Of a stretch of DNA of 64,000 nt, positions 1-64,000 are shown in pieces (the stretch's first letter is position 1; the number at the start of each line of letters is the position of its first letter). Below the pieces are notes generated by a model, which saw only the letters and a list, made by a program, of their open reading frames with translations, searched no databases and was not told the origin of the DNA. Both the position numbers and the translations under genes were made by a program. This DNA comes from Acidimicrobiales bacterium (GTDB lineage: Bacteria; Actinomycetota; Acidimicrobiia; Acidimicrobiales; VFJN01), in NCBI GenBank assembly GCA_035641315.1, contig DASQUK010000244.1, positions 45,303 through 109,302 of the forward strand, in the 5' to 3' direction.

Positions 1-1
1 T

Positions 2-595
2 GGGCGGCGGATCCTCGACCTCGGCTGCGGCGCCGGCGCCTGCTCGGTGGCGCTGGCCAAGGCCGGGGCCCGGGTCATCGCCGTCGACGATGACGCCGCC
101 AACGTCGGCGCCGCCCGGGACCACGCCGAGCAGGCGGGCGTGCGGATCGAGACCCACCACGGGCCGCTGCCCGAGCTGGCGTTCGTGCGGGCCGACACCA
201 TCGACGGCGCGGTGTCGGTCTACGGGTTGGCGGCTGCCGACGACCTCGACCGGGTGTTCCGGCAGGTCCACCGGGTGCTGAAGCCCGACCGGCCGTTCGT
301 GTTCTCGCTGCCCCACCCGGCCTTCACCTTGCTGGACCCGGGCGGCGGCGAGCCGGTGCTGCGCCGCTCGTGGTGGGACCCCAGCCCCGTCCCGTGGTCA
401 GTCGGCGCCGGCCGGGCCGAGCCCGACCGCCCGCGCACGCTCGCCGGGCTGTTCGCCAGCCTGGGGCGGGCCAACTTCCGGGTCGACGCGCTCGCGGAGC
501 CCGAACCCGACCGGGCCGCGGCCGGCGACAGCTGGTCCGACGCCATGAGCTGGGTCCCGCCGACGCTGATCCTCCGGGCGCGCAAGGTCGCCTAA
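2..595 (+). CDS. Class I SAM-dependent methyltransferase (5' end cut by window edge)
   Basis: Frame of ORF 47..595 stays open back to nt 2 and reads GRRILDLGCGAGACSVALAKAG, the SAM-binding motif I. It is followed by VIAVDDD (acidic post-I residue) and a typical methyltransferase core. Confidence 0.8.
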   Translation, partial: GRRILDLGCGAGACSVALAKAGARVIAVDDDAANVGAARDHAEQAGVRIETHHGPLPELAFVRADTIDGAVSVYGLAAADDLDRVFRQVHRVLKPDRPFVFSLPHPAFTLLDPGGGEPVLRRSWWDPSPVPWSVGAGRAEPDRPRTLAGLFASLGRANFRVDALAEPEPDRAAAGDSWSDAMSWVPPTLILRARKVA

Positions 596-2055
596 CCGCC
601 GGCGCCTCGTGTGGCGGCGTCGGCAGCGCCGGCCTGGCTCTTGCGCTCGGCCCACCAAGCCAGAAGGCGGCGCTCGGCCTCGGCCTGACCGAGCGGGCCC
701 TCGTCGAGGCGGGCCTCCAGCAGCATCGACAGCGCCGCGCCCACCACCGGCCCCGGCTTGACGCCGAGCAGCTCCATGACCCGGTTGCCGTCGATGTCCG
801 GACGGATCCGCTCCAGCTCCTCGCGCTCGCGCAGCTCGGCGATGCGCGCCTCGAGGTCGTCCATGCGCTTGGCCAGCATGCGGGCCTTGCGCTCGTTGCG
901 GGTCGTGCAGTCGCAGCGGGTCAGCTCGTTGAGGTCGTCGAGCAACGGACCGGCGTCGCGGGCGTAGCGCCGCACGGCCGCGTCGGTCCACACATCCTCG
1001 CGGTAGCCATGGAACCGCAGGTGCAGGAACACCAGCTGTGACACGTCGTCGACCATCTCGTTGGAGAAGCGCAGTGCCCGCATGCGGTCGCGGGCCATGC
1101 GGGCGCCGACCACCTCGTGATGGTGGAAGCTGACGCCCTTGGGCCCGATCGAGCGGGTCTTGGGCTTGCCGATGTCGTGGAGCAGGGCCGCCAAACGGAG
1201 GACCAGCCGGGGCGACGTCTTGGCCACCACGGCGATGGTGTGGGACAGCACGTCCTTGTGGCGGTGGATCGGGTCCTGCTCGAGCCGCAGCCCCCGCAGC
1301 TCGGGCAGGAACTCGTCGGCCAGCTCGGTGTCCACCAGGAACCACAGGCCGGCGCTCGGATCGTCGACCACCAGCAGCTTCGAGAGCTCGTCGCGCACCC
1401 GCTCGGCCGACACGATCTCGAGCCGATGGCGCAGCTTGCGGACGGCCGCGACCAGATCCGGATCGGGCGCCAGGCCGTAGCCGGCGATGAAGCGGGCGGC
1501 CCGCATCATCCGCAGCGGGTCGTCGGACAAGGACACCTCGGGGGCCAGCGGCGTGCGCAGCCGGCTCGCCGCCAGGTCGGCCACGCCCCCGAAGGGATCG
1601 ATCATCTCGACGTCGGGCAGGCGGAGCGCCATGGCGTTGACGGTGAAGTCCCGGCGGGACAGATCGTCGGTGACGTCGTCGGCATAGACCACGTGGGGCT
1701 TGCGCGAGTCCTCCCGGTAGGCCTCGGCGCGGTGGGTGGTGACCTCGAACGTGACGCCCCCCTTGCGGGCGCCGATCGTGCCGAACGACTGGCCCTGGGT
1801 CCAGGTCGCGTCGGCCCAGCCGTCGAGCAGGGCGAGCGTCCTGTCGGGACGGGCGTCGGTGGTGAGGTCGAGGTCGGCCCCCTCGGTCAAGCGACCGAGC
1901 ACCAGGTCGCGCACGATCCCGCCCACGAGGTAGACGCGGTGGCCCGCTGCGGCGAAACGCTCGGCCAGCGGCCGGACGTCGTCGAGGATCGGCTGCAGCC
2001 GCTCGGGGATCACGTGCGCAGGGTAGTGAGGTGTGGTGCCAGGTCCCCGAGGCAT
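592..2055 (-). CDS. cca: CCA-adding tRNA nucleotidyltransferase / poly(A) polymerase family enzyme with HD domain
   Basis: ORF 592..2208. N-terminal [17 protein letters not shown]...[10 protein letters not shown] nucleotidyltransferase motif, RDFTVNAMA, and an HD region (LHDIGKP). Start moved to ATG 2055 (MPRGPG...) because the upstream gene ends at 2069. Confidence 0.85.
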
Positions 2056-2068
2056 ACCGGAGCGCCGC

Positions 2069-3370
2069 TCAGGCCGGCACCGACGGGAGGCCCTCGATGG
2101 GCGCCGGCGTCGCCCGCAGGTCGAGAGGCCCCAGCGTGGCGAGCACCCGGGCCAGGTCGGCGAGCCCGAGGTCGGTTTCGAACACGACTGACGCGCCGTC
2201 GCTGGCATGCAGGATGCCCTCGGCGATCCCGTCGGTCACGACGCCGGTGGCGTCGTAGCCCTCGACGTCGAAGGGCTGGGCTCCGGGCGGATCGACGACG
2301 CAGGCGGGCGACACGACCGAGAGCCACAGATAGCTACCCACGGGATCGTCGACGTCGGTGTAGTCGAGGTCGACGCTGGCGCACTCGCCCTCGGCGTCCG
2401 GCGTGACCGCGGCATTGACCAGCGTCCAACCCGCGGGCACGCCCCCCAGCCCGACGAGGAGGGGGCCGCCCAGTGCCGTGATGTCCTCCTCGTCGATGGA
2501 CGGCGTTGCGTCGACCTGGGCGGGGTCGGGCATCTCGACGTCGACGCTGTCCCCGTAGTGGTCGAACTCGTAGCTCGCCGTGAGGTCGATGCCGAACTGC
2601 GCCATGTCGATGTCCAGCGAGATCGGCCGCCCGGCCTCGTCGACCGTCAGGGTCAGCTGTGCGTCGCCCTCCCCCAGGTCTCCCAGCAACCCGGCGCGCA
2701 CCGCCGCGTGCACCACGCGGTTGCCGTCGGGGTCTTCCCCACCCTGCCGGTGCTCGTCGGCAAGGTCGAGCCAACGGACCAGCCGGTGGACTGCGATGCC
2801 GACCGTCCCGGCTTCGACCTGCTGCCACGGTCGGCTCTCGATCTGGTCCGGAAACGCCGTCCGTCGGAGCCACACCTCGCCGCGCCGGGCCACCATCTCG
2901 AGGCGTGAGCCGTCCGGCTCGTCGCTGATCTCGTGCCAGGTTTGCCCCACCCGCACCTCACCCGACAGGGTCCAGTCGACGACGAACGGCTGGTCGTCCT
3001 GCGGGTCGGTTCCCTCGACCCGGCTCGTGCCCTCGTAGCTGAACGTCCCTGCGTCCTCGACCTGGTCGGCGGCGGACGCGACGATGGCCTCCGGGGACCC
3101 GGGCGTGGCGCCGTCGTCGGCGGCTCCGTCGGGCGCGTCGGCCGCGTCGGCGGGCGCCGCACGGATGGCGTCGGTGTCGGGGGCCGGAGTTCTGATCGAG
3201 ATGACCGCGCCGCCGACCACGAGCGTGAGGCCCACGAGCGCCGTGGCGACGGCCGGCAGGCGCTCCCGCCGAGGCGGGCGGCGACGTACGTGGCGGGGGC
3301 GGTGGGGCGCCTCCATCTCCCAGCTGATCGGCCCACCGGGTCCGCCCTGCGGCCACGCCCCCGTCCCCAC
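2069..3370 (-). CDS. Hypothetical protein with N-terminal membrane anchor and acidic extracytoplasmic domain
   Basis: ORF 2069..3370. Arg-rich N-terminus followed by a hydrophobic helix (LPAVATALVGLTLVVGGAVISI). No family recognised by eye. Confidence 0.5.
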   Translation of the reverse strand: MGTGAWPQGGPGGPISWEMEAPHRPRHVRRRPPRRERLPAVATALVGLTLVVGGAVISIRTPAPDTDAIRAAPADAADAPDGAADDGATPGSPEAIVASAADQVEDAGTFSYEGTSRVEGTDPQDDQPFVVDWTLSGEVRVGQTWHEISDEPDGSRLEMVARRGEVWLRRTAFPDQIESRPWQQVEAGTVGIAVHRLVRWLDLADEHRQGGEDPDGNRVVHAAVRAGLLGDLGEGDAQLTLTVDEAGRPISLDIDMAQFGIDLTASYEFDHYGDSVDVEMPDPAQVDATPSIDEEDITALGGPLLVGLGGVPAGWTLVNAAVTPDAEGECASVDLDYTDVDDPVGSYLWLSVVSPACVVDPPGAQPFDVEGYDATGVVTDGIAEGILHASDGASVVFETDLGLADLARVLATLGPLDLRATPAPIEGLPSVPA

Positions 3371-3451
3371 GACGCAGGACTATGGCACGTCGGCGAGGCT
3401 GCGTCCCGGCGAACCACGGGGCGGGCGCAGCCGGCTACGAGGCGTCGGGCT

Positions 3452-4468
3452 TCAGCGGGCCTGCACCGCCCGGGAGTGTGCCAGGGCGGCAACATCCACG
3501 ACGTCCCGGCCCGGACCGCCCGACGAAGGCGGCTCGGGGTGCAGCCGGTCGCCGGCCAGGGCGGCCAGCGCCGCCGCGGTCGAGTCGCGCAGCGCGGCGA
3601 GGTCGTAGCCGCCCTCGAGGAACACCAGCCGCCGTCGGGGCGGGACCAGGGCCAGCAGGTCGGCCGTGATGTCGGCGTAGTCGCCCGACGTCAACCCGAG
3701 GTCCGTCAACGGGTCGGCGCGGTGGGCGTCGAAGCCGGCGGACAGCAGCAACCAGGTGGGCCCGAAGTCCTCGGCCAGCGGCACCACAACCTGGGCGACC
3801 GCCGCCCGGAACACGTCACCGGTGGCGCCGGGCGGCACCGGCACGTTGGCCGTCGCACCTCGGCCCTCGCCCTCGCCGGTCTCGAGCACCGTCCCCGTTC
3901 CCGGGTAGAGCGGGTACTGGTGGACCGACACGTAGGCGACGCGGGGGTCGTCGTAGAACGTCGCCTGGGTGCCGTTGCCGTGGTGGGCGTCGTAGTCGAC
4001 GATCAGTACCCGCTCGCCCCGCTCCGCCAGCGCGGCGGCGGCGACCGCCACGTTGTTGAACAGGCAAAAGCCCATGGCCCGGCTGGCCAGCGCGTGGTGC
4101 CCGGGCGGGCGTACCGCGCAGAACGCCGCCGTCACCTCGCCGGCATCGAGGTGGTCGATGGCGGCGAGCCCGGCGCCGGCGGCCAGCAGCGCCGCCTCCC
4201 ACGAGGCGGGGACCGCGGCCGTGTCGGCGTCGAGGTGGCCGCCGCCGGCGCGGCAGAACCGCCCGAGCGCCTCCACATAGTCGTCGTCGTGGACGCGCTC
4301 GACCTCGGCGAGCGTCGCCGGCCGGGGCGCCACGATCACGAGCTCGTCCTCCAAGCCGGCGCCAACGGCACCCTCGTGGACGGCACGCAGGCGATCGGGT
4401 CGCTCGGGGTGCCCCGTCCCGGCGTCGTGGGCGAGGAACTGCGGATGGGAGACGAAGGCGATCGGCAC
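3452..4468 (-). CDS. Histone-deacetylase-family (AcuC-like, arginase fold) deacetylase
   Basis: ORF translation contains RPPGHHA, DYDAHHGNGTQ and SAGFDAH, the catalytic and metal-binding motifs of the HDAC superfamily. Confidence 0.85.
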   Translation of the reverse strand: MPIAFVSHPQFLAHDAGTGHPERPDRLRAVHEGAVGAGLEDELVIVAPRPATLAEVERVHDDDYVEALGRFCRAGGGHLDADTAAVPASWEAALLAAGAGLAAIDHLDAGEVTAAFCAVRPPGHHALASRAMGFCLFNNVAVAAAALAERGERVLIVDYDAHHGNGTQATFYDDPRVAYVSVHQYPLYPGTGTVLETGEGEGRGATANVPVPPGATGDVFRAAVAQVVVPLAEDFGPTWLLLSAGFDAHRADPLTDLGLTSGDYADITADLLALVPPRRRLVFLEGGYDLAALRDSTAAALAALAGDRLHPEPPSSGGPGRDVVDVAALAHSRAVQAR

Positions 4469-4580
4469 CGTCGATGACGGTAACGGCTGTCGCCCGGTTG
4501 CCTACGCTTGACGGGTATATGAGCGAGCGCGAAGCGCGAGCGAATCATGAGCACAGTGCGTTGCTCGCCGCGAAGCGGCG

Positions 4581-5336
4581 ATGGCTCATCGGCGAGCCGA
4601 AGGCGAGCTGATGAGCCTTTTGCGGGCACCCTCCTCTGGAGCGGCGCGGCTCCGGGTGCGGACCTGGCACGCCGATGACCGGCTCGCGCACATCACCCCT
4701 GCGGTCGACGGGTCCGGCCCGCTCACCGCCGAGGAGGTGCGCCGCTGCATCGCCGACCTGCGCGACGGCGGGTACAGGGGGGCGGTCACGGCCGCCATGG
4801 GGCGGGCCGACCAGCCGCCGTTCCTCGAGGCCGGGTTCGTGCCCGCCGAGCGCCTGCACCTGCTGGTGCACCCGCTCGGCCAGCTGCCAGAAGCCGTGCT
4901 GTCGGCACCGGTGCACATTCGCCGGGGACGGCGGCGCGACATGGAGGATCTGCTGGCCGTCGACACCGCCGCGTTCAGCGGTATGTGGCGCCTGGACCGG
5001 GTCGGGGTCGACGAGGCGCTGAACGCCACGCCCACGGTGCACCTGCGGGTCGCCCGCGACGCCGCCGGGACCGCCGGCTACGCCATCTGCGGGCGAGCTG
5101 CCGACCGCGGCTACGTCCAGCGGCTGGCCGTGCACCCCCGGGTGCAGGGCCATGGCATCGGGGGCACCCTGCTGCTCGACGGCCTGCGCTGGCTACGGCG
5201 CTGGGGCGCGCGGGACGCGTTGGTCAACACCCAAGAGGGCAACGACCGCTCCTTGCGGCTCTACCAGCGCACGGGGTTCGTGCTGCAGCCCGATGGGCTC
5301 AGGGTGCTCCGCCTCGATCTCGGCGCTTCCCCGTGA
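4581..5336 (+). CDS. GNAT family N-acetyltransferase
   Basis: C-terminal acetyl-CoA motif A: YVQRLAVHPRVQGHGIGGTLL ... NDRSLRLYQRTGF. Start uncertain (ATG 4581 or ATG 4611). Confidence 0.75.
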   Translation: MAHRRAEGELMSLLRAPSSGAARLRVRTWHADDRLAHITPAVDGSGPLTAEEVRRCIADLRDGGYRGAVTAAMGRADQPPFLEAGFVPAERLHLLVHPLGQLPEAVLSAPVHIRRGRRRDMEDLLAVDTAAFSGMWRLDRVGVDEALNATPTVHLRVARDAAGTAGYAICGRAADRGYVQRLAVHPRVQGHGIGGTLLLDGLRWLRRWGARDALVNTQEGNDRSLRLYQRTGFVLQPDGLRVLRLDLGASP

Positions 5337-5563
5337 GCCGGCTTCGCCCGTCCGCGCCCCTCCGCTCACGGGTCCTGTCGCCTCCGGTGCGGCGGCTCCG
5401 ACGCTGTGACACCCGCTCTCGGCGGCTCCGCCGCCGGGCCGCTCGGGCCCTGGCGCCGCCGGCGCCGACAGGCGCCGACAACGGCGCCGCATCCTCGGCG
5501 CCACCCGCTCGCTACCCGCCCTCCGCCGGAAGACGAAGATTGGCCTCGGCCTGCGGCCGAGTC
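5333..5563 (+). repeat. Operon-junction dispersed repeat, copy A (MIRU-like, 231 bp)
   Basis: Begins GTGAGCCGGCTTCGCCCGTCC, with the GTG overlapping the GNAT TGA. Ends in the hairpin ctcggcc-tgc-ggccgag followed by tc. The 5' ~60 nt and 3' ~70 nt align almost base for base with the reverse complements of 42022..42192 and 45792..45965. Copy A has roughly 55 extra central nt. Confidence 0.85.
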
Positions 5564-7606
5564 GCGATTCTCGTCGCGATCAGCATGGCCGCGGCACCGG
5601 CCGCACCGACGGCCGCCGCTCCCCGCCAGGCGGGGCCGACCATGGAGCTTGTCGAGCAGACGAGCTGGGTGCATGCCGGCGACGAGTTCCGGGTGAGCGT
5701 GCGGGTCGGCGGCGCGCCGGCGGGGGCCGGCCTGCAGATGGTGGTCCACGATCGTCTCGTGTCGCGATCAGATTTCCAGCAGACGCTCGACGGTGAGCTG
5801 GGCGACACGGAGCTGACGCTCGATCCGCGGCCATTGAGCGAGCTGGGCCCGGCAGCCGGTCCGTTCACCACCGGGTTCGTCGTCGGGGATCAAGGTCAGG
5901 GCCTCGGTGGCCGCGGCGTGTACCCGGTCGAGGTGCGCCTGGTCGACACGCAGGGCACGGAGCTGGCCAACCTCGTCACCTATCTCCCGTACCTCCACGA
6001 ACCGAACGAGGAACCCTCGTACACGCCGCTATCGGTCGCGGTGGTGCTCGATGTCAGCGGGCCGCCCGCCCTCCAGCCCGACGGCGACGTCCGGGTCGCG
6101 TCCAGGACCATCGACCGGGCCCGCGAGCGGGCAGATGTGTTGGCCGCCACGCCTGATGTGCCCCTCACGCTCGCCCCGCAACCCGAGACGCTCGACGGGC
6201 TCGCGGACAGCGGTGGTACGGGCGCGGCGACGGTGCAGGCCCTGGTCGATGCCAGCGGCGAGCGACCGGTGCTGGCCCGCCCCTACACGGACGTAGACCT
6301 GACGACGCTCCGCCACAGCGGGCTGGTGAGCGAGGCCGACGACCAGATCGGGGCCGGAGCCACAGCGGTGCGCAACCGGTTCCGGCGTGAGCCGTCGGCA
6401 GGCATCTGGCTGTCCGGACCTACGCTGGGGAACGACGCCGCAGAGCAGGCTGTGGACCTCGGCATCGACCGCGCCCTGCTGCCCTCCAGCGCCGTCGAGG
6501 ATGACGACTCGGGCTCACAGGCGGGCGCAGTGCCCGACGCACCCGTCGCCGTCACCAACGAGCTTGTCGCGATGGTCAGCGATCCGGAGCTGGCCGAACA
6601 CCTGACCGCGGAGGACGGCGTCATCGACGCCCAGCGGTTCCTCGCCGAGCTGGCGATCATGTGGTTCGAGCGGCCCTCCACGCCCCGAGCGGTCGCGGTC
6701 TACATCCCCGGCGACGACCCGATCGACCCCCAGACCGTCGCTCGCGCGCTCAACGGGCTGACGGATGGCCAAACGGTGCAAGCGGTGCCGCTCGATCAGG
6801 TCTTCGACGTGCCGCCCGATCCGGACGGGCCCACCACCGTCGATCTCAGCGCCCACGAGATCGACGACGACCTCGACGCCATCGCCGGCCCGCTGCGCGA
6901 GGCCCGCCGCGGCGTGGTTGGCGTCGCCGGCACCCTGGCCGCAGACGGTCGCTCCCTCGAGCGGTCGCTGCTGCTCGCCACCGGCACCGCCACGCCCGAC
7001 CACCAGCGCGCCGCCTTCGTCGAGCGTGTCACCGGCGAGCTGGACTCGTTGGAGGGTGCCGTCGTTCTGCCCGACGCGTTCCGCATCACCCTCACCTCCC
7101 GCACGAGCACCGTCCCCGTCAACATCATCAACAACCTCGACCGACCGCTCCGGGTGCGGATCGAGTTCGACAGCGCGCAGCTCGACTTCCTCGACGGCGA
7201 CTTCATCACCCAGGACCTCCCGCCGGGTGCCACGCGGCTGGACGTGCGTGTGCGCGCCCTGACCTCGGGCGCGTTCACCATGGGCATCACCGTGCTGACC
7301 CCGGACAGCTCCCTCGAGCTCGACCAGACCACGTTCGACATCCGCTCGACGGCTGTGACCGGGGTGGGCTTGGTGCTCTCCGTCGGCGCCGGCCTGTTCC
7401 TCGCCGTGTGGTGGGCCCGTCACTGGCGCAACTCCCGCCGCTCGCGTCACCTGATGCCGGCGGGCGAGCCGCCGACGGTGCCCGCAGGTGGCGTCGTGAC
7501 GGTGGGCGACGGGTCGGAGACGGCCGTCGGCCCCTCCCGCCAGGACGACGACACCGGCGACTACCGCCCCGCGCACATGGCGGGCAGTCGGCCCCGCCGG
7601 GACTGA
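5540..7606 (+). CDS. Large secreted protein with C-terminal TM anchor, DUF6049-like (occupies the Rv3909 position of the conserved synteny)
   Basis: ORF 4985..7606. The upstream 350 nt overlap the GNAT gene and the next ~230 nt are the repeat element. A signal-peptide-like stretch (ASACGRVAILVAISMAAAPAAPTAAA) begins at in-frame TTG 5540; ATG 5585 is the alternative. C-terminal helix GVGLVLSVGAGLFLAVWWA. Family assignment is from memory of synteny and architecture. Confidence 0.6.
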   Translation: MASACGRVAILVAISMAAAPAAPTAAAPRQAGPTMELVEQTSWVHAGDEFRVSVRVGGAPAGAGLQMVVHDRLVSRSDFQQTLDGELGDTELTLDPRPLSELGPAAGPFTTGFVVGDQGQGLGGRGVYPVEVRLVDTQGTELANLVTYLPYLHEPNEEPSYTPLSVAVVLDVSGPPALQPDGDVRVASRTIDRARERADVLAATPDVPLTLAPQPETLDGLADSGGTGAATVQALVDASGERPVLARPYTDVDLTTLRHSGLVSEADDQIGAGATAVRNRFRREPSAGIWLSGPTLGNDAAEQAVDLGIDRALLPSSAVEDDDSGSQAGAVPDAPVAVTNELVAMVSDPELAEHLTAEDGVIDAQRFLAELAIMWFERPSTPRAVAVYIPGDDPIDPQTVARALNGLTDGQTVQAVPLDQVFDVPPDPDGPTTVDLSAHEIDDDLDAIAGPLREARRGVVGVAGTLAADGRSLERSLLLATGTATPDHQRAAFVERVTGELDSLEGAVVLPDAFRITLTSRTSTVPVNIINNLDRPLRVRIEFDSAQLDFLDGDFITQDLPPGATRLDVRVRALTSGAFTMGITVLTPDSSLELDQTTFDIRSTAVTGVGLVLSVGAGLFLAVWWARHWRNSRRSRHLMPAGEPPTVPAGGVVTVGDGSETAVGPSRQDDDTGDYRPAHMAGSRPRRD

Positions 7607-7652
7607 CGCGACCGCCTGCCGGCGACGGTCCTGCGTATTAGGGTCGCCGGCC

Positions 7653-8492
7653 ATGCCAGTTCGTATCGTCACCGACTCTGCCGCCGATCTCGACGCCGCC
7701 GAGTCGAAGGAGCTCGGGGTCGAGGTCGTGCCGCTGTCGATCCGCTTCGGGTCCACCGAGTACACCGACGGCGTCGACCTGTCCGTCGAGCAGTTCTACG
7801 ACAAGCTGTCCTCCTCGCAGGAGCTGCCCGAAACGGCGGCACCGTCGCCGGGAGCGTTCGAGGCAGCGTTCCGGCGCCAGGCCGAAGCCGGCGCCGACGC
7901 CGTGGTCTGCATCAACCTGTCGTCGGGCCTGTCGGCCACGATGCAGGCCGCCCAGAACGGTGCCAAGGCGCTCGAGGGCGAGCTCGACGTGCGCGTCGTC
8001 GACTCCCGCTCCATCACGTCGGGGCTCGGATCGCAGGTGCGCCGGGCCGCCCAGGCCGCCGCAGGCGGGGCCGACGCCGATGCGGTCGAGTCCCTGGTCC
8101 GTGGCCTGAGCAGCCGCACCCATGTCATCGGGGCGCTCGACACCCTCGACAACCTCCGCAAGGGTGGCCGCATCGGTGGCGCCCAGGCCGCGCTCGGCTC
8201 GCTACTGGCCATCAAGCCGCTACTGGACATCTCCACCGGCGAGGTGGAGGAGGCCGGGCGAGCCCGCACCCGCCGCAAGGCGCTGCACGCCCTGCGCGAC
8301 AAGGTGTTCGAGCGCACCGCCGTGGAGGACCTGACCCTGGCCCACGGCATGGCCCCCGACCTCGACGAGATGCGCGAGCTGCTGAGCCCGCGCTACCCGG
8401 CCGACCAGATCCGGGTGACGACGATCGGCGCGACCATCGGCACCCACGCCGGACCCCGGGTGATGGGCGTCACCTGGATCGATCCCGGCTGA
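7653..8492 (+). CDS. DegV family fatty-acid-binding protein
   Basis: N-terminus MPVRIVTDSAADL...EYTDGVDLSVEQFYDKL and overall ~280 aa length are typical of DegV/DUF194 proteins. Confidence 0.85.
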   Translation: MPVRIVTDSAADLDAAESKELGVEVVPLSIRFGSTEYTDGVDLSVEQFYDKLSSSQELPETAAPSPGAFEAAFRRQAEAGADAVVCINLSSGLSATMQAAQNGAKALEGELDVRVVDSRSITSGLGSQVRRAAQAAAGGADADAVESLVRGLSSRTHVIGALDTLDNLRKGGRIGGAQAALGSLLAIKPLLDISTGEVEEAGRARTRRKALHALRDKVFERTAVEDLTLAHGMAPDLDEMRELLSPRYPADQIRVTTIGATIGTHAGPRVMGVTWIDPG

Positions 8493-8649
8493 AGCCGAGC
8501 CGAAGGCGAGGCTGTGGCCCGAGCGGCCCGGTGCGAAGCACCAAGAGCGGGAAGCATGTTTGGGAGTTGCCCTGTGCGCCCCGTGAAGGCCGTCCAGGCG
8601 TCAGGCTGACGCGGCGTCAGGCCAGCACCTTGACTACGGTGGGCGCACC

Positions 8650-10278
8650 GTGGCAGTGACGCCTCCTCCCCCGACCGGCCCGTCGCCCGCCGCCGGCCTG
8701 GCGGCTGGCGCGCTCCTGGGCGGCCGCTATCGGCTCGAGGAGCAGCTGGCGTCGGGCGGCATGGCGCAGGTGTGGCTGGGCACCGACGACGTGCTGCGCC
8801 GGGCCATCGCCGTCAAGATCCTCCACCAACACCTCGCCGATGACGAGACGTTCGTCGCCCGGTTCCGCCACGAGGCCATCGCCGTCGCCCGCCTGTCGCA
8901 CCCGGCCATCGTCAACGTCTACGACACGTGCAGCGACGACGGCATCGAGGCCATCGTCATGGAGCTCGTGCGCGGCCGTACGCTGCGCCAACGCCTCGAC
9001 GACGGGCCCATCGATCCCTGGGTCGCCGCCAACATCGCCGCCCAGGTGTGCGGCGCTCTGGCGGTCGCACACGCCGCCGGGCTGGTCCACCGGGACATCA
9101 AGCCGGCCAACATCCTGCTGTCCGAGGACGGCCGGGTGAAGGTGGGCGACTTCGGGATCGCCAAGGCGGCCGAGTCCGCCGACCTCACCCAGGAGGGCTC
9201 GTTCCTGGGGACGGCCAAGTACCTCGCGCCGGAGCAGGTCGAAGCGGGACCGGTCGACGGCCGGACCGACCTCTACAGCCTGGGGGTCGTGCTCTACGAG
9301 ATGCTGTGTGGGCGGGTGCCGTTCGAGGGCGACACGTCGTCGGCCACGGCCCTGGCCCGGCTGCACAGCGATCCCCCGAGGCTCCGCCTGGTGAAACCGG
9401 GCATCCCCCGTGAGCTCGAGTCGATCACGATGCGGCTGCTCGCCCGGTCGCCCGACGACCGATACCGCACCGCCACCGATGTGCGCGCTGCGCTGCTCGG
9501 CGCGGGCGCGGACGACCGTCCCACCACCGGCGATCCCACCATCACGCAGGCGGGATCCGACGCAGCCGGTGCCGGTGCCGCCACCACCGGCATCGTCGAC
9601 CGCCTGCCTCCGCCGCCCGGTGCGGTGCCGGCGCCCCCAGGCGCGCCGGGTGCCCCGGGCCAGACTCCGCCGGTGCGCTTCGCGGAGAGCGAGCGCCGCT
9701 GGCTCGTGCCGACGCTGCTGGTGGTGTTGCTGGCGGTGGCGCTGGGCGTGGCCGGGCTGCTCATCCAGGGATCGGGCACCGACCTGTTCGGCGATCCCGA
9801 CGACGGAACGGACCCGGCGGACGCGCTCCCGCCGGCCAACGAGCAGGTCCTAATCGCCCGCACGATCGACTTCGACCCGGCGGGCGGGGACGGCGAGCAC
9901 GCCGAGGAGGCGGCCGCCGGCGACGCCATCGACGGCGACGCGGGCACCTCGTGGAGCACCGAGGACTACAACACGCCGGACTGGGGAGGCCTCGGCAAGC
10001 CGGGAGTCGGCCTGATCCTCGAGCTCGACCAGCCGTCCGAGCTTCACGCCCTGCAGTTCGATACACCATCGGTGGGCTGGCAGGCCGAGGTCTACGTCGC
10101 CGACAGCACTCCCGACACGCTCGACGGTTGGGGCGAGCCGGTCGCCACGTTCCAGGAGAACGGCAGCGGCACCCGCACGGTGGAGCTCGACGAGAGCGGC
10201 GCCTCCGTGCTGCTGTGGTTCACGCGCGCCGGCGACGACGGGCAGGTCACGGTCACCGAAGTGCGGCTCCAGCGCTGA
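8650..10278 (+). CDS. Transmembrane Ser/Thr protein kinase with C-terminal galactose-binding-like ectodomain
   Basis: Hanks motifs present: AIAVKIL, HRDIKPANILL, DFGIAKA, AKYLAPEQ. A Pro-rich linker is followed by one TM helix (WLVPTLLVVLLAVALGVAGLLI). The ectodomain carries AIDGDAGTSWSTEDY...VGLILELD. Confidence 0.9.
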   Translation: MAVTPPPPTGPSPAAGLAAGALLGGRYRLEEQLASGGMAQVWLGTDDVLRRAIAVKILHQHLADDETFVARFRHEAIAVARLSHPAIVNVYDTCSDDGIEAIVMELVRGRTLRQRLDDGPIDPWVAANIAAQVCGALAVAHAAGLVHRDIKPANILLSEDGRVKVGDFGIAKAAESADLTQEGSFLGTAKYLAPEQVEAGPVDGRTDLYSLGVVLYEMLCGRVPFEGDTSSATALARLHSDPPRLRLVKPGIPRELESITMRLLARSPDDRYRTATDVRAALLGAGADDRPTTGDPTITQAGSDAAGAGAATTGIVDRLPPPPGAVPAPPGAPGAPGQTPPVRFAESERRWLVPTLLVVLLAVALGVAGLLIQGSGTDLFGDPDDGTDPADALPPANEQVLIARTIDFDPAGGDGEHAEEAAAGDAIDGDAGTSWSTEDYNTPDWGGLGKPGVGLILELDQPSELHALQFDTPSVGWQAEVYVADSTPDTLDGWGEPVATFQENGSGTRTVELDESGASVLLWFTRAGDDGQVTVTEVRLQR

Positions 10279-10332
10279 TCTACTGTTCCCAGCATCGCCC
10301 GAGACGCTTCCGACGCCGACGACCGCTCGCTC

Positions 10333-10899
10333 GTGGCGGCCGCGCAAGCCGGTGACCGCGACGCCCTCGACGCCCTGCTGCGACGCCATCACGATCGCCT
10401 GGGGGCCCTTTGCCGGCGGTTGACCGGCAACCACGCCGACGCCGAGGACGCGCTGCAGGACACGCTGATCGCCATCGCCCGCAGCATCCGCCGCTACGAC
10501 GGCCGGGCCGCGTTCACGACGTGGTCGTACCGCGTGGCAACCAACGCCTCCCTCGACGAGCTGCGGCGCCGGCGCCGGCGTCCCCTCCCCGAGGCGCCCG
10601 ACGCCGTCGCGGTCGGTCCGCTGGCGGACGGCCCCGGTGTCGGCGCCGCTGTGCCCTCCGCCGCCACCGCGGTGGAGGACAGGTTGGACATCGACGCCGC
10701 GCTCGCCCGCCTGCCCCAAGACTTCCGCGCCGCCGTCGTCCTGCGGGACCTGTGCGACCTCGACTACGCCGAGATCGGCCGGGTCCTCGGCATCCCGCCC
10801 GGGACCGTGAGGTCGCGCATCGCCCGGGGGCGTGCGCAGCTGGCCGACCTGCTCGGGAACCCGGCCGACGCCCCCGATCGTCCAAGCACGAGACCATGA
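10333..10899 (+). CDS. ECF-type sigma-70 family sigma factor (SigM-like position)
   Basis: Region 2 (DAEDALQDTLIAIARSIRRYDGRAAFTTWSYRVATN) and region 4 HTH (DYAEIGRVLGIPPGTVRSRIARGR). No canonical start lies upstream of GTG 10333 before the in-frame stop at 10276. Confidence 0.85.
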   Translation: MAAAQAGDRDALDALLRRHHDRLGALCRRLTGNHADAEDALQDTLIAIARSIRRYDGRAAFTTWSYRVATNASLDELRRRRRRPLPEAPDAVAVGPLADGPGVGAAVPSAATAVEDRLDIDAALARLPQDFRAAVVLRDLCDLDYAEIGRVLGIPPGTVRSRIARGRAQLADLLGNPADAPDRPSTRP

Positions 10900-11783
10900 C
10901 CACCCCCCGCGACCCCGACGAGCTGGCGTCTGCGCTGCTCGACGGCCTCCTGTCCGACGACGAGGCGGCCGCGGCCCGCCGCGACCCCGCTGTCGTGGCC
11001 CGGCTGGCCGAGCTGGCGGCGGTCCGCGAGGCGGTGGGCACGCCTCCCCCACCGCCCGACCCGGCATCCCGCGAGCGGAGCCTCGCTGCGGCGCTGGCCG
11101 CCTTCGACGCCGCCGACGGAGGCGAGACGGACGACCCGGCGGCGGCGGTCGCTCCGATGACCCGGACGAGGGCGGCGCGCTCCGCTGACACCTCATGGCG
11201 TGCCTCCGATCCAGGCCGCCGTGGCCGCTGGCTCACGGCTGCCGCGGTGATCCTCGTCGTGGTCGGTCTCGGGTTCCTTGCCCGCGACTTGGGGTCCGAC
11301 GGCGACAGCGACGATTCCGCGGGCGGATCGGCGGTGGAAGAGACCTCGAACGAAGCTGGATCCGCCGCCAGCGGCGACAGCAGTGAGGGCGAGGACACAG
11401 GCGGCGGCCAGGCAGAGGAAGCCTCGGAGGCCGTCGACCTGGGTGACGTCGGATCGCCGGACGCGCTGGCCGACCGGGCCCGCGCTTCGCTGCCCGAGGA
11501 CTCGGACGGCGCCGAGGCGGAGCAGTCCGGCGACGACGCCCCGGCAGAGGCTGACCAGGGGTCGGCTGTGGACGAAGATTTCGCCCGGGCATGCGAACCC
11601 GGCGGCGATCCGGCAAATGGGGGCGCGTTCGCGCCGGTGGCCGGCACCGTGGTGCTCCAAGGACGCGCGTCCCTCGACGGCCAGCCGGTCGACGTCTGGG
11701 TGGTCGACGTGGGGGGCGCACAGAGGCTCGTCGCCGTGGCCGCCGACTGCACGGTGGTCGTCGACCAGCCGCTCGAGAACTGA
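10896..11783 (+). CDS. Putative single-pass anti-sigma factor
   Basis: ATG 10896 overlaps the sigma-factor stop (ATGA). Short cytoplasmic N-domain, TM helix WLTAAAVILVVVGLGFLA, then an acidic low-complexity external region. The rest of ORF 10410..11783 overlaps the sigma gene out of frame. Confidence 0.6.
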   Translation: MTTPRDPDELASALLDGLLSDDEAAAARRDPAVVARLAELAAVREAVGTPPPPPDPASRERSLAAALAAFDAADGGETDDPAAAVAPMTRTRAARSADTSWRASDPGRRGRWLTAAAVILVVVGLGFLARDLGSDGDSDDSAGGSAVEETSNEAGSAASGDSSEGEDTGGGQAEEASEAVDLGDVGSPDALADRARASLPEDSDGAEAEQSGDDAPAEADQGSAVDEDFARACEPGGDPANGGAFAPVAGTVVLQGRASLDGQPVDVWVVDVGGAQRLVAVAADCTVVVDQPLEN

Positions 11784-11826
11784 TAGTTCGCCGATCACGG
11801 CGGGGACCCGCAACTAGGCTGCCGGC

Positions 11827-12213
11827 ATGGCTCAGGTCGGCTCATCTGTCCCGCGCAATCGAGACGCCACCACCCCGGCCCCACCGTCGGGGGACTGGGC
11901 TGCGCAGGCCGCCGACACCATCGAGCGGGTGGTCGGAGGCGTCCGAGACAAGACCACCGGGCCGGCGCTCACGGTGGCCCGGGGCGTGGTGTACGGCAGC
12001 TTCGCGCTGCTCGTGGGTCTGGCGGCGTTGGTGCTGGGCACGATCGCCGCCGTCCGCCTCGTCGACAACTACCTGCCCGACGCCGTCTTCGGTGAGGACC
12101 ACACCTGGGCGGCCCACCTCATCATCGGGCTTGCGTTCGTGATCGCCGGCTCGGTGCTGTGGATCCGCCGCCACGGATCGGGAGCGGAAGATCGGCCCGC
12201 CCAAGTGCGTTGA
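11827..12213 (+). CDS. Small membrane protein (two predicted TM helices)
   Basis: ORF 11827..12213 with helices VVYGSFALLVGLAALVLGTIAAV and AAHLIIGLAFVIAGSVLWI. No family recognised. Confidence 0.45.
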   Translation: MAQVGSSVPRNRDATTPAPPSGDWAAQAADTIERVVGGVRDKTTGPALTVARGVVYGSFALLVGLAALVLGTIAAVRLVDNYLPDAVFGEDHTWAAHLIIGLAFVIAGSVLWIRRHGSGAEDRPAQVR

Positions 12214-12261
12214 GGGAGCGGAGGCTCACTCTCGAGCCGCCATGACGCATCCAGAGGACAC

Positions 12262-13227
12262 ATGAGCAGCCGCAAGGTCATCGTCATCGGATCCGGTCCC
12301 GCGGGTCTGACCGCCGCCATCTACGCAGCACGCGCCAACCTCGAGCCCTTGGTGCTCGAGGGCGAACCGTCGTCCACCAGCGACCAGCCCGGTGGACAGC
12401 TGATGATGACCACCGAGGTCGAGAACTATCCCGGCTTCCCCGAGGGGATCATGGGCCCCGAGCTCATGACCCGGTTCCGGGAGCAGGCGGTGCGGTTCGG
12501 GGCCGACATCCGCACCGAGAAGGCGTCGCGGGTCGACCTGTCGGCCCGCCCCTTCGGCGTGTGGGTCGGCGACCCCGACGCGGCCGAGCCCACGTACCAG
12601 GCCCACGCGCTCATCATCTCGACTGGCGCCCAATCGCTGATGCTGGGTCTCGACCGTGAGGCCGAGCTCGTGGGCCATGGCCTCTCGACGTGCGCCACCT
12701 GCGACGGCTTCTTCTTCCGCGACCACGACATCGCCGTGGTGGGCGGGGGAGACTCGGCCATGGAGGAGGCCATCTTCCTCACCAAGTTCGCCCGCTCGGT
12801 CACCATCGTTCACCGCCGGGACGAGTTGCGGGCCTCCAAGATCATGCAGGAACGTGCGTTCGCCAACCCGAAGATCCGCTTCCTGTGGAACCACGTGGTC
12901 GACGGCATCGACGGCGACGCCAAGCTGTCCGGGATCACGGTGCGCAACGTGCTCACCGACGAGGTCACCCCGCTGGCGGTGACGGGGCTCTTCGTGGCCA
13001 TCGGCCACAAGCCCAACACCGACCTGTTCAAGGGCCAGCTCGAGATGGAGGAGTCGGGTTACCTGCTGACGGGCCTGGGCAGAGGGGTCAGCTCGACCAA
13101 TGTCGAGGGCGTGTTCGCCTGCGGCGACGTGCAGGACCACGTGTACCGCCAGGCCGTCACGGCCGCCGGGTCGGGTTGCGAGGCGGCCATCGACGCGGAG
13201 CGCTGGCTCGAGGCCCAGGGTCACTGA
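12262..13227 (+). CDS. trxB: Thioredoxin-disulfide reductase
   Basis: [19 protein letters not shown] motif, redox-active CATCDG, and [15 protein letters not shown] motif. Confidence 0.95.
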
Positions 13228-13330
13228 GGCTGGTCGCAGGAACGGGGCTGGGAACAACGCCGACTGCATCGCTGTTCAGCTTCGTGGTTCTTGGTTTAAC
13301 TCAAGTCATACAGAGGAAGGTCACCCAAAC

Positions 13331-13660
13331 ATGGTTGAAGGCATCACCACCCTGACCGACGCCACGTTCGACGAGACGATCGGCGCCGCGGCCGAACCGG
13401 TGGTCGTCGACTTCTGGGCCGAGTGGTGCGGACCTTGCAAGATGATCGCCCCGATCCTGGACGAGATCGCCGGCGAGCATGCGGGCAAGCTCAGCGTCGC
13501 CAAGCTGAACGTCGACGAGAATCCGGACGTCGCCCGCCGCTACGACGTCATGAGCATCCCCACGCTCATCGTCTTCAAGGACGGCGCGCCGCAGAAGCGC
13601 CTCGTGGGGGCCAAGGGTAAGGGTCAGCTGTTGGCTGAGCTCGGCGAGTTCCTGCCCTGA
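13331..13660 (+). CDS. trxA: Thioredoxin
   Basis: ATG 13331 is preceded by gaggaagg. WAEWCGPCKMIAP active site. 109 aa. Confidence 0.95.
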   Translation: MVEGITTLTDATFDETIGAAAEPVVVDFWAEWCGPCKMIAPILDEIAGEHAGKLSVAKLNVDENPDVARRYDVMSIPTLIVFKDGAPQKRLVGAKGKGQLLAELGEFLP

Positions 13661-13677
13661 ACCTTCACCACAGACGT

Positions 13678-13708
13678 AATCCACAACCTGTGTGCAAGGT
13701 TGTGGATT
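13678..13708. terminator. Perfect 12-bp stem-loop (aatccacaacct / aggttgtggatt, 7-nt loop) made of two inverted DnaA-box-like 9-mers
   Basis: Read directly, 18 nt after the trxA stop. The arms contain TAATCCACA and TGTGGATTG, the reverse complement of CAATCCACA. Confidence 0.55.
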
Positions 13709-13715
13709 GACTCGA

Positions 13716-13750
13716 CCCCAACTTGAGGACCTCCAACCCTCAGGTTGGGG
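13716..13750. terminator. 13-bp stem-loop (ccccaacttgagg / cctcaggttgggg, one G-U pair) between convergent trxA and parB
   Basis: Read directly. Lies 28 nt downstream of the parB stop on the minus strand and is followed by ttaagcggtttt on the plus strand. Confidence 0.5.
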
Positions 13751-13777
13751 TTAAGCGGTTTTCGGTGCCTGTACTTG

Positions 13778-14674
13778 TCAGCGGGTGCCCGCCATGACGC
13801 GATAGATGCGCTCGAGGTCTTCCAGGTCTGCAAACTCGATGACCACGCGGCCTCGCTTGGGACCGACGTTGATCTTGACCCGCGTCTCGAGCTGCTCGGC
13901 CAGCAGCTCTTCGAGCTCCAGCAGCCCCGGGGGTCGCAGCTTGTTCGCACCGCCCGCGCCACCTGCCGACGGGCTCGGTGAGCCCGTCAGGCCGTTGCGC
14001 TTGCGCACCGCCTCCTCCGTCTCACGCACGGATAGCCCATCGGCGGCCACGCGCCGCGCGAGGGCCTCCTGGAAGGCCCGGTCGGGGGTCCCCAGCAGCG
14101 CCTTGGCGTGCCCTGCCGACACCCGGCCCTCGGCCACGAGTCGTTGCACCTGCGGAGGTAGCTGGAACAGCCGCAGGAGGTTCGCGACCGCAGACCGGCT
14201 CTTGCCGACCTTGTGCGCCACCTCTTCCTGCGTCAGCTCGAAGTCCTCGACCAGCTGCTGGTAGGCGGCCGCCTCTTCGAGCGGGTTGAGATCGTCGCGA
14301 TGGAGGTTCTCGACCAGTGCGTGCTGCAGGCTCAGCTCGTCGTTGACCTGGCGCACGATCACCGGGATGAACTGCAGGCCCGCCCGTTTGGCGGCCCGCC
14401 AGCGCCGCTCGCCGGCGATCAGCGTGTAGCGGTCGCTGCTGAGCTGGCGGACCAGGATCGGTTGCAGGACGCCGAGCTCGCGGATCGAGGCGGTCAGGCC
14501 CGCCAGTGTCTCTTCGTCGAAGCTGCTGCGGGGCTGGTAGGGGTTGGGCTCGATCTGGTTGATCGGGATCTCTTCGACACCGGGACGCGCGCCGAGCCCG
14601 GCGGCCGTGGTCGATGTGACATCCGACGGGATGAGGGCGGTGAGCCCCTTACCCAGTCCGCCGCGGCGCTCCAC
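13778..14674 (-). CDS. parB: Chromosome partitioning protein ParB
   Basis: [11 protein letters not shown], the ParB box [15 protein letters not shown], and the [24 protein letters not shown]. Confidence 0.95.
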
Positions 14675-15572
14675 CGCTGACCTCCGTCGCCAGGTTCCGG
14701 TACGCGATCGAGCCGCGCGAGGTGGGATCGAACGTGATGATCGGCTGGCCGAACGACGGCGCCTCGCTCAGGCGCACCGTCCGGGGGACGATGCTGTGGC
14801 AGACCTTGTCGCCGAAGTGGTCCCGCACCTCGCGGACGACCTGGTCCGCCAGCTTGGTGCGGGCGTCGTACATGACCAGCACCATGGCGCTCAGCTCCAG
14901 GCCGGGATTCAGGTTGCGTTGGACGAGCTGCACGTTGCGAAGCAGCTGTCCGAGGCCCTCGAGGGCGTAGTACTCGCACTGGATCGGCACAATGACCTCG
15001 CTCGCAGCCGCCAATCCGTTGACGGTCAGCAGCCCGAGGGAAGGCGGGCAGTCGATCAGCATGTAGTCGTAGTCGTTGCGCACGGCGTCGAGCGCCCGCC
15101 GCAGTCGCATCTCGCGGCTGAACGCGGGGACGAGCTCGATCTCGGCCCCCGCGAGGTCGAGGGCCGCCGGAGCCACGAACAGGTTGCGCACCGTCGTGGC
15201 TTCCACGCAATCTTCGAGTGGAAGATCGTTCAAGATGACGTCGTACATCGAGGATTGCAGGTCGCGGATGTTGATGCCAAGCCCGGTGCTGGCGTTGCCC
15301 TGCGGGTCGAGGTCGACGACCAGCACCCGGTAACCCAACTCGGCCAGGCAGGCGCCGAGATTCACCGCGGTCGTCGTCTTCCCCACGCCACCTTTCTGGT
15401 TGGCAATGGCAATGGTCCGGGGCAACGGCCGTTCGAACGGGGAAGGGGAGACGGCCGCGGCCTCGTCCAGGTAGGGCGACTCCGGCGATTCCTCCCCGAT
15501 CGCCTGGTCGAGCTCTTCGTCGAGCACGGCCGATGTGGGGGGGCCGCCGACGCCGCTGTCTTGGGTGCTCAT
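14649..15572 (-). CDS. parA: Chromosome partitioning ATPase ParA (Soj)
   Basis: Deviant Walker A (IAIANQKGGVGKTTTAVNLG) and DCPPSLG. N-terminal extension of ~50 aa; start at ATG 15572. Confidence 0.9.
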   Translation of the reverse strand: MSTQDSGVGGPPTSAVLDEELDQAIGEESPESPYLDEAAAVSPSPFERPLPRTIAIANQKGGVGKTTTAVNLGACLAELGYRVLVVDLDPQGNASTGLGINIRDLQSSMYDVILNDLPLEDCVEATTVRNLFVAPAALDLAGAEIELVPAFSREMRLRRALDAVRNDYDYMLIDCPPSLGLLTVNGLAAASEVIVPIQCEYYALEGLGQLLRNVQLVQRNLNPGLELSAMVLVMYDARTKLADQVVREVRDHFGDKVCHSIVPRTVRLSEAPSFGQPIITFDPTSRGSIAYRNLATEVSGGAPRRTG

Positions 15573-15775
15573 CGCGGATGCTCCCAGCCTTTCGATGCCG
15601 GACGCACTCGATCCCCGGCAAGCTGAACGCGTTCATGATTGCGGCCGACTACGTCCTTCGCCCGCTCACCCGGCGCCATCTCGGGCGGGCCGTCGGCCAG
15701 AGCACATACTTTCGGCCCGCCAGGTCCCGGTCAAGCCTGGGTTTTCCCCGGCCAGGCTGCGCGTTTGCCCGAGGG

Positions 15776-15791
15776 TGTTCCACGTGGAACA
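15776..15791. other. parS-like centromere site TGTTCCACGTGGAACA
   Basis: Perfect 16-bp palindrome. Differs from the widespread TGTTTCACGTGAAACA at the two symmetric positions 5 and 12. Confidence 0.75.
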
Positions 15792-15828
15792 TCGCGGCGG
15801 TTCGTGTTGCTGTAGGGGCGTCCACGCG

Positions 15829-15880
15829 ATGGCGGGACTGTAGGAAACTGCTCTATGGCGGGACTGTAGGAGACTGCTCT
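15829..15880. repeat. Tandem direct repeat, 2 x 26 bp (ATGGCGGGACTGTAGGA[A/G]ACTGCTCT)
   Basis: Read directly in the parA-rsmG intergenic region. One mismatch between units. A third partial CTGTAGG lies just upstream. Confidence 0.8.
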
Positions 15881-16118
15881 ACTGGCGCGTTGGCCTTCCC
15901 CGCGCCCAAGAGATTGCCCAAATAGCCAATTCGGCGCCCAGAACATCAGCGTCGCCTAGCGCGGCACCGCTGCGTGACGGCCGGCCAACCTGCTTCTCCT
16001 TGCTCCAGAGCGTGGCTTGACCGCGGCAGCGGCTGGCGCTGACCCGTCCCTCCATTCGATCGTGTTCTTCGGGCCCATACGGCGCTCGGGCGCCGGCGGC
16101 CCGTGTCGCGCGTCCGTG

Positions 16119-16134
16119 TGTTCCACGTGGAACA
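16119..16134. other. parS-like site TGTTCCACGTGGAACA
   Basis: Identical 16-mer to 15776..15791. Confidence 0.75.
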
Positions 16135-16144
16135 CAGGGCGCCC

Positions 16145-16160
16145 TGTTCCACGTGGAACA
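16145..16160. other. parS-like site TGTTCCACGTGGAACA
   Basis: Identical 16-mer, 10 nt from the previous copy and 5 nt from the rsmG stop. Confidence 0.75.
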
Positions 16161-16165
16161 ACGGG

Positions 16166-16801
16166 CTAGAAGAGTGGCCGCTTGGCCGGGATCCCCGTGC
16201 GGCGGGGGTACTGCGGTGGGCAGGGCTCGACCTGCTGCAGCGCCTGGTAGCGATACTCCTGCGCCCACGACCGGCCCAGCGCGAGGCCCACGCGGGCCAG
16301 GCCGGCTGGCTCCCAGCGCGCAGAAGGGCCACCGCCCGCAACCATCACATCGTCGTCCAGCGGCGGCTCGCTGACCGCCAGGGTTCCGCCGACCCGTAGG
16401 AAGGGAGCGGCGCATTCCGCCGTGGTGGCCGGGCGCCCGAAGCCTCTCGCCACCACCAGGTCGAATCGGGCCCGCAGGTCCGCACGCCGACCCGCATCCT
16501 CGGCTCGAGCGCACACCACGGTCACCCGCTCCGCGAGGCCGAGAGACTGGACGGCCTCCTCCAGGAACGCGCAGCGCCGCTCACGCCCGTCCAACAGCAC
16601 AGCCTCGCTGTCCACCCAGCGCAGGGACAAGACCAAGCCGGGCACGCCGCCGCCGCTCCCCAGATCCAGGAACCGCGCTGGCGGCTGCTCGAGGCCCGCG
16701 GCGAAGCCGTCGGCGTGGTCGACATGGACGCGAACGGAGCCGGGCCCGAGGAATCCCAGGCTCCGGCTCCGCTCCAGTACGTCCAGCAGCGGCGTCACCA
16801 C
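16166..16801 (-). CDS. rsmG: 16S rRNA (guanine527-N7)-methyltransferase RsmG/GidB
   Basis: FLDLGSGGGVPGLVL SAM motif and the conserved position between jag and parA. Confidence 0.9.
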   Translation of the reverse strand: MVTPLLDVLERSRSLGFLGPGSVRVHVDHADGFAAGLEQPPARFLDLGSGGGVPGLVLSLRWVDSEAVLLDGRERRCAFLEEAVQSLGLAERVTVVCARAEDAGRRADLRARFDLVVARGFGRPATTAECAAPFLRVGGTLAVSEPPLDDDVMVAGGGPSARWEPAGLARVGLALGRSWAQEYRYQALQQVEPCPPQYPRRTGIPAKRPLF

Positions 16802-16808
16802 CGGCCGC

Positions 16809-17834
16809 TCAGCTGGGCCGGATCACCACCCGGCGGGCCGAGTCCTCGCCCTCCGACACCGTGCTCACACCCTCGATCTCGTTGACGGCGTCGTGGACGA
16901 TCTTGCGGTCGGCCGACCCCATCGGATCCAGCGCCTTGGCGACGCCGCTCGCCTTCACCGACTCCGCCACCTCGCGGGCGAAGCGTTCGAGCGCCACCTG
17001 CCGCCGGGCCCGATAGCCGGCGACATCGACGCGCACCCGGGCGTGCGTCTGGCCCACGAAGCGGCGCTGAACCATGCTGCGCACCAGCTCCTGCACGGCC
17101 TGCAGCGTCACGCCCTTCTGCCCCACCAACAGGCCTAGCTCCGTGCCGTCCACCGAGGCCTCGATCGCGTCGTCGGTCACCGCCACGGTCAGGGTGGCGT
17201 CGGACCGGCCGAACGCCGACAGCAGGTCGGTCAGGAACGTCTCGACCGCTCGGCGTTGGCCCTCGATGTCGAGCTCTGCCGGCACCGGCGCCTCTGTCGG
17301 CTGCGTGCTCTCACTCACCACATTCGCTCCCTTTGCTGTCCGACCACCTCGGCGCCGTCGCCGGCGTGCACTAGCCGAGCCGGGCGCGTGCGATCCGGCG
17401 GTCGTCGTCTCGTCCGATGGGGCCACGTCGCCGCCCACCACGGCCACCGTGGTGTCGCTGGTCGGTTCGTCGCCGGCCTGAATTGCCGCCTCCCGGGGCC
17501 GCCCGGCTGTGTCCCGAGCGCCGCCCCCCGCGGAGCCACCCCGGCCGCCCGAGCCATCACCACGTCCAGGCGACCTGCCCTTGGCCCGGCTGCGCTCCCC
17601 GTCGCGCCCGCGCCGGTCGGCCCGGCGTCGGTCGCGCCGGTCGATCTTTGGCCGGGGCGCCGTGGGGCGCACCCGCGCCCGCACCTGGGCCTCGGTGCGC
17701 AGGCGCCCGAACAGCCCCTTCTGCGGTAGCTGGACGACGTCGATCTCCGCGTCCTGCTCATCCACTCCCAGTTGGTCGAGGGCCGACTCAACGGCCTCCG
17801 CAACGGTCCGACCGGTGGTCACGACCCATTCCAC
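16809..17834 (-). CDS. jag: Jag/KhpB-type RNA-binding protein (Jag_N, KH, R3H domains)
   Basis: N-terminal Jag domain (AVESALDQLGVDEQDAEIDVVQLPQKGLFG), an Arg-rich linker, and a C-terminal R3H (SADRKIVHDAVNEIEGVSTVSEGE). Located downstream of yidC. Confidence 0.85.
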   Translation of the reverse strand: MEWVVTTGRTVAEAVESALDQLGVDEQDAEIDVVQLPQKGLFGRLRTEAQVRARVRPTAPRPKIDRRDRRRADRRGRDGERSRAKGRSPGRGDGSGGRGGSAGGGARDTAGRPREAAIQAGDEPTSDTTVAVVGGDVAPSDETTTAGSHAPGSASARRRRRRGGRTAKGANVVSESTQPTEAPVPAELDIEGQRRAVETFLTDLLSAFGRSDATLTVAVTDDAIEASVDGTELGLLVGQKGVTLQAVQELVRSMVQRRFVGQTHARVRVDVAGYRARRQVALERFAREVAESVKASGVAKALDPMGSADRKIVHDAVNEIEGVSTVSEGEDSARRVVIRPS

Positions 17835-17840
17835 AGTGTG

Positions 17841-18917
17841 CTACTTCCTCTTCCTCTTCTTGCGGGAGCGCGGGTGGGGCTTCGGCGCCGCCCCGGTGCC
17901 GCTCGGCGACTTGGCGCCGCCGCCGGTGCCGCTCCGGGCCTTGGGCCGCGGCTGGCCACCCCTTTGCTGGCTCCCCTTCTGCTGGGCCCCGGCGCGGCCA
18001 TTGCCACTCGGCGAATCGGCGGGCTTCTTCGCCGCCGCTCGCCCGCCCTTGGCGCCGTTCCCCTCGGTCTTGCGCGCCTCACGCAGCTCGGCCATGGCCT
18101 TCTGCGCCTGCACCCCGATCGACTCCTCACCCCTGTAGAGCGAACGGGTGATGAACCACTGCTGGCCCACCCGCCACAGCGTGGAGACCAGGAAGTAGAC
18201 GCCAATGGCCAGTGGGCTGACGAACGCAAAGAACACGTAGAGCAGCGGCCCGATTCGCATCATCATCCGCTGCTGCTGCGTCATCTCCGTGCCCGCGGTC
18301 CGGCCCATGATCTGCTTCTGCTGGTACCAGCTCAGGAAGGCGATGACGGCGATCAGGGCCAGATAGGGGAGCGCCGTGACGAACCCTTGGCTCAGCGCAT
18401 CGCCGGGCGTTATGGCCAGGTCGACGCCCAACGAGTTCATCTCGTGCTTTCCCAGCAACGACTGATAGAGCTCGGCGTCGTGGTCCAGGTACTTGGGGCG
18501 GAACCCGTCGGTGACCGTGGTCGTCAGGCCCAGGTCGAGCGTGTAGCGCTGCAGGCCGACGAACTTGGATTGCTGGGTCAACCCCCGCACCACATAGAAG
18601 AGGATCGAGAAGACCGGCGCCTGGATCAGCAGCGGGAGACAGCCGCCGACCGGGTTGATCTGGTGCTCCCGATAGAAGCGCATCAGCTCTTCGTTGAGCT
18701 TCTGCCGGTCGTCCTTGTACTGCACCTGCAGGCGGCGGATCTCGGGCTGCAGCCGCTGCATCTCGATCATGGACCGGGTGCCCTTGAGCGTCAGCGGTGT
18801 CGTCACCACCATCACGACGCACGTCAGGAGCGCGATCGCCACCGCGTAGCCGCCGGGCACGTTGGCGTAGAAGAAGTTGAGCATGCCCGAGATGAGCTCA
18901 AACAGGCCGTCTAGCAT
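17841..18917 (-). CDS. yidC: Membrane protein insertase YidC
   Basis: Conserved MQRLQPEIRRLQVQYKDDRQKLNEELMRFYREHQINPVGGCLPLLIQAPVF core and a basic C-terminal tail. Confidence 0.9.
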   Translation of the reverse strand: MLDGLFELISGMLNFFYANVPGGYAVAIALLTCVVMVVTTPLTLKGTRSMIEMQRLQPEIRRLQVQYKDDRQKLNEELMRFYREHQINPVGGCLPLLIQAPVFSILFYVVRGLTQQSKFVGLQRYTLDLGLTTTVTDGFRPKYLDHDAELYQSLLGKHEMNSLGVDLAITPGDALSQGFVTALPYLALIAVIAFLSWYQQKQIMGRTAGTEMTQQQRMMMRIGPLLYVFFAFVSPLAIGVYFLVSTLWRVGQQWFITRSLYRGEESIGVQAQKAMAELREARKTEGNGAKGGRAAAKKPADSPSGNGRAGAQQKGSQQRGGQPRPKARSGTGGGAKSPSGTGAAPKPHPRSRKKRKRK

Positions 18918-19147
18918 CAGTGGTGCTTTCCTTCAGGAACGGGATCCCACCCGTGTCCCCCCCAGGGATGACAACGGACGAGCCGGCGCGCGGTCAGCGC
19001 CGAACCACGAACAGCCCCGTGCCGCTCGAGCGCATCCAACGCATAGTTCGAGCACGTGGGGACGAATCGACAGGGCGACGGGCGACCGTCCGTGATCCTC
19101 TGGTAGAGCCTTACCAAGCGATGCAGCAGCCGCGCCGGGGGGCTCAT
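18917..19147 (-). CDS. yidD: Membrane protein insertion efficiency factor YidD
   Basis: [19 protein letters not shown]...RCHPW signature. 76 aa. Confidence 0.85.
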
Positions 19148-19515
19148 GTGCCCGAACCCCGGACCGCAGCGTCACACGCCGCCCCCAGTGACCTCTTCAA
19201 CTCTGCGTAGTCGGCGTCCGCGGCCTCAGGACGAACCAGTGCCAAATACGCCCCCGGCGCCAACCCTCCACGCTCGCGATCGACCTCCCGCACCGCTGCC
19301 CGCAGCCGGCGCCGCACCCTGTTGCGCACCACGGCAGACCCCACCTGCCGGCCGATGCTGTAGGCCACCCGCACGCGGCCCGCGCCGCCGCCCGGAGACG
19401 TGGCGGCATCGGCACGCTGGGGGAGGAACACCACCGTCACCGCACCCCGCCGAGCGCGCCGTCCCTCACGCCGCAGCGCGTCGAACGTCGCACGATCGCC
19501 GATCCGCCCGATCAG
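19144..19515 (-). CDS. rnpA: Ribonuclease P protein component (start codon uncertain, possibly non-canonical)
   Basis: The ORF 19144..19803 frame contains [30 protein letters not shown]...[13 protein letters not shown] (RNase P protein RNR motif). The region upstream of 19515 is occupied by rpmH in another frame. Confidence 0.75.
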
Positions 19516-19646
19516 GCCGACAGCCGGGCCCGGCCCTTTTGGCGCCTGGCCCGCACGATGGCCTGGCCGGCTCGGGTCCGCATGCGCAGCCGAAAGCCGT
19601 GCCGCTTGGCTCGCCTTCGGTTGTTGGGCTGGTACGTACGCTTCAC
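19512..19646 (-). CDS. rpmH: 50S ribosomal protein L34
   Basis: Not in the ORF track (44 aa). Manual translation from GTG 19646, preceded by AGGAGG: [44 protein letters not shown]. Confidence 0.9.
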
Positions 19647-19985
19647 CTGCTGCCTCCTCGAGCACGCGGCCTCCTCGCCAGATCAGCGGGGCCTGCGGCG
19701 GGGTGTTGAACTCGTCCACGACGCGCTGGCGCGGCACGCCACGCGTTTGGTGCGCGGACAACGGTAGAGCCCCGCCTCGTCGCAGCGCCAACCCTGTGCG
19801 CAACGGTCACGAAGCACCCCAGCAGGTTACGGCGGCCGGGGCGGGAGCACTGTGCTACGTTCCCCGCACCCGCTCCCTCGCCGGGGGTGTCAGGTACCGA
19901 ATCATCCGTAGCGGCGGCGGCCAACGGCGGCCGATCTTCAGCCTTCCGTCACGGATCGGCTACTTGGCGTCAGGTTCTTGTGCGG

Positions 19986-20016
19986 TCATCCACATGTGTG
20001 GATTGCTTGTGGACGA
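19986..20016. promoter_or_regulatory. Cluster of three DnaA-box-like 9-mers upstream of dnaA
   Basis: TCATCCACA (19986-19994), TGTGGATTG (19997-20005) and TGTGGACGA (20008-20016). A further perfect TGTGGACAA lies at 20069-20077 inside the first dnaA codons. Confidence 0.65.
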
Positions 20017-20046
20017 CCAAGGCTGGCAGCAGGAAGGCTCAGGGAC

Positions 20047-21477
20047 GTGATCAGCGATGCGCACCATCTGTGGACAACGTGCGCGGCGCTGCTCCGAGCC
20101 CAAGTCTCCGATCTCGTGTGGCACACCGCGTTCGACGGCGTGAGGGCCGTCGATTTCGACGGCAGCGTCCTCACGTTGGGCGTTCCCAGCCCACTGGCGA
20201 AGGAGCGCATCGAGGGCCGCTACCTCGGGCTGGTGCGTGACGCCATGGCGGAGGCCGGCGCCGCTAACGCCGAGCTGCGGCTCCGCATCGAGCCGGTCGA
20301 GCCGCCGCCGCTGTGGACCGTTCCCCGCCCCGACGACACGCTGAGCGGGCAGGTCGGCGACACGCCCACAGGCGAGTCCGGCGCCGGCGGCAACCTGACC
20401 GGCGCTGCCGGGGCGCCCAACGGCCCTGTCCTGCCCGGTGACGGGCTGGGCGACGTCGAACTTAACCCCCGCTACACGTTCGAGAACTTCGTGATCGGCG
20501 GGTCCAACAGCTTCGCCCACGCCGCCGCGCTGTCGGTGGCCGAGACACCCGCCCGGAAGTTCAACCCGCTCTTCATCTACGGCCACGCCGGCCTCGGCAA
20601 GACCCACCTGCTCCAGGCGATCGCCAGCTACGTCGGGCGGAACTACCCGGCCTACCGGGTCCGCTACGTCACCTCCGAGACGTTCCTCAACGAGTTCATC
20701 GACTCCATGCACTCCGACAGCCGCGACGCCTTCAAGCGGCGCTACCGCGACATCGACGTGCTCCTGGTCGACGACGTGCAGTTCTTCGAGGGCAAGCAGG
20801 AGACGCTCGAGGAGTTCTTCCATACCTTCAACCACCTCCATCAGACCAACCGGCAGATCGTCCTGTCGTCCGACCGGCCGCCCGACCAGATCGGCATCGA
20901 GGACCGCATGCGCAGCCGTTTCCAGCAGGGCCTGATGACCGACATCCAGCCGCCGGCACTCGAGACCCGCATGGCGATCCTCCTCAAGAAGGCCGAGCTC
21001 GAGTCCACCCGCATCCCCAACGACGTGCTCGAGCTCATCGCCACCAACATCAAGGACAACATCCGGGTCCTGGAGGGGGCCCTCATCCGGGTGTCCGCCT
21101 TCGCCAGCCTCACCCACGAGCCGCTCACCGTGGACCGGGCCACCCAGGTGCTCGCCGACCTTCTGAGCGAGAACCAGCCCCGCCCCATCACGCCGCAATT
21201 GATCCTCGAGGAGACCGCCAAGCAGTTCGGGTTCACCGAGGAGGAGATCACCAGCAAGCACCGGCAACGGCCCCTGGTCACCTCCCGGCAGATCGCCATG
21301 TACGTCATGCGGGAGCTGACCGACCTGTCCTATCCCAACATCGCCCGCGAGTTCGGCGGCCGTGACCACACCACCGTGATCCACGCGGTCGAGAAGATCG
21401 GCTCGCTGATGTCCAAGGACCGGCAGATCTACGACCAGGTCACCCGGCTCATGAAGGCCGTCCGCCAGGGTGACTGA
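20047..21477 (+). CDS. dnaA: Chromosomal replication initiator protein DnaA
   Basis: AAA+ core (NPLFIYGHAGLGKTHLLQAI, LLVDDVQF) and C-terminal DNA-binding domain (VTSRQIAMYVMRELTDLSYPNIAREFGGRDHTTVIHA). Start set at GTG 20047 (VISDAHHLW), since the upstream 23 codons cover the DnaA boxes. Confidence 0.95.
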   Translation: MISDAHHLWTTCAALLRAQVSDLVWHTAFDGVRAVDFDGSVLTLGVPSPLAKERIEGRYLGLVRDAMAEAGAANAELRLRIEPVEPPPLWTVPRPDDTLSGQVGDTPTGESGAGGNLTGAAGAPNGPVLPGDGLGDVELNPRYTFENFVIGGSNSFAHAAALSVAETPARKFNPLFIYGHAGLGKTHLLQAIASYVGRNYPAYRVRYVTSETFLNEFIDSMHSDSRDAFKRRYRDIDVLLVDDVQFFEGKQETLEEFFHTFNHLHQTNRQIVLSSDRPPDQIGIEDRMRSRFQQGLMTDIQPPALETRMAILLKKAELESTRIPNDVLELIATNIKDNIRVLEGALIRVSAFASLTHEPLTVDRATQVLADLLSENQPRPITPQLILEETAKQFGFTEEEITSKHRQRPLVTSRQIAMYVMRELTDLSYPNIAREFGGRDHTTVIHAVEKIGSLMSKDRQIYDQVTRLMKAVRQGD

Positions 21478-21730
21478 GGCCGGCGACGTTGCACGGTGGA
21501 GAAACCTCCGGACGGCCTGTGGACCGCCCCCGCCGGCCAGTGGACGAGGTGATGGCCATCCCCAGGGGGGTCACGCGCACACCCTCCGACCTGTGGGAGC
21601 CTGGGGATACACCGGGGACGACGAACGGACCGCTGACCTGCGGTGACGAGCCGTCGTCCACAATCCACAGCCCCTACTACCACCACTACTACGAGTAATC
21701 GTTACGAAGGCAGAGAAAGCGAGCAACGGC
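21478..21730. other. Candidate oriC (dnaA-dnaN intergenic region)
   Basis: DnaA-box-like sites: TGTGGACCG (21518), AGTGGACGA (21539), and abutting TCGTCCACA (21654-21662) and CAATCCACA (21661-21669). These are followed by the least GC-rich stretch of the region (ctactaccaccactactacgagtaatcgttacgaagg). Confidence 0.6.
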
Positions 21731-22834
21731 GTGAAGTTCCGATGCGAGCGAGACGTCCTCGTCGAAGCCCTCGGCACAGCCGGCCGAGCGACCGCCAGTC
21801 GCGGCGGTGCGCTCCCGGTGCTTTCGGGCATCCGCACCGAGTTGCGCGGCGACACCCTCACCCTGACCGGCCATGACCTCGAGCTGACCATCGCCGTCGC
21901 CATCAGCGAGGGCGTCAAGGGCAGCAGCGACGGGGTGGCTGTGCTCCCGGCCCGGCTGACGTCCGACGTGGTGCGCTCGCTCGCCCCCGGCGCAGTCGAG
22001 ATGGACGTGGACGGCGAGCAGGCCCGGATCACCTCGGGCCGGTCGGAGTTCACGCTGCGGGTCTTTCCGACCGACGAGTTCCCACGTCTGCCCGAGGCCA
22101 CCGGCGAGGCTGTGACCCTGGACGCCACCGAGCTGGCGGCGGCGCTGCGGCAGGTCGTGCCGGCGGCGTCGAGCGACGACGCGCGTCCCATCCTCACCGG
22201 GGTGCTGCTGTCGGCCGAGCAGGGCGGGCTGCGGTTGGTGGCCACGGACTCGTTCCGGCTGGCGGTGCGTGACCTTCCCGGCCAGAGCGTGCTGGCCGAA
22301 GGGCAGTCGGTCCTCGTGCCGTCGCGTGCGCTCAACGACCTCACCAAGGTGCTGGGTGGGGTCGGCGAGCTGACCGTCAGGCTGGGTGAGCGCGACGCCG
22401 GCTTCGAGGCCGGCGACGTGCGCCTAACGACCATGCTGATCGAGGGCGACTTCCCCAACTACCGGGGCCTCATCCCGTCGTCACCCCCGCCCAACCGCCT
22501 GATCGTCAGCCGCGAAGGGCTGTTGGAGGGCCTGCGGAGGGTAAAGCTCCTGGCCCGGGAGGCGACGCCGGTGCGCCTCGCCATGTCGCCCGAGGGCTTG
22601 GACCTGGTGGCCGTCACCCAGGATGTGGGCCAGGCGCACGAGTCGCTCGACGCCAAGTACGAGGGCACCGAGCTGACCGTGGCGTTCAACCCCGACTACC
22701 TGCTGCAGGGCGTCGAGGTGTTGGAGGGCGACGAGGTGCTGATCGAGACCGTGGACTCGCTGAAGCCGGCACTGGTGCGCAGCCCCGAGCACGACGACTT
22801 CCTCTACCTGCTCATGCCGGTCCGGGTGAGCTGA
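21731..22834 (+). CDS. dnaN: DNA polymerase III beta sliding clamp
   Basis: MKFRCERDVLVEAL... typical DnaN N-terminus, three-domain length (367 aa), and a C-terminal LMPVRV. Confidence 0.95.
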   Translation: MKFRCERDVLVEALGTAGRATASRGGALPVLSGIRTELRGDTLTLTGHDLELTIAVAISEGVKGSSDGVAVLPARLTSDVVRSLAPGAVEMDVDGEQARITSGRSEFTLRVFPTDEFPRLPEATGEAVTLDATELAAALRQVVPAASSDDARPILTGVLLSAEQGGLRLVATDSFRLAVRDLPGQSVLAEGQSVLVPSRALNDLTKVLGGVGELTVRLGERDAGFEAGDVRLTTMLIEGDFPNYRGLIPSSPPPNRLIVSREGLLEGLRRVKLLAREATPVRLAMSPEGLDLVAVTQDVGQAHESLDAKYEGTELTVAFNPDYLLQGVEVLEGDEVLIETVDSLKPALVRSPEHDDFLYLLMPVRVS

Positions 22835-22852
22835 TTTTGCGCGGGCACTAGC

Positions 22853-23974
22853 GTGCACGTCCGCACGCTGTGGCTCACCGATTTCCGCAGCTACACGTCG
22901 GTCGAGTTCAACCTGTCACCCGGGCTGACCGCGCTGGTCGGCGCCAACGGCGAGGGCAAGACCAACCTGCTCGAGGCGCTGGCCTGGCTGGCGACGCTGT
23001 CGTCGTTCCGGGGCGCACCGACCGAGGCGCTGGTGCGCCGGGGGGCGCGGTTCGCCGTGGTGCGGGCGCTGGCCGAACGCGACGGGCGCGAGCTGCTGCT
23101 CGAAGCCCAGCTGCAACCCAGCGGCCGCAACCGGGTCCTGGTCAATCGCCAGCCCTTGCGCAGAGCTCGGGACCTGTTGGGATCGCTGCGGGTCACCGTG
23201 TTCACCCCCGACGACCTCGACATCGTCAAGGACGGTCCGGGTGAGCGACGCCGCTTCCTCGACGACGCCCTCGTGGCGCTGCACCCCCGTAACGACGCGC
23301 TGCGCGCCGAGGTCGACAAGGTGCTGCGGCAGCGCAACGCCTTGCTACGCCAGACGGGTGGCCGCCTGGACGAGGGCGCGGCGTTCACGCTCGACGTGTG
23401 GGACGCCAAGCTGGCCCAGGCCGGGGAGGCGTTGGCGGCGGCCCGCTCCGAGCTGGTGGAGCGGTTGGCGCCGGTGCTGGCGTCCACCTACGACGCGCTC
23501 GCTCGTCGGCCCGCGCTGGTGACCGTCACCTATGACACGGCGTGGCGGGACCGGGGATTGGCGGACGCGTTGGCGGCGGGCCGCGCGGAGGACCTGCGGC
23601 GCGGCGTGTCCACGGTCGGTCCCCATCGCGACGAGCTGGTGTTGGCCATCGCCGGGGCGCCGGCCCGAACCCACGCCAGCCAGGGGGAGCAACGGACCCT
23701 CGCGCTGTCGCTGCGACTGGCGGTCCATCACGTGGTCACTGCGGCGAGCGACAGCCCGCCGGTGCTGTTGCTCGACGACGTGTTCAGCGAGCTCGATTCG
23801 GGGCGGAGCGACGCCCTGCTCGCCAATCTCCCCCCCGGGCAGACCGTGCTGACCACCGCGAGCGACCTCCCACCGGGCGCGCATCCGGATGTGGTGCTGG
23901 GGCTCGACGGCGGCAAGGTGACGGTCCTGGCCGGGGACCTGCCCGGAACAACCGCCGCTCCGGCGGATGGTTGA
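22853..23974 (+). CDS. recF: DNA replication and repair protein RecF
   Basis: Walker A (GANGEGKTNLLEA), SMC signature (SQGEQRTLALSLRLA), Walker B (LLLDDVFSELD). Confidence 0.95.
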   Translation: MHVRTLWLTDFRSYTSVEFNLSPGLTALVGANGEGKTNLLEALAWLATLSSFRGAPTEALVRRGARFAVVRALAERDGRELLLEAQLQPSGRNRVLVNRQPLRRARDLLGSLRVTVFTPDDLDIVKDGPGERRRFLDDALVALHPRNDALRAEVDKVLRQRNALLRQTGGRLDEGAAFTLDVWDAKLAQAGEALAAARSELVERLAPVLASTYDALARRPALVTVTYDTAWRDRGLADALAAGRAEDLRRGVSTVGPHRDELVLAIAGAPARTHASQGEQRTLALSLRLAVHHVVTAASDSPPVLLLDDVFSELDSGRSDALLANLPPGQTVLTTASDLPPGAHPDVVLGLDGGKVTVLAGDLPGTTAAPADG

Positions 23975-23976
23975 CT

Positions 23977-24348
23977 GTGCCCATGGGTTGGCAGCCTCTC
24001 CGCGGAACGACATCGCCGCCCACCCGGGTGGAGGACACGCTGGACCGGGTCCTGCGCCGTCTGGGTGCCCCCAGCCGTGCCGGGGTCGAGGTGGTGTTCG
24101 ACCGTTGGGACGAGGTGGTCGGGGAATCGATGGCGGCCCGCACCCGCCCGCTGGCGATCGACGGGGGGACGCTGGTGGTGGGCTGCGACGAGCCCGCCCT
24201 GGCGACCCACGTGCGGTTCCTGGAGCCCCAGCTGGTGGCCCGCCTCGACGAGCTGGCCGGGTCCCGCCAGATCACACGGATCGAAGTGCGAGTCGACCGG
24301 CGCCCCCGGGGACCACGGCCGCCGCGTCGGGCCCCGAGGACCGGCTGA
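23977..24348 (+). CDS. DUF721 / DciA-like protein (Rv0004 position)
   Basis: GTG 23977 lies 3 nt after the recF stop. Core FDRWDEVVGESMAARTRPLAIDGGTLVVGCDEPALATHVRFLEPQLVARL matches the DUF721 pattern as remembered. The longer ORF 23542.. overlaps recF. Confidence 0.75.
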   Translation: MPMGWQPLRGTTSPPTRVEDTLDRVLRRLGAPSRAGVEVVFDRWDEVVGESMAARTRPLAIDGGTLVVGCDEPALATHVRFLEPQLVARLDELAGSRQITRIEVRVDRRPRGPRPPRRAPRTG

Positions 24349-24531
24349 CCAGGCCGTGCCGGGGGCGTTCCGCGTCGCCCCGCCCCTCGCCACCGGGGCC
24401 CGGGATGAGCGGGAACGTCACACCCCTCTGGTAGACTTCCCTTGTTGTGATTTGCGGCTCTGACCAGGCAAAAGGCCTTCTGGCGCCGGTCATCCGCCCC
24501 TAAGAAATCGACCTGGCCGAAAGGGCGCGCC

Positions 24532-26472
24532 TTGCCGCGGGGAAGCACCTCCTACGGAGCCAAAGACATGCAGGTCCTCGAGGGCCTCGATCCGGTCCGC
24601 AAGCGACCGAGCATGTACATCGGCTCGACCGGCCCTACGGGGCTCCACCACTGTGTGTGGGAAGTCGTCGACAACTCCGTCGACGAGGCGATGGCGGGCG
24701 AATGCGACCGCATCGACATCACGCTGCTGGCCGATGGTGGCTGCCGGGTGGCAGACAACGGCCGCGGCATCCCCACCGACGTCCATCCGGTCCACAAGAT
24801 CTCCGGGGTCGAGATCGCGCTCACCAAGCTCCATGGCGGCGGCAAGTTCGGGGGCGACGGCTACAAGGTCTCTGGCGGGCTCCACGGCGTGGGCGTGTCG
24901 GTGGTTAACGCCCTGTCGCGCCGGCTGGTGGTCGAGGTGGATCGCGGCGGCAAGCGCTACACCCAGACCTTCGCCAACGGCGGGCAGCCCCAGGGCAAGC
25001 TCAAGGTCACCGGCGACGCTCCCCGCAACGGCCGTTCCGGCCCGCGGCGCGGCACCACCGTCACGTTCTGGCCCGACGACACCATCTTCGAGACCACCGA
25101 GTTCTCCGCCCGCACCATCCTCGAGCGCCTGCAGATGATGGCGTTCCTCAACAAGGGCCTCGAGATCCGCTTCCGCGACGACCGTGAGGGTCACGAGCAC
25201 GAGCCGGTCGTCTACAAGTACGCCAACGGCATCCTCGACTTCGTCAAGCACGTCAACAAGACCAAGGAGAGCCTGTTCTCCAAGGTCGGCTGCTACGCCG
25301 ACGCAGACCAAACCTCCGAGGTCGAGGTGGCGTTCCAGTGGAACACCGGGTTCAACACCGACGGCATCCACAGCTTCGCCAACGGCATCAACACGGTCGA
25401 GGGCGGCACCCACGAGGAGGGCTTCAAGGCCGCGCTCACGACCGCGATCAACAAGTACGCCCGAGCCAAGCAGCAGCTCAAGGAGAAGGATGCCAACCTC
25501 GCCGGCGAGGACATCCGCGAGGGCATCACCGCCATCATCTCGGTGCGCCTGCGGGATCCGCAGTTCGAGGGTCAGACCAAGGCCAAGCTCGGCAACACGG
25601 CCATGAAGACGCTGGTGCAACGCGCCACCAACGAGAAGCTGGGCGACTGGCTCGAGGAGAACCCCACCGAGGCCAACAAGATCGTCCGCAAGGGCATCGC
25701 CGCCGCCCAGGCCCGGGCCGCGGCCCGCAAGGCGCGCGACGTCGTACGTAACAAGACGCTGCTCGACGGCGCCGGCATGCCCGACAAGCTGAAGGACTGC
25801 TCGTCCAAGAACCGGGACGAGCGCGAGCTGTTCATCGTCGAGGGAGACTCGGCTGGCGGCTCGGCCGTGCAGGCCCGCGATCCCGCGACCCAGGCGATCC
25901 TGCCCATCCGGGGCAAGATCCTCAATGTCGAGCGCGCCCGCATCGACAAGATGCTGCGCAACAACGAAATCCAGGCCCTCATCTCGGCCATCGGCGGGGG
26001 GTTGGGCGATGAGTTCGATGTCGAAAAGCGCCGCTACGACAAGGTCTGCATCCTCACCGACGCCGACGTCGACGGGTCCCACATCCGCACGCTGCTGCTC
26101 ACCTTCTTCTTCCGCCAGATGAAGCCGCTGCTCGAGCAGGGCCACGTCTACATCTGCGAGCCCCCGCTGTACTCCACCGAGGTGGGCAAGGAGAAGACCT
26201 ACCTCAAGGACGACGCCGCCAAGGCCCGTTTCCTGACCGAGCACCCGAACCACAAGAAGGATTTCAGCCGCCTCAAGGGTCTGGGCGAGATGGACTGGGA
26301 GGAGCTCAAGGTCACGACCATGGACGACACCTACCGCACGCTGCTGCAGGTGAACGTTGAGCAAGCGGCCCTGGCCGACGAGGTGCTCTCGATCCTCATG
26401 GGCGAGGACGTCGAGATGCGCAAGCAGTTCATTCAGACCAACGCCAAAGACGTCCGCTTCATCGACATCTGA
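24532..26472 (+). CDS. gyrB: DNA gyrase subunit B
   Basis: [18 protein letters not shown], the GHKL ATPase motifs, Toprim EGDSAGG, and [10 protein letters not shown]-type [11 protein letters not shown]. Confidence 0.95.
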
Positions 26473-26486
26473 CTTCGACCGGACCC

Positions 26487-28967
26487 ATGCCTGACGATTC
26501 GACTCCCCTCACACCCTCCACTGACGACAACGGCGCCGAGCGTGGCCGCCTGGCCGTCGAGCCCATCGAGATTCAGGAGGAGATGGAGCGCTCCTTCCTC
26601 GACTACGCCATGTCGGTCATCACGGCGCGCGCGCTGCCCGACGTGCGCGACGGGCTCAAGCCGGTGCACCGGAAGATCCTCTGGGGCATGTACGACATCG
26701 GGGCTCGCCCCGACCGCCTCCACATGAAGTGCGCTCGAGTGACCGGCGATGTCGGTGGCCGCTATCACCCGCACAGTGAGGACGCGATCTACGACGCGCT
26801 GGTACGCATGGCGCAGGACTTCTCATTGCGTCATCCGCTGGTCGACGGCCACGGCAACTTTGGCACGCCCGACTTCGGTCCCGCGGCTCGCCGCTACACC
26901 GAGTGCCGGCTCGATCCGCTGGCCATGGACGTGATGCTCCTCGACATCGACGAGAACACGGTCGACATGGTCGACAACTACTCGGGCGAGTTCCAGGAGC
27001 CCCTCGTGCTGCCGGCCCGGTTCCCCAACCTGCTGGTCAACGGCAGTCAGGGCATCGCGGTGGGCATGGCCACCAACATCCCGCCCCACAACCTGGGCGA
27101 GACCATCGACGCGGTGCTCCACCTGCTCGACCACACCGAGGCCACGCCCGACGACCTGATGCAGTTCGTCACCGGTCCCGATTTCCCCACCGGCGGGCTC
27201 ATCATGGGCCGGTCCGGCATCCTCGACGCCTACCGCACGGGCAAGGGCTCCATCCGCGTCCGGGCACGCACCGAGATCATCGAGGGCACCGGCCGGCAGC
27301 GCGACCGCATCGTGGTCACCGAGATGCCGTACCAGGCGTCGATCTCGGCCACGGCCACCAAGATCAAGGAGCTGGTGGAGACCCGGCAGATCGAGGGGAT
27401 CGCCGACGTCAACGACGAGTCGGCCGGCGGCCAGACCCGCCTGGTCATCGAGCTCAAGAAGGATGCGCCGGCGCTCGTCATCCTGAACAACCTCTACAAG
27501 CACACGCCGCTGCAGACCAACTTCGCGGTCAATACGGTGGCGTTGGTCGACGGCGTGCCCCGCACGCTCAACCTCGTGCAGGTGCTGCAGGCCTACATCG
27601 ACCACCAGGTCGACGTCATCCGCCGCCGCAGCCAGTTCCGGCTCGACAAGGCCCGCCGGCGTGCCCACCTGGTCGAGGGCCTGCTCAAGGCCATCAACGT
27701 CATCGACGAGGTCATCGCTCTCATCCGGGGGTCCGAGGACCGGGCGGCCGCCCGCACCGGGCTCATGACCGAGCCGTTCGAGTTCTCCATCGAGCAGGCC
27801 GAGCACATCCTCGACATGCGTTTGGGCCAGCTCACTCGCCTGGCCCGCATCGACCTCGAGACCGAGGCCGAGAACCTGCGGGCGACGATCGCCGAGCTCG
27901 AGGCGATCCTCGGCGACGACGCCAAGCTGCGTTCGGTGATCCGCGACGAGCTGGCCGCGGTGAAGCAGCGGTTCGCCACGCCTCGGCGTTCGGAGATCAC
28001 GTTCGACGTCGGCGACATCGACATCGAGGACCTCATCGACGACGAGGAGCTGGTGGTCACGATGTCGTCACGCGGCTACGTGAAGACCGTGGCGGCCGAC
28101 ACGTTCCGGGCGCAGGGCCGCGGCGGCCGCGGCGTGGCCGGCGCCAGCCTGCGTGACGACGACTACGTGAGCCACATCCTCACCACGACCGCACACGCGT
28201 ATCTGCTGTTCTTCTCCAACCGGGGGCGGGTCTACCGGCTCAAGGCCCACGAGATCCCGCGCAAGGACCGCACGGCGCGGGGCACGGCCATCGTCAACCT
28301 GCTGCCGCTCCAACCCGGCGAGCACATCCAGGCCGTCATCGACACGCGGGACTACGAGACCAACCGGTTCCTGTTCTTCGCCACCAAGCAGGGCCAGGTC
28401 AAGAAGACCAAGTTCAACGAGTACGACTCCTCGCTGCGCAGCGGCCTGATCGCCATCAGCCTGCGCGACGGCGACGAGCTGGTGAAGGTGATCCCGACCA
28501 ACGGGGGCGACGACATCTTCATGGTCGCCCGGTCGGGCATGACGATCCGATTCGGCGAGGATGATGTGCGGGCCATGGGCCGCGTGGCGGCCGGCGTACG
28601 GGGCATGAAGCTACGGACCGGCGACGAGCTGGTGTCGTGCGACGTGGCCCGCGACGACGTGTCGCTGCTCATCGTCACCGACGCCGGCTACGGCAAGCGC
28701 ACCCAGCTCGACAAGTTCAACGCCCAGGGCCGCGGTGGCCAGGGCGTGCGGGGCATCAAGCTGACCGCCAAGAAGGGCTTCGTCGTCGCCGCCTTCATGG
28801 TGGGCATCGACGACGAGATCTTCGTGATCTCCTCGGCCGGCACGATCATCCGCACCGCGGTGCGTGACGTGTCGTCGCAGGGGCGCGACGCCACCGGTGT
28901 CCGGGTGATGAACCTCGACGCCGGCCAGAGCGTGGCCGCGGTGGCCCCGGTGCTGGGCGCCGACTGA
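26487..28967 (+). CDS. gyrA: DNA gyrase subunit A
   Basis: [11 protein letters not shown], the active-site region [10 protein letters not shown] (catalytic Tyr in RYTE), and C-terminal beta-pinwheel repeats. Confidence 0.95.
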
Positions 28968-29103
28968 GCTTCGGGCTCGCAGGTTGCGGCGCCCGGCGCC
29001 GCCGATTCCCGTTGATCGTGTCCGTTCTGACGCTCGGCGCCCGCACTTCCTCTCGCTGACTTCCCCCTCACGACGGTGACGACGGCGCGCTCCTTGGGGC
29101 GCC

Positions 29104-29895
29104 GTGCCGGGGGAGGTGCTCGAGGTGTCCAATGGCCGGGAAGAGCCCAGAAGCGGCGTTCGGAGCAGGCGATGGCGGGCCCGCGACGACGATCGGGGGC
29201 AGGTCGCCCCCTTGGCCGCCGCGATGGTGGCTCTCTGCAGTGTCGCCCTGTTGGCGCTGGTGCCGGTGGCGGGTGCCCTCGACGACCGGGCCCGGGCGCG
29301 CACGGCGGCCGACGCCGCGGCGCTGGCCGGTGCCGCCGATGGTGAGCAGGCGGCGCGCCAGGTGGCGAGCGCCAACGGTGCCGACCTGCTGGAGATGGAG
29401 CGGGACGGCGACGACGTCGTGGTGCAGGTGCGGGTGGGGGAGGTGGAGGCCTACGCCAAGGCTCGCGCCACCCACCGGGCCGGACCCGGCGGGGCCGACG
29501 CGCTGTCCGGCGCGGGGCCTCCTCTCACGACCGTGCGCAGCATCACGGTCCACTCCGGCATCGCCGGCAAGGTCGAGGCCCTCGTGGCTGCCGCCGCGGC
29601 CGACGGCGTCACGCTGAGCGGCACCGGGTATCGCAGCAGCCGCCAGCAGATCGAGCTGCGGCGCGCCCACTGCGGCACGACCCGGTACGCGATCTACGAG
29701 GCTCCGCCGTCGTCGTGCTCACCCCCCACCGCCCGCCCTGGCACGTCGATGCACGAGCGCGGGCTCGCCATCGACTTCGACAGGTGCGCGAGCCGCTCGA
29801 GCGCCTGCTGGCGGTGGCTGAGCGCCCACGCTGGCGACTTCGGTTTCTACAATCTGCCCAGCGAGCCATGGCATTGGTCGACCAATGGGATGTGA
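29104..29895 (+). CDS. Fusion protein: TadE-like (Rv3654c-family) N-terminal domain plus M15/VanY-type D-Ala-D-Ala carboxypeptidase domain
   Basis: N-terminal part: TM segment APLAAAMVALCSVALLALVPVAG, then RARARTAADAAALAGAADG...ANGADLLEMERDGDDVVVQVRV. C-terminal part: GYRSSRQQIEL, PGTSMHERGLAIDF and EPWHWS, the Zn ligands of peptidase M15. Confidence 0.6.
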   Translation: MPGEVLEVSNGREEPRSGVRSRRWRARDDDRGQVAPLAAAMVALCSVALLALVPVAGALDDRARARTAADAAALAGAADGEQAARQVASANGADLLEMERDGDDVVVQVRVGEVEAYAKARATHRAGPGGADALSGAGPPLTTVRSITVHSGIAGKVEALVAAAAADGVTLSGTGYRSSRQQIELRRAHCGTTRYAIYEAPPSSCSPPTARPGTSMHERGLAIDFDRCASRSSACWRWLSAHAGDFGFYNLPSEPWHWSTNGM

Positions 29896-29996
29896 TGCCG
29901 GCGGCGACGACCAGGGACGAAGCGTTCGGCGTGTGCCGAAGGCCCAGGTGAAGCCGCGCTTATACAGCGCGACGGTGGTGCCGTAGACTCCCCGCG

Positions 29997-31169
29997 ATGC
30001 CGGTTGACCCGTCCGGAGTGAATACCGACGATCAGGGCCAAGGCGGCGTCGGTGGGGAGCACAGACCCGACGACGCGCCCAGCGCCGACCGCGCACCCGT
30101 CGCCGACGCTCGGGCCGGCCTCCCTCCGGTAGGCGGCGCCCGTCTCGGTGGGAACGGCTCCAACAACGGGTACATCGGCCTTCCTGAGGTCAGAGCGAGC
30201 GACGGTCCCCCCCGGGCCGCGCCGCTCGACGACGACGTGGCGGCCGCCGAGCGGCTCGAAGCGGTCGCTTCCCGTAGCGACGGGTCCAGTGCCGCCGCCG
30301 AGTCGCCGTCGGCCCGGTCGACGGCGCCGACCGGGCGGTCCGCCACGCACGCTGCACCGACGCTGCCGGCACAGGGCACTCTCACCGAGCCGCGGCCGAC
30401 GATCGAGCCGGCGCTCGACCCCGGCGGCGACGGCGCGGCCGGCGACGGCGAGGGAGCCGAGGAGGCGGGCGGCACCCGCATCACCGGTGGGCGTGCGGCG
30501 CTGCGCGACCGGCCTCGCCGGGCGGGCAAGCGGAAGGCGCGGCGGGGCCTGCGGGTTCGCCAGCGCCTGTGGTCGATCGATCCCTGGTCCGTGTTCAAGC
30601 TATCGACGCTGTTCTACATCTGCCTGTGCGGGATCCTCCTCGTGGCGGGCACCCTGCTGTGGAACGTCGGTCGGTCGGTGGGCACGATCGATGACATCGA
30701 GAGCTTCGTCACCCGCATGGGCGCGTATGGCACGTGCACGCTCAAGGCGGAGGTGCCTGCAGGAACGCCGTTCGAGGAAGACGACGACTGCGCCGAGGGC
30801 GAGGTGCTGGTCGGCGGCTACAAGTTCGATGACGGCACGATGTTCCGGATGGCAGCGATCGGCGGCGGCATCCTGGTGGTGGCCGGGTCGATCGGCAACG
30901 TGCTCATGGTGGTGCTGGTCAACCTGCTCAACGAGCTGACCGGCGGCCTGCGCTACACGATCGTGAAGGAACCGATCCCACGACCAGCGGGTGGGCGCAA
31001 GCGCGGCCTCCGCCCCGCCGCGCCGCGGGCCGCGGCCGGGCGTCCCGACGGGCCCCGCCACGCCACGCGCCGGCCGGACGGGCCGCGCCCGGACGGTCCG
31101 GCAGAGGGTGCGGCACCCGTCCGGGTGCCGGACGTAGAAGGTTCGACCGATACGCGGATGCAGCGCTAG
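29997..31169 (+). CDS. DUF3566-like transmembrane protein (Rv0007 position)
   Basis: Disordered N-terminal half. Conserved core IDPWSVFKLSTLFYICLCGILLVAGTLLWN ... VLMVVLVNLLNELTGGLRYTI. Lies between gyrA and tRNA-Ile, as in mycobacteria. Confidence 0.75.
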   Translation: MPVDPSGVNTDDQGQGGVGGEHRPDDAPSADRAPVADARAGLPPVGGARLGGNGSNNGYIGLPEVRASDGPPRAAPLDDDVAAAERLEAVASRSDGSSAAAESPSARSTAPTGRSATHAAPTLPAQGTLTEPRPTIEPALDPGGDGAAGDGEGAEEAGGTRITGGRAALRDRPRRAGKRKARRGLRVRQRLWSIDPWSVFKLSTLFYICLCGILLVAGTLLWNVGRSVGTIDDIESFVTRMGAYGTCTLKAEVPAGTPFEEDDDCAEGEVLVGGYKFDDGTMFRMAAIGGGILVVAGSIGNVLMVVLVNLLNELTGGLRYTIVKEPIPRPAGGRKRGLRPAAPRAAAGRPDGPRHATRRPDGPRPDGPAEGAAPVRVPDVEGSTDTRMQR

Positions 31170-31187
31170 CCTGGTGCGCTCGCACGC

Positions 31188-31261
<74 letters not shown>

Positions 31262-31283
31262 CGGCGCGCTTAAGGTGCGATCC

Positions 31284-31421
31284 ATGGCTCTCCTCCGACG
31301 TGCGCTTGCCGCCGTGGGCATCGCCGGGATCATCGCCGGGGTGCTGCGGCTCCGGGCTTCCGGTGGCACCCCGCCCCAGTCCGGCGGGTGGCGCGAGCTG
31401 AGCGGGCCCGGGCTGCGGTAG
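31284..31421 (+). CDS. Possible small membrane protein (45 aa)
   Basis: Below the ORF-track cutoff. ATG 31284: MALLRRALAAVGIAGIIAGVLRLRASGGTPPQSGGWRELSGPGLR, one hydrophobic helix then a short polar tail. Confidence 0.3.
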   Translation: MALLRRALAAVGIAGIIAGVLRLRASGGTPPQSGGWRELSGPGLR

Positions 31422-31441
31422 CCAGCTCCCGGGCGACGAGC

Positions 31442-32419
31442 GTGCGGATCCTGGTTTGCGGCGCCGGGGCGGTGGGTGCCCGCGCCGCCCGCCATCTGAT
31501 CGCCGAGGCCGACACCAAGGCTGTACTGATCGCCGACGCGGACCGCAAGCGGCGTGCCGCGGTGGTCGCGTCGCTCGGGTCACGGGCCACGGCGATCGAC
31601 GAGTTCGAGCCGGCAGCCGCCGACGTGATCGTCATCGCCGCTCCGGCCGCCCGTCACGTCGAGGTCGCCAAGAGGGCGGTGGCGGCGGGTAAGCACGTCG
31701 TCTCGGTGGCCGACAGCGTGGCCGCAGTCGAGGGGCTGCTCGACCTCCATGCCGAGGCCCGGGAGCGGGGCGTCGTGGTGGCGGTGGGGGCGGGGTTCGG
31801 CCCCGGCCTGTCGTGCGTGCTGGCACGCCACGCCAGCGACGACTTCGACCACGTCGACGAGGTCCACGTCGCACACCACGGCACCGGGGGCCCCGCCTGT
31901 GCCCGCCAGCACCACGCCGCGCTGCGGGGCGTGGGGCTCGACTGGCGTGACCACGGCTGGCGCCGCCGGCCGCCCGGCTCCGGACGGGAGCTGTCGTTCT
32001 TCCCCGACCCGATCGGGGGCGCCGACTGCTACCGCGCCGGGCTGCCCGATGCGCTGCTGCTGGTGCCGGCGTTCCCGGGCGTGGCCCGGGTGACGGCGCG
32101 CCTGGCGGCCACCCGCAGAGATCGCCTGACGGCGGGACTGCCGATGCTCCGGCGCCCACACGCCGAGGGGCGGATCGGCGGCCTGCGGGTCGAGGTGCGG
32201 GGCCGGCGCGGCCGCGTGCGGGACGCCGTGGTGCTCGGTGCGGTCGACCGCCCGGCTGTGGCGGCAGGAACGGTGGCGGGCGTGACCGCTCGATGGATCG
32301 CCGCCGGACGCATGCTGACCACCGGGGCCGCGGGCCTGGCGTCGCTGGTGGAACCGCTGCCGTTCCTGCAGGAGCTGTCGCGCGCCGGAGTGCGGGCGGC
32401 CGTGTTCGAGGGGTCGTGA
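31442..32419 (+). CDS. Saccharopine dehydrogenase-like NAD(P)-binding protein
   Basis: Rossmann start VRILVCGAGAVGARAARHL at GTG 31442 (ORF opens at 31388). HVVSVAD...VVAVGAGFGPGLSCVLA is typical of the Sacchrp_dh_NADP family. Confidence 0.7.
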   Translation: MRILVCGAGAVGARAARHLIAEADTKAVLIADADRKRRAAVVASLGSRATAIDEFEPAAADVIVIAAPAARHVEVAKRAVAAGKHVVSVADSVAAVEGLLDLHAEARERGVVVAVGAGFGPGLSCVLARHASDDFDHVDEVHVAHHGTGGPACARQHHAALRGVGLDWRDHGWRRRPPGSGRELSFFPDPIGGADCYRAGLPDALLLVPAFPGVARVTARLAATRRDRLTAGLPMLRRPHAEGRIGGLRVEVRGRRGRVRDAVVLGAVDRPAVAAGTVAGVTARWIAAGRMLTTGAAGLASLVEPLPFLQELSRAGVRAAVFEGS

Positions 32420-32462
32420 GCCGCGGGTTCCGGCGCGGGCACGCACGGTAGGGTCGCCCGCC

Positions 32463-33131
32463 GTGCGCCGCCGCCTCGTCGTCCTGGTCGGAGTCGTGGC
32501 CGCGCTCGTGATCGGCGCGGCGGCCTGCGGGGGTGACGACAACTCCGGGGACGGTGCGGACGATGCGCCGACCGCGGACAACGGCCACGGCGGCGCCAAC
32601 GGCTCCGGCGACGCCGGCGGGCAGATCGAGGCCCGGACCGTGAGCGGTGGCGACCTCCTGGGGCCGGCCGACGAGGGCATCGAGGGCGTCGAGGCGTTCC
32701 GGGTCGACAGCCGGACCCACACGGAGGAGCCGCTGGCCTACGACCCGGCGCCGCCCGTGGGGGGCGAGCACCATCCCGTGCCCGCTATCTGTGGGTTCTA
32801 CGCCGACGATCCGCCACCCGACTCCATGCTGGTGCACGACCTCGAGCACGGCGCCATATGGATCGCCTACGACCCCGGCATGGATGCCGCCGAGCTCGCG
32901 ACGATCCGTGACCTGGTGGCGCAGCAAGCCAAGGTCACGGCGACGCCGTACCCCGGGCTCGACACGCCGTTGGTCGTGTCGGCCTGGGCCCGGCAGCTCC
33001 GGCTAGACGACCCCGGCGATCCCCGGCTGGTGGCGTTCGTCGAGCAGTACCGCAACGGGCCCGAGGCACCCGAGCCCTGGGCCTCGTGCCAGGGCGCCGG
33101 CGATCCGGAGATGGTGTCGCCGGCCGGGTAA
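32463..33131 (+). CDS. DUF3105-like lipoprotein
   Basis: Lipobox (VIGAAACGGDD). Conserved LVHDLEHGAIWIAYDP ... TPYPGLDTPLVVSAWARQL. Confidence 0.75.
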   Translation: MRRRLVVLVGVVAALVIGAAACGGDDNSGDGADDAPTADNGHGGANGSGDAGGQIEARTVSGGDLLGPADEGIEGVEAFRVDSRTHTEEPLAYDPAPPVGGEHHPVPAICGFYADDPPPDSMLVHDLEHGAIWIAYDPGMDAAELATIRDLVAQQAKVTATPYPGLDTPLVVSAWARQLRLDDPGDPRLVAFVEQYRNGPEAPEPWASCQGAGDPEMVSPAG

Positions 33132-33154
33132 CTCCAGCCCGGCCCACGCCCCAG

Positions 33155-33204
33155 CGTTCTGTCACTGCTCACGCGCGATGTGGCGACTGACGTCCGACAG
33201 AACG
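33155..33204. terminator. Stem-loop (cgttctgtc / gacagaacg, 9 bp) between convergent genes
   Basis: Read directly. The loop is long (32 nt), so function is uncertain. Confidence 0.3.
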
Positions 33205-33205
33205 G

Positions 33206-33949
33206 CTAGACGCGCACTGTCGTCCGCCAGCGCTCCAGCAACATTGCGTCGCCGAACACGTCGCAGCGCTCGGCCGGCACGCGGTTGTACAGCAACAGCA
33301 GCAGGTCAGACGCCGTGCCGCGCACGGCCACGTCGCCCTTGGCGTGGACATGCTCCACCGCCAGTCCCTCGGGACCGATGGTGACCAGCCACTCGCCCTG
33401 GCCAGCCTCGTCGCTTGGGACGTCGGTGGCATGCAGGTGCATCGTCCGGCCGGCGGCCTCGTCGGCCAACTCCTGCGCTCCCCGCCACGGCACGATCACT
33501 GCGAACAGCTCGTCCACGCCGTCCAGCGCCAGGTCGGTGCCAACTGGCCGGGCATCACCGACCGCGGTCTCGGCGTCCCAGCGGTGCACGGCGGTCTCTA
33601 CGGCCATGCGCCGGGGCCAGAAGATCGCCGGCTGGTCCCCGGCCCACGTCGCCACCGTGGCGCCCGGCTCGGGCTCGCCCGCCTTGTCGAGGGCGGCGAG
33701 CAGCTCGTCCAGGCCGGCCCGGGCCCAGTCGACGACGACCGCGCCCTCAGGCGCCCGGGGCAGCTCGCGGGACCCGTCGCCCGCCACCCAGCTCGCCGTC
33801 CTGCGGTAGACCCGGCCGACGTGGCCGACCAGGCGTTCCAGCGTCCAGCCCGGGCACGTGGGAACGTCGGCATCGAGGTGGCCCGAGGCGGCGGTGAGCA
33901 GGTCGTCGGCGTCGCCGCGGAGCGAGTCGAGGTACGAAGCACGGTCCAT
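33206..33949 (-). CDS. DinB-fold, mycothiol-dependent maleylpyruvate-isomerase-family protein
   Basis: MDRASYLDSLRGDADDLL...VPTCPGWTLERLVGHVG is the N-terminal metal-binding domain pattern of this family. Start set at ATG 33949. Confidence 0.75.
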   Translation of the reverse strand: MDRASYLDSLRGDADDLLTAASGHLDADVPTCPGWTLERLVGHVGRVYRRTASWVAGDGSRELPRAPEGAVVVDWARAGLDELLAALDKAGEPEPGATVATWAGDQPAIFWPRRMAVETAVHRWDAETAVGDARPVGTDLALDGVDELFAVIVPWRGAQELADEAAGRTMHLHATDVPSDEAGQGEWLVTIGPEGLAVEHVHAKGDVAVRGTASDLLLLLYNRVPAERCDVFGDAMLLERWRTTVRV

Positions 33950-33978
33950 CCACCCATCTTGGGCCAGAATCACGCCCG

Positions 33979-34953
33979 GTGATCATCGATAGCGCGGTCT
34001 ACAGCAAGGGCGTCCGGCGACCCGGTCCGCTGGACCTGACCGACGCGCTCGAGGCGGGCCGCAGCAACGACGAGAGCTTCGTCTGGATCGGCCTCTTCCA
34101 GCCGACCGAGGACGAGTTCGATGCGGTCGCCCGCGAGTTCGAGCTCCATCCCTTGGCGGTGGAAGACGCCGTCCACGCCCACCAACGCCCCAAGCTCGAG
34201 CGCTACGGCAACTGCGTGTTCTTCGTGCTCAAGACTGCCCGTTACGACGACGCCGCCGAGGCGATCCAGTTCTCGGAGATCCAGCTGTTCGCCGGCGAGG
34301 GCTTCATCGTCACCGTGCGTCACGGCGAGGCCAGTCCCCTGAAGTCCGTGCGGCAAGCGCTCGAGGCCGACCCCGAGCGCCTGGCGCTCGGCCCCGTCGC
34401 CGTGGTCCACGCCATCGTCGACCGGGTCGTCGACGACTACTCGCCGGTGCTCGACGGCCTCGACAACGACATCGCCGAGATCGAGGCCGAGGTGTTCTCC
34501 CCCGACCGCACCAACCCGGCCGTGCGCATCTACAAGCTGAAGCGCCAGGTCCTCGACCTGTACCGCAACATCGAGCCGGTGCTCGAGCCGTTGGAGCTGC
34601 TGCAGGCGAGCAAGTACGCCATCGGCCGGGCCGACCTCGCCCACTACTTCCGGGACGTCAACGACCACGTGCGCCGGGCGGTGTCCCGCATCGAGATCCA
34701 GCGGGAGCTGCTTTCGGAGGTGCTCGACGTCAACCTGGCGCACATCTCGGTGCAGCAGAACGACGACATGCGCACGATCGCCGGCTGGGCGGCCATGGCG
34801 GCGGTGCCCACGATGCTGGCCGGCATCTGGGGCATGAACTTCGAGCACATGCCCGAGCTCGACGAGTGGTGGGGCTATCCCCTGGCGTTGGGCCTGATGG
34901 CCGTCGGCTTGGCGGTGCTCTATCGCACGCTTCACGGACGCGGTTGGATTTAG
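33979..34953 (+). CDS. corA: Magnesium/cobalt transporter CorA
   Basis: C-terminal GIWGMNFEHMPEL (GMN motif) with two TM helices. Typical CorA cytoplasmic domain. Confidence 0.9.
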   Translation: MIIDSAVYSKGVRRPGPLDLTDALEAGRSNDESFVWIGLFQPTEDEFDAVAREFELHPLAVEDAVHAHQRPKLERYGNCVFFVLKTARYDDAAEAIQFSEIQLFAGEGFIVTVRHGEASPLKSVRQALEADPERLALGPVAVVHAIVDRVVDDYSPVLDGLDNDIAEIEAEVFSPDRTNPAVRIYKLKRQVLDLYRNIEPVLEPLELLQASKYAIGRADLAHYFRDVNDHVRRAVSRIEIQRELLSEVLDVNLAHISVQQNDDMRTIAGWAAMAAVPTMLAGIWGMNFEHMPELDEWWGYPLALGLMAVGLAVLYRTLHGRGWI

Positions 34954-35113
34954 TGCCGTGACCGCAAACGTTTGCGCCCGCCACGCCGGCCAGGATCGCC
35001 GCTCGCGGCGTCCTCCTCCTCACCTGGGGGCCTACCCAGGCTTCGTCGTCGTCCTTGCGAGCGACGATCCTGACTCGCCGTGGACGGGCGAACGTTCACG
35101 GTCACGGCACTAG
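34951..35113. repeat. 163-bp element bounded by ~28-bp imperfect inverted repeats (MITE-like or long terminator hairpin)
   Basis: Left TAGTGCCGTGACCGCAAACGTTTGCGCC (34951-34978). Right GGCGAACGTTCACGGTCACGGCACTA (35088-35113). The first 14 nt of the arms are identical. Internal hairpin cctggg..cccagg. The left terminus supplies the corA TAG stop. Confidence 0.55.
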
Positions 35114-35117
35114 GTCG

Positions 35118-35891
35118 TCACCGCAGGAGCGCGAGCAGCTCGTCATGGACCCGGCCGTTGGTGGCCACGCCGCTGCCGCCGCCGGCGTCCTCGCGGCCGT
35201 CGATGGTGGTGAACCGGCCGCCGGCCTCGGCGAGGATCACCGGCATGGCCGCCACGTCGTAGAGCTCCACGTCGGGATCGACCATGGCGTCGGCCCGGCC
35301 GGTCGCCACCAGCGCGTAGCCGTAGCCGTCCCCCCAGGTGCGCAGGTGGCAGCCGGCGTGCTTGACCGCCAGCAGCGCCCGGTCGGGCCAGTGGCTGTAG
35401 CTGCTGCTCATGAGGTATGCGCGGTCGAGCGCAGGCGTGTCACTGACCCGGGCGGGGCGGCCGTCGCTCCAGCAGCCGAGGCCCCGGCCGGCGTACACCA
35501 CCTGGCCGAGCGCCGGCAGCCCGATGACCCCGATGGCGGGGCCGTGGGCGTCGTGCAGTGCCAGTAGCGTCGAGTACAGCGGAACGCCGCGGGTGAACGC
35601 CTTGGTGCCGTCGATGGGGTCGACGATCCAGCGCCGGCCCGAGCGACCCACGGTCTCGGGCTCCTCCTCTCCGAAGACGCCGTCGTCTCGGAAGCGGGCC
35701 GCGATCCGGTCCCGCACCAGGCGCTCCGCCGCCCGATCGGCGGCGGTCACGGGTGTGCCGTCGGCCTTGCTGTCGACTGCGAGGTCGGGCGACCGGAACC
35801 ACCGCAGCGTCACCTCGCCTGCCGCCCGGCCGACGTCGACCGCGAAGTCGAGCAGCGCACGCTCGACGGGCGGCGGCGCGGCACCGGGCAT
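35118..35891 (-). CDS. Inositol monophosphatase family protein (possible histidinol-phosphatase HisN type)
   Basis: EEEPE, WIVDPIDGTKAF and WGDGYGYALVATGRAD motifs. ATG 35891 overlaps the fabZ stop. Confidence 0.8.
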   Translation of the reverse strand: MPGAAPPPVERALLDFAVDVGRAAGEVTLRWFRSPDLAVDSKADGTPVTAADRAAERLVRDRIAARFRDDGVFGEEEPETVGRSGRRWIVDPIDGTKAFTRGVPLYSTLLALHDAHGPAIGVIGLPALGQVVYAGRGLGCWSDGRPARVSDTPALDRAYLMSSSYSHWPDRALLAVKHAGCHLRTWGDGYGYALVATGRADAMVDPDVELYDVAAMPVILAEAGGRFTTIDGREDAGGGSGVATNGRVHDELLALLR

Positions 35892-36349
35892 CAGCCCGAT
35901 CCCGTGCCGCCGGTGCCGTTGGCGCCCGGCGCCGGGGCCAGCACGAAGAACAGCCGGGCCTGGCACGCCACCTTGCCCTGGACCGTGGCGCGACCCTGGC
36001 CCCAGCCTCCCCGGCCGGAGAGCCGGTCCATGGTCACCTCGAGCACCAGCTCGTCGCCGGGCCGGACCTGGCGACGCCAACGCACGTCCTCCACGCCGCC
36101 GAACAACGGCAGTGAGCCCGCGTAGCGCTGGTCGGACAGCAGCGCCACGGCGCCGGCCTGGGCCAGCGCTTCCAGCTGGATCACCCCCGGGAGGACGGGG
36201 TTGCCGGGGAAGTGCCCCGCGAGGAACGCCTCGGCGCCCGTGACCCGGTACCGGGCCCGCACCCGCTCGCCGGGCACCAGCTCGTCGACCACGTCCACGA
36301 ACCGGAAAGGCGGCCGGTGGGGGAGCAGCTCGACGGGGTCAGTGGTCAT
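35891..36349 (-). CDS. fabZ: 3-hydroxyacyl-ACP dehydratase FabZ
   Basis: LLPHRPPFRFVD...FLAGHFPGNPVLPGVIQLEALAQ hot-dog fold signature. Start at ATG 36349. Confidence 0.85.
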   Translation of the reverse strand: MTTDPVELLPHRPPFRFVDVVDELVPGERVRARYRVTGAEAFLAGHFPGNPVLPGVIQLEALAQAGAVALLSDQRYAGSLPLFGGVEDVRWRRQVRPGDELVLEVTMDRLSGRGGWGQGRATVQGKVACQARLFFVLAPAPGANGTGGTGSG

Positions 36350-37151
36350 CCGGCCGCCGGTCCGACGCGACCTCCCCGCTGGCCAGAGCCACGGCGTGGA
36401 CCCCGCCGTCGACGTGGACGATCTCGCCGGTCGTGGACGGGAACCAGTCCGACAGCAGGGCGACGCAGGCCCGGGCCACGGGCTCGGGGTCGCGCACGTC
36501 CCAGCCCAGCGGCGCCCGCTGTCCCCAGGCGGCCTCCATGGCCCCGAACCCGGGGATCGAGCGGGCGGCCAGCGTCCGCAACGGCCCCGCCGCAACCAGG
36601 TTCACCCGCACGCCCCGGCCGCCGACGTCGCGGGCCAGGTAGCGGCACGTCGCCTCCAGCGCCGCCTTGGCCACGCCCATCCAGTCGTACGCCGGCCATG
36701 CCTGAGCGGCGTCGAAGTCGAGGCCGACCACCGATCCGCCCGGAGGCATGAGCGGCAGCAGCGTCTCGGTCAGCGACTTGAGCGAGTAGGCAGAGACGTG
36801 GAGAGCGGTCGCGACGTCGTCCCAGCCGGCGGCCAGCAGGCCGTCGTCCTGGCCCAGGCACGCCTCGGGGGCGAAGCCCACTGCGTGCAGGGCGCCGTCC
36901 ACCTTGCCCCAGCGCCCGCCCAGCTCCTCGGCCAGCGCCGCGTGGTGCGCCGGGTCGGTCACGTCCAGCTCCACCACGTCGGGCGGCGCTGGCAGCGTCC
37001 GGGCCACCCGCTCGGTGAGCCGCATCCCCCGCCCGAACGAGGTCAGCACCAGCTCGGCCCCCTGCTCCTGGGCGAGGCGGGCGACGGCCGCTGCGATCGA
37101 GTCCTTGGTGAGCACGCCGGTGATCAGGAGCTTCTTGCCGTCGAGCAGCAT
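36339..37151 (-). CDS. fabI: Enoyl-ACP reductase (FabI/InhA type)
   Basis: MLLDGKKLLITGV..., catalytic Y...K (YDWMGVAKAALEA), and GEIVHVDGG. Start at ATG 37151. Confidence 0.9.
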   Translation of the reverse strand: MLLDGKKLLITGVLTKDSIAAAVARLAQEQGAELVLTSFGRGMRLTERVARTLPAPPDVVELDVTDPAHHAALAEELGGRWGKVDGALHAVGFAPEACLGQDDGLLAAGWDDVATALHVSAYSLKSLTETLLPLMPPGGSVVGLDFDAAQAWPAYDWMGVAKAALEATCRYLARDVGGRGVRVNLVAAGPLRTLAARSIPGFGAMEAAWGQRAPLGWDVRDPEPVARACVALLSDWFPSTTGEIVHVDGGVHAVALASGEVASDRRPDDH

Positions 37152-37183
37152 GGTGCGGTCGTCCTCGAATCCTCGTCCCCGGT

Positions 37184-38581
37184 TTACAGCGGGATGTTGT
37201 CGTGGCGGCGGGGTCGCAACCGCTCTCGCTTGGCCGCCAGCGCCACCAGCGCTCCGGCCACGGCCCCGCGGGTGTCTGCCGGATCGATCACCTCGTCGAC
37301 GTAGCCCCGCTCCAGTGCCGCGGTGGGCGAGAGGTGGATCGAGTCGTACTCGGCCTCCAGCCGGCGGCGGTGCGCTTCCCGCTCGTCGTCGGTGGTGGCG
37401 GCGCCCAGCGCCCGGCGGTGCAGGATCTCGACCGCGCCCTTGGCGCCCATCACCGCGATCTCGGCGCTCGGCCAGGCCAGCGCGCAGTCGTTGCCCATCG
37501 ACTTGCAGTCCATCACGATGAACGCCCCGCCGTAGGCCTTGCGCAGCACCACGCACACCCGGGGCACGGTGGCCTCGGCGTAGGCGAAGGCGAGCTTGGC
37601 GCCGTGGCGGATCATGCCCCGCCACTCCTGGTCACGACCCGGCCGGAAGCCCGGCGTGTCGACCAGCGTGACGATGGGGAGGTTGAAAGCATCGCAGAAG
37701 CGGATGAAGCGGGCGCCCTTCTGCGATCCCTCGATGTCGAGGGCGCCCGCCAGCTGGTTGGGCTGGTTGGCGAGCACGCCCACCGGCAGCCCGGCGACCC
37801 GGCCCAGCCCGGTCACCACGCTGGCGCCGAAACGGGCCCGCAGCTCGAGGAAGGCCTCGTCGTCGACGACGTCGGATATCACCCGGCGCACGTCGTACGA
37901 CGCCCGGCCGTCGGCGGGCACGCTGGCGGCGGCGCGCCGGGTGGGCCGGTCGGCAGGGTCGCTCGACGCCACGGCGGGCGGCGCCTCGCTGTTGTTGGGC
38001 GGCAGGTGGTCGAGCAGGTCGGCGACGAGGTCGAAGGCCTCGTCGAGGTCGTCGGCCACCACGTCGGCGACGCCGGTGCGGGCGCCGTGCACCCACGCGC
38101 CGCCCAGCAGGTCGGCCTCGAGCGTGGCGGAGCCGGTGATGCGGGCCGACGCCCCGGCACCGTTGACGAAGGCGGTGGCCCGGCCGGTCATGACCACCAC
38201 GTCGGCCAGTCCCAGCACGAGCGCCGCGCCGCCCAGGCAGGGCCCGTCGACCACCAGCACGGTGGGCACCAGTCCGGACGCCCCCGCCAGCGCCCGGGCC
38301 AGCGCCCCCCAGCCGTGCAGCGACGCCAGGCCTGCGGCGGCGTCGACGCCGACGCCATGGAGGACGCCCACGATGGGGACGCCGGCGTCGACGCCGGTTG
38401 CGATCGTGCGGGCGATCACCTCGGTGTCGGCCTGGACCGGCGCGCCTCGGAACCAGGCGACCGGCCGGTCAACCGGCAGCCACTCCGTGTGGCCCACGCC
38501 GGCCTCGACCGTTCCCGGCCGGCCCCGCCCGACGGGAAGGCGGGCGAGGGGGGTGTCCCGAGGTGCGACGGCGGTGCCCAT
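37184..38581 (-). CDS. Acyl-CoA carboxylase carboxyltransferase (beta) subunit, AccD6-like position
   Basis: GVLANQPNQLAGALDIEGSQKGARFIRFCDAFNLPIVTLVDTPGF ... AYGGAF is the carboxyltransferase domain. It sits in the FAS-II operon as accD6 does in mycobacteria. Confidence 0.85.
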   Translation of the reverse strand: MGTAVAPRDTPLARLPVGRGRPGTVEAGVGHTEWLPVDRPVAWFRGAPVQADTEVIARTIATGVDAGVPIVGVLHGVGVDAAAGLASLHGWGALARALAGASGLVPTVLVVDGPCLGGAALVLGLADVVVMTGRATAFVNGAGASARITGSATLEADLLGGAWVHGARTGVADVVADDLDEAFDLVADLLDHLPPNNSEAPPAVASSDPADRPTRRAAASVPADGRASYDVRRVISDVVDDEAFLELRARFGASVVTGLGRVAGLPVGVLANQPNQLAGALDIEGSQKGARFIRFCDAFNLPIVTLVDTPGFRPGRDQEWRGMIRHGAKLAFAYAEATVPRVCVVLRKAYGGAFIVMDCKSMGNDCALAWPSAEIAVMGAKGAVEILHRRALGAATTDDEREAHRRRLEAEYDSIHLSPTAALERGYVDEVIDPADTRGAVAGALVALAAKRERLRPRRHDNIPL

Positions 38582-38623
38582 TGACGTGCCGATCAGTGGG
38601 CCATCACGTCGACCACTGGGCCG

Positions 38624-39937
38624 TCACGCCGGGCCGAGCACCAGAGCGGCGTTGTGGCCGCCGAACGCGAACGACGTCGACACCGCCGGCGCCACGTCGA
38701 CGGCGCGGGGCTCGCCGGCCACCACGTCGACCGGCAGGTCCGTGTGCCGGTGGTTGGCGGTGGGGGGGACGAGGCCGCGCGCGGCCGCCAGCAGCGCCGC
38801 GACGGCCTCCACCGCCCCTGCGGCACCGATGAGGTGGCCGGTGACGCCCTTGGTCGAGGTGACGGGCACGGCGCCGGGACCGAAGACCTTGGCGATCGCC
38901 GCCGCCTCGGCGTCGTCGTTGTGGGGTGTCGACGTGCCATGGGCGTTGACGTGGCCGATCGCCCCGGCGGCGACGCCGGCGTCGGCCAGCGCCATCTCGA
39001 TGGCGGCGACCGCGCCGGACCCGTCGTCGAGGGGCGCGGTGATGTGGTGGGCGTCGCAGGTCATGCCGTAGCCGAGCAGCTCACCGTAGATGTGCGCGTC
39101 CCGGGCCACGGCGCGCTCGTAGGGTTCGAGCACCACGAACGCTGCACCCTCGCCCATCACGAAGCCGTCACGGTCATCGTCGAAGGGGCGGGAGGCGGCC
39201 GAAGGATCGGGGTTCTTGCTAAGCGCTCCCATGCGGGCGAACGCGGCCATGGCGACCGGGCTCACGCACGCCTCGGTGCCTCCGCACACGACCACGTCGG
39301 CCATGCCGTCGCGCACGAGCCGGGCGCCCTCGCCGATGGCGTTGGCTCCGGTGGCGCAGGCGGTGGCGACGGCCAGGTTGGGGCCGGTGAAGCCGTGGCG
39401 GATGGCGACCAGCGCCGCAGCGGCGTTGGGCATCATCATCGGCACCAGGAAGGGGCCGACGCGGCTGGGTCCCTTCTCGGCGTAGCCGACGATCTGATCC
39501 TCGAGGGTGCGGATGCCGCCGATGCCCGACCCGGCCACGACGGCACAGCGCAGCGGGTCGGCGCCGAGGTCGTCGGGTGATGGGGCGGGGACGAGCTGGT
39601 CTGGGGCGGTCCCGGCCGTCCCGTTGGTGCCTGTGGCGTCGGTCAGCGCGTCGGTGGCGGCGGCGACGGCCAGCAGGGCGGCGCGATCGGTGCGACGCAC
39701 CTCCTTGGGCCCGACGTAGGGCACGGGGTCGAAGTCGCGCACCTCACACGCGAAGCCCACGGAGTGTTCGGAGGCGTCATACAGCGTGATCGGTCCGGCA
39801 GCCGGCCGGGCGGCGAGCAGCGTGTCCCACAGCTCGTCGACGGTCAGGCCGGCCGGGGTCTTGACCCCCAGCCCGGTGACGGCGACGCGCGGTCGCCCGC
39901 GGTGGTCGGTTGCGTCCCCAGCCACCGCGGCGGTCAC
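38624..39937 (-). CDS. fabF: Beta-ketoacyl-ACP synthase II (FabF/KasA type)
   Basis: Active-site ATACATGANAIG (Cys), HGTSTPHND and GHLIGAAG (His-His). Confidence 0.9.
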   Translation of the reverse strand: MTAAVAGDATDHRGRPRVAVTGLGVKTPAGLTVDELWDTLLAARPAAGPITLYDASEHSVGFACEVRDFDPVPYVGPKEVRRTDRAALLAVAAATDALTDATGTNGTAGTAPDQLVPAPSPDDLGADPLRCAVVAGSGIGGIRTLEDQIVGYAEKGPSRVGPFLVPMMMPNAAAALVAIRHGFTGPNLAVATACATGANAIGEGARLVRDGMADVVVCGGTEACVSPVAMAAFARMGALSKNPDPSAASRPFDDDRDGFVMGEGAAFVVLEPYERAVARDAHIYGELLGYGMTCDAHHITAPLDDGSGAVAAIEMALADAGVAAGAIGHVNAHGTSTPHNDDAEAAAIAKVFGPGAVPVTSTKGVTGHLIGAAGAVEAVAALLAAARGLVPPTANHRHTDLPVDVVAGEPRAVDVAPAVSTSFAFGGHNAALVLGPA

Positions 39938-40185
39938 GCCTTGGCGGCGCTGGCCGCCAGGATGAGGTCGAGGGCGTCGCCCACGGTGCGCACGTCGCCG
40001 AGGTCGTCCTCGGGGATGGTGACGTCGAGGCTGTCCTCGAGCTGCATCACCAGCTCGACGAGGTCGAGGCTGTCGGCGTCGAGATCCTCGGCGAACGACG
40101 CCTGCTCGGTCACCTGGTCGGGTTCGACCGACAGCACGTCGACGGCGGCCGTGCGGAGGGCCTCCAAGGCGGCGGAACGGTCCAT
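39934..40185 (-). CDS. acpP: Acyl carrier protein
   Basis: LDADSLDLVELVMQLED phosphopantetheine (DSL) motif. 83 aa. Confidence 0.9.
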   Translation of the reverse strand: MDRSAALEALRTAAVDVLSVEPDQVTEQASFAEDLDADSLDLVELVMQLEDSLDVTIPEDDLGDVRTVGDALDLILAASAAKA

Positions 40186-40237
40186 GGTGGGTCCTTTCGT
40201 GGTGGTTTCGGGGAGACGGGAACGGACGGGCAGTGTG

Positions 40238-40978
40238 TCAGCGGCCCATGCCGAGGCCGCCGTCGACCGGCACGACCGCGCCGGTGATGTACGACGCCGC
40301 GTCGGAGCACAGGAAGGCGACCACGGCGGCGACCTCGTCCGGCGTGCCGAACCGGCCGATGGCGGTGGCGTCGGCCAAGGCCTGGCGGCGGGTGTCGGGC
40401 AATGCTTCGGTCATGGTGGTGGTGATCGGGCCGGGCTCGACCACGTTGACGGTGATGCCCCGAGAGGCGACCTCGCGGGCCACCGAGCGCGACAAGCCCA
40501 CGAGGCCGGCCTTGGCAGCGGCGTAGTTGGCCTGGCCCGGCGATCCGGTGGCGGCGACGATCGACGACACGGTGACGATGCGACCGTAGCGGGCCCGGAT
40601 CATGGGCCGCAGCGCCCGGCGGATGGCGTGGAACGGGCCGCTGAGGTCGGTGTCGAGCGTGTGGCGCCAGTCGTCGTCGCCCAGCTGCACGGTGAGCTTG
40701 TCGCGGTTGGCCCCGGCGGCGTTGACCAGCAGCTCCACCGGGCCCCACGCGTCCTCGACGGCGGCGAAGGCGCCGTCGACCACGCCCGGGTCGGTGACGT
40801 CGACGTGCACCGCCAGCGCGCTGCCGCCCGCCTGCCCGATGGCCTCGACGACCTTGTCGGCGGCGCCGGCCGAGCCGCCGTAGCCGACGGCGACCCGGTG
40901 GCCGTCGGCGGCGAGGGCGTGGGCGCAGGCGGACCCGATGCTCCCGGACGCCCCGGTCACCAGCGCGATCCGTGTCAT
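40238..40978 (-). CDS. fabG: 3-oxoacyl-ACP reductase FabG
   Basis: MTRIALVTGASGSIG, NAAG, and YAAAKAG catalytic motifs. ATG 40978 overlaps the fabH stop (ATGA). The rest of ORF 40238..41686 is out-of-frame overlap with fabH. Confidence 0.9.
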   Translation of the reverse strand: MTRIALVTGASGSIGSACAHALAADGHRVAVGYGGSAGAADKVVEAIGQAGGSALAVHVDVTDPGVVDGAFAAVEDAWGPVELLVNAAGANRDKLTVQLGDDDWRHTLDTDLSGPFHAIRRALRPMIRARYGRIVTVSSIVAATGSPGQANYAAAKAGLVGLSRSVAREVASRGITVNVVEPGPITTTMTEALPDTRRQALADATAIGRFGTPDEVAAVVAFLCSDAASYITGAVVPVDGGLGMGR

Positions 40979-42192
40979 GCGGGCGGCCCCCAGCGCCACA
41001 GCGCGGTGCCGACGGTGAGCCCGGCGCCGAAGCCGCAGAGCAGCAGCAGGTCGCCGGGTGCCAGGCGACCGGCGTCGGCCTCCTCGGCCAGGGCCAGCGG
41101 GATCGAGGCGGCCGAGGTGTTGCCGAACCGGTCCACGTTGCTGAGGGTGCGCTCGGCGGGGACGCCGATGCGGGGCAGCACGGCGTCGACGATGCGGGCG
41201 TTGGCCTGGTGGGGGACGAACCACGTCACGTCGTCGGCGCCGCAGCCGGCCCGCGCCAGCGTGCGCTCGACCGAGGCGGTCACGGCCCGCACCGCCCGCC
41301 GGAACACCTCGCGGCCGTCCATCCGCAGGTAGTGCTCGCCGCTCGCCACGGTCTCGGTCGTGGCGGGCCGGGCACTGCCGCCGGCGGGCACGACCAGCAG
41401 GTCGATCCCACCGGGATCGCCGACGAGATCGCAGGCCAGGAGCCCTGGCGTGGCGGTGGCCGACGACGGCGCCGGCTGGGCATGGTCGCCGTTGGTGGGA
41501 GTGGGTCCGCCGGTGCCTGTGAGCACGAGCGCAGCGGCGGCGTCGCCGAACAGGACTGCCGTGGCGCGGTCGTCGGGGTCGGTGACGCTCGTCATCGTGT
41601 CGGCGCCCACCAGCACCGCGCTCCGGGCCATCCCCTGGCCGACCAGCGCCGCGGTGGTGGCGAGCCCGTAGACGAAGCCGGCGCAAGCGGCGTTGAGGTC
41701 GAACGCGCCGCCGGCGATCCCGAGCTCGGCGGCCACGATGGCGGCGGTCGCGGGGATCGGCCGCTCGGGTGTGCTGGTGGCGACGACCACCAGGTCGACG
41801 TCGCCCGGCGCGACGCGCGCCCGGTCGAGCGCCATGCGGGTGGCGGCGACCGCGAGCGGCCCGGTGGACTCGCCGGCGGCGGCCACCCGGCGCTCACGGA
41901 TGCCGGTCCGCTCGACGATCCACTGGTCGCTGGTGTCGAGGGTGCGGGCGAGGTCGTGGTTGGTGACGCGGCGCTCGGGCAGGGCGTGCGCCCATCCGGC
42001 GACGGCGACCCCGGGATTGACGACTCGGCCGGAGGCCGAGGCCGCTTCTTGCGTACCGGCGGAGGGCGGTAGCGAGGGGGTGGCGCTGAGGATGCGGGGC
42101 CGCTGCCGGTGTGTCACGCCGGCGGCGGTAGGCCCCGCACCGGAGGCGACGGGACCCGTGAGCGGAGGTGCGGGCGGGCGTAGCCGGCTCAT
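40975..42192 (-). CDS. fabH: Beta-ketoacyl-ACP synthase III FabH (N-terminus apparently supplied by repeat element)
   Basis: TSDQWIVERTGIRERR, the active-site Cys context (NAACAGF), and HQANARI. Homology to FabH starts at VNPGVAVAGW (about 42021). The only canonical in-frame starts are GTG 42117 and ATG 42192, both inside the repeat. Confidence 0.85.
   Translation of the reverse strand: MSRLRPPAPPLTGPVASGAGPTAAGVTHRQRPRILSATPSLPPSAGTQEAASASGRVVNPGVAVAGWAHALPERRVTNHDLARTLDTSDQWIVERTGIRERRVAAAGESTGPLAVAATRMALDRARVAPGDVDLVVVATSTPERPIPATAAIVAAELGIAGGAFDLNAACAGFVYGLATTAALVGQGMARSAVLVGADTMTSVTDPDDRATAVLFGDAAAALVLTGTGGPTPTNGDHAQPAPSSATATPGLLACDLVGDPGGIDLLVVPAGGSARPATTETVASGEHYLRMDGREVFRRAVRAVTASVERTLARAGCGADDVTWFVPHQANARIVDAVLPRIGVPAERTLSNVDRFGNTSAASIPLALAEEADAGRLAPGDLLLLCGFGAGLTVGTALWRWGPPA
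42022..42192 (-). repeat. Operon-junction dispersed repeat, copy B (171 bp)
   Basis: Its reverse complement begins ATGAGCCGGCTACGCCCGCCC, with the ATG sharing one nt with the upstream TGA. It ends ctcggcc-tcc-ggccgag-tc and aligns with copies A and C. Confidence 0.85.
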
Positions 42193-42497
42193 CAGAGGAT
42201 GCGGACCCAGGCCAGGGGCTGGTCGGCCCGAACCCGCTCGCCCGGCAACGCCAGCAGTCCCATGAGGAAGCCGGTGTGGGGGCTGGTCACCGGCACGGCA
42301 CCGTCGGTGACCTCGATCGTGCCCATCTGCTGGCCGGCGTAGACGATCTCGCCCTCGGCGGTCACGACATCCGGCGCCGCCGCCCGGAACACGCCGGCGG
42401 CGGGGGCCGGGATCAGCCGCTCGGGCACGTGCAGGTCCTCGGCAACGGGTTCGAGGTCGGCCTCGAGGGCGGTGAGCGGGTCATCGACGGCGGTCAT
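42192..42497 (-). CDS. Biotinyl/lipoyl-domain-like small protein lacking any lysine
   Basis: 101 aa. The pattern PAPAAGVF...GEIVYAGQQMGTIEV...VTSPHTGFLMGLLALPGERVRADQPLAWV follows the BCCP hybrid-barrel pattern, but the E-A-M-K-M position reads EVTDG. The protein contains no Lys at all. Confidence 0.55.
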   Translation of the reverse strand: MTAVDDPLTALEADLEPVAEDLHVPERLIPAPAAGVFRAAAPDVVTAEGEIVYAGQQMGTIEVTDGAVPVTSPHTGFLMGLLALPGERVRADQPLAWVRIL

Positions 42498-43426
42498 CGG
42501 GTGGCTCCGGTCAGGGTCGACTCCAACACACTTGACAGGTCGGTGGGGGTGGACACGTTGTGCACGGTCACGTCCGGGACCGTGCGCTTGGCGAGGCCGG
42601 CGAGCACCCGTCCCGGCCCGACCTCGATGAACGACGTCGCCCCCGACGCCGCCAGCGCGCGCTGCGACTCGCGCCAGCGGACGGGCTCGACCAGGTGGCG
42701 CGTGAGCTGGTCGGGCCAGCAGCCGGGGTCGGTGTGGCCGAGGGCGTCGGTGTTGACGACGACCGGGGCCGCCGGCTCGTGGAACGCCAGCTCATCGAGC
42801 AGCGGGCGCAGCCCCTGGGCGGCGTCGGCCAGCAGCGGCGTGTGGAAGGCGTGGCCCACGTCGAGCGGCATGACCCGGCGCACGCGGAGCTGTCGGGCCC
42901 GCTCTTCGGCGGCCGTCAACCCCTCCGGCGTGCCGGCGATCACCACCTGGCCCGGGGCGTTGTCGTTGGCGACCCACACGTCGTCGGCGCCCTGGCAGAC
43001 GCGGACGGCCACCTCGACCTCGGTCCCCACCAGGGCCGCCATGCGACCGGGCCGGGCGTCGGCGGACGCCTGTGACAGCTCGGCCCGGCGAGCGGCGAGC
43101 CGAAACCCGTCGCCCCGGTCGACGGCGCCGGCGGCCAGCAGGGCCGTGATCTGGCCCAACGAATGCCCGGCGAAGGCGACGGGCGGCTCGTCGACCTGGG
43201 CCCGCAGCGCCTCCCAGGCCACCAGCGAGCCCAGCAGCACCGCCATCTGGCTGGCGCCGGTGGTCGACAGCTCCTGGGCATCTGCGTCGAGCAGCAGGCT
43301 GGCGAGCGGGCGGTCGAGCACGGCCTCGGCCTCGGTGACCACGGCCCACGCCGGGTGATCGACCCAGGCACGGCCGGCGCCTGGCGCGGCGGCGCCTTGG
43401 CCGGGAAAGATCACGGCGTAGGGCAC
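42494..43426 (-). CDS. fabD: Malonyl-CoA:ACP transacylase FabD
   Basis: FPGQGA, the GHSLGQITAL active-site serine motif, and a HAFHTP-type segment. Confidence 0.9.
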   Translation of the reverse strand: MPYAVIFPGQGAAAPGAGRAWVDHPAWAVVTEAEAVLDRPLASLLLDADAQELSTTGASQMAVLLGSLVAWEALRAQVDEPPVAFAGHSLGQITALLAAGAVDRGDGFRLAARRAELSQASADARPGRMAALVGTEVEVAVRVCQGADDVWVANDNAPGQVVIAGTPEGLTAAEERARQLRVRRVMPLDVGHAFHTPLLADAAQGLRPLLDELAFHEPAAPVVVNTDALGHTDPGCWPDQLTRHLVEPVRWRESQRALAASGATSFIEVGPGRVLAGLAKRTVPDVTVHNVSTPTDLSSVLESTLTGATR

Positions 43427-43501
43427 GGGTTGGGTCCTCCAGCGATTGCGGGGGGTCGGCGGGCGGGTGTTCCAGGGTCCGACCGGCGGCTGGGCGGATC
43501 G

Positions 43502-43531
43502 TTACATGATGCTGTGGAATTCTTCTACGAA
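43502..43531 (+). promoter_or_regulatory. Possible promoter and imperfect dyad in the fabD / tandem-MerR divergent region
   Basis: TTACAT, 18 nt, TACGAA. The spacer holds ctgtggaattc..gaatccgcag (imperfect inverted repeat). This is the locally least GC-rich stretch. Confidence 0.3.
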
Positions 43532-43566
43532 TCCGCAGACAGTCACCTGAGGGGACCGCCGGACCT

Positions 43567-44340
43567 ATGGCAGAGCAGACAGGAGGCGACGGAGGGAAGG
43601 CGCACCGCTACCGGGCGGCCGAGCTGGCCGCCCAGCTGGGGATCAGCGTGCAGCTCCTGCGCTCCTACCAGTCCAAGGGCCTGCTGCCGCCGCCCCGCCA
43701 CGAGGGCCGGGTCGCCTGGTACGGACCCCACCACCTCGAACGGCTGCGCCACATCCGCCACCTCAAGGACCGCGGCTACTCGCTGCGGATGATCGCCGAG
43801 ACCCTGAGCGACTCGGTCGAGCCCGGGGCCCCACCGCTCGAGGAGCACGAGGTCCTGCGGCTGGGGGAGGTCGCCGAGCGCAGCGGCGTGCCGGTCGAGC
43901 TGCTGCGCGCCCTCGAGGCCTCGGGCCTCCTGCGGCCCCACCACTTGGCCGACGGCGACCGCTACAGCGACGCCGACGTGCGCTTCGTCCGCCACGTGCT
44001 CACCCTGCTGGGCGTCGGCCTGTCGCTCGACGACCTCATGCGCATCGCCCGGCAGCAGCTGGTCACCTCCGACGAGCTCGGCCGCGACGTGGTCGACGCC
44101 TGGGCGCAGCTGGTGGGCACCCGCCTGCGACGCAAGGGTCGCGAGGCACCCGACCAGGCGGCGCGCGTGGTGGCGTCGCTGCGGGCGCTGGCGGCGATCG
44201 TGGGCCAGCTGGTCGCCTACCGGGTGGAGCGGGCGGTGCTCGACGCCGCCTACGCCGAGATCGACGCCGAGGGGACCGCCGCCGAGCGCGAGGCGTTCGC
44301 CCGGGCGCTGGTGGCGCCGCGGGGTCAGGCCGAGGTGTAG
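43567..44340 (+). CDS. MerR family regulator with two tandem MerR-type HTH domains
   Basis: Two copies of the MerR N-terminal pattern: YRAAELAAQLGISVQLLRSYQSKGLL...YGPHHLERLRHIRHLKDRGYSL, and LRLGEVAERSGVPVELLRALEASGLL...YSDADVRFVRHVLTLLGVGLSL. Confidence 0.8.
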   Translation: MAEQTGGDGGKAHRYRAAELAAQLGISVQLLRSYQSKGLLPPPRHEGRVAWYGPHHLERLRHIRHLKDRGYSLRMIAETLSDSVEPGAPPLEEHEVLRLGEVAERSGVPVELLRALEASGLLRPHHLADGDRYSDADVRFVRHVLTLLGVGLSLDDLMRIARQQLVTSDELGRDVVDAWAQLVGTRLRRKGREAPDQAARVVASLRALAAIVGQLVAYRVERAVLDAAYAEIDAEGTAAEREAFARALVAPRGQAEV

Positions 44341-45014
44341 CGGAACACCGATCGCACACCGAGCCCGATGGCGACCCCGACCAGGGCACCGCCAAGGACG
44401 TCGAGGAACGGCGAGTCGGTCGAAGACCGACGCCATCACGGGGCGGCGGGTGGGGGTCGGGCTGGATGGACGCCGACGTGCATGCGTGCCCAGCCGACCA
44501 CCACCGCTGCCGCCCACGGCACCCAGCGCCAGCGGGCGGGGACCAGTGGCGCCGCCACCGTGGCCAGGGCGAACGCCACCGCCGTGTGGGTGGACGTGTA
44601 GCCGAAGCCGTCGCTGCCGTCCCGAAGCCGGACACCCATGGGCCGACTGCGCTCGGCGATGTCCTTGAGCTCGTTCGAGACCAGCCAGGCGGCGAGAGCG
44701 GCACCCGCTAGGGCGACCGCCGGGCGCCAGCGGCGGAGCACGGCTCCGGAGACGAGCGCGCTGGCCGCGGCCAACCGCAGCGTGCCCAGCTCCATCACCC
44801 CCCGGGCCGGGTAGCCGATGGCGTCGGGGAAGTCGGTGGCGGCGTCGACGACGTCGAGCTCCCAGGCGGGCGCGGTCGGGCCGGACACCGCCGCGGTCAG
44901 GACCACGAGCGCCAGCGCACACAGCCCGGCGGCCACGGCCAAGCGGGGCCGCCACTGCCACAGGGGTTCGGTCGAGTGCCGGGGTGCGGTCTCGTGTTCC
45001 TGCCGCGGTGCCAC
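44325..45014 (-). pseudogene. PAP2-family phosphatase interrupted by an in-frame TGA inside the third catalytic motif
   Basis: C1 KDIAERSRP and C2 TSTH are intact, and C3 starts ARMHVGVH. Then come 21 codons including TGA (44436-44438). The same frame continues DVLGGALVGVAIGLGV... to TGA 44325. Confidence 0.6.
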
Positions 45015-45029
45015 CGGCGGCGAAGCTAC

Positions 45030-45791
45030 CTAGCGGGGTCGGCGCGGCACGATCACCAGGTCGCCGCCGTCGTCGATCACCGACACGGTGGCACCGAACA
45101 CCCGGGCCACCAGCTCCGGGGTGAACACCTCGTGGGCCGTGCCGCGCGCCACCACCCGCCCCTTGTCGAGCATGACGAAGCCGTCGGCGTGCTGGGCGGC
45201 CAGGGTGAGGTCGTGCATCGCCGACACGACGGTCAGCCCCCGGCGATGGCGGAGGTCGTCCACCAGCGACAGCACCTCCTGCTGGTGGCCGATGTCCAGG
45301 GCGGTGGTCGGCTCGTCGAGCAGGAGCACGGGCGCCTCCTGGGCCAGGGCCCTCGCGATCACGGCGCGTTGGCGCTCGCCGCCCGACAGCGTCGCCACCT
45401 CGCGGTCGGCCAGGTCCGTGAGGTCGAGCAGGGCGAGCACCTCGGCGAGCACGACCAGGTCGTGGGTGCTCTCGCTGCCGAGGAAGGGGATGTGGGCGGT
45501 GCGCCCCAGCAGCACGTAGTCGCTGACCGAGGCGCCGCCGGGCATCGTGGGCTGCTGGGGAGCGACGGCCAGCATCCGCGCCCGCTGGCGCGGGCCCAGA
45601 CCCACCGTGCGTTGCTCGCCCAGCGTGATCGCGCCCCCGTGGGGCACGGTGCCAGCCAGAGCCCGCAGCAGCGTGGACTTGCCGGCACCGTTGGGTCCCA
45701 CGATCCCGAGCCACGATCCGGCGGCGACGTCGAGGTCGATAGGGTGCAGCACCGTCGCTCCGCCGAGCTCGACGGACACGCCAGAGAGCAC
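45030..45791 (-). CDS. ABC transporter ATP-binding protein (FecE/BtuD type)
   Basis: GPNGAGKSTLL, LSGGERQR and LLLDEPT motifs. The homologous N-terminus starts at GTG 45791 (VLSGVSVELGG), immediately after the repeat. The ORF stays open in frame back to ATG 45965. Confidence 0.9.
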   Translation of the reverse strand: MLSGVSVELGGATVLHPIDLDVAAGSWLGIVGPNGAGKSTLLRALAGTVPHGGAITLGEQRTVGLGPRQRARMLAVAPQQPTMPGGASVSDYVLLGRTAHIPFLGSESTHDLVVLAEVLALLDLTDLADREVATLSGGERQRAVIARALAQEAPVLLLDEPTTALDIGHQQEVLSLVDDLRHRRGLTVVSAMHDLTLAAQHADGFVMLDKGRVVARGTAHEVFTPELVARVFGATVSVIDDGGDLVIVPRRPR

Positions 45792-45965
45792 GACTCGGCC
45801 GGAGGCCGAGGCCGCTTCTTCGTTTCCGGCGGAGGGCGGGTAGCGAACGGGTGGCGCTGAGGATGCGGGGCCGCTTGAGGCGCTGTGCGCCGAAGGCGGT
45901 AGGCCCCGCACCGGAGGCGACAGGACCCGTGAGCGGCGGGGCGAGGACGGGCGAAGCCGGCTCAT
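45792..45965 (-). repeat. Operon-junction dispersed repeat, copy C (174 bp)
   Basis: Its reverse complement begins ATGAGCCGGCTTCGCCCGTCC, with the ATGA overlapping the permease stop. It ends ctcggcc-tcc-ggccgag-tc, directly abutting GTG 45791. Confidence 0.85.
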
Positions 45966-47068
45966 GTCCGCCTCCGGCCCAGAAGCACGAGGAAGAAGGG
46001 GGCGCCGACCAGCGCGGTGATGACGCCGATGGGCACCTCGGCGGGGCTGAGGGCCGTACGGGCCGCCAGGTCGGCGAGCACCATGAATGCCCCACCACCC
46101 AGCAGGGTGAGAGGCAGGATGACCCGGTAGCTGTGACCGGCGAGCAGCCGGATGGCGTGGGGCACGATGATTCCCACGAACCCGATGAGCCCGCTCACCG
46201 CCACGGCGGCGGCAGTCCCCAGCGAGGCGGCAACGACCACCACCAGGCGAGTGCGGTCGACGTCGAGCCCGAGCGTGGTGGCCTCCTCGTCCCCGACGGC
46301 CAGCACGTCGAGCGAGCGCCGGTGCAGCAGCACCCCCGCGGCGGCGAGCACCGTCCACGGCAGGATCAGCCGGACCTCGGCCCATCCGGACGTCGACAAC
46401 CCCCCGAGGATCCAGGCGTACACGTCGCGCAGGGTGTCGTCGGCGCGCTGCTGGAAATAGGTCTGCACCGCGGTGAACAGGTTCGCCATGGCGACGCCGG
46501 CCAGGATCAGCGAGGTGGTGGTGCCGGCGAGGCCCCGCCCCGCGGCCCGGCCCACGAGGTAGGTGAGACCCACGGCCACCAGGGCCCCGACGAACGCCGC
46601 CGCCGGCAACAGGTCGAACGGCCCCCAGCCTCCCTCGGCACCGAGCGAGAGCACGAGCGTGGCGCCCAGCCCCGCCCCCGCGGCGGCCCCCAACAGCCAG
46701 GGGTCGGCCAGCGGGTTGCGGAACACGCCCTGGTAGGCGCCCCCGGCCAGGCTGAGGGTGGCGCCCACCAGCAGGGCCAGCACCACACGCGGCAGGCGCA
46801 GCTCCCAGAGGATGGCCGACTGGCGGGCGTCGAGGCCCGAATCGATGCTGACCAGCGGCAGCCGGTCGAGCATCTCCAGCACGACCCGGCCTGCCGGCAT
46901 CCCCGCCGGGCCGATGGCCACGCCGGTGGCGAAGGCCACGGCCAGCAGGGCCAGGCACCCGAGCCATGTGAGGCGCACCCGGGCGGGCGCCCGGCGCCGG
47001 CCCGGCGGGGCGCCGGTGGACCGGACGCCCGGCGGGCGTGCGGCCCGGGGGACTTCGGTGGTGGCCAT
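45962..47068 (-). CDS. FecCD-family ABC transporter permease (BtuC-like)
   Basis: Multi-TM protein with ILWELRLPRVVLALLVGATLSLAGGAYQGVFRNPLADP, the FecCD signature. Start set at ATG 47068, 20 nt after the binding-protein stop. Confidence 0.9.
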   Translation of the reverse strand: MATTEVPRAARPPGVRSTGAPPGRRRAPARVRLTWLGCLALLAVAFATGVAIGPAGMPAGRVVLEMLDRLPLVSIDSGLDARQSAILWELRLPRVVLALLVGATLSLAGGAYQGVFRNPLADPWLLGAAAGAGLGATLVLSLGAEGGWGPFDLLPAAAFVGALVAVGLTYLVGRAAGRGLAGTTTSLILAGVAMANLFTAVQTYFQQRADDTLRDVYAWILGGLSTSGWAEVRLILPWTVLAAAGVLLHRRSLDVLAVGDEEATTLGLDVDRTRLVVVVAASLGTAAAVAVSGLIGFVGIIVPHAIRLLAGHSYRVILPLTLLGGGAFMVLADLAARTALSPAEVPIGVITALVGAPFFLVLLGRRRT

Positions 47069-47088
47069 GAGCCGGGGCGCCGTCGGAC

Positions 47089-48048
47089 TTAGCCGGCGTC
47101 CGTGACGGCCTTGACGACGGTGCGCAGGAACTCGACGATGCGCGGCCCCCACCGCGACGTGATGTCGGGGTCGAGCTCGACGATGTCGCCGTTGCGGACG
47201 GCGGTGATCTGATCCCACCCGGGGCGGGCGGTGACGTCGGTGGCCTCGATGCCGGCGGCCTCGTCGGCGAGGAAGATCAGGTCGGGGTCGGCGTCGATCA
47301 GCAGCTCGGCCGACACCTGCGGGTAACCGCTGCCGTCGTCGGCAGCGTCAGCCACGTTCTCCAGCCCCGCCAGGCCGTAGATCTGGCCGATGAACGTCTG
47401 CGACGTGGCGGTGTGCAGCTGGTCGTCGAGCTCGTGGTAGTAGGTCAGCGGCTCGTCGCGCTCCGGCACCTGGTCCACCAGGTCCTCGATGTCGGCCTGC
47501 ATCTCGTCGACCAGCTCGCCGGCTTCGTCGGTGTGGCCGGTGGCGGTGCCCAGGTCGGTGATCTGGTCGTAGGCCTCGTCGACCGTCGTTCCCGCTGGCA
47601 GCTCGAGCACCGGGATCTCCAGCCGCTCGAGCCCGGCGACAACGTCGTTGGCGTCGAACGACAGCACCACGAGGTCGGGGTCGTAGGTAGTGACCGCCTC
47701 GACGTTGGGCTCGAAGCCCGACAGGTCGGTCATGGGCGTGCCCTCGGGGTAGTTGGAGAAGTCGTCGACGGCGACGACCTGCTCGCCGGCGCCGATGGCG
47801 TAGATCGTCTCGGTGGCCGTGGGCGACAGCGACACGATGCGCTCGGGCTGGGCGTCGATCGTGACCGTGCCGTTGGCCGCCTCCACCTCGGCCGGGAAGG
47901 CATCCTCGGCCGCCTCGGCGAAGGTCTCGGCGTCGGCGTCGGCCCCGGACTGGGAGATCGATCCGTCGTCGTCCCCGCAGGCGGCGGCGAGTGCGAGCGT
48001 GGCGGCGACGGCCAACGAGAGGGCAGAAGTGCTGGCGATGGGTTTCAC
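47089..48048 (-). CDS. Periplasmic-binding-protein-type (BtuF/FepB-like) substrate-binding lipoprotein
   Basis: Lipobox LALAAACGDD. RIVSLSPTATETIYAIGAGEQVVAVDD...YDPDLVVLS is typical of the PBP type-2 (PF01497-like) family. GTG start preceded by AGGAGG. Confidence 0.85.
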   Translation of the reverse strand: MKPIASTSALSLAVAATLALAAACGDDDGSISQSGADADAETFAEAAEDAFPAEVEAANGTVTIDAQPERIVSLSPTATETIYAIGAGEQVVAVDDFSNYPEGTPMTDLSGFEPNVEAVTTYDPDLVVLSFDANDVVAGLERLEIPVLELPAGTTVDEAYDQITDLGTATGHTDEAGELVDEMQADIEDLVDQVPERDEPLTYYHELDDQLHTATSQTFIGQIYGLAGLENVADAADDGSGYPQVSAELLIDADPDLIFLADEAAGIEATDVTARPGWDQITAVRNGDIVELDPDITSRWGPRIVEFLRTVVKAVTDAG

Positions 48049-48060
48049 GGTGGTCCTCCT

Positions 48061-48278
48061 GTCGGCTCGAGGGAATGGCCTGTTCGCCGACCGGGCACCG
48101 TGCCCCGTCGCACGAAGAGCCCTTGACCCCGAGGGTTTCGTGCGCCCGCGGGCCAGGCGACCTGGCTCGTCCTCGTTCGAGGCATCACAGTTGCGGGACA
48201 GCGCCGGGATGGACCGGACTTCGCTGGCTCGCGGGCTCGGCGGAACCGTACTGCTTTTCCGCGCTGGCTCGTACCCTG
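48061..48278 (-). promoter_or_regulatory. Cobalamin (B12) riboswitch and leader of the btuFCD-like operon
   Basis: The minus strand reads ...GCGAAGTCCGGTCCATCCCGGCGCTGTCCCGCAACTGTGATGCC..., matching the conserved GGTG-AA-CC / CCCGCAACTGT core. It is followed by the B12 box GAGCCAGGTCGCCTGGCC (plus-strand 48151-48168). The downstream segment ttccctcgag can pair with the AGGAGG RBS. Confidence 0.75.
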
Positions 48279-48287
48279 ATCCTTCGC

Positions 48288-49874
48288 ATGTCCGAATCCC
48301 CCGCCGACAGCGCGGCGCGCCGCCGCACGTTCGCCATCATCAGCCACCCCGACGCGGGCAAGACCACCCTCACCGAGAAGTTCCTGCTCTACGGCGGGGC
48401 GGTGCAGGAGGCCGGCCAGGTCAAGGCCCGGGGTGAGCGGCGCCGCGCCCGGTCCGACTGGATGGAGCTCGAGCAGAAGCGGGGCATCTCCATCACGTCG
48501 GCAGTGCTGCAATTCCCCTACGGCGGCGACGTGCTCAACCTGCTCGACACGCCGGGCCACCGCGACTTCTCCGAGGACACCTACCGGGTGCTCGCCGCCG
48601 TCGACGCTGCCGTCATGGTGCTCGACGCCGCCAAGGGCATCGAGGCGCAGACGCTCAAGCTGTTCGAGGTGTGCCGCGCCCGCAACGTGCCGCTGATCAC
48701 CTTCCTCAACAAGTGGGACCGGCCCGGCCGCGACGGGCTCGAGCTCCTCGACGAGATCGAGTCCCGCCTCGACCTCCAACCGGTGCCCGTGACGTGGCCC
48801 GTGGGCATCGCCGGCGACTTCCGGGGACTGATCGACCGGCGGACCGGATGCTTCCTCCGCTACGGGCGCACGGCCCACGGTGCCGCCGAGGCCAGCGAGG
48901 AGGTCGTCGATCCGTCGCGGGCCGCCGCCGAGGAAGGCGACGCCTGGCGGACGGCGACCGACGAGGTGGCGCTGCTGGAGGAGGTCGGCGCAGAGGTCGA
49001 CCCCTACCTGTTCCTGGCGGGCGAGCAGACGCCGGTGTTCGTCGGCTCGGCCCTCACCAACTTCGGCGTCCGGCTGCTGCTCGACGGGATCGTCGAGCTG
49101 GCACCGCCGCCGACGCCGCGGCTCGACGTCGACGGCGCCGCCCGCAAGCTCGACGACCCGTTCTCGGCGTTCGTGTTCAAGGTGCAGGCCAACATGGACC
49201 CGTCGCACCGCGACCGTGTCGCCTTCGTGCGGGTCTGCTCGGGCCGGTTCGAGCGGGGCATGGTCGTGACCCACGAACCGACGGGCCGCCCGTTCGCCAC
49301 CAAGTACGCCCACTCGGTGTTCGGCCAGGAGCGCGACACCGTCGAAGAGGCGTTCCCGGGCGACATCGTGGCGCTGGTCAACGCGGCCGACGTGCGGGTC
49401 GGCGACACGCTCTACGTCGACGCGCCGGTCGAGTTCCCCCGGCTGCCGGCGTTCGCCCCCGAGCACTTCGTGACCGTCCGGCCGCGGGACACCGGCCGGT
49501 TCAAGCAGTTCCGCAAGGGCATCGCCCAGCTCGACGAGGAGGGCGTGGTGCAGGTGCTGCGCGACCGCGAGCTCGGGGATCAGGCGCCGGTGCTGGCGGC
49601 GGTGGGGCCGATGCAGCTGGAGGTCGCCAACTGGCGCCTGGAGCATGAGTTCGGCGCCGCCACCTACATGTCGCCCACGGCGTACACGATCGCCCGCCGC
49701 ACCGACGAGGCCTCGGAGCCGGCGCTACGGGGCATGCCAGGTGTGCGCGTGCTGCTCCGGCCCGACGGCACGCGTTACGCGCTGTTCGAGAGCCCGTACT
49801 GGCTCGCGCGGGTCGAGTCGGAGAAGCCGGAGCTGGTGCTGGAGCGGTTGGTGGCGGAGGGCACAGCGGGTTGA
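48288..49874 (+). CDS. prfC: Peptide chain release factor 3
   Basis: MSESPADSAARRRTFAIISHPDAGKTTLTEKFLLYGGA, DTPGHRDF and NKWD GTPase motifs. Start at ATG 48288; the upstream part of ORF 47991.. is antisense to the riboswitch. Confidence 0.95.
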   Translation: MSESPADSAARRRTFAIISHPDAGKTTLTEKFLLYGGAVQEAGQVKARGERRRARSDWMELEQKRGISITSAVLQFPYGGDVLNLLDTPGHRDFSEDTYRVLAAVDAAVMVLDAAKGIEAQTLKLFEVCRARNVPLITFLNKWDRPGRDGLELLDEIESRLDLQPVPVTWPVGIAGDFRGLIDRRTGCFLRYGRTAHGAAEASEEVVDPSRAAAEEGDAWRTATDEVALLEEVGAEVDPYLFLAGEQTPVFVGSALTNFGVRLLLDGIVELAPPPTPRLDVDGAARKLDDPFSAFVFKVQANMDPSHRDRVAFVRVCSGRFERGMVVTHEPTGRPFATKYAHSVFGQERDTVEEAFPGDIVALVNAADVRVGDTLYVDAPVEFPRLPAFAPEHFVTVRPRDTGRFKQFRKGIAQLDEEGVVQVLRDRELGDQAPVLAAVGPMQLEVANWRLEHEFGAATYMSPTAYTIARRTDEASEPALRGMPGVRVLLRPDGTRYALFESPYWLARVESEKPELVLERLVAEGTAG

Positions 49875-49885
49875 CGAGACGGTTT

Positions 49886-49924
49886 TGCCCGCGCTCCTCG
49901 CTACATGCGTGGTGAGCGCGGGCA
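49886..49924. terminator. 11-bp perfect stem-loop (tgcccgcgctc / gagcgcgggca) between convergent prfC and hydrolase genes
   Basis: Read directly. Preceded by ggtttt on the plus strand. Confidence 0.55.
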
Positions 49925-49931
49925 GGAACGC

Positions 49932-51425
49932 TCAACAGGTCGTGCCGTCCGCCGGCGGTTCCAGGTCCACCAGGTACCGGGTGACGGCGTCGTCCACGCA
50001 CGACACGCCGTTGCCCACCACGGTGTGGCCCTCGCCTTCGTAGGTGAGCAGCACGCCGGACTCGAGGCGGTCGGCCGTGCGCACGCCGGCCTCGTACGGC
50101 GTCGCCGGGTCGCCGGTCGTCGACACCACGAGGATGGGCGGCGCGTCGGGGGCGGTCACCGCCGGGAGCGGCTCTTCCTCGACCGGCCACATGGTGCAGC
50201 GCACGTAGTCGTTGACGATGGGCTCGCCGAAGTGAGGCGCGGCGCCGGCTGCCGCCACGCCGGCCGCCAGCAGCTCGTCGGGCGCCTCGGGCCACTCGAA
50301 GTCGAGGCAGTTCACGACGAAGTAGATGTCGAAGTCGGCGATCCCGATGTACTCGTCCGCGAGCGAGACCATCCCAGAGCCGTCGCCGTCGAGCGCCGAG
50401 GCGATCGCATCTGCGAGCTCCGGCCAGAGCGACTGGCTGTACAGGGGCATGGCCAGCCCGGTCGACAGCTCGCCGGGGCCGAGGTCGCGGGGCGTGGCGG
50501 GGATCGGCTCCTGCTCGACGCGGGCCGTCAGCTCGTCGAGGGTGGCCCTGGCATCGGGCGCGATCGGGCAGGAGGGATCGCCGTCGCAGTCCTCGGCGAA
50601 GGCGGCGAACGCACCCTCGAAGCCCCGGGACTGCTCGGTGGCCAGCTCGATGCCGGTGGGGCCGAGCTCGAGCACGCCGTCGATCACCATGGCCCGGACC
50701 CTGTCGGGGAACAGCTCGGCCAGCATCTGGCCGATGGCGGTGCCGTAGCTGAAGCCGAGGTAGTTGAGCTGCTCGTCGCCCATGGCGGCCCGCACGGCAT
50801 CGATGTCGCGGGCGACGTCAGCGGTGCCGAGGTGGGCAAGCAGGTCGCCGGCCGCCTGTTCGCAGCCGGCGATGTAGGCCGAGCTGACGTCGAGGAGGGT
50901 CGCCTCGTCCTCGGGGGAATCGATGGAGTAATCGACGCCGTACAGCTCGGTGAAGTCGCCGCCGCAGTCGATGTCGCTGGCGCCGAGCCCGCGCGGGTCG
51001 ACGCCGACGATGTCGAAGTGCTCGGTGATGTCGTCGGGCAACGCGGGGGCGATGGCGGCGGCGAACTCGGTGGCGAGTGCGCCGGGTCCTCCGGGGTTCA
51101 CGAACAGGGCGCCGATGCGGTCGCCGTCGGCCGGCACCCGGGCGACGCTGAGCGTCAGGGTCTCGCCCTCGGGCCGCTCGTAGTCGACGGGCACGTCGAG
51201 GGAGGCGCATTCGGCGCCGCCGGCGCAGCTCGACCAGTCCAGCGTGCCGGTGCCGTCGCCTCCGCTGTCGGTGTCGTCGGTCGTGTCCGAGGTGTCGGTG
51301 TCTCCGCTGGTGCCGCCGGCGTCATCGCCTGCGCTGGCCTCCAGCGGGTTCCGATCGGCCTCGGTGGCGCAGGCGGTGGCGACCAGGGCCAGGCATGTGG
51401 CGAGGGCGAGGGCGATTCGGCGCAC
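49932..51425 (-). CDS. Secreted alpha/beta hydrolase lipoprotein (tripeptidyl-aminopeptidase / S33-like)
   Basis: Lipobox LVATACA. FVNPGGPGA oxyanion region and the GFSYGT nucleophile elbow. C-terminal TAP-like segment with conserved Cys. Confidence 0.8.
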   Translation of the reverse strand: MRRIALALATCLALVATACATEADRNPLEASAGDDAGGTSGDTDTSDTTDDTDSGGDGTGTLDWSSCAGGAECASLDVPVDYERPEGETLTLSVARVPADGDRIGALFVNPGGPGALATEFAAAIAPALPDDITEHFDIVGVDPRGLGASDIDCGGDFTELYGVDYSIDSPEDEATLLDVSSAYIAGCEQAAGDLLAHLGTADVARDIDAVRAAMGDEQLNYLGFSYGTAIGQMLAELFPDRVRAMVIDGVLELGPTGIELATEQSRGFEGAFAAFAEDCDGDPSCPIAPDARATLDELTARVEQEPIPATPRDLGPGELSTGLAMPLYSQSLWPELADAIASALDGDGSGMVSLADEYIGIADFDIYFVVNCLDFEWPEAPDELLAAGVAAAGAAPHFGEPIVNDYVRCTMWPVEEEPLPAVTAPDAPPILVVSTTGDPATPYEAGVRTADRLESGVLLTYEGEGHTVVGNGVSCVDDAVTRYLVDLEPPADGTTC

Positions 51426-51477
51426 CGACCGACCGTATCCGGATGGCGTGCGGGTCGTCGCGCGGGCCTCCCTCCGT

Positions 51478-52338
51478 TCACCCGGAGCGGCGGTCGCGGG
51501 TCAGCAGGAACCACTCGCGGGGCGGGACGCCGGACTCGTGGATCTCGGCGGCGATGTCGCGCCCGACGTAGCGCAGGTGCCACGGCTCGAACTCGTAGCA
51601 GCTGCGGTCGCGGGCGTTGGCCGGGTAGCTCAGCACGAACCCGTACTCGTGGGCATGGGCGGCGATCCACTGGCCGGCCGGGGTGTCGGCGAAGGCGGCC
51701 GTGAGGGCGCCGGACCCGCTGTCGAGTACGTCGATCGCGGTCCCGAGCTGATGCTCGCTGTGGCCGGGCCGGGCGACGGTGGTGGCGGCTTGGGCCTCTC
51801 CCACCCGCGCCACCTCGTCCTCGTAGAGGCCTTGCTGGTAGGTGTAGCTGCGGTAGGCGGAGATGATCACGATGGGAGTGCCGTTGGCTTCCGCCGCTTG
51901 GCGGAGGGCGGTCAGATCCGGGATGACGAACGGGCGCACCCGATCCAGCTGGGCGAAGCCGGCGGCGGTCACCTCCACGAGGTCCGGCGGCGCAAACTCG
52001 GCCGGCAGGCTGCGGTTGGTGTCGACGACGATCGTCGCCCAGTCGGCCTGCGGATCCCCCTCGACCGGCTCGTCGCGGTGCTCGCACTCCGGGATCGTCG
52101 TGGTGGTCGTCGGCGCAGTGATGGTCGGCCCGGTGGTGGTCGTGTTCGCCAACAGCTCGGGCCGACCGCCGGCGGTCAGTGATGAGCTCTCCGAGACCTG
52201 GGTCGAGTCCCACGTGACCCAGAGCCCGATGGCGGCGGAGACCGTGACGACGGTGAGGGCCACTGCGACGATCCATCCCCTCACACGGGCGAACCTAGGT
52301 CGCCGGTCTGGAGCGCGTGCATTGCTTCGGCGGCTCAT
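51478..52338 (-). CDS. M15-family D-alanyl-D-alanine carboxypeptidase (VanY-like), membrane anchored
   Basis: N-terminal anchor WIVAVALTVVTVSAAIGLWV. SAYRSYTYQQ, PGHSEHQLGTAIDV and EPWHLRYVG motifs. Confidence 0.8.
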   Translation of the reverse strand: MSRRSNARAPDRRPRFARVRGWIVAVALTVVTVSAAIGLWVTWDSTQVSESSSLTAGGRPELLANTTTTGPTITAPTTTTTIPECEHRDEPVEGDPQADWATIVVDTNRSLPAEFAPPDLVEVTAAGFAQLDRVRPFVIPDLTALRQAAEANGTPIVIISAYRSYTYQQGLYEDEVARVGEAQAATTVARPGHSEHQLGTAIDVLDSGSGALTAAFADTPAGQWIAAHAHEYGFVLSYPANARDRSCYEFEPWHLRYVGRDIAAEIHESGVPPREWFLLTRDRRSG

Positions 52339-52422
52339 GAGCGATCTTTCACCGGCATGTCACCGCTTCGGCCCGCCCAGGCTGGCCGGTATCCTGTCCT
52401 TCCCAGGCCATGGTCCTGGTCC

Positions 52423-52496
52423 GGGGACGTAGCTCAGTTGGCTAGAGCACCTGCTTTGCAAGCAGGGGGTCGTGGGTTCGAGTCCCATCGTCTCCA
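52423..52496 (+). tRNA. tRNA-Ala (anticodon UGC)
   Basis: Manual fold: acceptor GGGGACG/CGTCTCC with the G3:U70 identity pair, anticodon loop CTTTGCAAG, T-arm GTGGG-TTCGAGT-CCCAT. 74 nt. Confidence 0.95.
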
Positions 52497-52545
52497 CGAC
52501 TTGCGACTTGACAGGGACTTTCTTGGCCCAGCAGGAGCGAGTGCG

Positions 52546-53282
52546 GCGACCGACCGCAACCAGCAATGGATCAGCCGCATCGCCCGCCCAGGCGTCGACC
52601 CGACCGTGAGGGTGGAGTCCGAAAACCCCGGGTCCAAGCGGGCCCGGCTCGTCGCCGAGTTGGCCACACTCGACCGGGTCGGCCCACCCAGCGTGACCGC
52701 CGAGCTCGCCGCCGCAGGGCGCGATCTTGAGCGGCTCCGCCGAGCGCGTGAGGACCTCGACCGCGGCGCCGGCCGGTGGACCCACACCCGGCCGGCCGAG
52801 CCGCCCACCGACTCGGCAAGGCACGTCAAGAACGCCAGGCCGCCGAGCAACGTGCACGCTCGGCGATGCGGCGACGCGAACAGCGCCACTGGCGCCGCCT
52901 CGCCCGTGTCGCGGCCTCAGCGGAACACCGCGCCCACCACGACTGGACCACCCACACGGCGCCGATCGCCGAGAAACTCGACCGTGGGATCACCCGCGCC
53001 CAACACCGCGTCGCCGATCTCCAGAGTCAGGCAGCCTTCCGCGACCACTGGCTCGCCGACCACCCTGACCTTGCCGACGCGTCGAGCACGTCCAACGAGA
53101 GCTCCAACGACTCGACAACCCGATCCACGCCGCGGCTACTCGACCGGCTCGACGCCATCAGCGCGCGTGTCGCTCCGACACCCGCGAGGACGCTGGAGTG
53201 CCACGACATCTCCAAGATCCGCGAGCGCCTCGATCGGCTCGAGCGAGCTCGCGCCGTCGAGCCGCCCGGCCTGTCGCTATGA
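52546..53282 (+). pseudogene. Degenerate Arg/Glu-rich coiled-coil ORF split over two frames (possible mobile-element remnant next to tRNA-Ala)
   Basis: The frame of ORF 52357.. reads ...RARLVAELATLDRVGPPSVTAELAAAGRDLERLRRAREDLDRGAGRW. It then continues sensibly only in the frame of ORF 52776.. (KARQERQAAEQRARSAMRRREQRHW...AFRDHWLADHPDLA...IRERLDRLERA). Confidence 0.25.
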
Positions 53283-53341
53283 CACGCATGCCCTAGCGGC
53301 CGCGACGAATGCACGCTGTTGCCCGGCGCGGCTTGTGGTGG

Positions 53342-54070
53342 TCATGCCTGGCGTTCGCAGCGCCCATATACGAAGGCTTCGCGCGCGCCGCGGCGACCTG
53401 TGGTAGGCCCATCACAACGCCCGCGGACGTGCCAGCCGAGGCTGATCATTGCGCGTTCGACATGCTCGATGGCGCGACGCACGTCATCGTCGGATCTCGC
53501 CAGCGTCGGACGGTGCAGCTCGAACGTCGGCTTGACCAGCACGACCAGGTCGGCGTGCGTTTCGAGATCCAGGTCCGCAAGCTGTGGCAGGGCATCGCTG
53601 ACCGAGAGGTAGCTGAGGTCCATCGTGATCAGGCCGACGACGTCTGGAACCAGTGCCCGGTCGAGCGTGGCCAGGTTGTGGCCTTCGAGGTTGACCACTC
53701 GCGGGTCGTTGCGGAGCCGGCCGACAAGTTGGCCGACTGCGACGTCGACGGCGTAAACGCGTAGGGCGCCCCGGTCGAGCAGGGCAGACGTGAAGCCTCC
53801 CGCGCTCGCGCCGACATCAACAGCGACGCGGCCGGCGACCGGAACGTGCAGGTTGTCGAGGGCGTGAGACAGCTTGACATCACCGCGCAACCGACGCGCC
53901 GGCAGCACACGCAACGACGCATCGGCGGGAACGCGCGCTCGAGGGTTGGTGACGAAGCGCCCGTCCACAATGACCCTGGCGTCGTGGATGACGCTGGCGG
54001 CCACGTCGGGGCGGCGCTGAGCGAGTAGATCGACGAGCGCGACGAAGCGCCGTCGACGAGAAGTGGGCAC
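53342..54070 (-). CDS. TlyA-family rRNA 2'-O-methyltransferase-like protein (S4-like plus FtsJ-like domains)
   Basis: S4-like N-terminus (ARVIVDGRFVTNPRARVPADASLRV), KLSHAL, and SAM motif VAVDVGASAGGFTSALLDRGALRVYAVDV. Confidence 0.8.
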   Translation of the reverse strand: MPTSRRRRFVALVDLLAQRRPDVAASVIHDARVIVDGRFVTNPRARVPADASLRVLPARRLRGDVKLSHALDNLHVPVAGRVAVDVGASAGGFTSALLDRGALRVYAVDVAVGQLVGRLRNDPRVVNLEGHNLATLDRALVPDVVGLITMDLSYLSVSDALPQLADLDLETHADLVVLVKPTFELHRPTLARSDDDVRRAIEHVERAMISLGWHVRGRCDGPTTGRRGAREAFVYGRCERQA

Positions 54071-54246
54071 GGAAGACCTCCAGGGCTCGGACCTGAAAGG
54101 GACCGAACCCGAGGAGGCCCACGGGCACGAGGATCAGCTCAGACCTAACGGAACGGCACGGAGGCACTCTGGTCGCAGATGAACCGGTGCATCAACCTCC
54201 ATTCGCGACCACCCCGAACGCTGAGTCGGGGTCTTGGTCGATGCCG

Positions 54247-55746
54247 TCACGTGATCTTGGCGAGGTACTCGGCGACGTCGTGTTGGTGGTTGTATTTGGC
54301 CCAGCCGAGTGGCGTGCTGTGGTGGTCGGGGTCGGGGATGGTGGGGCTGGCGCCGAGGTCGATGAGGGCTCGGACGAGGTCGAGATGGCCGTGAAAGGCG
54401 GCGTCGTGGAGGGGTGTGCGGCGGTCGGTGGGGTTGAGGTTGAAGCCGATGTCGATGAGGAGGCGGACGGCGTCGATGCGATGGAGCTCGACGGCGCTGG
54501 CGACCAGGTCGGGGCAGGCGTCGATGAGCCGGGGGGCAAGGGTGGGATCGTCGGCGAGCAGCCGTCTGGCCTCGGCGGGGTCGGGGCGCATGCACGCCGC
54601 CCGGAGTTGGTCGACGGGGCTGAGCGGATGGGGCTGGGCGCCGGCGCGTTGGAGGAGGGCGGCGATCTCGGTGTTGCCGTGGAGGACGGCGAGCTGGTGG
54701 GCGGTGCGTCCTTCGAGGGTCGGGTGGTCGCAGCCGATGCCGTCGACGTCATGGACCCGCTCGAGCAGCATCCGGACTCGTGCGAGGCGGCCGGCCTTGG
54801 CGGCGCCGCGCAGCTCTTCTTCGACGAGTTCCTGGGGTGTGGGGTGGGCGAGGCCGATGCGGGCGTGCCAGACGGTGGCCGTCCCGCGGCCGAGGCCATG
54901 GTCGAGGAGGAGCTGGAGGTGGGTGTCGTCGGGTCGCCATTGGCGGTTGTAGAGGGTCTGGCTGTCGTTGGGGTCGGCGCCGGCGTCGAGCAGCAGCCGG
55001 GCCAGCTCTAGCGAGTCCCGGTGGGGCGGGCTGTTGCGGCCGCTCTCGCCCTCGCCGAATGCACCGGTCAAGGCGGTGAAGGGGTATTCGGATTCCCACA
55101 GGAAGCCGGCGTTGGGGTCGGCGCCGGCGTCGAGCAGCAGGCGGGCGACGTTGAGCGGGGAGTGGCCGGGGCGGGTGCTGTCGACGCGCGAGTAGGCCAG
55201 GTAGAGGAGGGGTTCCCAGCGGTAGGGGCCACCCTCGACGCGGGCCTGGGCGGGATCGACGGCCAGCAGGGCCTGGGCGGCGGCGACGTCCCCGACGGCG
55301 GCGGCGGTGTGGATGGTGGCCGACGCCAGCTGGGGGTGCTCGGCCAGCAGGGCCTGGGCCCGCTCTGGTCGGGCAGGGTCGTCGGCGCCGTAGGTGAGGC
55401 AGGCGAGCCGGAGGAACTCGTCGATCAGCTCGGCCTCGTTGCTGATGGGGTTGCCGACGGGTTGGAGGTGGGGGTTGCGGGTGAGGCGGTTGACGGTCTC
55501 GATGTGGGCGCGCAGCTTGGGCCAGGACGGGGATCCGTAGGAGCGGGCCAGGGTGAGCTGCATGTCGGCCCGGGTGAACCGAGTCGCCTCCGGAGAACCC
55601 GCTGCGAGGTTGGCGAAGCGGGGGTGGAACTCCCGCACCAGGTCGACGGCTCCGGGCTCGCCCTCGCGGACCAGACGCTGGAGGGTCTTGGACAGGTTGC
55701 GGAGCTGCTCGACGTTGGGGTCGCGGGGCAGCGAACGGACAGGCAC
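54247..55746 (-). CDS. Ankyrin-repeat protein (499 aa)
   Basis: Multiple ANK units, e.g. RTPLHDAAFHGHLDLVRALIDLGASP and GRTAHQLAVLHGNTEIAALLQRAGAQP. N-terminal LPRDPNVEQLRNLSKTL...LARSYGSPSWPKLRAHIE module. GTG start preceded by GGAGG. Confidence 0.8.
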   Translation of the reverse strand: MPVRSLPRDPNVEQLRNLSKTLQRLVREGEPGAVDLVREFHPRFANLAAGSPEATRFTRADMQLTLARSYGSPSWPKLRAHIETVNRLTRNPHLQPVGNPISNEAELIDEFLRLACLTYGADDPARPERAQALLAEHPQLASATIHTAAAVGDVAAAQALLAVDPAQARVEGGPYRWEPLLYLAYSRVDSTRPGHSPLNVARLLLDAGADPNAGFLWESEYPFTALTGAFGEGESGRNSPPHRDSLELARLLLDAGADPNDSQTLYNRQWRPDDTHLQLLLDHGLGRGTATVWHARIGLAHPTPQELVEEELRGAAKAGRLARVRMLLERVHDVDGIGCDHPTLEGRTAHQLAVLHGNTEIAALLQRAGAQPHPLSPVDQLRAACMRPDPAEARRLLADDPTLAPRLIDACPDLVASAVELHRIDAVRLLIDIGFNLNPTDRRTPLHDAAFHGHLDLVRALIDLGASPTIPDPDHHSTPLGWAKYNHQHDVAEYLAKIT

Positions 55747-55900
55747 GGTGGCCTCCTTCCGGTCACGCCTGCTGTCCGCATCGCCAGGCTCGAAAGGAGG
55801 TTCCGTTGTTCACGAGCTGACTCACCGGTGGGCTTGGCCCTTCGCGCGGACTGCGTGCGCCCGGTGGCGCTGCACACGACCTTAGCGGGGGGTGGCGCGT

Positions 55901-56689
55901 TCAGGAGGCGAGGTCGTAGAGGAGGCGGTAGAAGGCCTGGCGGCAGGAGTCGGGCCGCCCGCCGTAGGCGTCGAGGAAGAGATCCTCGAGGCCGGGGCCG
56001 TAGTTGCGGGTGACGGCGCGGGTGGCGACGGCGAGGTCCCACCAACGGTCGGCGACGCCGAGCTCGCCGAGGTCCACGTAGCCGGTGACCTGTCCGTCGG
56101 CGAGCAGGGCGTTGGGTGGGCAGTAGTCGCCGTGGCAGACGACCGGGTCCTCGTCGTCGGGGTGGAGTCGTTCGAGCTCCCGCAGGGCAGTGTCGAGGTC
56201 GAGGTGGCGGTGGTCGTCGTCGAAGTCCTCGGCGGGGTCGATGTGTCCGGCTGCTGCCCGGCGGCGCACGTGGTCGAGGGCGACAGGGAGCCGGAACTGG
56301 AAGGGGCAGTGCTGGGCGGGGGCGCGCTGATGGAGGCGCCGGAGCCCTTCTGCGAGCGCGACGACGATGCTGGCGGGCTCGCCCAGCGTGGTGTCGGTGG
56401 CGGGGAGGCCGGGCAGGCCGGCGGTCACCAGCCACTCGAGCGCCCCATCGGTGCCGGTGGCGACGACGCCAGGGACGGGGAGATATGGCCGGGCCCAGCG
56501 GGTGCGGGCAGCCTCCGCGGCCAGACCCGGGTAGGCGCCCGTCCGGCCGACCTTGGCGTACAGGGTGGGGCGACCGGCGTGCTCGAGCCGCCACGTGGTC
56601 TGCGCGGGGTAGCACGACACCGGCGTCCACACCCGGTGGGCGTAGGCGGCGTTCAGGGCCACCGGCGCCGCAAGCTGCGGTGTGGTCAT
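55901..56689 (-). CDS. Aminoglycoside 3'-phosphotransferase-like kinase (APH(3') family)
   Basis: VVCHGDYCPPNALL (catalytic loop), GYVDLGELGVADRWWDLAVATR and AFYRLLYDL closely follow APH(3')-II-type motifs. Start set at ATG 56689 (MTTPQL); the ORF opens at 56746. Confidence 0.85.
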   Translation of the reverse strand: MTTPQLAAPVALNAAYAHRVWTPVSCYPAQTTWRLEHAGRPTLYAKVGRTGAYPGLAAEAARTRWARPYLPVPGVVATGTDGALEWLVTAGLPGLPATDTTLGEPASIVVALAEGLRRLHQRAPAQHCPFQFRLPVALDHVRRRAAAGHIDPAEDFDDDHRHLDLDTALRELERLHPDDEDPVVCHGDYCPPNALLADGQVTGYVDLGELGVADRWWDLAVATRAVTRNYGPGLEDLFLDAYGGRPDSCRQAFYRLLYDLAS

Positions 56690-56928
56690 GGCCGTGACGG
56701 CAGTGATGCCGGGCCGGGACCGGCGGCTGAGCCCGAGGTGGGGCACGGTGTGATGTCGTCGTCGGTGCGCACTCGCTCCTCCTGTCCTGGATCCGGTGGG
56801 GGTCAGGGAAGGAAGCGGCGGGGGCGCCCGGTTGCGTCAAACCGTCATGAGCGGAGCGTAGGTCCGCAGACCCCGGCACGGCCCAAGGAGATTTCTCCTC
56901 CTCGGGCCGGTTTGGTGCGCGGACCCGT

Positions 56929-57711
56929 TCAGGTCAATTCGCTGCCCGGCCTGGCACGCTGATCTCGCAGCCAGATGGCCAGCTCGTCGTGGCCTTCGCG
57001 GCGAGCGGCGTCGAGGGGTGTGAGGCCGTCCCACACGGAGATCCAGTTGAGGGGAGCGCCGCGCCCGAGCAAGTACTGGGCTGCCGTCCGCTGGCCGCCG
57101 TGGCAGGCGCACCAGAAGGCGACGGTCAACTCGTCGGGTGGCGTGTCGCTTCCGGCGCCCCACGGGTGGGGTCCGGCTAGCCGGGATCCGGCGAAGTGGG
57201 CCTCGACATGGTTCATGAGGCCGAGCGCGGCGGCGTGCCACAGCGCGGTGTGGGCCCCGCGTTCGACCAGCCGGTGGGCGGCCTGCCACTGCCCAAAGGC
57301 GACCGCGTCGTCGAGCGGGGTGCCGCCGGCAATCACTGCTCCTGGTGCCTCGATGTCGGCACCGGCGTCAAGGAGCACATCGAGGACGTCGACGTCGTCG
57401 CTGCTCGCGGCCCAATGCAGCGGCGTCTCGGTGTGGGGCCCGGCGACGCGGGCGTCGACATCGGCACCTGCCGCCGTCAGCACCGCCGCGGTGGCGGGTC
57501 CGTTGGGGAAGTGGCCGGGCCAATCGGTCGCGACGTGCAGGAGGGTGCGCGAGCTGTGCTCCCGGCCGTCGCTATCCACGGCACGGATCCTGGCGCCGGC
57601 CAGCCCGGCGTGGTCGCGTAGCAGTTGGCGCAACGCGTCGACGTCGCCGCCACGGATGGCCTCGACCACCGCCACCGCGACAGGCTCGTCGGCCGCGAGG
57701 ATCTGCGTCAT
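56929..57711 (-). CDS. Ankyrin-repeat protein (260 aa)
   Basis: ANK units: TLLHVATDW...AAVLTAAGADVDA, ETPLHWAASSDDVDVLDVLLDAGADIEA, GTPLDDAVAFGQWQAAHRLVERGA, LTPLDAARREGHDELAIWL. Confidence 0.8.
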   Translation of the reverse strand: MTQILAADEPVAVAVVEAIRGGDVDALRQLLRDHAGLAGARIRAVDSDGREHSSRTLLHVATDWPGHFPNGPATAAVLTAAGADVDARVAGPHTETPLHWAASSDDVDVLDVLLDAGADIEAPGAVIAGGTPLDDAVAFGQWQAAHRLVERGAHTALWHAAALGLMNHVEAHFAGSRLAGPHPWGAGSDTPPDELTVAFWCACHGGQRTAAQYLLGRGAPLNWISVWDGLTPLDAARREGHDELAIWLRDQRARPGSELT

Positions 57712-57839
57712 CCCAGGTCCTCCCGGTCTTCAACTGTCGACGCGATGCCATCCGTGTGCAAGAGCGCGTCGGGCACATCCTTCGCCGAGCGGCGGAGCTG
57801 ATCGAGATCGGGTCGCTCGGGCAGCGGTCGAGTGGTCAC
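57708..57839 (-). CDS. 43-aa ORF resembling the N-terminal module of the ankyrin family (possible split or frameshifted 5' end of the 56929..57711 gene)
   Basis: Manual translation from GTG 57839: VTTRPLPERPDLDQLRRSAKDVPDALLHTDGIASTVEDREDLG. Its stop overlaps ATG 57711 (ATGA). LPERPDLDQLRRSAKD parallels LPRDPNVEQLRNLSKT of the 499-aa paralog. Confidence 0.35.
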   Translation of the reverse strand: MTTRPLPERPDLDQLRRSAKDVPDALLHTDGIASTVEDREDLG

Positions 57840-58170
57840 GCCATCTCCTCACCTGCGCCCTCCTAGTCCGCATCTGGAGGCGCAGCGAAGATGACACCTA
57901 CAGCAACACCAACTCGATGAGGAGGACTCAGTCCTTCCCGCGGAGCCGGGCACGCCCTCATCGCACGCGCAGAACGGTAATGCACCGCGCCGATGACCGA
58001 TGTTGCCCGCTCATCCGTTGGCGGTGCTCAACGGCAGCCGAGCAGTAGCGACCTGGGGGACGACTGGCCATACGCAACCGCAATCTGAGGGCCGGCGAGA
58101 TCGCCATGAGCACCGTCGACCACCGGATGCTGTCAGCCCGGGTTGACGCCCGGACGATTGTCAGCCTAGG

Positions 58171-58407
58171 TTGACACGCATGGAGAGCCTGCAGGACCTG
58201 GACGCGGCGGCCAGCAGCCGGGATCCGGCGATGGGGTTGGCGGCGGTGGCGTCGTTGCGGCAGCTAGTGGAGGAGCTGGAGGAGCTGCATGTGGACAACG
58301 CCCGGGCGTTGGGCTGGTCGTGGCAGGCGATCGCCGACGTGTTGGGTGTGACCCGCCAGTCGGTCCACAAGAAGCATCGCGTGCGTCGAGACGGGCGAGG
58401 AGGGTGA
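58171..58407 (+). CDS. Small helix-turn-helix protein
   Basis: 78 aa. C-terminal ALGWSWQAIADVLGVTRQSVHKKH looks like a sigma-70 region-4-like or LuxR-like HTH. Precedes a Clp_N protein by 6 nt. Confidence 0.6.
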   Translation: MTRMESLQDLDAAASSRDPAMGLAAVASLRQLVEELEELHVDNARALGWSWQAIADVLGVTRQSVHKKHRVRRDGRGG

Positions 58408-58413
58408 GCGGGG

Positions 58414-59007
58414 GTGTTCGACCGATGTGATGCCGACACGATGATCGTCATCGACACGGCGATCGCCGAAGCGCGGGCCCTGGGCCACAACTATGTGGGG
58501 ACCGAGCACCTTCTAGTTGCTCTCGTGCAGCATCGCGACCTGCTACCAAACCAGGTTGGACGGATGTTGCCCACCGAGGTCCAGGCCGTGCGGGCGGCAC
58601 TCGAGGCCGAGTTCGATGGCCCGCCGCGTGACGAGGAGCTTTTGGCCAGCCTCGGGATCGACCTCGAGGGGGTGCGGGCCGCGGTGCGCCGGACGTTCGG
58701 CCCCGATGCCCTCGAACGACTGGCGCGGCGGCCCGTGCGGCAACCCTGGCAGCCGTGGCGCCGCCCCCGCCGCCGGTGCATGTCGATACTCGCCAGAGGA
58801 ACGCTTCTGGCTCTCACGCCCCGCGTCAAGCGCGTGATGGAACGCGCGCTGTCGGGGGCCACGCGGCGGGGGTTGCCGGCGATAGACCCGTGTGCGCTGT
58901 TGCTGGGGATGGTGGAAGAGGAGCGCGCGCTGTCGAACCGGCTGCTCCAGGATCTCGGCGTACCGCCCGATGAGCTGCGCGCCGCCATCCTGCGGGCCGC
59001 GTCGTAG
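58414..59007 (+). CDS. Clp N-terminal (Clp_N repeat) domain protein
   Basis: ALGHNYVGTEHLLVALVQH and a second repeat VMERALSGATRRGLPAIDPCALLLGMVEE. Confidence 0.75.
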   Translation: MFDRCDADTMIVIDTAIAEARALGHNYVGTEHLLVALVQHRDLLPNQVGRMLPTEVQAVRAALEAEFDGPPRDEELLASLGIDLEGVRAAVRRTFGPDALERLARRPVRQPWQPWRRPRRRCMSILARGTLLALTPRVKRVMERALSGATRRGLPAIDPCALLLGMVEEERALSNRLLQDLGVPPDELRAAILRAAS

Positions 59008-59046
59008 CTCGATTCATACGTGACCAGAGGCGACGGCCGGTCGCGC

Positions 59047-59445
59047 TCAGGCCGGCCCGATGAGATGGCACACCCGGCCTGGGTTGCAGTCGGCCGGGTC
59101 GAGCCCGTCGGCACGGTCCACGAGGCGCCGGAGCTCACCGCGTAGGGTTCGCAGCTCGGCGATGCGCCGGTCGAGCTCGTCGGCCCGCTGCCGGAGCAAC
59201 TCGAGGACGTGACCGCACGGGGACTTGCCGTCGTCGCGCAACGCGATGATGCTGCGGATCTCGCCGAGGGTCAGCCCGATGGCTTGGGCGGCGCGGATGA
59301 ACGCGAGCCGTTCGAGCGCGGCCGTTTCGTAGTCGCGATAGCCCGACGGGGTGCGGGCCGGTGGCTCAACCAGCCCGACGCCTTCGTAGTAGCGGATCGT
59401 CTTCGCCGTCACCCCCGACCGGCTGGCCAGGTCCCCGATGCGCAC
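59047..59445 (-). CDS. Heavy-metal-responsive MerR family regulator
   Basis: GTG 59445. MRIGDLASRSGVTAKTIRYYEGVGLV HTH, a dimerisation helix, and Cys77/Cys120/Cys126 in the positions used by metal-sensing MerR proteins. Confidence 0.85.
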   Translation of the reverse strand: MRIGDLASRSGVTAKTIRYYEGVGLVEPPARTPSGYRDYETAALERLAFIRAAQAIGLTLGEIRSIIALRDDGKSPCGHVLELLRQRADELDRRIAELRTLRGELRRLVDRADGLDPADCNPGRVCHLIGPA

Positions 59446-59457
59446 CCGTGTCTCTCC

Positions 59458-59489
59458 TTGACCTTCCCGTGTACTGGAAGGTCTAGCGT
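59458..59489 (+). promoter_or_regulatory. MerR-type long-spacer promoter with dyad operator
   Basis: TTGACC (59458-63), 20-nt spacer containing GACCTTCC-cgtgtact-GGAAGGTC, then TAGCGT (59484-89). Very close to the E. coli copA/CueR promoter TTGACCTTCCCCTTGCTGGAAGGTTTAACCT as remembered. Confidence 0.75.
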
Positions 59490-59496
59490 AGTGGTC

Positions 59497-59796
59497 ATGG
59501 ACATCGAATTGCTCTACGTCCCCAACTGCCCGCACCGGGAGACCGCCCGGCACCACCTCGACGCCGCCCTCGCCGAGCAGGGTCTGGCGGCCGTCGTGCG
59601 AGAGCGCGAGGTCGCCTCGCCGGAAGACGCCGATCGGTTCGGGATGCACGGCTCGCCCACGATTCGCGTCGACGGCCGCGACCCCTTCGCCGACCCGGAC
59701 GCCCGCCCGTCGCTGTCGTGCCGGCTCTACGGCGGCGAGCACGGCGCCTCTGGCGCGCCCACCGTGGCGCAGCTCGCGGATGTCCTCGCCTCGTGA
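59497..59796 (+). CDS. Thioredoxin-fold small protein (CPH motif)
   Basis: MDIELLYVPNCPHRETARHHL...GSPTIRVDG glutaredoxin/thioredoxin-like layout. ATG is 8 nt after the -10 element, so the mRNA is probably leaderless. Confidence 0.6.
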   Translation: MDIELLYVPNCPHRETARHHLDAALAEQGLAAVVREREVASPEDADRFGMHGSPTIRVDGRDPFADPDARPSLSCRLYGGEHGASGAPTVAQLADVLAS

Positions 59797-59823
59797 CGAC
59801 ACCGGCGAGGATGGAGGTCACAG

Positions 59824-60486
59824 GTGCCGATCATCGTTGACCGCGACGAGGCGCGGCGCCTCGTCGACGCCGGGGCGCACCTTGTGGAGGTACTACCCGA
59901 GCACGAATACACCGAAGAACACCTCCCCGGAGCACTCCACCTGCCACTGAAGCGCCTCGACGCCGCCAACGCACGGGCACTCTTGGATGTCGCGCGGCCG
60001 GTGGTCGTGTACTGCTGGGACGCCTTGTGCGACATGAGCCCCCGGGCTGCGTGGAGGCTCGAACGCATCGGGTTCGGTCCGGTGTACGACTATGCGGCCG
60101 GGAAGGTCGACTGGATGGGCGCCGGCCTGCCCACCGTGCGCGCCGACACCTCGGAACGGCGAGCGATCGACGCCGCCGATCGCGATCCACCTACCTGCCG
60201 GCCCGACGACCGGCTGGCCGATATCGCCGCCCTGAAAGAACGCAGCGTCGTTGTCGCCAACGAGCACGGCATCGTGCTCGGCCGGGTGAGCCCAGGTCGG
60301 GTCGACGTCGCAGACTCGACGCCGGTCGAGGAAGTGATGGAGCCGGGACCCGCAACCGTGCGAGCCCATGAACCCCTCGCCCCGCTCCTCGAGCGCATGA
60401 CCCGCCGCGGTGTCAGCGAGGTCATCGTGGCCACACCCCAAGGAGAACTGCTCGGCATCGTCCAGCGTCCCGTGAAGCTCCCATGA
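59824..60486 (+). CDS. Rhodanese-domain plus CBS-pair protein
   Basis: Rhodanese part (EYTEEHLPGALHLP...VVVYCWDALCDMSPRAAWRLERIGF) followed by CBS-like repeats (VVVANEHGIVLGRV, VSEVIVATPQGELLGIV). Confidence 0.75.
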   Translation: MPIIVDRDEARRLVDAGAHLVEVLPEHEYTEEHLPGALHLPLKRLDAANARALLDVARPVVVYCWDALCDMSPRAAWRLERIGFGPVYDYAAGKVDWMGAGLPTVRADTSERRAIDAADRDPPTCRPDDRLADIAALKERSVVVANEHGIVLGRVSPGRVDVADSTPVEEVMEPGPATVRAHEPLAPLLERMTRRGVSEVIVATPQGELLGIVQRPVKLP

Positions 60487-60501
60487 CGCGGCCCAGCGCG
60501 C

Positions 60502-60678
60502 CTATCTGCTGAGCACGCGCTCTCTGGCGATGACCTTGTTGCAGAGGTCGACGCAGGCGTTGCAGATGTAGACGCCTGGTCCGGCGACCAGGAACTTGAC
60601 CTTGTTCCGAGGCTTTCGGCAGAACGAGCATCGGAGTGAACGGTCGTCGCAGCCGCGGGTGCGCCATCGCCCGAACAT
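60502..60678 (-). CDS. ClpX-type C4 zinc-finger miniprotein (58 aa)
   Basis: Below the ORF-track cutoff. Manual translation: [62 protein letters not shown]...ICNAC matches the ClpX ZB-domain pattern. Confidence 0.6.
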
Positions 60679-60830
60679 CAGGCGTCAGCGTACGACGGGA
60701 GTCATCCCGGGGCGATCGCCTAGCCGGTAGCGAGGTCCATGTGGGTCGCGCCCCTGGCGGCGGTCTCGGCGTCGGGGATCCCCGCTTGGAGCACAGCGCG
60801 GTCACGGAAGCCGGTCACCCTGGTGCCCGC

Positions 60831-61436
60831 TTAGAGCCAACCCTTGTCGCGGGCTAGGCGCAGTGCCTCGATCCGGTTGCGGGCGCCGGTCTTGCCGATC
60901 GCCGAGGAGAGGTAGTTGCGCACGGTGCCCTCCGACAGGAAGAGCCGCCGGGCGACCTCGGCAACGGGTGACCCGTCCTCGCTTGCTTCAAGCACTTCGC
61001 GCTCCCGGGGTGTGAAGGGGCTCTCACTTGTCTGGAGGGCGGCGGCGGCCAGCTCGGGGTCGATGATCCGTTGTCCGGTGATAGCGCGGCGGACGGCGTC
61101 GGCGAGCCGCTCGGCGGGTGCGTCCTTCACGAGGAAGCCCGAGGCGCCGGCCTCGATCGCCTGGCGCAGGTAGGTGGGGCGACCGAAGGTGGTGAGGATG
61201 AGAACCCGGCAGTCGGGAAGCTCCTTGCGCAGCTTCGCGGCGGCTTCGATGCCGTCCACCCCTGGCATTTCGATGTCGAGTAGGGCCACGTCCGGTTGGG
61301 CCTGCAGGGCGGTGGGGACGACCTTGTCGCCGGCGGCGACCTGTGCGACCACGTCGAGGTCGGGTTCGAGGGCGAGCAGCGCGGCGAGCGCGCTGCGCAC
61401 CATGTGTTGGTCTTCTGCGAGCAGGATCCGGATCAT
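60831..61436 (-). CDS. NarL/LuxR-family response regulator
   Basis: Receiver (ILLAEDQHMVR...DVALLDIEMPGVDG...ILTTF) plus LuxR HTH (TPREREVLEA...VAEVARRLFLSEGTVRNYLS). Confidence 0.9.
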   Translation of the reverse strand: MIRILLAEDQHMVRSALAALLALEPDLDVVAQVAAGDKVVPTALQAQPDVALLDIEMPGVDGIEAAAKLRKELPDCRVLILTTFGRPTYLRQAIEAGASGFLVKDAPAERLADAVRRAITGQRIIDPELAAAALQTSESPFTPREREVLEASEDGSPVAEVARRLFLSEGTVRNYLSSAIGKTGARNRIEALRLARDKGWL

Positions 61437-62605
61437 CGGGTCGCCAGCAAGCCGTTGCCGTGGTCCCGGATCTGTCGACCAGGCTGGGGGATGGGCACGG
61501 CGGCGATCAACCGGAAGCCGCCACCTGGCGCCGGGCCCGCCTGGAGGGTTCCCCGGGCCTCGGCGATCCGCTCGCCGAGACCGCGCAGCCCGGTCCCCGG
61601 CTCGGGTGAGTCGGAGCCACCGGTCCCGTCGTCGCGGACCTCGAGCACCGCGCGGTCACCGGCTGGTCGCAGCGCGATGTGGCAGCGTCGTGCCCGGCTG
61701 TGGCGCAGCACGTTCGTGGTCGCCTCGCGGACGGCGAACGCCAGGGGTGCCTCGACCCTGGCGGGCAGCGGGTCGCCGGTGCGCACGGTGACCTCGATGC
61801 CCGCCGCCGTCAGGGCGTCACGCGCCCAGTCGATCTCGCTGGCCAGGCTGGCTCGGCGCAGGCCGAGCACCGCGGAGCGGGCCTCATGTAGCGATTCGCG
61901 GGCCACCGCCTCGATGTCTCGCACCTCGCGCTCGGCGGCCGCCGGGTCGCGCCCCAGGAGCTTGCGGGCCAGCTCGCTCTTCAACGCGATCACCGACAGG
62001 TTGCGGCCCAGCAGATCGTGCAGGTCGCGCGCCAGACGGAGGCGCTCCTCATTGACCGCTAGGGCGGCGACCTGATCGCGCGTCGCTTCCAGTTCCCAGA
62101 CCAGCTCCATCAGCCGCCGCACTGCGATGAGCAACAGCCCGAACAGCAGCGTCTGCAGGACCACGTCATCGAGCCCACCGACGATCGTCAGCGCGGCGAC
62201 CGTGGCCCCGACCACACCCACGAGCGCGCCGCGCGTGGGCAAGGTCAGCGCCGCGGCCACGCTCAGGTAGACGAGCAACCCGAGCCACTCCTGACCAAGC
62301 ACTGCCCCGAGCACGATGGCCAGCACGGCCACGCCAGCGAGCAGAGCGAAGCCTTCCGCCCGCCGCTCGTGGGCCATCCGGGGCAGGATCCAGAACAGCC
62401 GCAGGTACGCGGCGGCAAAGGCCGCCAGGCCCCCGGCCGCGAGGATGGTCGCACCAGTGGAGAGCCGGCCGCTGGCCAGGTCGGCGAGCGGGAACACCAG
62501 CAAGAGGAGGGCACAGCCCATGCACAGCAACCGTCCACCGGCCGTGTTGTGGGCGCCGAACAGCGCGAACCACGTGCGATAGGCCGCTCGCTTGGCCTCG
62601 CTCAC
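61433..62605 (-). CDS. Sensor histidine kinase (HisKA_3 / DesK-NarX type)
   Basis: Five or six TM helices. H-box RLARDLHDLLGRNLS. N and G boxes (REATTNVLRHS, DDGTGG, GTGLRGLGER). Confidence 0.85.
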   Translation of the reverse strand: MSEAKRAAYRTWFALFGAHNTAGGRLLCMGCALLLLVFPLADLASGRLSTGATILAAGGLAAFAAAYLRLFWILPRMAHERRAEGFALLAGVAVLAIVLGAVLGQEWLGLLVYLSVAAALTLPTRGALVGVVGATVAALTIVGGLDDVVLQTLLFGLLLIAVRRLMELVWELEATRDQVAALAVNEERLRLARDLHDLLGRNLSVIALKSELARKLLGRDPAAAEREVRDIEAVARESLHEARSAVLGLRRASLASEIDWARDALTAAGIEVTVRTGDPLPARVEAPLAFAVREATTNVLRHSRARRCHIALRPAGDRAVLEVRDDGTGGSDSPEPGTGLRGLGERIAEARGTLQAGPAPGGGFRLIAAVPIPQPGRQIRDHGNGLLATR

Positions 62606-62621
62606 CTGCTCACCGTAGCGC

Positions 62622-63185
62622 TCAGCAGGTCGCGGCCGACTCCGTGCGGCGCAGCCGGGTCTCGGCCTCGTCGATGAGCGACAGGGTGGGGCAGCCGATC
62701 TGGTCGTCCCGCCGCAGGAGCACGTTGGGTATCACCGTGATCTCACACCCGGCCTGTCCCCGCCACGCAGCGACGAGCATCGTGGCCCCGTAGAACAGCA
62801 ACGCGCCGCCGGCCGTGTAGGGATTGACGACGAGCGCCACGATGACCGCACAGTTCAGGCAGATCCACATGGGTCCGGTGAGGCGCAGCGGTCCGGTCAT
62901 ATAGCGACGGGCCATCAGCCCCACGGCGAGCATGATCGCAGGCAGGACCGCCAGCCCGATGACCGGCTCGTACCACCGGACGTCCCATGACAAGCCGTCG
63001 GCGCCGGCCAGGTAGAGGAGAGCAAGGCCACCGGCCACCCGCACGGCGGTGCCCATGGGTCCGATCCGGCGACTGGTCGTCGTGTCGGTCTTCTTGTCGA
63101 TGATGGGGGTCGATTCCATGGGACGGACGGTACGGACGTGAGCGAGCATCCGGTACTGACGGATCTCCGGAACTGGTGATGACAA
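62622..63185 (-). CDS. Integral membrane protein, first gene of the three-gene sensor module
   Basis: Four hydrophobic helices. Ends 17 nt before the kinase start. Start codon uncertain (possibly the internal MESTPII). Confidence 0.5.
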   Translation of the reverse strand: MSSPVPEIRQYRMLAHVRTVRPMESTPIIDKKTDTTTSRRIGPMGTAVRVAGGLALLYLAGADGLSWDVRWYEPVIGLAVLPAIMLAVGLMARRYMTGPLRLTGPMWICLNCAVIVALVVNPYTAGGALLFYGATMLVAAWRGQAGCEITVIPNVLLRRDDQIGCPTLSLIDEAETRLRRTESAATC

Positions 63186-63243
63186 TCGTCATGAACCGGC
63201 CTTCAGGCCGACTGCGATGCCGGCCCGCGCGGCGTCGGGTATT

Positions 63244-63579
63244 TCAGGTGGGGCGGGGTGCGTACATGATGACGGCCACGCCGGCGAGGCAGATGAGGGC
63301 GCCGGTGACGTCGTAGCGATCGGGGCGGAAGCCGTCCAGGAGCATGCCCCAGGCGAGGGAGCCAGCGACGAAGATGCCGCCGTAGGCGGCGAGGATGCGG
63401 CCGAAGTGGGGGTCGTCTTGGAAGGTGGCGACGAAGCCGTAGGCGGCCAGGGCGGCGATGCCGGCGCCGATCCAGGCGAGGCCGCGGTGCTCGCGGACGC
63501 CTTGCCAGACCATCCAGGCGCCGCCGATCTCGGCGAGCGCGGCGAGGGCGAACAGCAGGATCGAGCGCAGCACGGACAT
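63244..63579 (-). CDS. ynfA: YnfA (UPF0060) family small membrane protein
   Basis: [30 protein letters not shown]...[13 protein letters not shown] pattern. 111 aa, 4 TM. Confidence 0.8.
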
Positions 63580-63632
63580 GGCGCGGAGCCTATGAACGCA
63601 CCGACTGCGGCCAGGAAACGCCCGACAGCCCC

Positions 63633-63664
63633 TTGACCTTGAAGTCGACTTGAAGGCTTACCCT
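63633..63664 (+). promoter_or_regulatory. Second MerR-type long-spacer promoter with near-perfect dyad
   Basis: TTGACC (63633-38), 20-nt spacer containing CCTTGAAGTCGACTTGAAGG (18/20 palindromic, core AAGTCGACTT), then TACCCT. Confidence 0.6.
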
Positions 63665-63671
63665 CACAGGC

Positions 63672-64000
63672 GTGACGACGACCTATCGGATCGCGGAGGT
63701 TGCGCAGCGCAGCGGGTTCAATCCGCCGACGCTGCGCTACTACGAGGACATCGGTCTTCTCCCGCCGCCGGAGCGGACCGAGGCCGGCTACCGGGTCTAT
63801 GACGACGCGACGTTGGACCGGTTGGGATTCATCGCCCGGGCCAAACAGCTGGGCTGCTCGCTGGAGGAGATCGGCGAGCTCACCAAGGCGTGGGAGACGG
63901 GCCTGTGCGCACCGGTCCAGAGCCGACTCCAGGCGGTAGTGGACGCCAAGATCGCCGACGCCCATGCCCGCATCGCCGAGGTGACCAAGCTCGCGGCTGA
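63672..64000 (+). CDS. MerR family (heavy-metal type) regulator, 3' end beyond window
   Basis: Manual translation from GTG 63672: VTTTYRIAEVAQRSGFNPPTLRYYEDIGLLPPPERTEAGYRVYDDATLDRLGFIARAKQLGCSLEEI... Open to the window end. Confidence 0.8.
   Translation, partial: MTTTYRIAEVAQRSGFNPPTLRYYEDIGLLPPPERTEAGYRVYDDATLDRLGFIARAKQLGCSLEEIGELTKAWETGLCAPVQSRLQAVVDAKIADAHARIAEVTKLAA

Follow-up and report, generated by a model that had tools for sequence, protein, structure and literature searches.

The window analysed here, a 64,000-nt stretch of an Acidimicrobiales contig, carries three copies of one repeat. They lie at 5334–5564 on the plus strand (copy A) and at 42191–42021 and 45964–45791 on the minus strand (copies B and C). 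The copies and the flanking genes, the latter assigned with Pfam, are as follows.

4581–5336, plus strand: GNAT acetyltransferase gene, upstream of copy A
5333–5564, plus strand: copy A, 232 nt including the preceding G, frame open into DUF6049
5334–5392, plus strand: 5' module of copy A, TGAGCCGGCT...CCGGTGCGG
5394–5453, plus strand: nested 57–60 nt module of copy A at the apex of the core hairpin, a separate small repeat
5487–5529, plus strand: 3' module of copy A, CCGCATCCTC...CCGCCGG
5545–5561, plus strand: 3' hairpin of copy A, CTCGGCC-TGC-GGCCGAG
5565–7606, plus strand: DUF6049 gene body, downstream of copy A
40975–42020, minus strand: fabH core, 347 codons and stop, downstream of copy B
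42021–42192, minus strand: copy B, frame open into fabH
42192–42497, minus strand: biotin/lipoyl-like protein gene, 101 aa, upstream of copy B
45030–45790, minus strand: ABC ATPase core of the iron/cobalamin type, downstream of copy C
45791–45965, minus strand: copy C, frame open into the ABC ATPase
45962–47218, minus strand: FecCD permease gene, upstream of copy C, start codon uncertain

All three copies are found where the sequence-only reading had placed them. In the window, three matches with 0 mismatches are found for the 31-nt 5' core and three for the 23-nt 3' hairpin, against chance expectations of 0.00 and 0.01. The ends of the element are sharp (TGAGCCGGCT...GGCCGAGTCG). The 5' boundary of every copy is TGAGCCGGCT, at 5334, 42191 and 45964, and the 3' boundary is GGCCTCGGCCTNCGGCCGAGTCG, with the last base at 5564, 42021 and 45791. 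In copy A, GTG 5333 overlaps the GNAT stop TGA 5334–5336. ATG 42192 of copy B shares its A with the upstream stop TGA 42194–42192, and ATG 45965 of copy C overlaps the FecCD stop TGA 45964–45962. Frames opened by these three codons are stop-free into the downstream genes, and in copy C an in-frame GTG (45791–45789) directly follows the element. The overlaps had been read correctly as GTGA, TGATG and ATGA, and the downstream DUF6049, FabH and ABC ATPase assignments are confirmed by Pfam. A 2-nt deletion in the 5' module of copy B and a 1-nt deletion near its 3' module are also real, as segment lengths of 49/48/55 against 51/48/56 in copy C show. Copy A does hold extra sequence; it is 57 nt (5394–5453) and not about 55, and it is the nested small repeat, which is also present in L036, L002 and L009 and partially in L133, L027 and L015.

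Further copies were gathered with an exact internal 22-mer only. As retrieval relied on this internal sequence alone, genomic context is no source of sample bias; an exact 22-mer picks well-conserved copies, and degraded or out-of-context ones were possibly missed. The search gave 27 to about 30 further full copies in about 12 species-level Acidimicrobiia MAGs, with similarity ending at the element boundaries. The element is about 172–178 nt long, or 220–230 nt with the nested module. Hosts so far are only MAGs of Acidimicrobiia (mostly Acidimicrobiales) and soil or other environmental metagenomes. Copies lie in nuo, rpl, ftsW/murJ, ABC transporter and sigma/anti-sigma operons, with a single copy per junction at every locus. 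Three 22-mer matches, in Verrucomicrobiia, Nannocystales and Amycolatopsis, cover the core only and were discarded as chance. Viral contigs scanned with the 22-mer gave 0 matches and no sign of phage carriage.

The position of the element relative to genes is exact to the nucleotide. In 26/30 copies its TGA serves as the in-frame stop of an upstream ORF that is long, GC3-rich and co-oriented, and the upstream stop directly adjoins the element in 2 further copies. The positional rule proposed for the window thus extends to 28/30 copies on the 5' side, and no copy among the approximately 30 is intragenic or reverse-oriented. One locus (L012) has TAA in place of TGA at the element start. The base before the element is A in 18/30, G in 9/30 and T in 2/30 copies, and the overlapping ATG, GTG or TTG opens the frame. 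A co-oriented gene follows the element in 24/30 copies; the other 6 are operon ends facing a convergent gene. In what we call the canonical form the frame runs for about 62 codons and, after an element-borne GAGG, stops at a TGA that shares bases with the downstream ATG. This 3' end occurs in 16/30 copies, with the TGA inside ATGA or GTGA 11–13 nt past GAGTCG and the downstream ATG 5–7 nt after GAGG. The canonical ORF has 61–63 codons, or 46, 52 or 81 where the length varies. The rplF–rplR junction holds a divergent copy (L006) that has the canonical 3' stop/start overlap too, as do four independent metagenome loci (L135–L138) by gene-caller coordinates. Pfam domains of the downstream proteins begin at or very near the profile start, consistent with the overlapped ATG as the start. 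NTGA flanks the canonical copies at either end, with the same tetranucleotide at both in 13/16, a repeat that is confounded with stop/start function. Copies in the window show the 5' overlap only. They lack the GAGG...ATGA tail and the 3' NTGA repeat, and their ORF is fused to the downstream gene. In-frame reading into the downstream protein was seen in copies A, B and C and in L002, L009, L033 and L050, and fusion as found in the window is apparently a derived, minority state.

The frame is kept while the peptide is not. That the window frames hold no stop codon is true, as the sequence-only reading had noted. However, in this 78% G+C sequence few stops interrupt the other sense frames either, so that a stop-free frame is weak evidence alone, and the informative signal in the alignment of copies is the conserved phase. 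The distance from NTG to the hairpin varies from 124 to 229 nt (typically 172–175) and equals 1 mod 3 in 26/30 copies, over seven in-phase lengths. Compensated indels fall into four classes. Of the four phase exceptions, two have a convergent downstream gene, one is corrected after the hairpin and one is a broken copy. Copies share descent, and counts such as 26/30 overstate independence; we estimate about 9–10 independent in-phase indel events. Depending on the copy, reading of the 3' module gives GPASSAPPARYPPSAG, RPRILSATRSLPALRR or APHPQRHPLATPP, with all three frames in use, and every copy regains ..ASAxGRVEV after it. Sense-strand stop triplets number 17 against 48 ± 5 expected, a figure that is supportive only, the copies being pseudo-replicated by shared ancestry. 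The suggestion of nucleotide-level conservation with selection for an open frame holds well here: with one module read in three frames and indels compensated, the pattern strongly supports selection on nucleotide sequence or structure and on frame openness and phase, and not on the peptide.

Relatives lacking the element show what the junctions look like without it, and comparison of orthologous junctions gave empty or near-empty sites for copies A and C. In L130, which is syntenic and has an ATPase 90% identical to that of the window, site C is empty and FecCD and ATPase genes overlap directly (..GAC GTGA GCA..); filled and empty site C were compared by eye, as MAFFT placed the 5' flank wrongly. 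Site A is empty in L134 (DUF6049 79% identical; ..CC ATGA GTC..), and in L133 (90% identical) just 43 in-phase nt of copy A are left. The native NTGA stop/start overlap is already present at the empty sites for A and C. C-termini of the upstream genes are unchanged between filled and empty sites, and the GNAT C-terminus before copy A has the same length as in element-free relatives. At the window junctions 10–14 native N-terminal codons are missing, and insertion there needs an extra deletion step. Strain polymorphism was not found for copy B, which is present in 10/10 near-identical soil contigs examined. On the contig of an 84% identical ATPase (P0025), the 101-aa gene overlaps fabH by 4 nt, a putative empty site B.

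Because the flanking NTGA is confounded with function, the case for mobility draws on presence and absence among relatives, by which this dispersed, non-autonomous repeat family is probably mobile. A classical MITE was rejected because terminal inverted repeats are not above chance: the best local alignment between the first 40 nt and the reverse-complemented last 45 nt scores 6, and shuffles 7.2 ± 1.5. An integron attC-type repeat was dropped, as copies are dispersed singly in housekeeping operons. No transposase adjoins the copies among the flanks seen, in a search that was not systematic.

Fusion has consequences for two window proteins in particular. Ahead of the FabH core the frame offers two starts only, ATG 42192 and GTG 42117, both within copy B, and the predicted peptide across the junction is ...ASASGRVVNPGVAVAGW. 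An orthologous copy (L050) is in frame with a FabH ATG that is still present there and has been lost in the window. As read from the gene, FabH in the window must initiate inside the element. In DUF6049 the hydrophobic core of the signal peptide (VAILVAISMAAAP) starts at the first post-element codon, and all homologues have a signal peptide. DUF6049 in the window very probably must initiate inside the element as well, since its signal peptide needs an element-borne start. An exact look-up of the GNAT protein found it not on record.

We consider it likely that this is a MIRU-like, probably mobile operon-junction element that is tolerated as a relay of translational coupling. Four-nucleotide gene overlaps are common in gene-dense, high-G+C genomes. 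The element would take such an NTGA overlap of co-transcribed genes and leave the upstream gene intact, and the overlapped start codon would open a relay frame across it. Ribosomes ending at the upstream TGA may re-initiate on the overlapping ATG or GTG and translate the G+C-rich hairpins, which would melt as they pass. At canonical copies they would stop on the TGA overlapping the ATG of the downstream gene, which could also initiate independently through the element's own GAGG. In the window copies the relay frame, which we predict to be translated, is fused in frame to the downstream gene in place of its native N-terminal tail. Coupling would outlive the insertion, and copies would therefore persist in core operons.

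The element could instead be a cis-acting RNA of the host, such as a processing or stability element, an attenuator or a protein-binding site setting the cistron ratio, with the open frame as a side condition. Orthologous copies are 87–97% identical, against 60–84% at third codon positions of neighbouring genes, and are thus conserved beyond synonymous sites; this identity could also come from gene conversion among copies and not from function. The element is always co-oriented with transcription. Its core hairpin and 3' hairpin are conserved, with 94% of cells paired in the alignment of copies, some compensatory changes (double changes at nine pairs; shuffles give 3.4 ± 1.0) and, on the sense strand, invariant G.U pairs. 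Folding, which the sequence-only reading had proposed as a check, gave minimum free energies of −79 to −123 kcal/mol, which correspond to modest z-scores of −1.3 to −2.4, and antisense sequence folded just as readily. RNA and DNA structure are hence indistinguishable, and we left thermodynamic folding out as evidence for an RNA-level role. A search of the whole window at the Rfam gathering score returned two tRNAs only and no match to the element. Functionally unrelated operons carry it, and relatives of 79–90% identity have the junction empty or down to 43 nt and otherwise unchanged. Compensated frameshifts and exact ATGA overlaps would be left unexplained by a role in RNA only, and we regard a host RNA as unlikely.

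We give still less weight to an ordinary MITE or IS remnant sitting in operon spacers, in which extreme G+C would by itself leave the frame open, with no translational role. The repeat is indeed dispersed and non-coding-like, its variable centre hosts nested repeats, and the two remaining sense frames hold hardly any stops. Against this, its ends lack inverted repeats above shuffle expectation, placement on the upstream stop is nucleotide-exact in 28/30 copies, phase survives many indels and is lost mainly where there is no co-oriented downstream gene, and every start codon available to the window FabH lies within the element. That the element is a true small-protein gene, or a conserved N-terminal domain, repeated in the genome is hardly credible. 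Gene callers do annotate a 60–111 aa hypothetical protein or an N-terminal extension, and the first approximately 26 residues are alike in most copies. However, one nucleotide module is translated in three frames across copies, copy B, L050 and L002 carry a frame-shifted 5' module, and the variable base of the hairpin loop is the middle one of its codon (F/C/S/Y). Pro, Arg and Ser abound in the peptide, which is of low complexity; it matches no Pfam family at E ≤ 1, and among 5.8 billion proteins it finds only 18 unnamed clusters of 'hypothetical protein'. A bolder version of the mobile reading, doubtful in our opinion, is an active element targeting the NTGA stop/start overlap, with neither inverted repeats nor an enzyme of its own. 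In-phase translatability would be its only coding constraint, and it would have been repeatedly domesticated to supply start codons, signal-peptide n-regions and N-terminal leaders, also for essential proteins like FabH, with hairpins possibly tuning operon stoichiometry.

The relay reading has its closest counterpart in the mycobacterial interspersed repetitive units of Supply et al. (1997). As PMC3184786 and PMC12548453 describe them, MIRUs are intercistronic, co-oriented 40–100 bp units, commonly tandem and with copy numbers that vary, whose small ORF overlaps the flanking stop and start with −4 nt spacing and whose tolerance is ascribed to preserved translational coupling; filled sites have a tetranucleotide at either end, and relatives lack the unit at that junction. 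The MIRU analogy drawn in the sequence-only reading turns out to be closer than claimed, and its stated difference, the lack of an own stop, fails outside the window, where most copies end in their own stop (ATGA). Like MIRUs, the element lies between operon genes and follows their orientation, a rule that the three window copies obey. Its mini-ORF overlaps both flanking genes in 16/30 copies, L006 and L135–L138, and on the 5' side only in the window. Filled canonical sites have a tetranucleotide on both sides, a repeat inseparable from its stop/start function, and for copies A and C the junction is empty or nearly so in relatives. The likeness drawn here concerns the described layout, and the host belongs to Acidimicrobiia, not Mycobacterium. 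The present element is also longer (about 175 nt vs 40–100), occurs singly and not in tandem VNTR arrays, and has a long conserved hairpin, a variable apex hosting nested repeats, its own GAGG and frequent in-frame fusion to the downstream gene, all three window copies included.

Other systems share single features with it. Rickettsia palindromic elements (RPEs; Ogata et al. 2000) are repeats of about 100–150 nt that, according to PMC3184786, persist in genes by an open frame and lengthen housekeeping proteins by a peptide segment. The window copies likewise add peptide to FabH, DUF6049 and the ABC ATPase without disrupting the genes, a functional resemblance only; RPEs insert inside genes, whereas this element is anchored at the stop/start overlap, yields N-terminal extensions only and in its canonical form is a separate mini-ORF with no fusion. 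The enterobacterial REP/BIME and ERIC palindromes are also G+C-rich hairpin repeats in transcribed operon spacers (PMC3184786), but they are untranslated and occur in either orientation, with no codon anchoring and no phase constraint, and REPs measure 21–65 nt against about 175 nt here. Short coupling ORFs (uORF-type 'ribosome delivery' minigenes) seem to do nothing but pass a terminating ribosome to the next start through a stop/start overlap (PMC12548453). Here, unlike in those minigenes, the coupling ORF is borne by a repeat found in many operons and overlaps on both sides.

To our knowledge, the MIRU strategy has hitherto been known as a curiosity of mycobacteria. A further family of different structure, found in an actinobacterial class far from them, suggests that the strategy is a general solution for selfish DNA in genomes that are gene-dense, high in G+C and rich in 4-nt overlaps. 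Few comparative signals of selection on termination-reinitiation coupling are as clean as one module read in three frames with its indels compensated, and the question can be tested with reporters. For protein evolution, it suggests that repeats can rewrite N-termini, including that of an essential enzyme. The element also causes annotation errors: the called length of FabH is 405, 380 or, for the core, 347 residues, the 654-aa DUF6049 call lacks the signal peptide, and spurious 'hypothetical proteins' of 60–111 aa are predicted.

Comparison of the window sequence establishes that the three stretches are genuine copies of one element. The similarity starts at TGAGCCGGCT (5334, and 42191 and 45964 on the minus strand) and stops at GGCCTCGGCCTNCGGCCGAGTCG (5564, 42021 and 45791, respectively). 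Both the 31-nt 5'-module core and the 23-nt 3' hairpin have three exact matches in the window, with 0 mismatches and chance expectations of 0.00 and 0.01, respectively. A sensitive nhmmer search gives no fourth copy in the window, and Rfam contains no family matching the element. The junctions in the ORF tables are:

Copy A, plus strand: stop TGA of the GNAT gene at 5334-5336, overlapped by GTG 5333
Copy B, minus strand: stop TGA of a 101-aa gene at 42194-42192, its A being the start of ATG 42192
Copy C, minus strand: stop TGA of the FecCD gene at 45964-45962, overlapped by ATG 45965

The sequence-only reading had described these overlaps, with frames running into the downstream genes; the ORF tables bear out the overlaps and all three frames, Pfam agrees on DUF6049, FabH and ABC ATPase, and segment comparison proves genuine the 2-nt deletion of copy B that is offset by a 1-nt deletion. 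The observation is confirmed, and its interpretation as a MIRU-like family (mycobacterial interspersed repetitive unit) is supported.

One scan of GTDB species representatives with a 22-mer internal to the element returns 39 loci. Among these, 36 belong to Acidimicrobiia/Acidimicrobiales MAGs or to MAGs labelled merely Actinomycetota or uncultured bacterium, and 3 are chance matches. With nhmmer, 27 further full-length copies are found (30 with the window copies). BLAST similarity of the retrieved loci to the window does not extend beyond the element, which means that the flanking loci are unrelated, and because retrieval relied on the internal word alone, genomic context is an unbiased read-out. 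In 26 of 30 copies an upstream ORF terminates in frame on the first 3 nt of the element (TGA; TAA in locus L012); these ORFs span 50-999 codons, with GC3 values of 0.87-0.97. Copy B and L036 have an upstream stop that directly abuts or overlaps the element, a further copy is positioned at the edge of its locus, and the last is ambiguous. The base 5' of TGA is mostly A, G or T (A 18, G 9, T 2, C 1), and therefore a start codon nearly always overlaps the upstream stop. The relay frame opened there has 61-63 codons in 16 copies, with length variants of 46, 52 or 81, and ends 11-13 nt past ...GGCCGAGTCG, on the TGA within ATGA (GTGA in two copies). The downstream gene begins at this tetranucleotide, with GAGG(T) and a pyrimidine-rich spacer ahead of it. 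The genes that follow are ordinary constituents of operons (NuoH, NuoI-like ferredoxin, FtsW/RodA, MurJ, GH3, ABC-2 permeases, ABC ATPases, NAPRTase), and the Pfam domains of their proteins start at or very near the profile start. A divergent copy between rplF and rplR is bounded by GTGA and, at its opposite end, by AGGAGG...ATGA. Six copies, at four independent loci, face a convergent gene and thus sit at operon ends. Four metagenome loci, found independently via predicted mini-proteins, show 4-nt overlaps at both ends in gene-caller coordinates:

ECF sigma, 111 aa, anti-sigma: two metagenome loci
Epimerase, 60 aa, epimerase: one metagenome locus
OppC, 62 aa, OppD: one metagenome locus

At the peptide level the element lacks conservation: its 3' module CCGCATCCTCAGCGCCACCCGCTCGCTACCCGCCCTCCGCCGG is read as GPASSAPPARYPPSAG, RPRILSATRSLPALRR or APHPQRHPLATPP depending on the copy, after which every copy regains ...ASA(F/C/Y/S)GRVEV before the stop. 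Segment lengths explain this, since indels in the variable centre are offset by others lying between 3' module and hairpin. Modulo 3, the copies fall into the compensation classes (0,0,2) in 10 copies, (0,1,1) in 10, (0,2,0) in 3 and (1,0,1) in 2. The distance from NTG to the hairpin equals 1 modulo 3 in 26 of 30 copies, and these cover seven in-phase lengths (124-229 nt). The four exceptions fit the relay model: in L019 and L004 a co-oriented gene is lacking downstream, the phase of L039 is restored 3' of the hairpin, and L029 is broken, yet keeps GAGG and ATG. Allowing for shared descent, we estimate about 9-10 independent in-phase events, which would arise by chance about once in 20,000 to 60,000. 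That the frame is open says little by itself, as the other sense frames are also nearly stop-free. Between species, orthologous copies show 87-97% identity, against 60-84% at third codon positions of the adjacent genes, so the element is constrained, or homogenised, as DNA or RNA sequence. Two hairpins are conserved, a long core (CGGGU...GGUGCGGGGCC / GGCCCCGCAUCC...ACCCG) and the 3' hairpin, with 94% of cells paired and double changes in nine pairs vs 3.4 ± 1.0 in shuffles. Folding yields modest z-scores, and the antisense strand also folds. The core hairpin (ACGGGTCCTGTCGCCTCCGGTGCGGGGCC...GGCCCCGCATCCTCAGCGCCACCCGC) is also seen with quite different flanks at L038:3346-3455, L013:3374-3498 and L016:226-302, where it has neither TGAGCCGGCT as head nor GGCCGAGTCG as tail and adjoins terminator-like hairpins; these may represent a related family with another context.

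For copy C, an empty site is present on a fully syntenic contig with a 90% identical ATPase. It reads ...CGGAGGCAGAC GTGA GCACGACC..., the FecCD stop overlapping the ATPase GTG, and the filled site in the window reads ...CGGAGGCGGAC ATGA GCCGGCT...(element)...GAGTC GTG CTC TCT GGCGTGTCC. The upstream protein is unaltered, and the overlapped start codon and frame are kept. The native ATPase tail past the start codon (STTATAVDGTVRMR) is replaced by 57 element-encoded residues (SRLRPSS...ASASGRV), followed by VLS. Site A in a 79%-identical relative reads ...CC ATGA GTCGCGCC... and encodes MSRAGGRAALLVAV. A 90%-identical relative has just 43 in-phase nt. Among them are the first 8 nt of the element and 14 nt from the 3' hairpin, whose TGC loop is identical; the stretch resembles what an internal deletion would leave. 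Copy B is common to the window and L050 (FabH 81% identical), and the two are orthologous because they share the identical 2-nt deletion. L050 keeps FabH's own ATG immediately 3' of the element and in frame, and in the window this native ATG is lost. At site B, relatives further removed show either a GTGA overlap or a spacer of 2 nt.

The element has practical consequences for gene annotation. The sole in-frame starts ahead of the FabH core in the window, ATG 42192 and GTG 42117, are both within the element; public FabH calls are 405 or 380 aa. DUF6049 homologues all start with a signal peptide, and in the window its hydrophobic core begins at the first codon past the element. All start candidates that keep it (GTG 5333, GTG 5387 and TTG 5540) lie within the element. 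The public DUF6049 call for this species (5585-7606, P0139) begins at an internal ATG and gives 654 aa (MELVEQ...), losing the signal peptide. These public calls for the two genes are annotation artefacts due to the element. In the fatty-acid synthesis cluster (40975-43426, minus strand), fabD and fabH are also separated by an unusual biotin/lipoyl-like ORF of 101 aa, which has a 4-nt overlap with fabD and is kept in relatives L050, L052 and L053. Its last codons just before copy B (42195-42204, minus strand) are CCGCATCCTC, the 10-mer opening the element's 3' module, while the L050 orthologue ends in ..GTCGTGGGA TGA; the match may be chance or a trace of local rearrangement.

The evidence best supports a MIRU-like, probably mobile element at NTGA overlaps, tolerated because the relay ORF bridges it. 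The element would insert at the overlap, and terminating ribosomes would re-initiate, cross it in the relay ORF and be handed to the next start. The window copies appear to have reached a subsequent state, having lost the GAGG and ATGA tail and turned the relay frame into an N-terminal extension. Comparison of the two ends reveals no terminal inverted repeats, the 22-mer scan of viral contigs gives no copies, and no partner enzyme is seen next to the copies. MIRUs (40-100 nt) have operon-junction sites, gene co-orientation, a doubly overlapping ORF, flanking tetranucleotides and empty sites in relatives (PMC3184786, PMC12548453). Compared by description, the element shares the junction location, the co-orientation and the empty sites. 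The doubly overlapping ORF is present in 16 of 30 copies, the window copies having the 5' overlap and a fused 3' end; in those 16 copies NTGA lies on both sides, identical in 13, and doubles there as stop/start signal. The element differs from MIRUs in host class and size (~175 nt), in the absence of tandem arrays, and in having a long hairpin that hosts nested repeats and a GAGG of its own. Its in-frame fusions are frequent and act like Rickettsia palindromic elements. The element thus appears to work like a MIRU, a likeness of behaviour; it is not categorically new, and it matters to those who study bacterial repeats or translational coupling.

The extra 57-nt segment of copy A (window 5394-5453) is a small G+C-rich repeat in its own right (GGCTCCGACGCTGTGACACCCGCTCTCGGCGGCTCCGCCGCCGGGCCGCTCGGGCC), also found elsewhere:

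Further copies: L036:3602-3659, L002:2133-2189, L009:6822-6878
Partial copies: L133:3599-3640, L027:3731-3772, L015:3398-3439

It lies at the apex of the element hairpin in three copies and 3' of the hairpin in one, and 42-nt pieces of it occur at other intergenic places in either orientation. Its reading frame varies by host (RLRRCDTRSRRL... vs GSDAVSPALGG...). Other small repeats appear to land preferentially in the element. Some family mini-ORFs (in the predicted proteins P0007, P0008, P0010, P0011, P0013 and P0014, and at L135:1201-1536) have one to three extra nested modules, such as ...LACLRPANEQSPLRG... and ...VSLTRSHFVLPRV..., one of them within the 3' hairpin; these lengthen the mini-ORF to 75-111 codons and the frame stays open. 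At L007:5600-5662 (minus strand), 3' of the element, a (TTC)n run encoding poly-Leu is followed by a lipobox (VLLLLLLLGLLAGC), and the element-encoded peptide there appears to form the n-region of a lipoprotein signal peptide.
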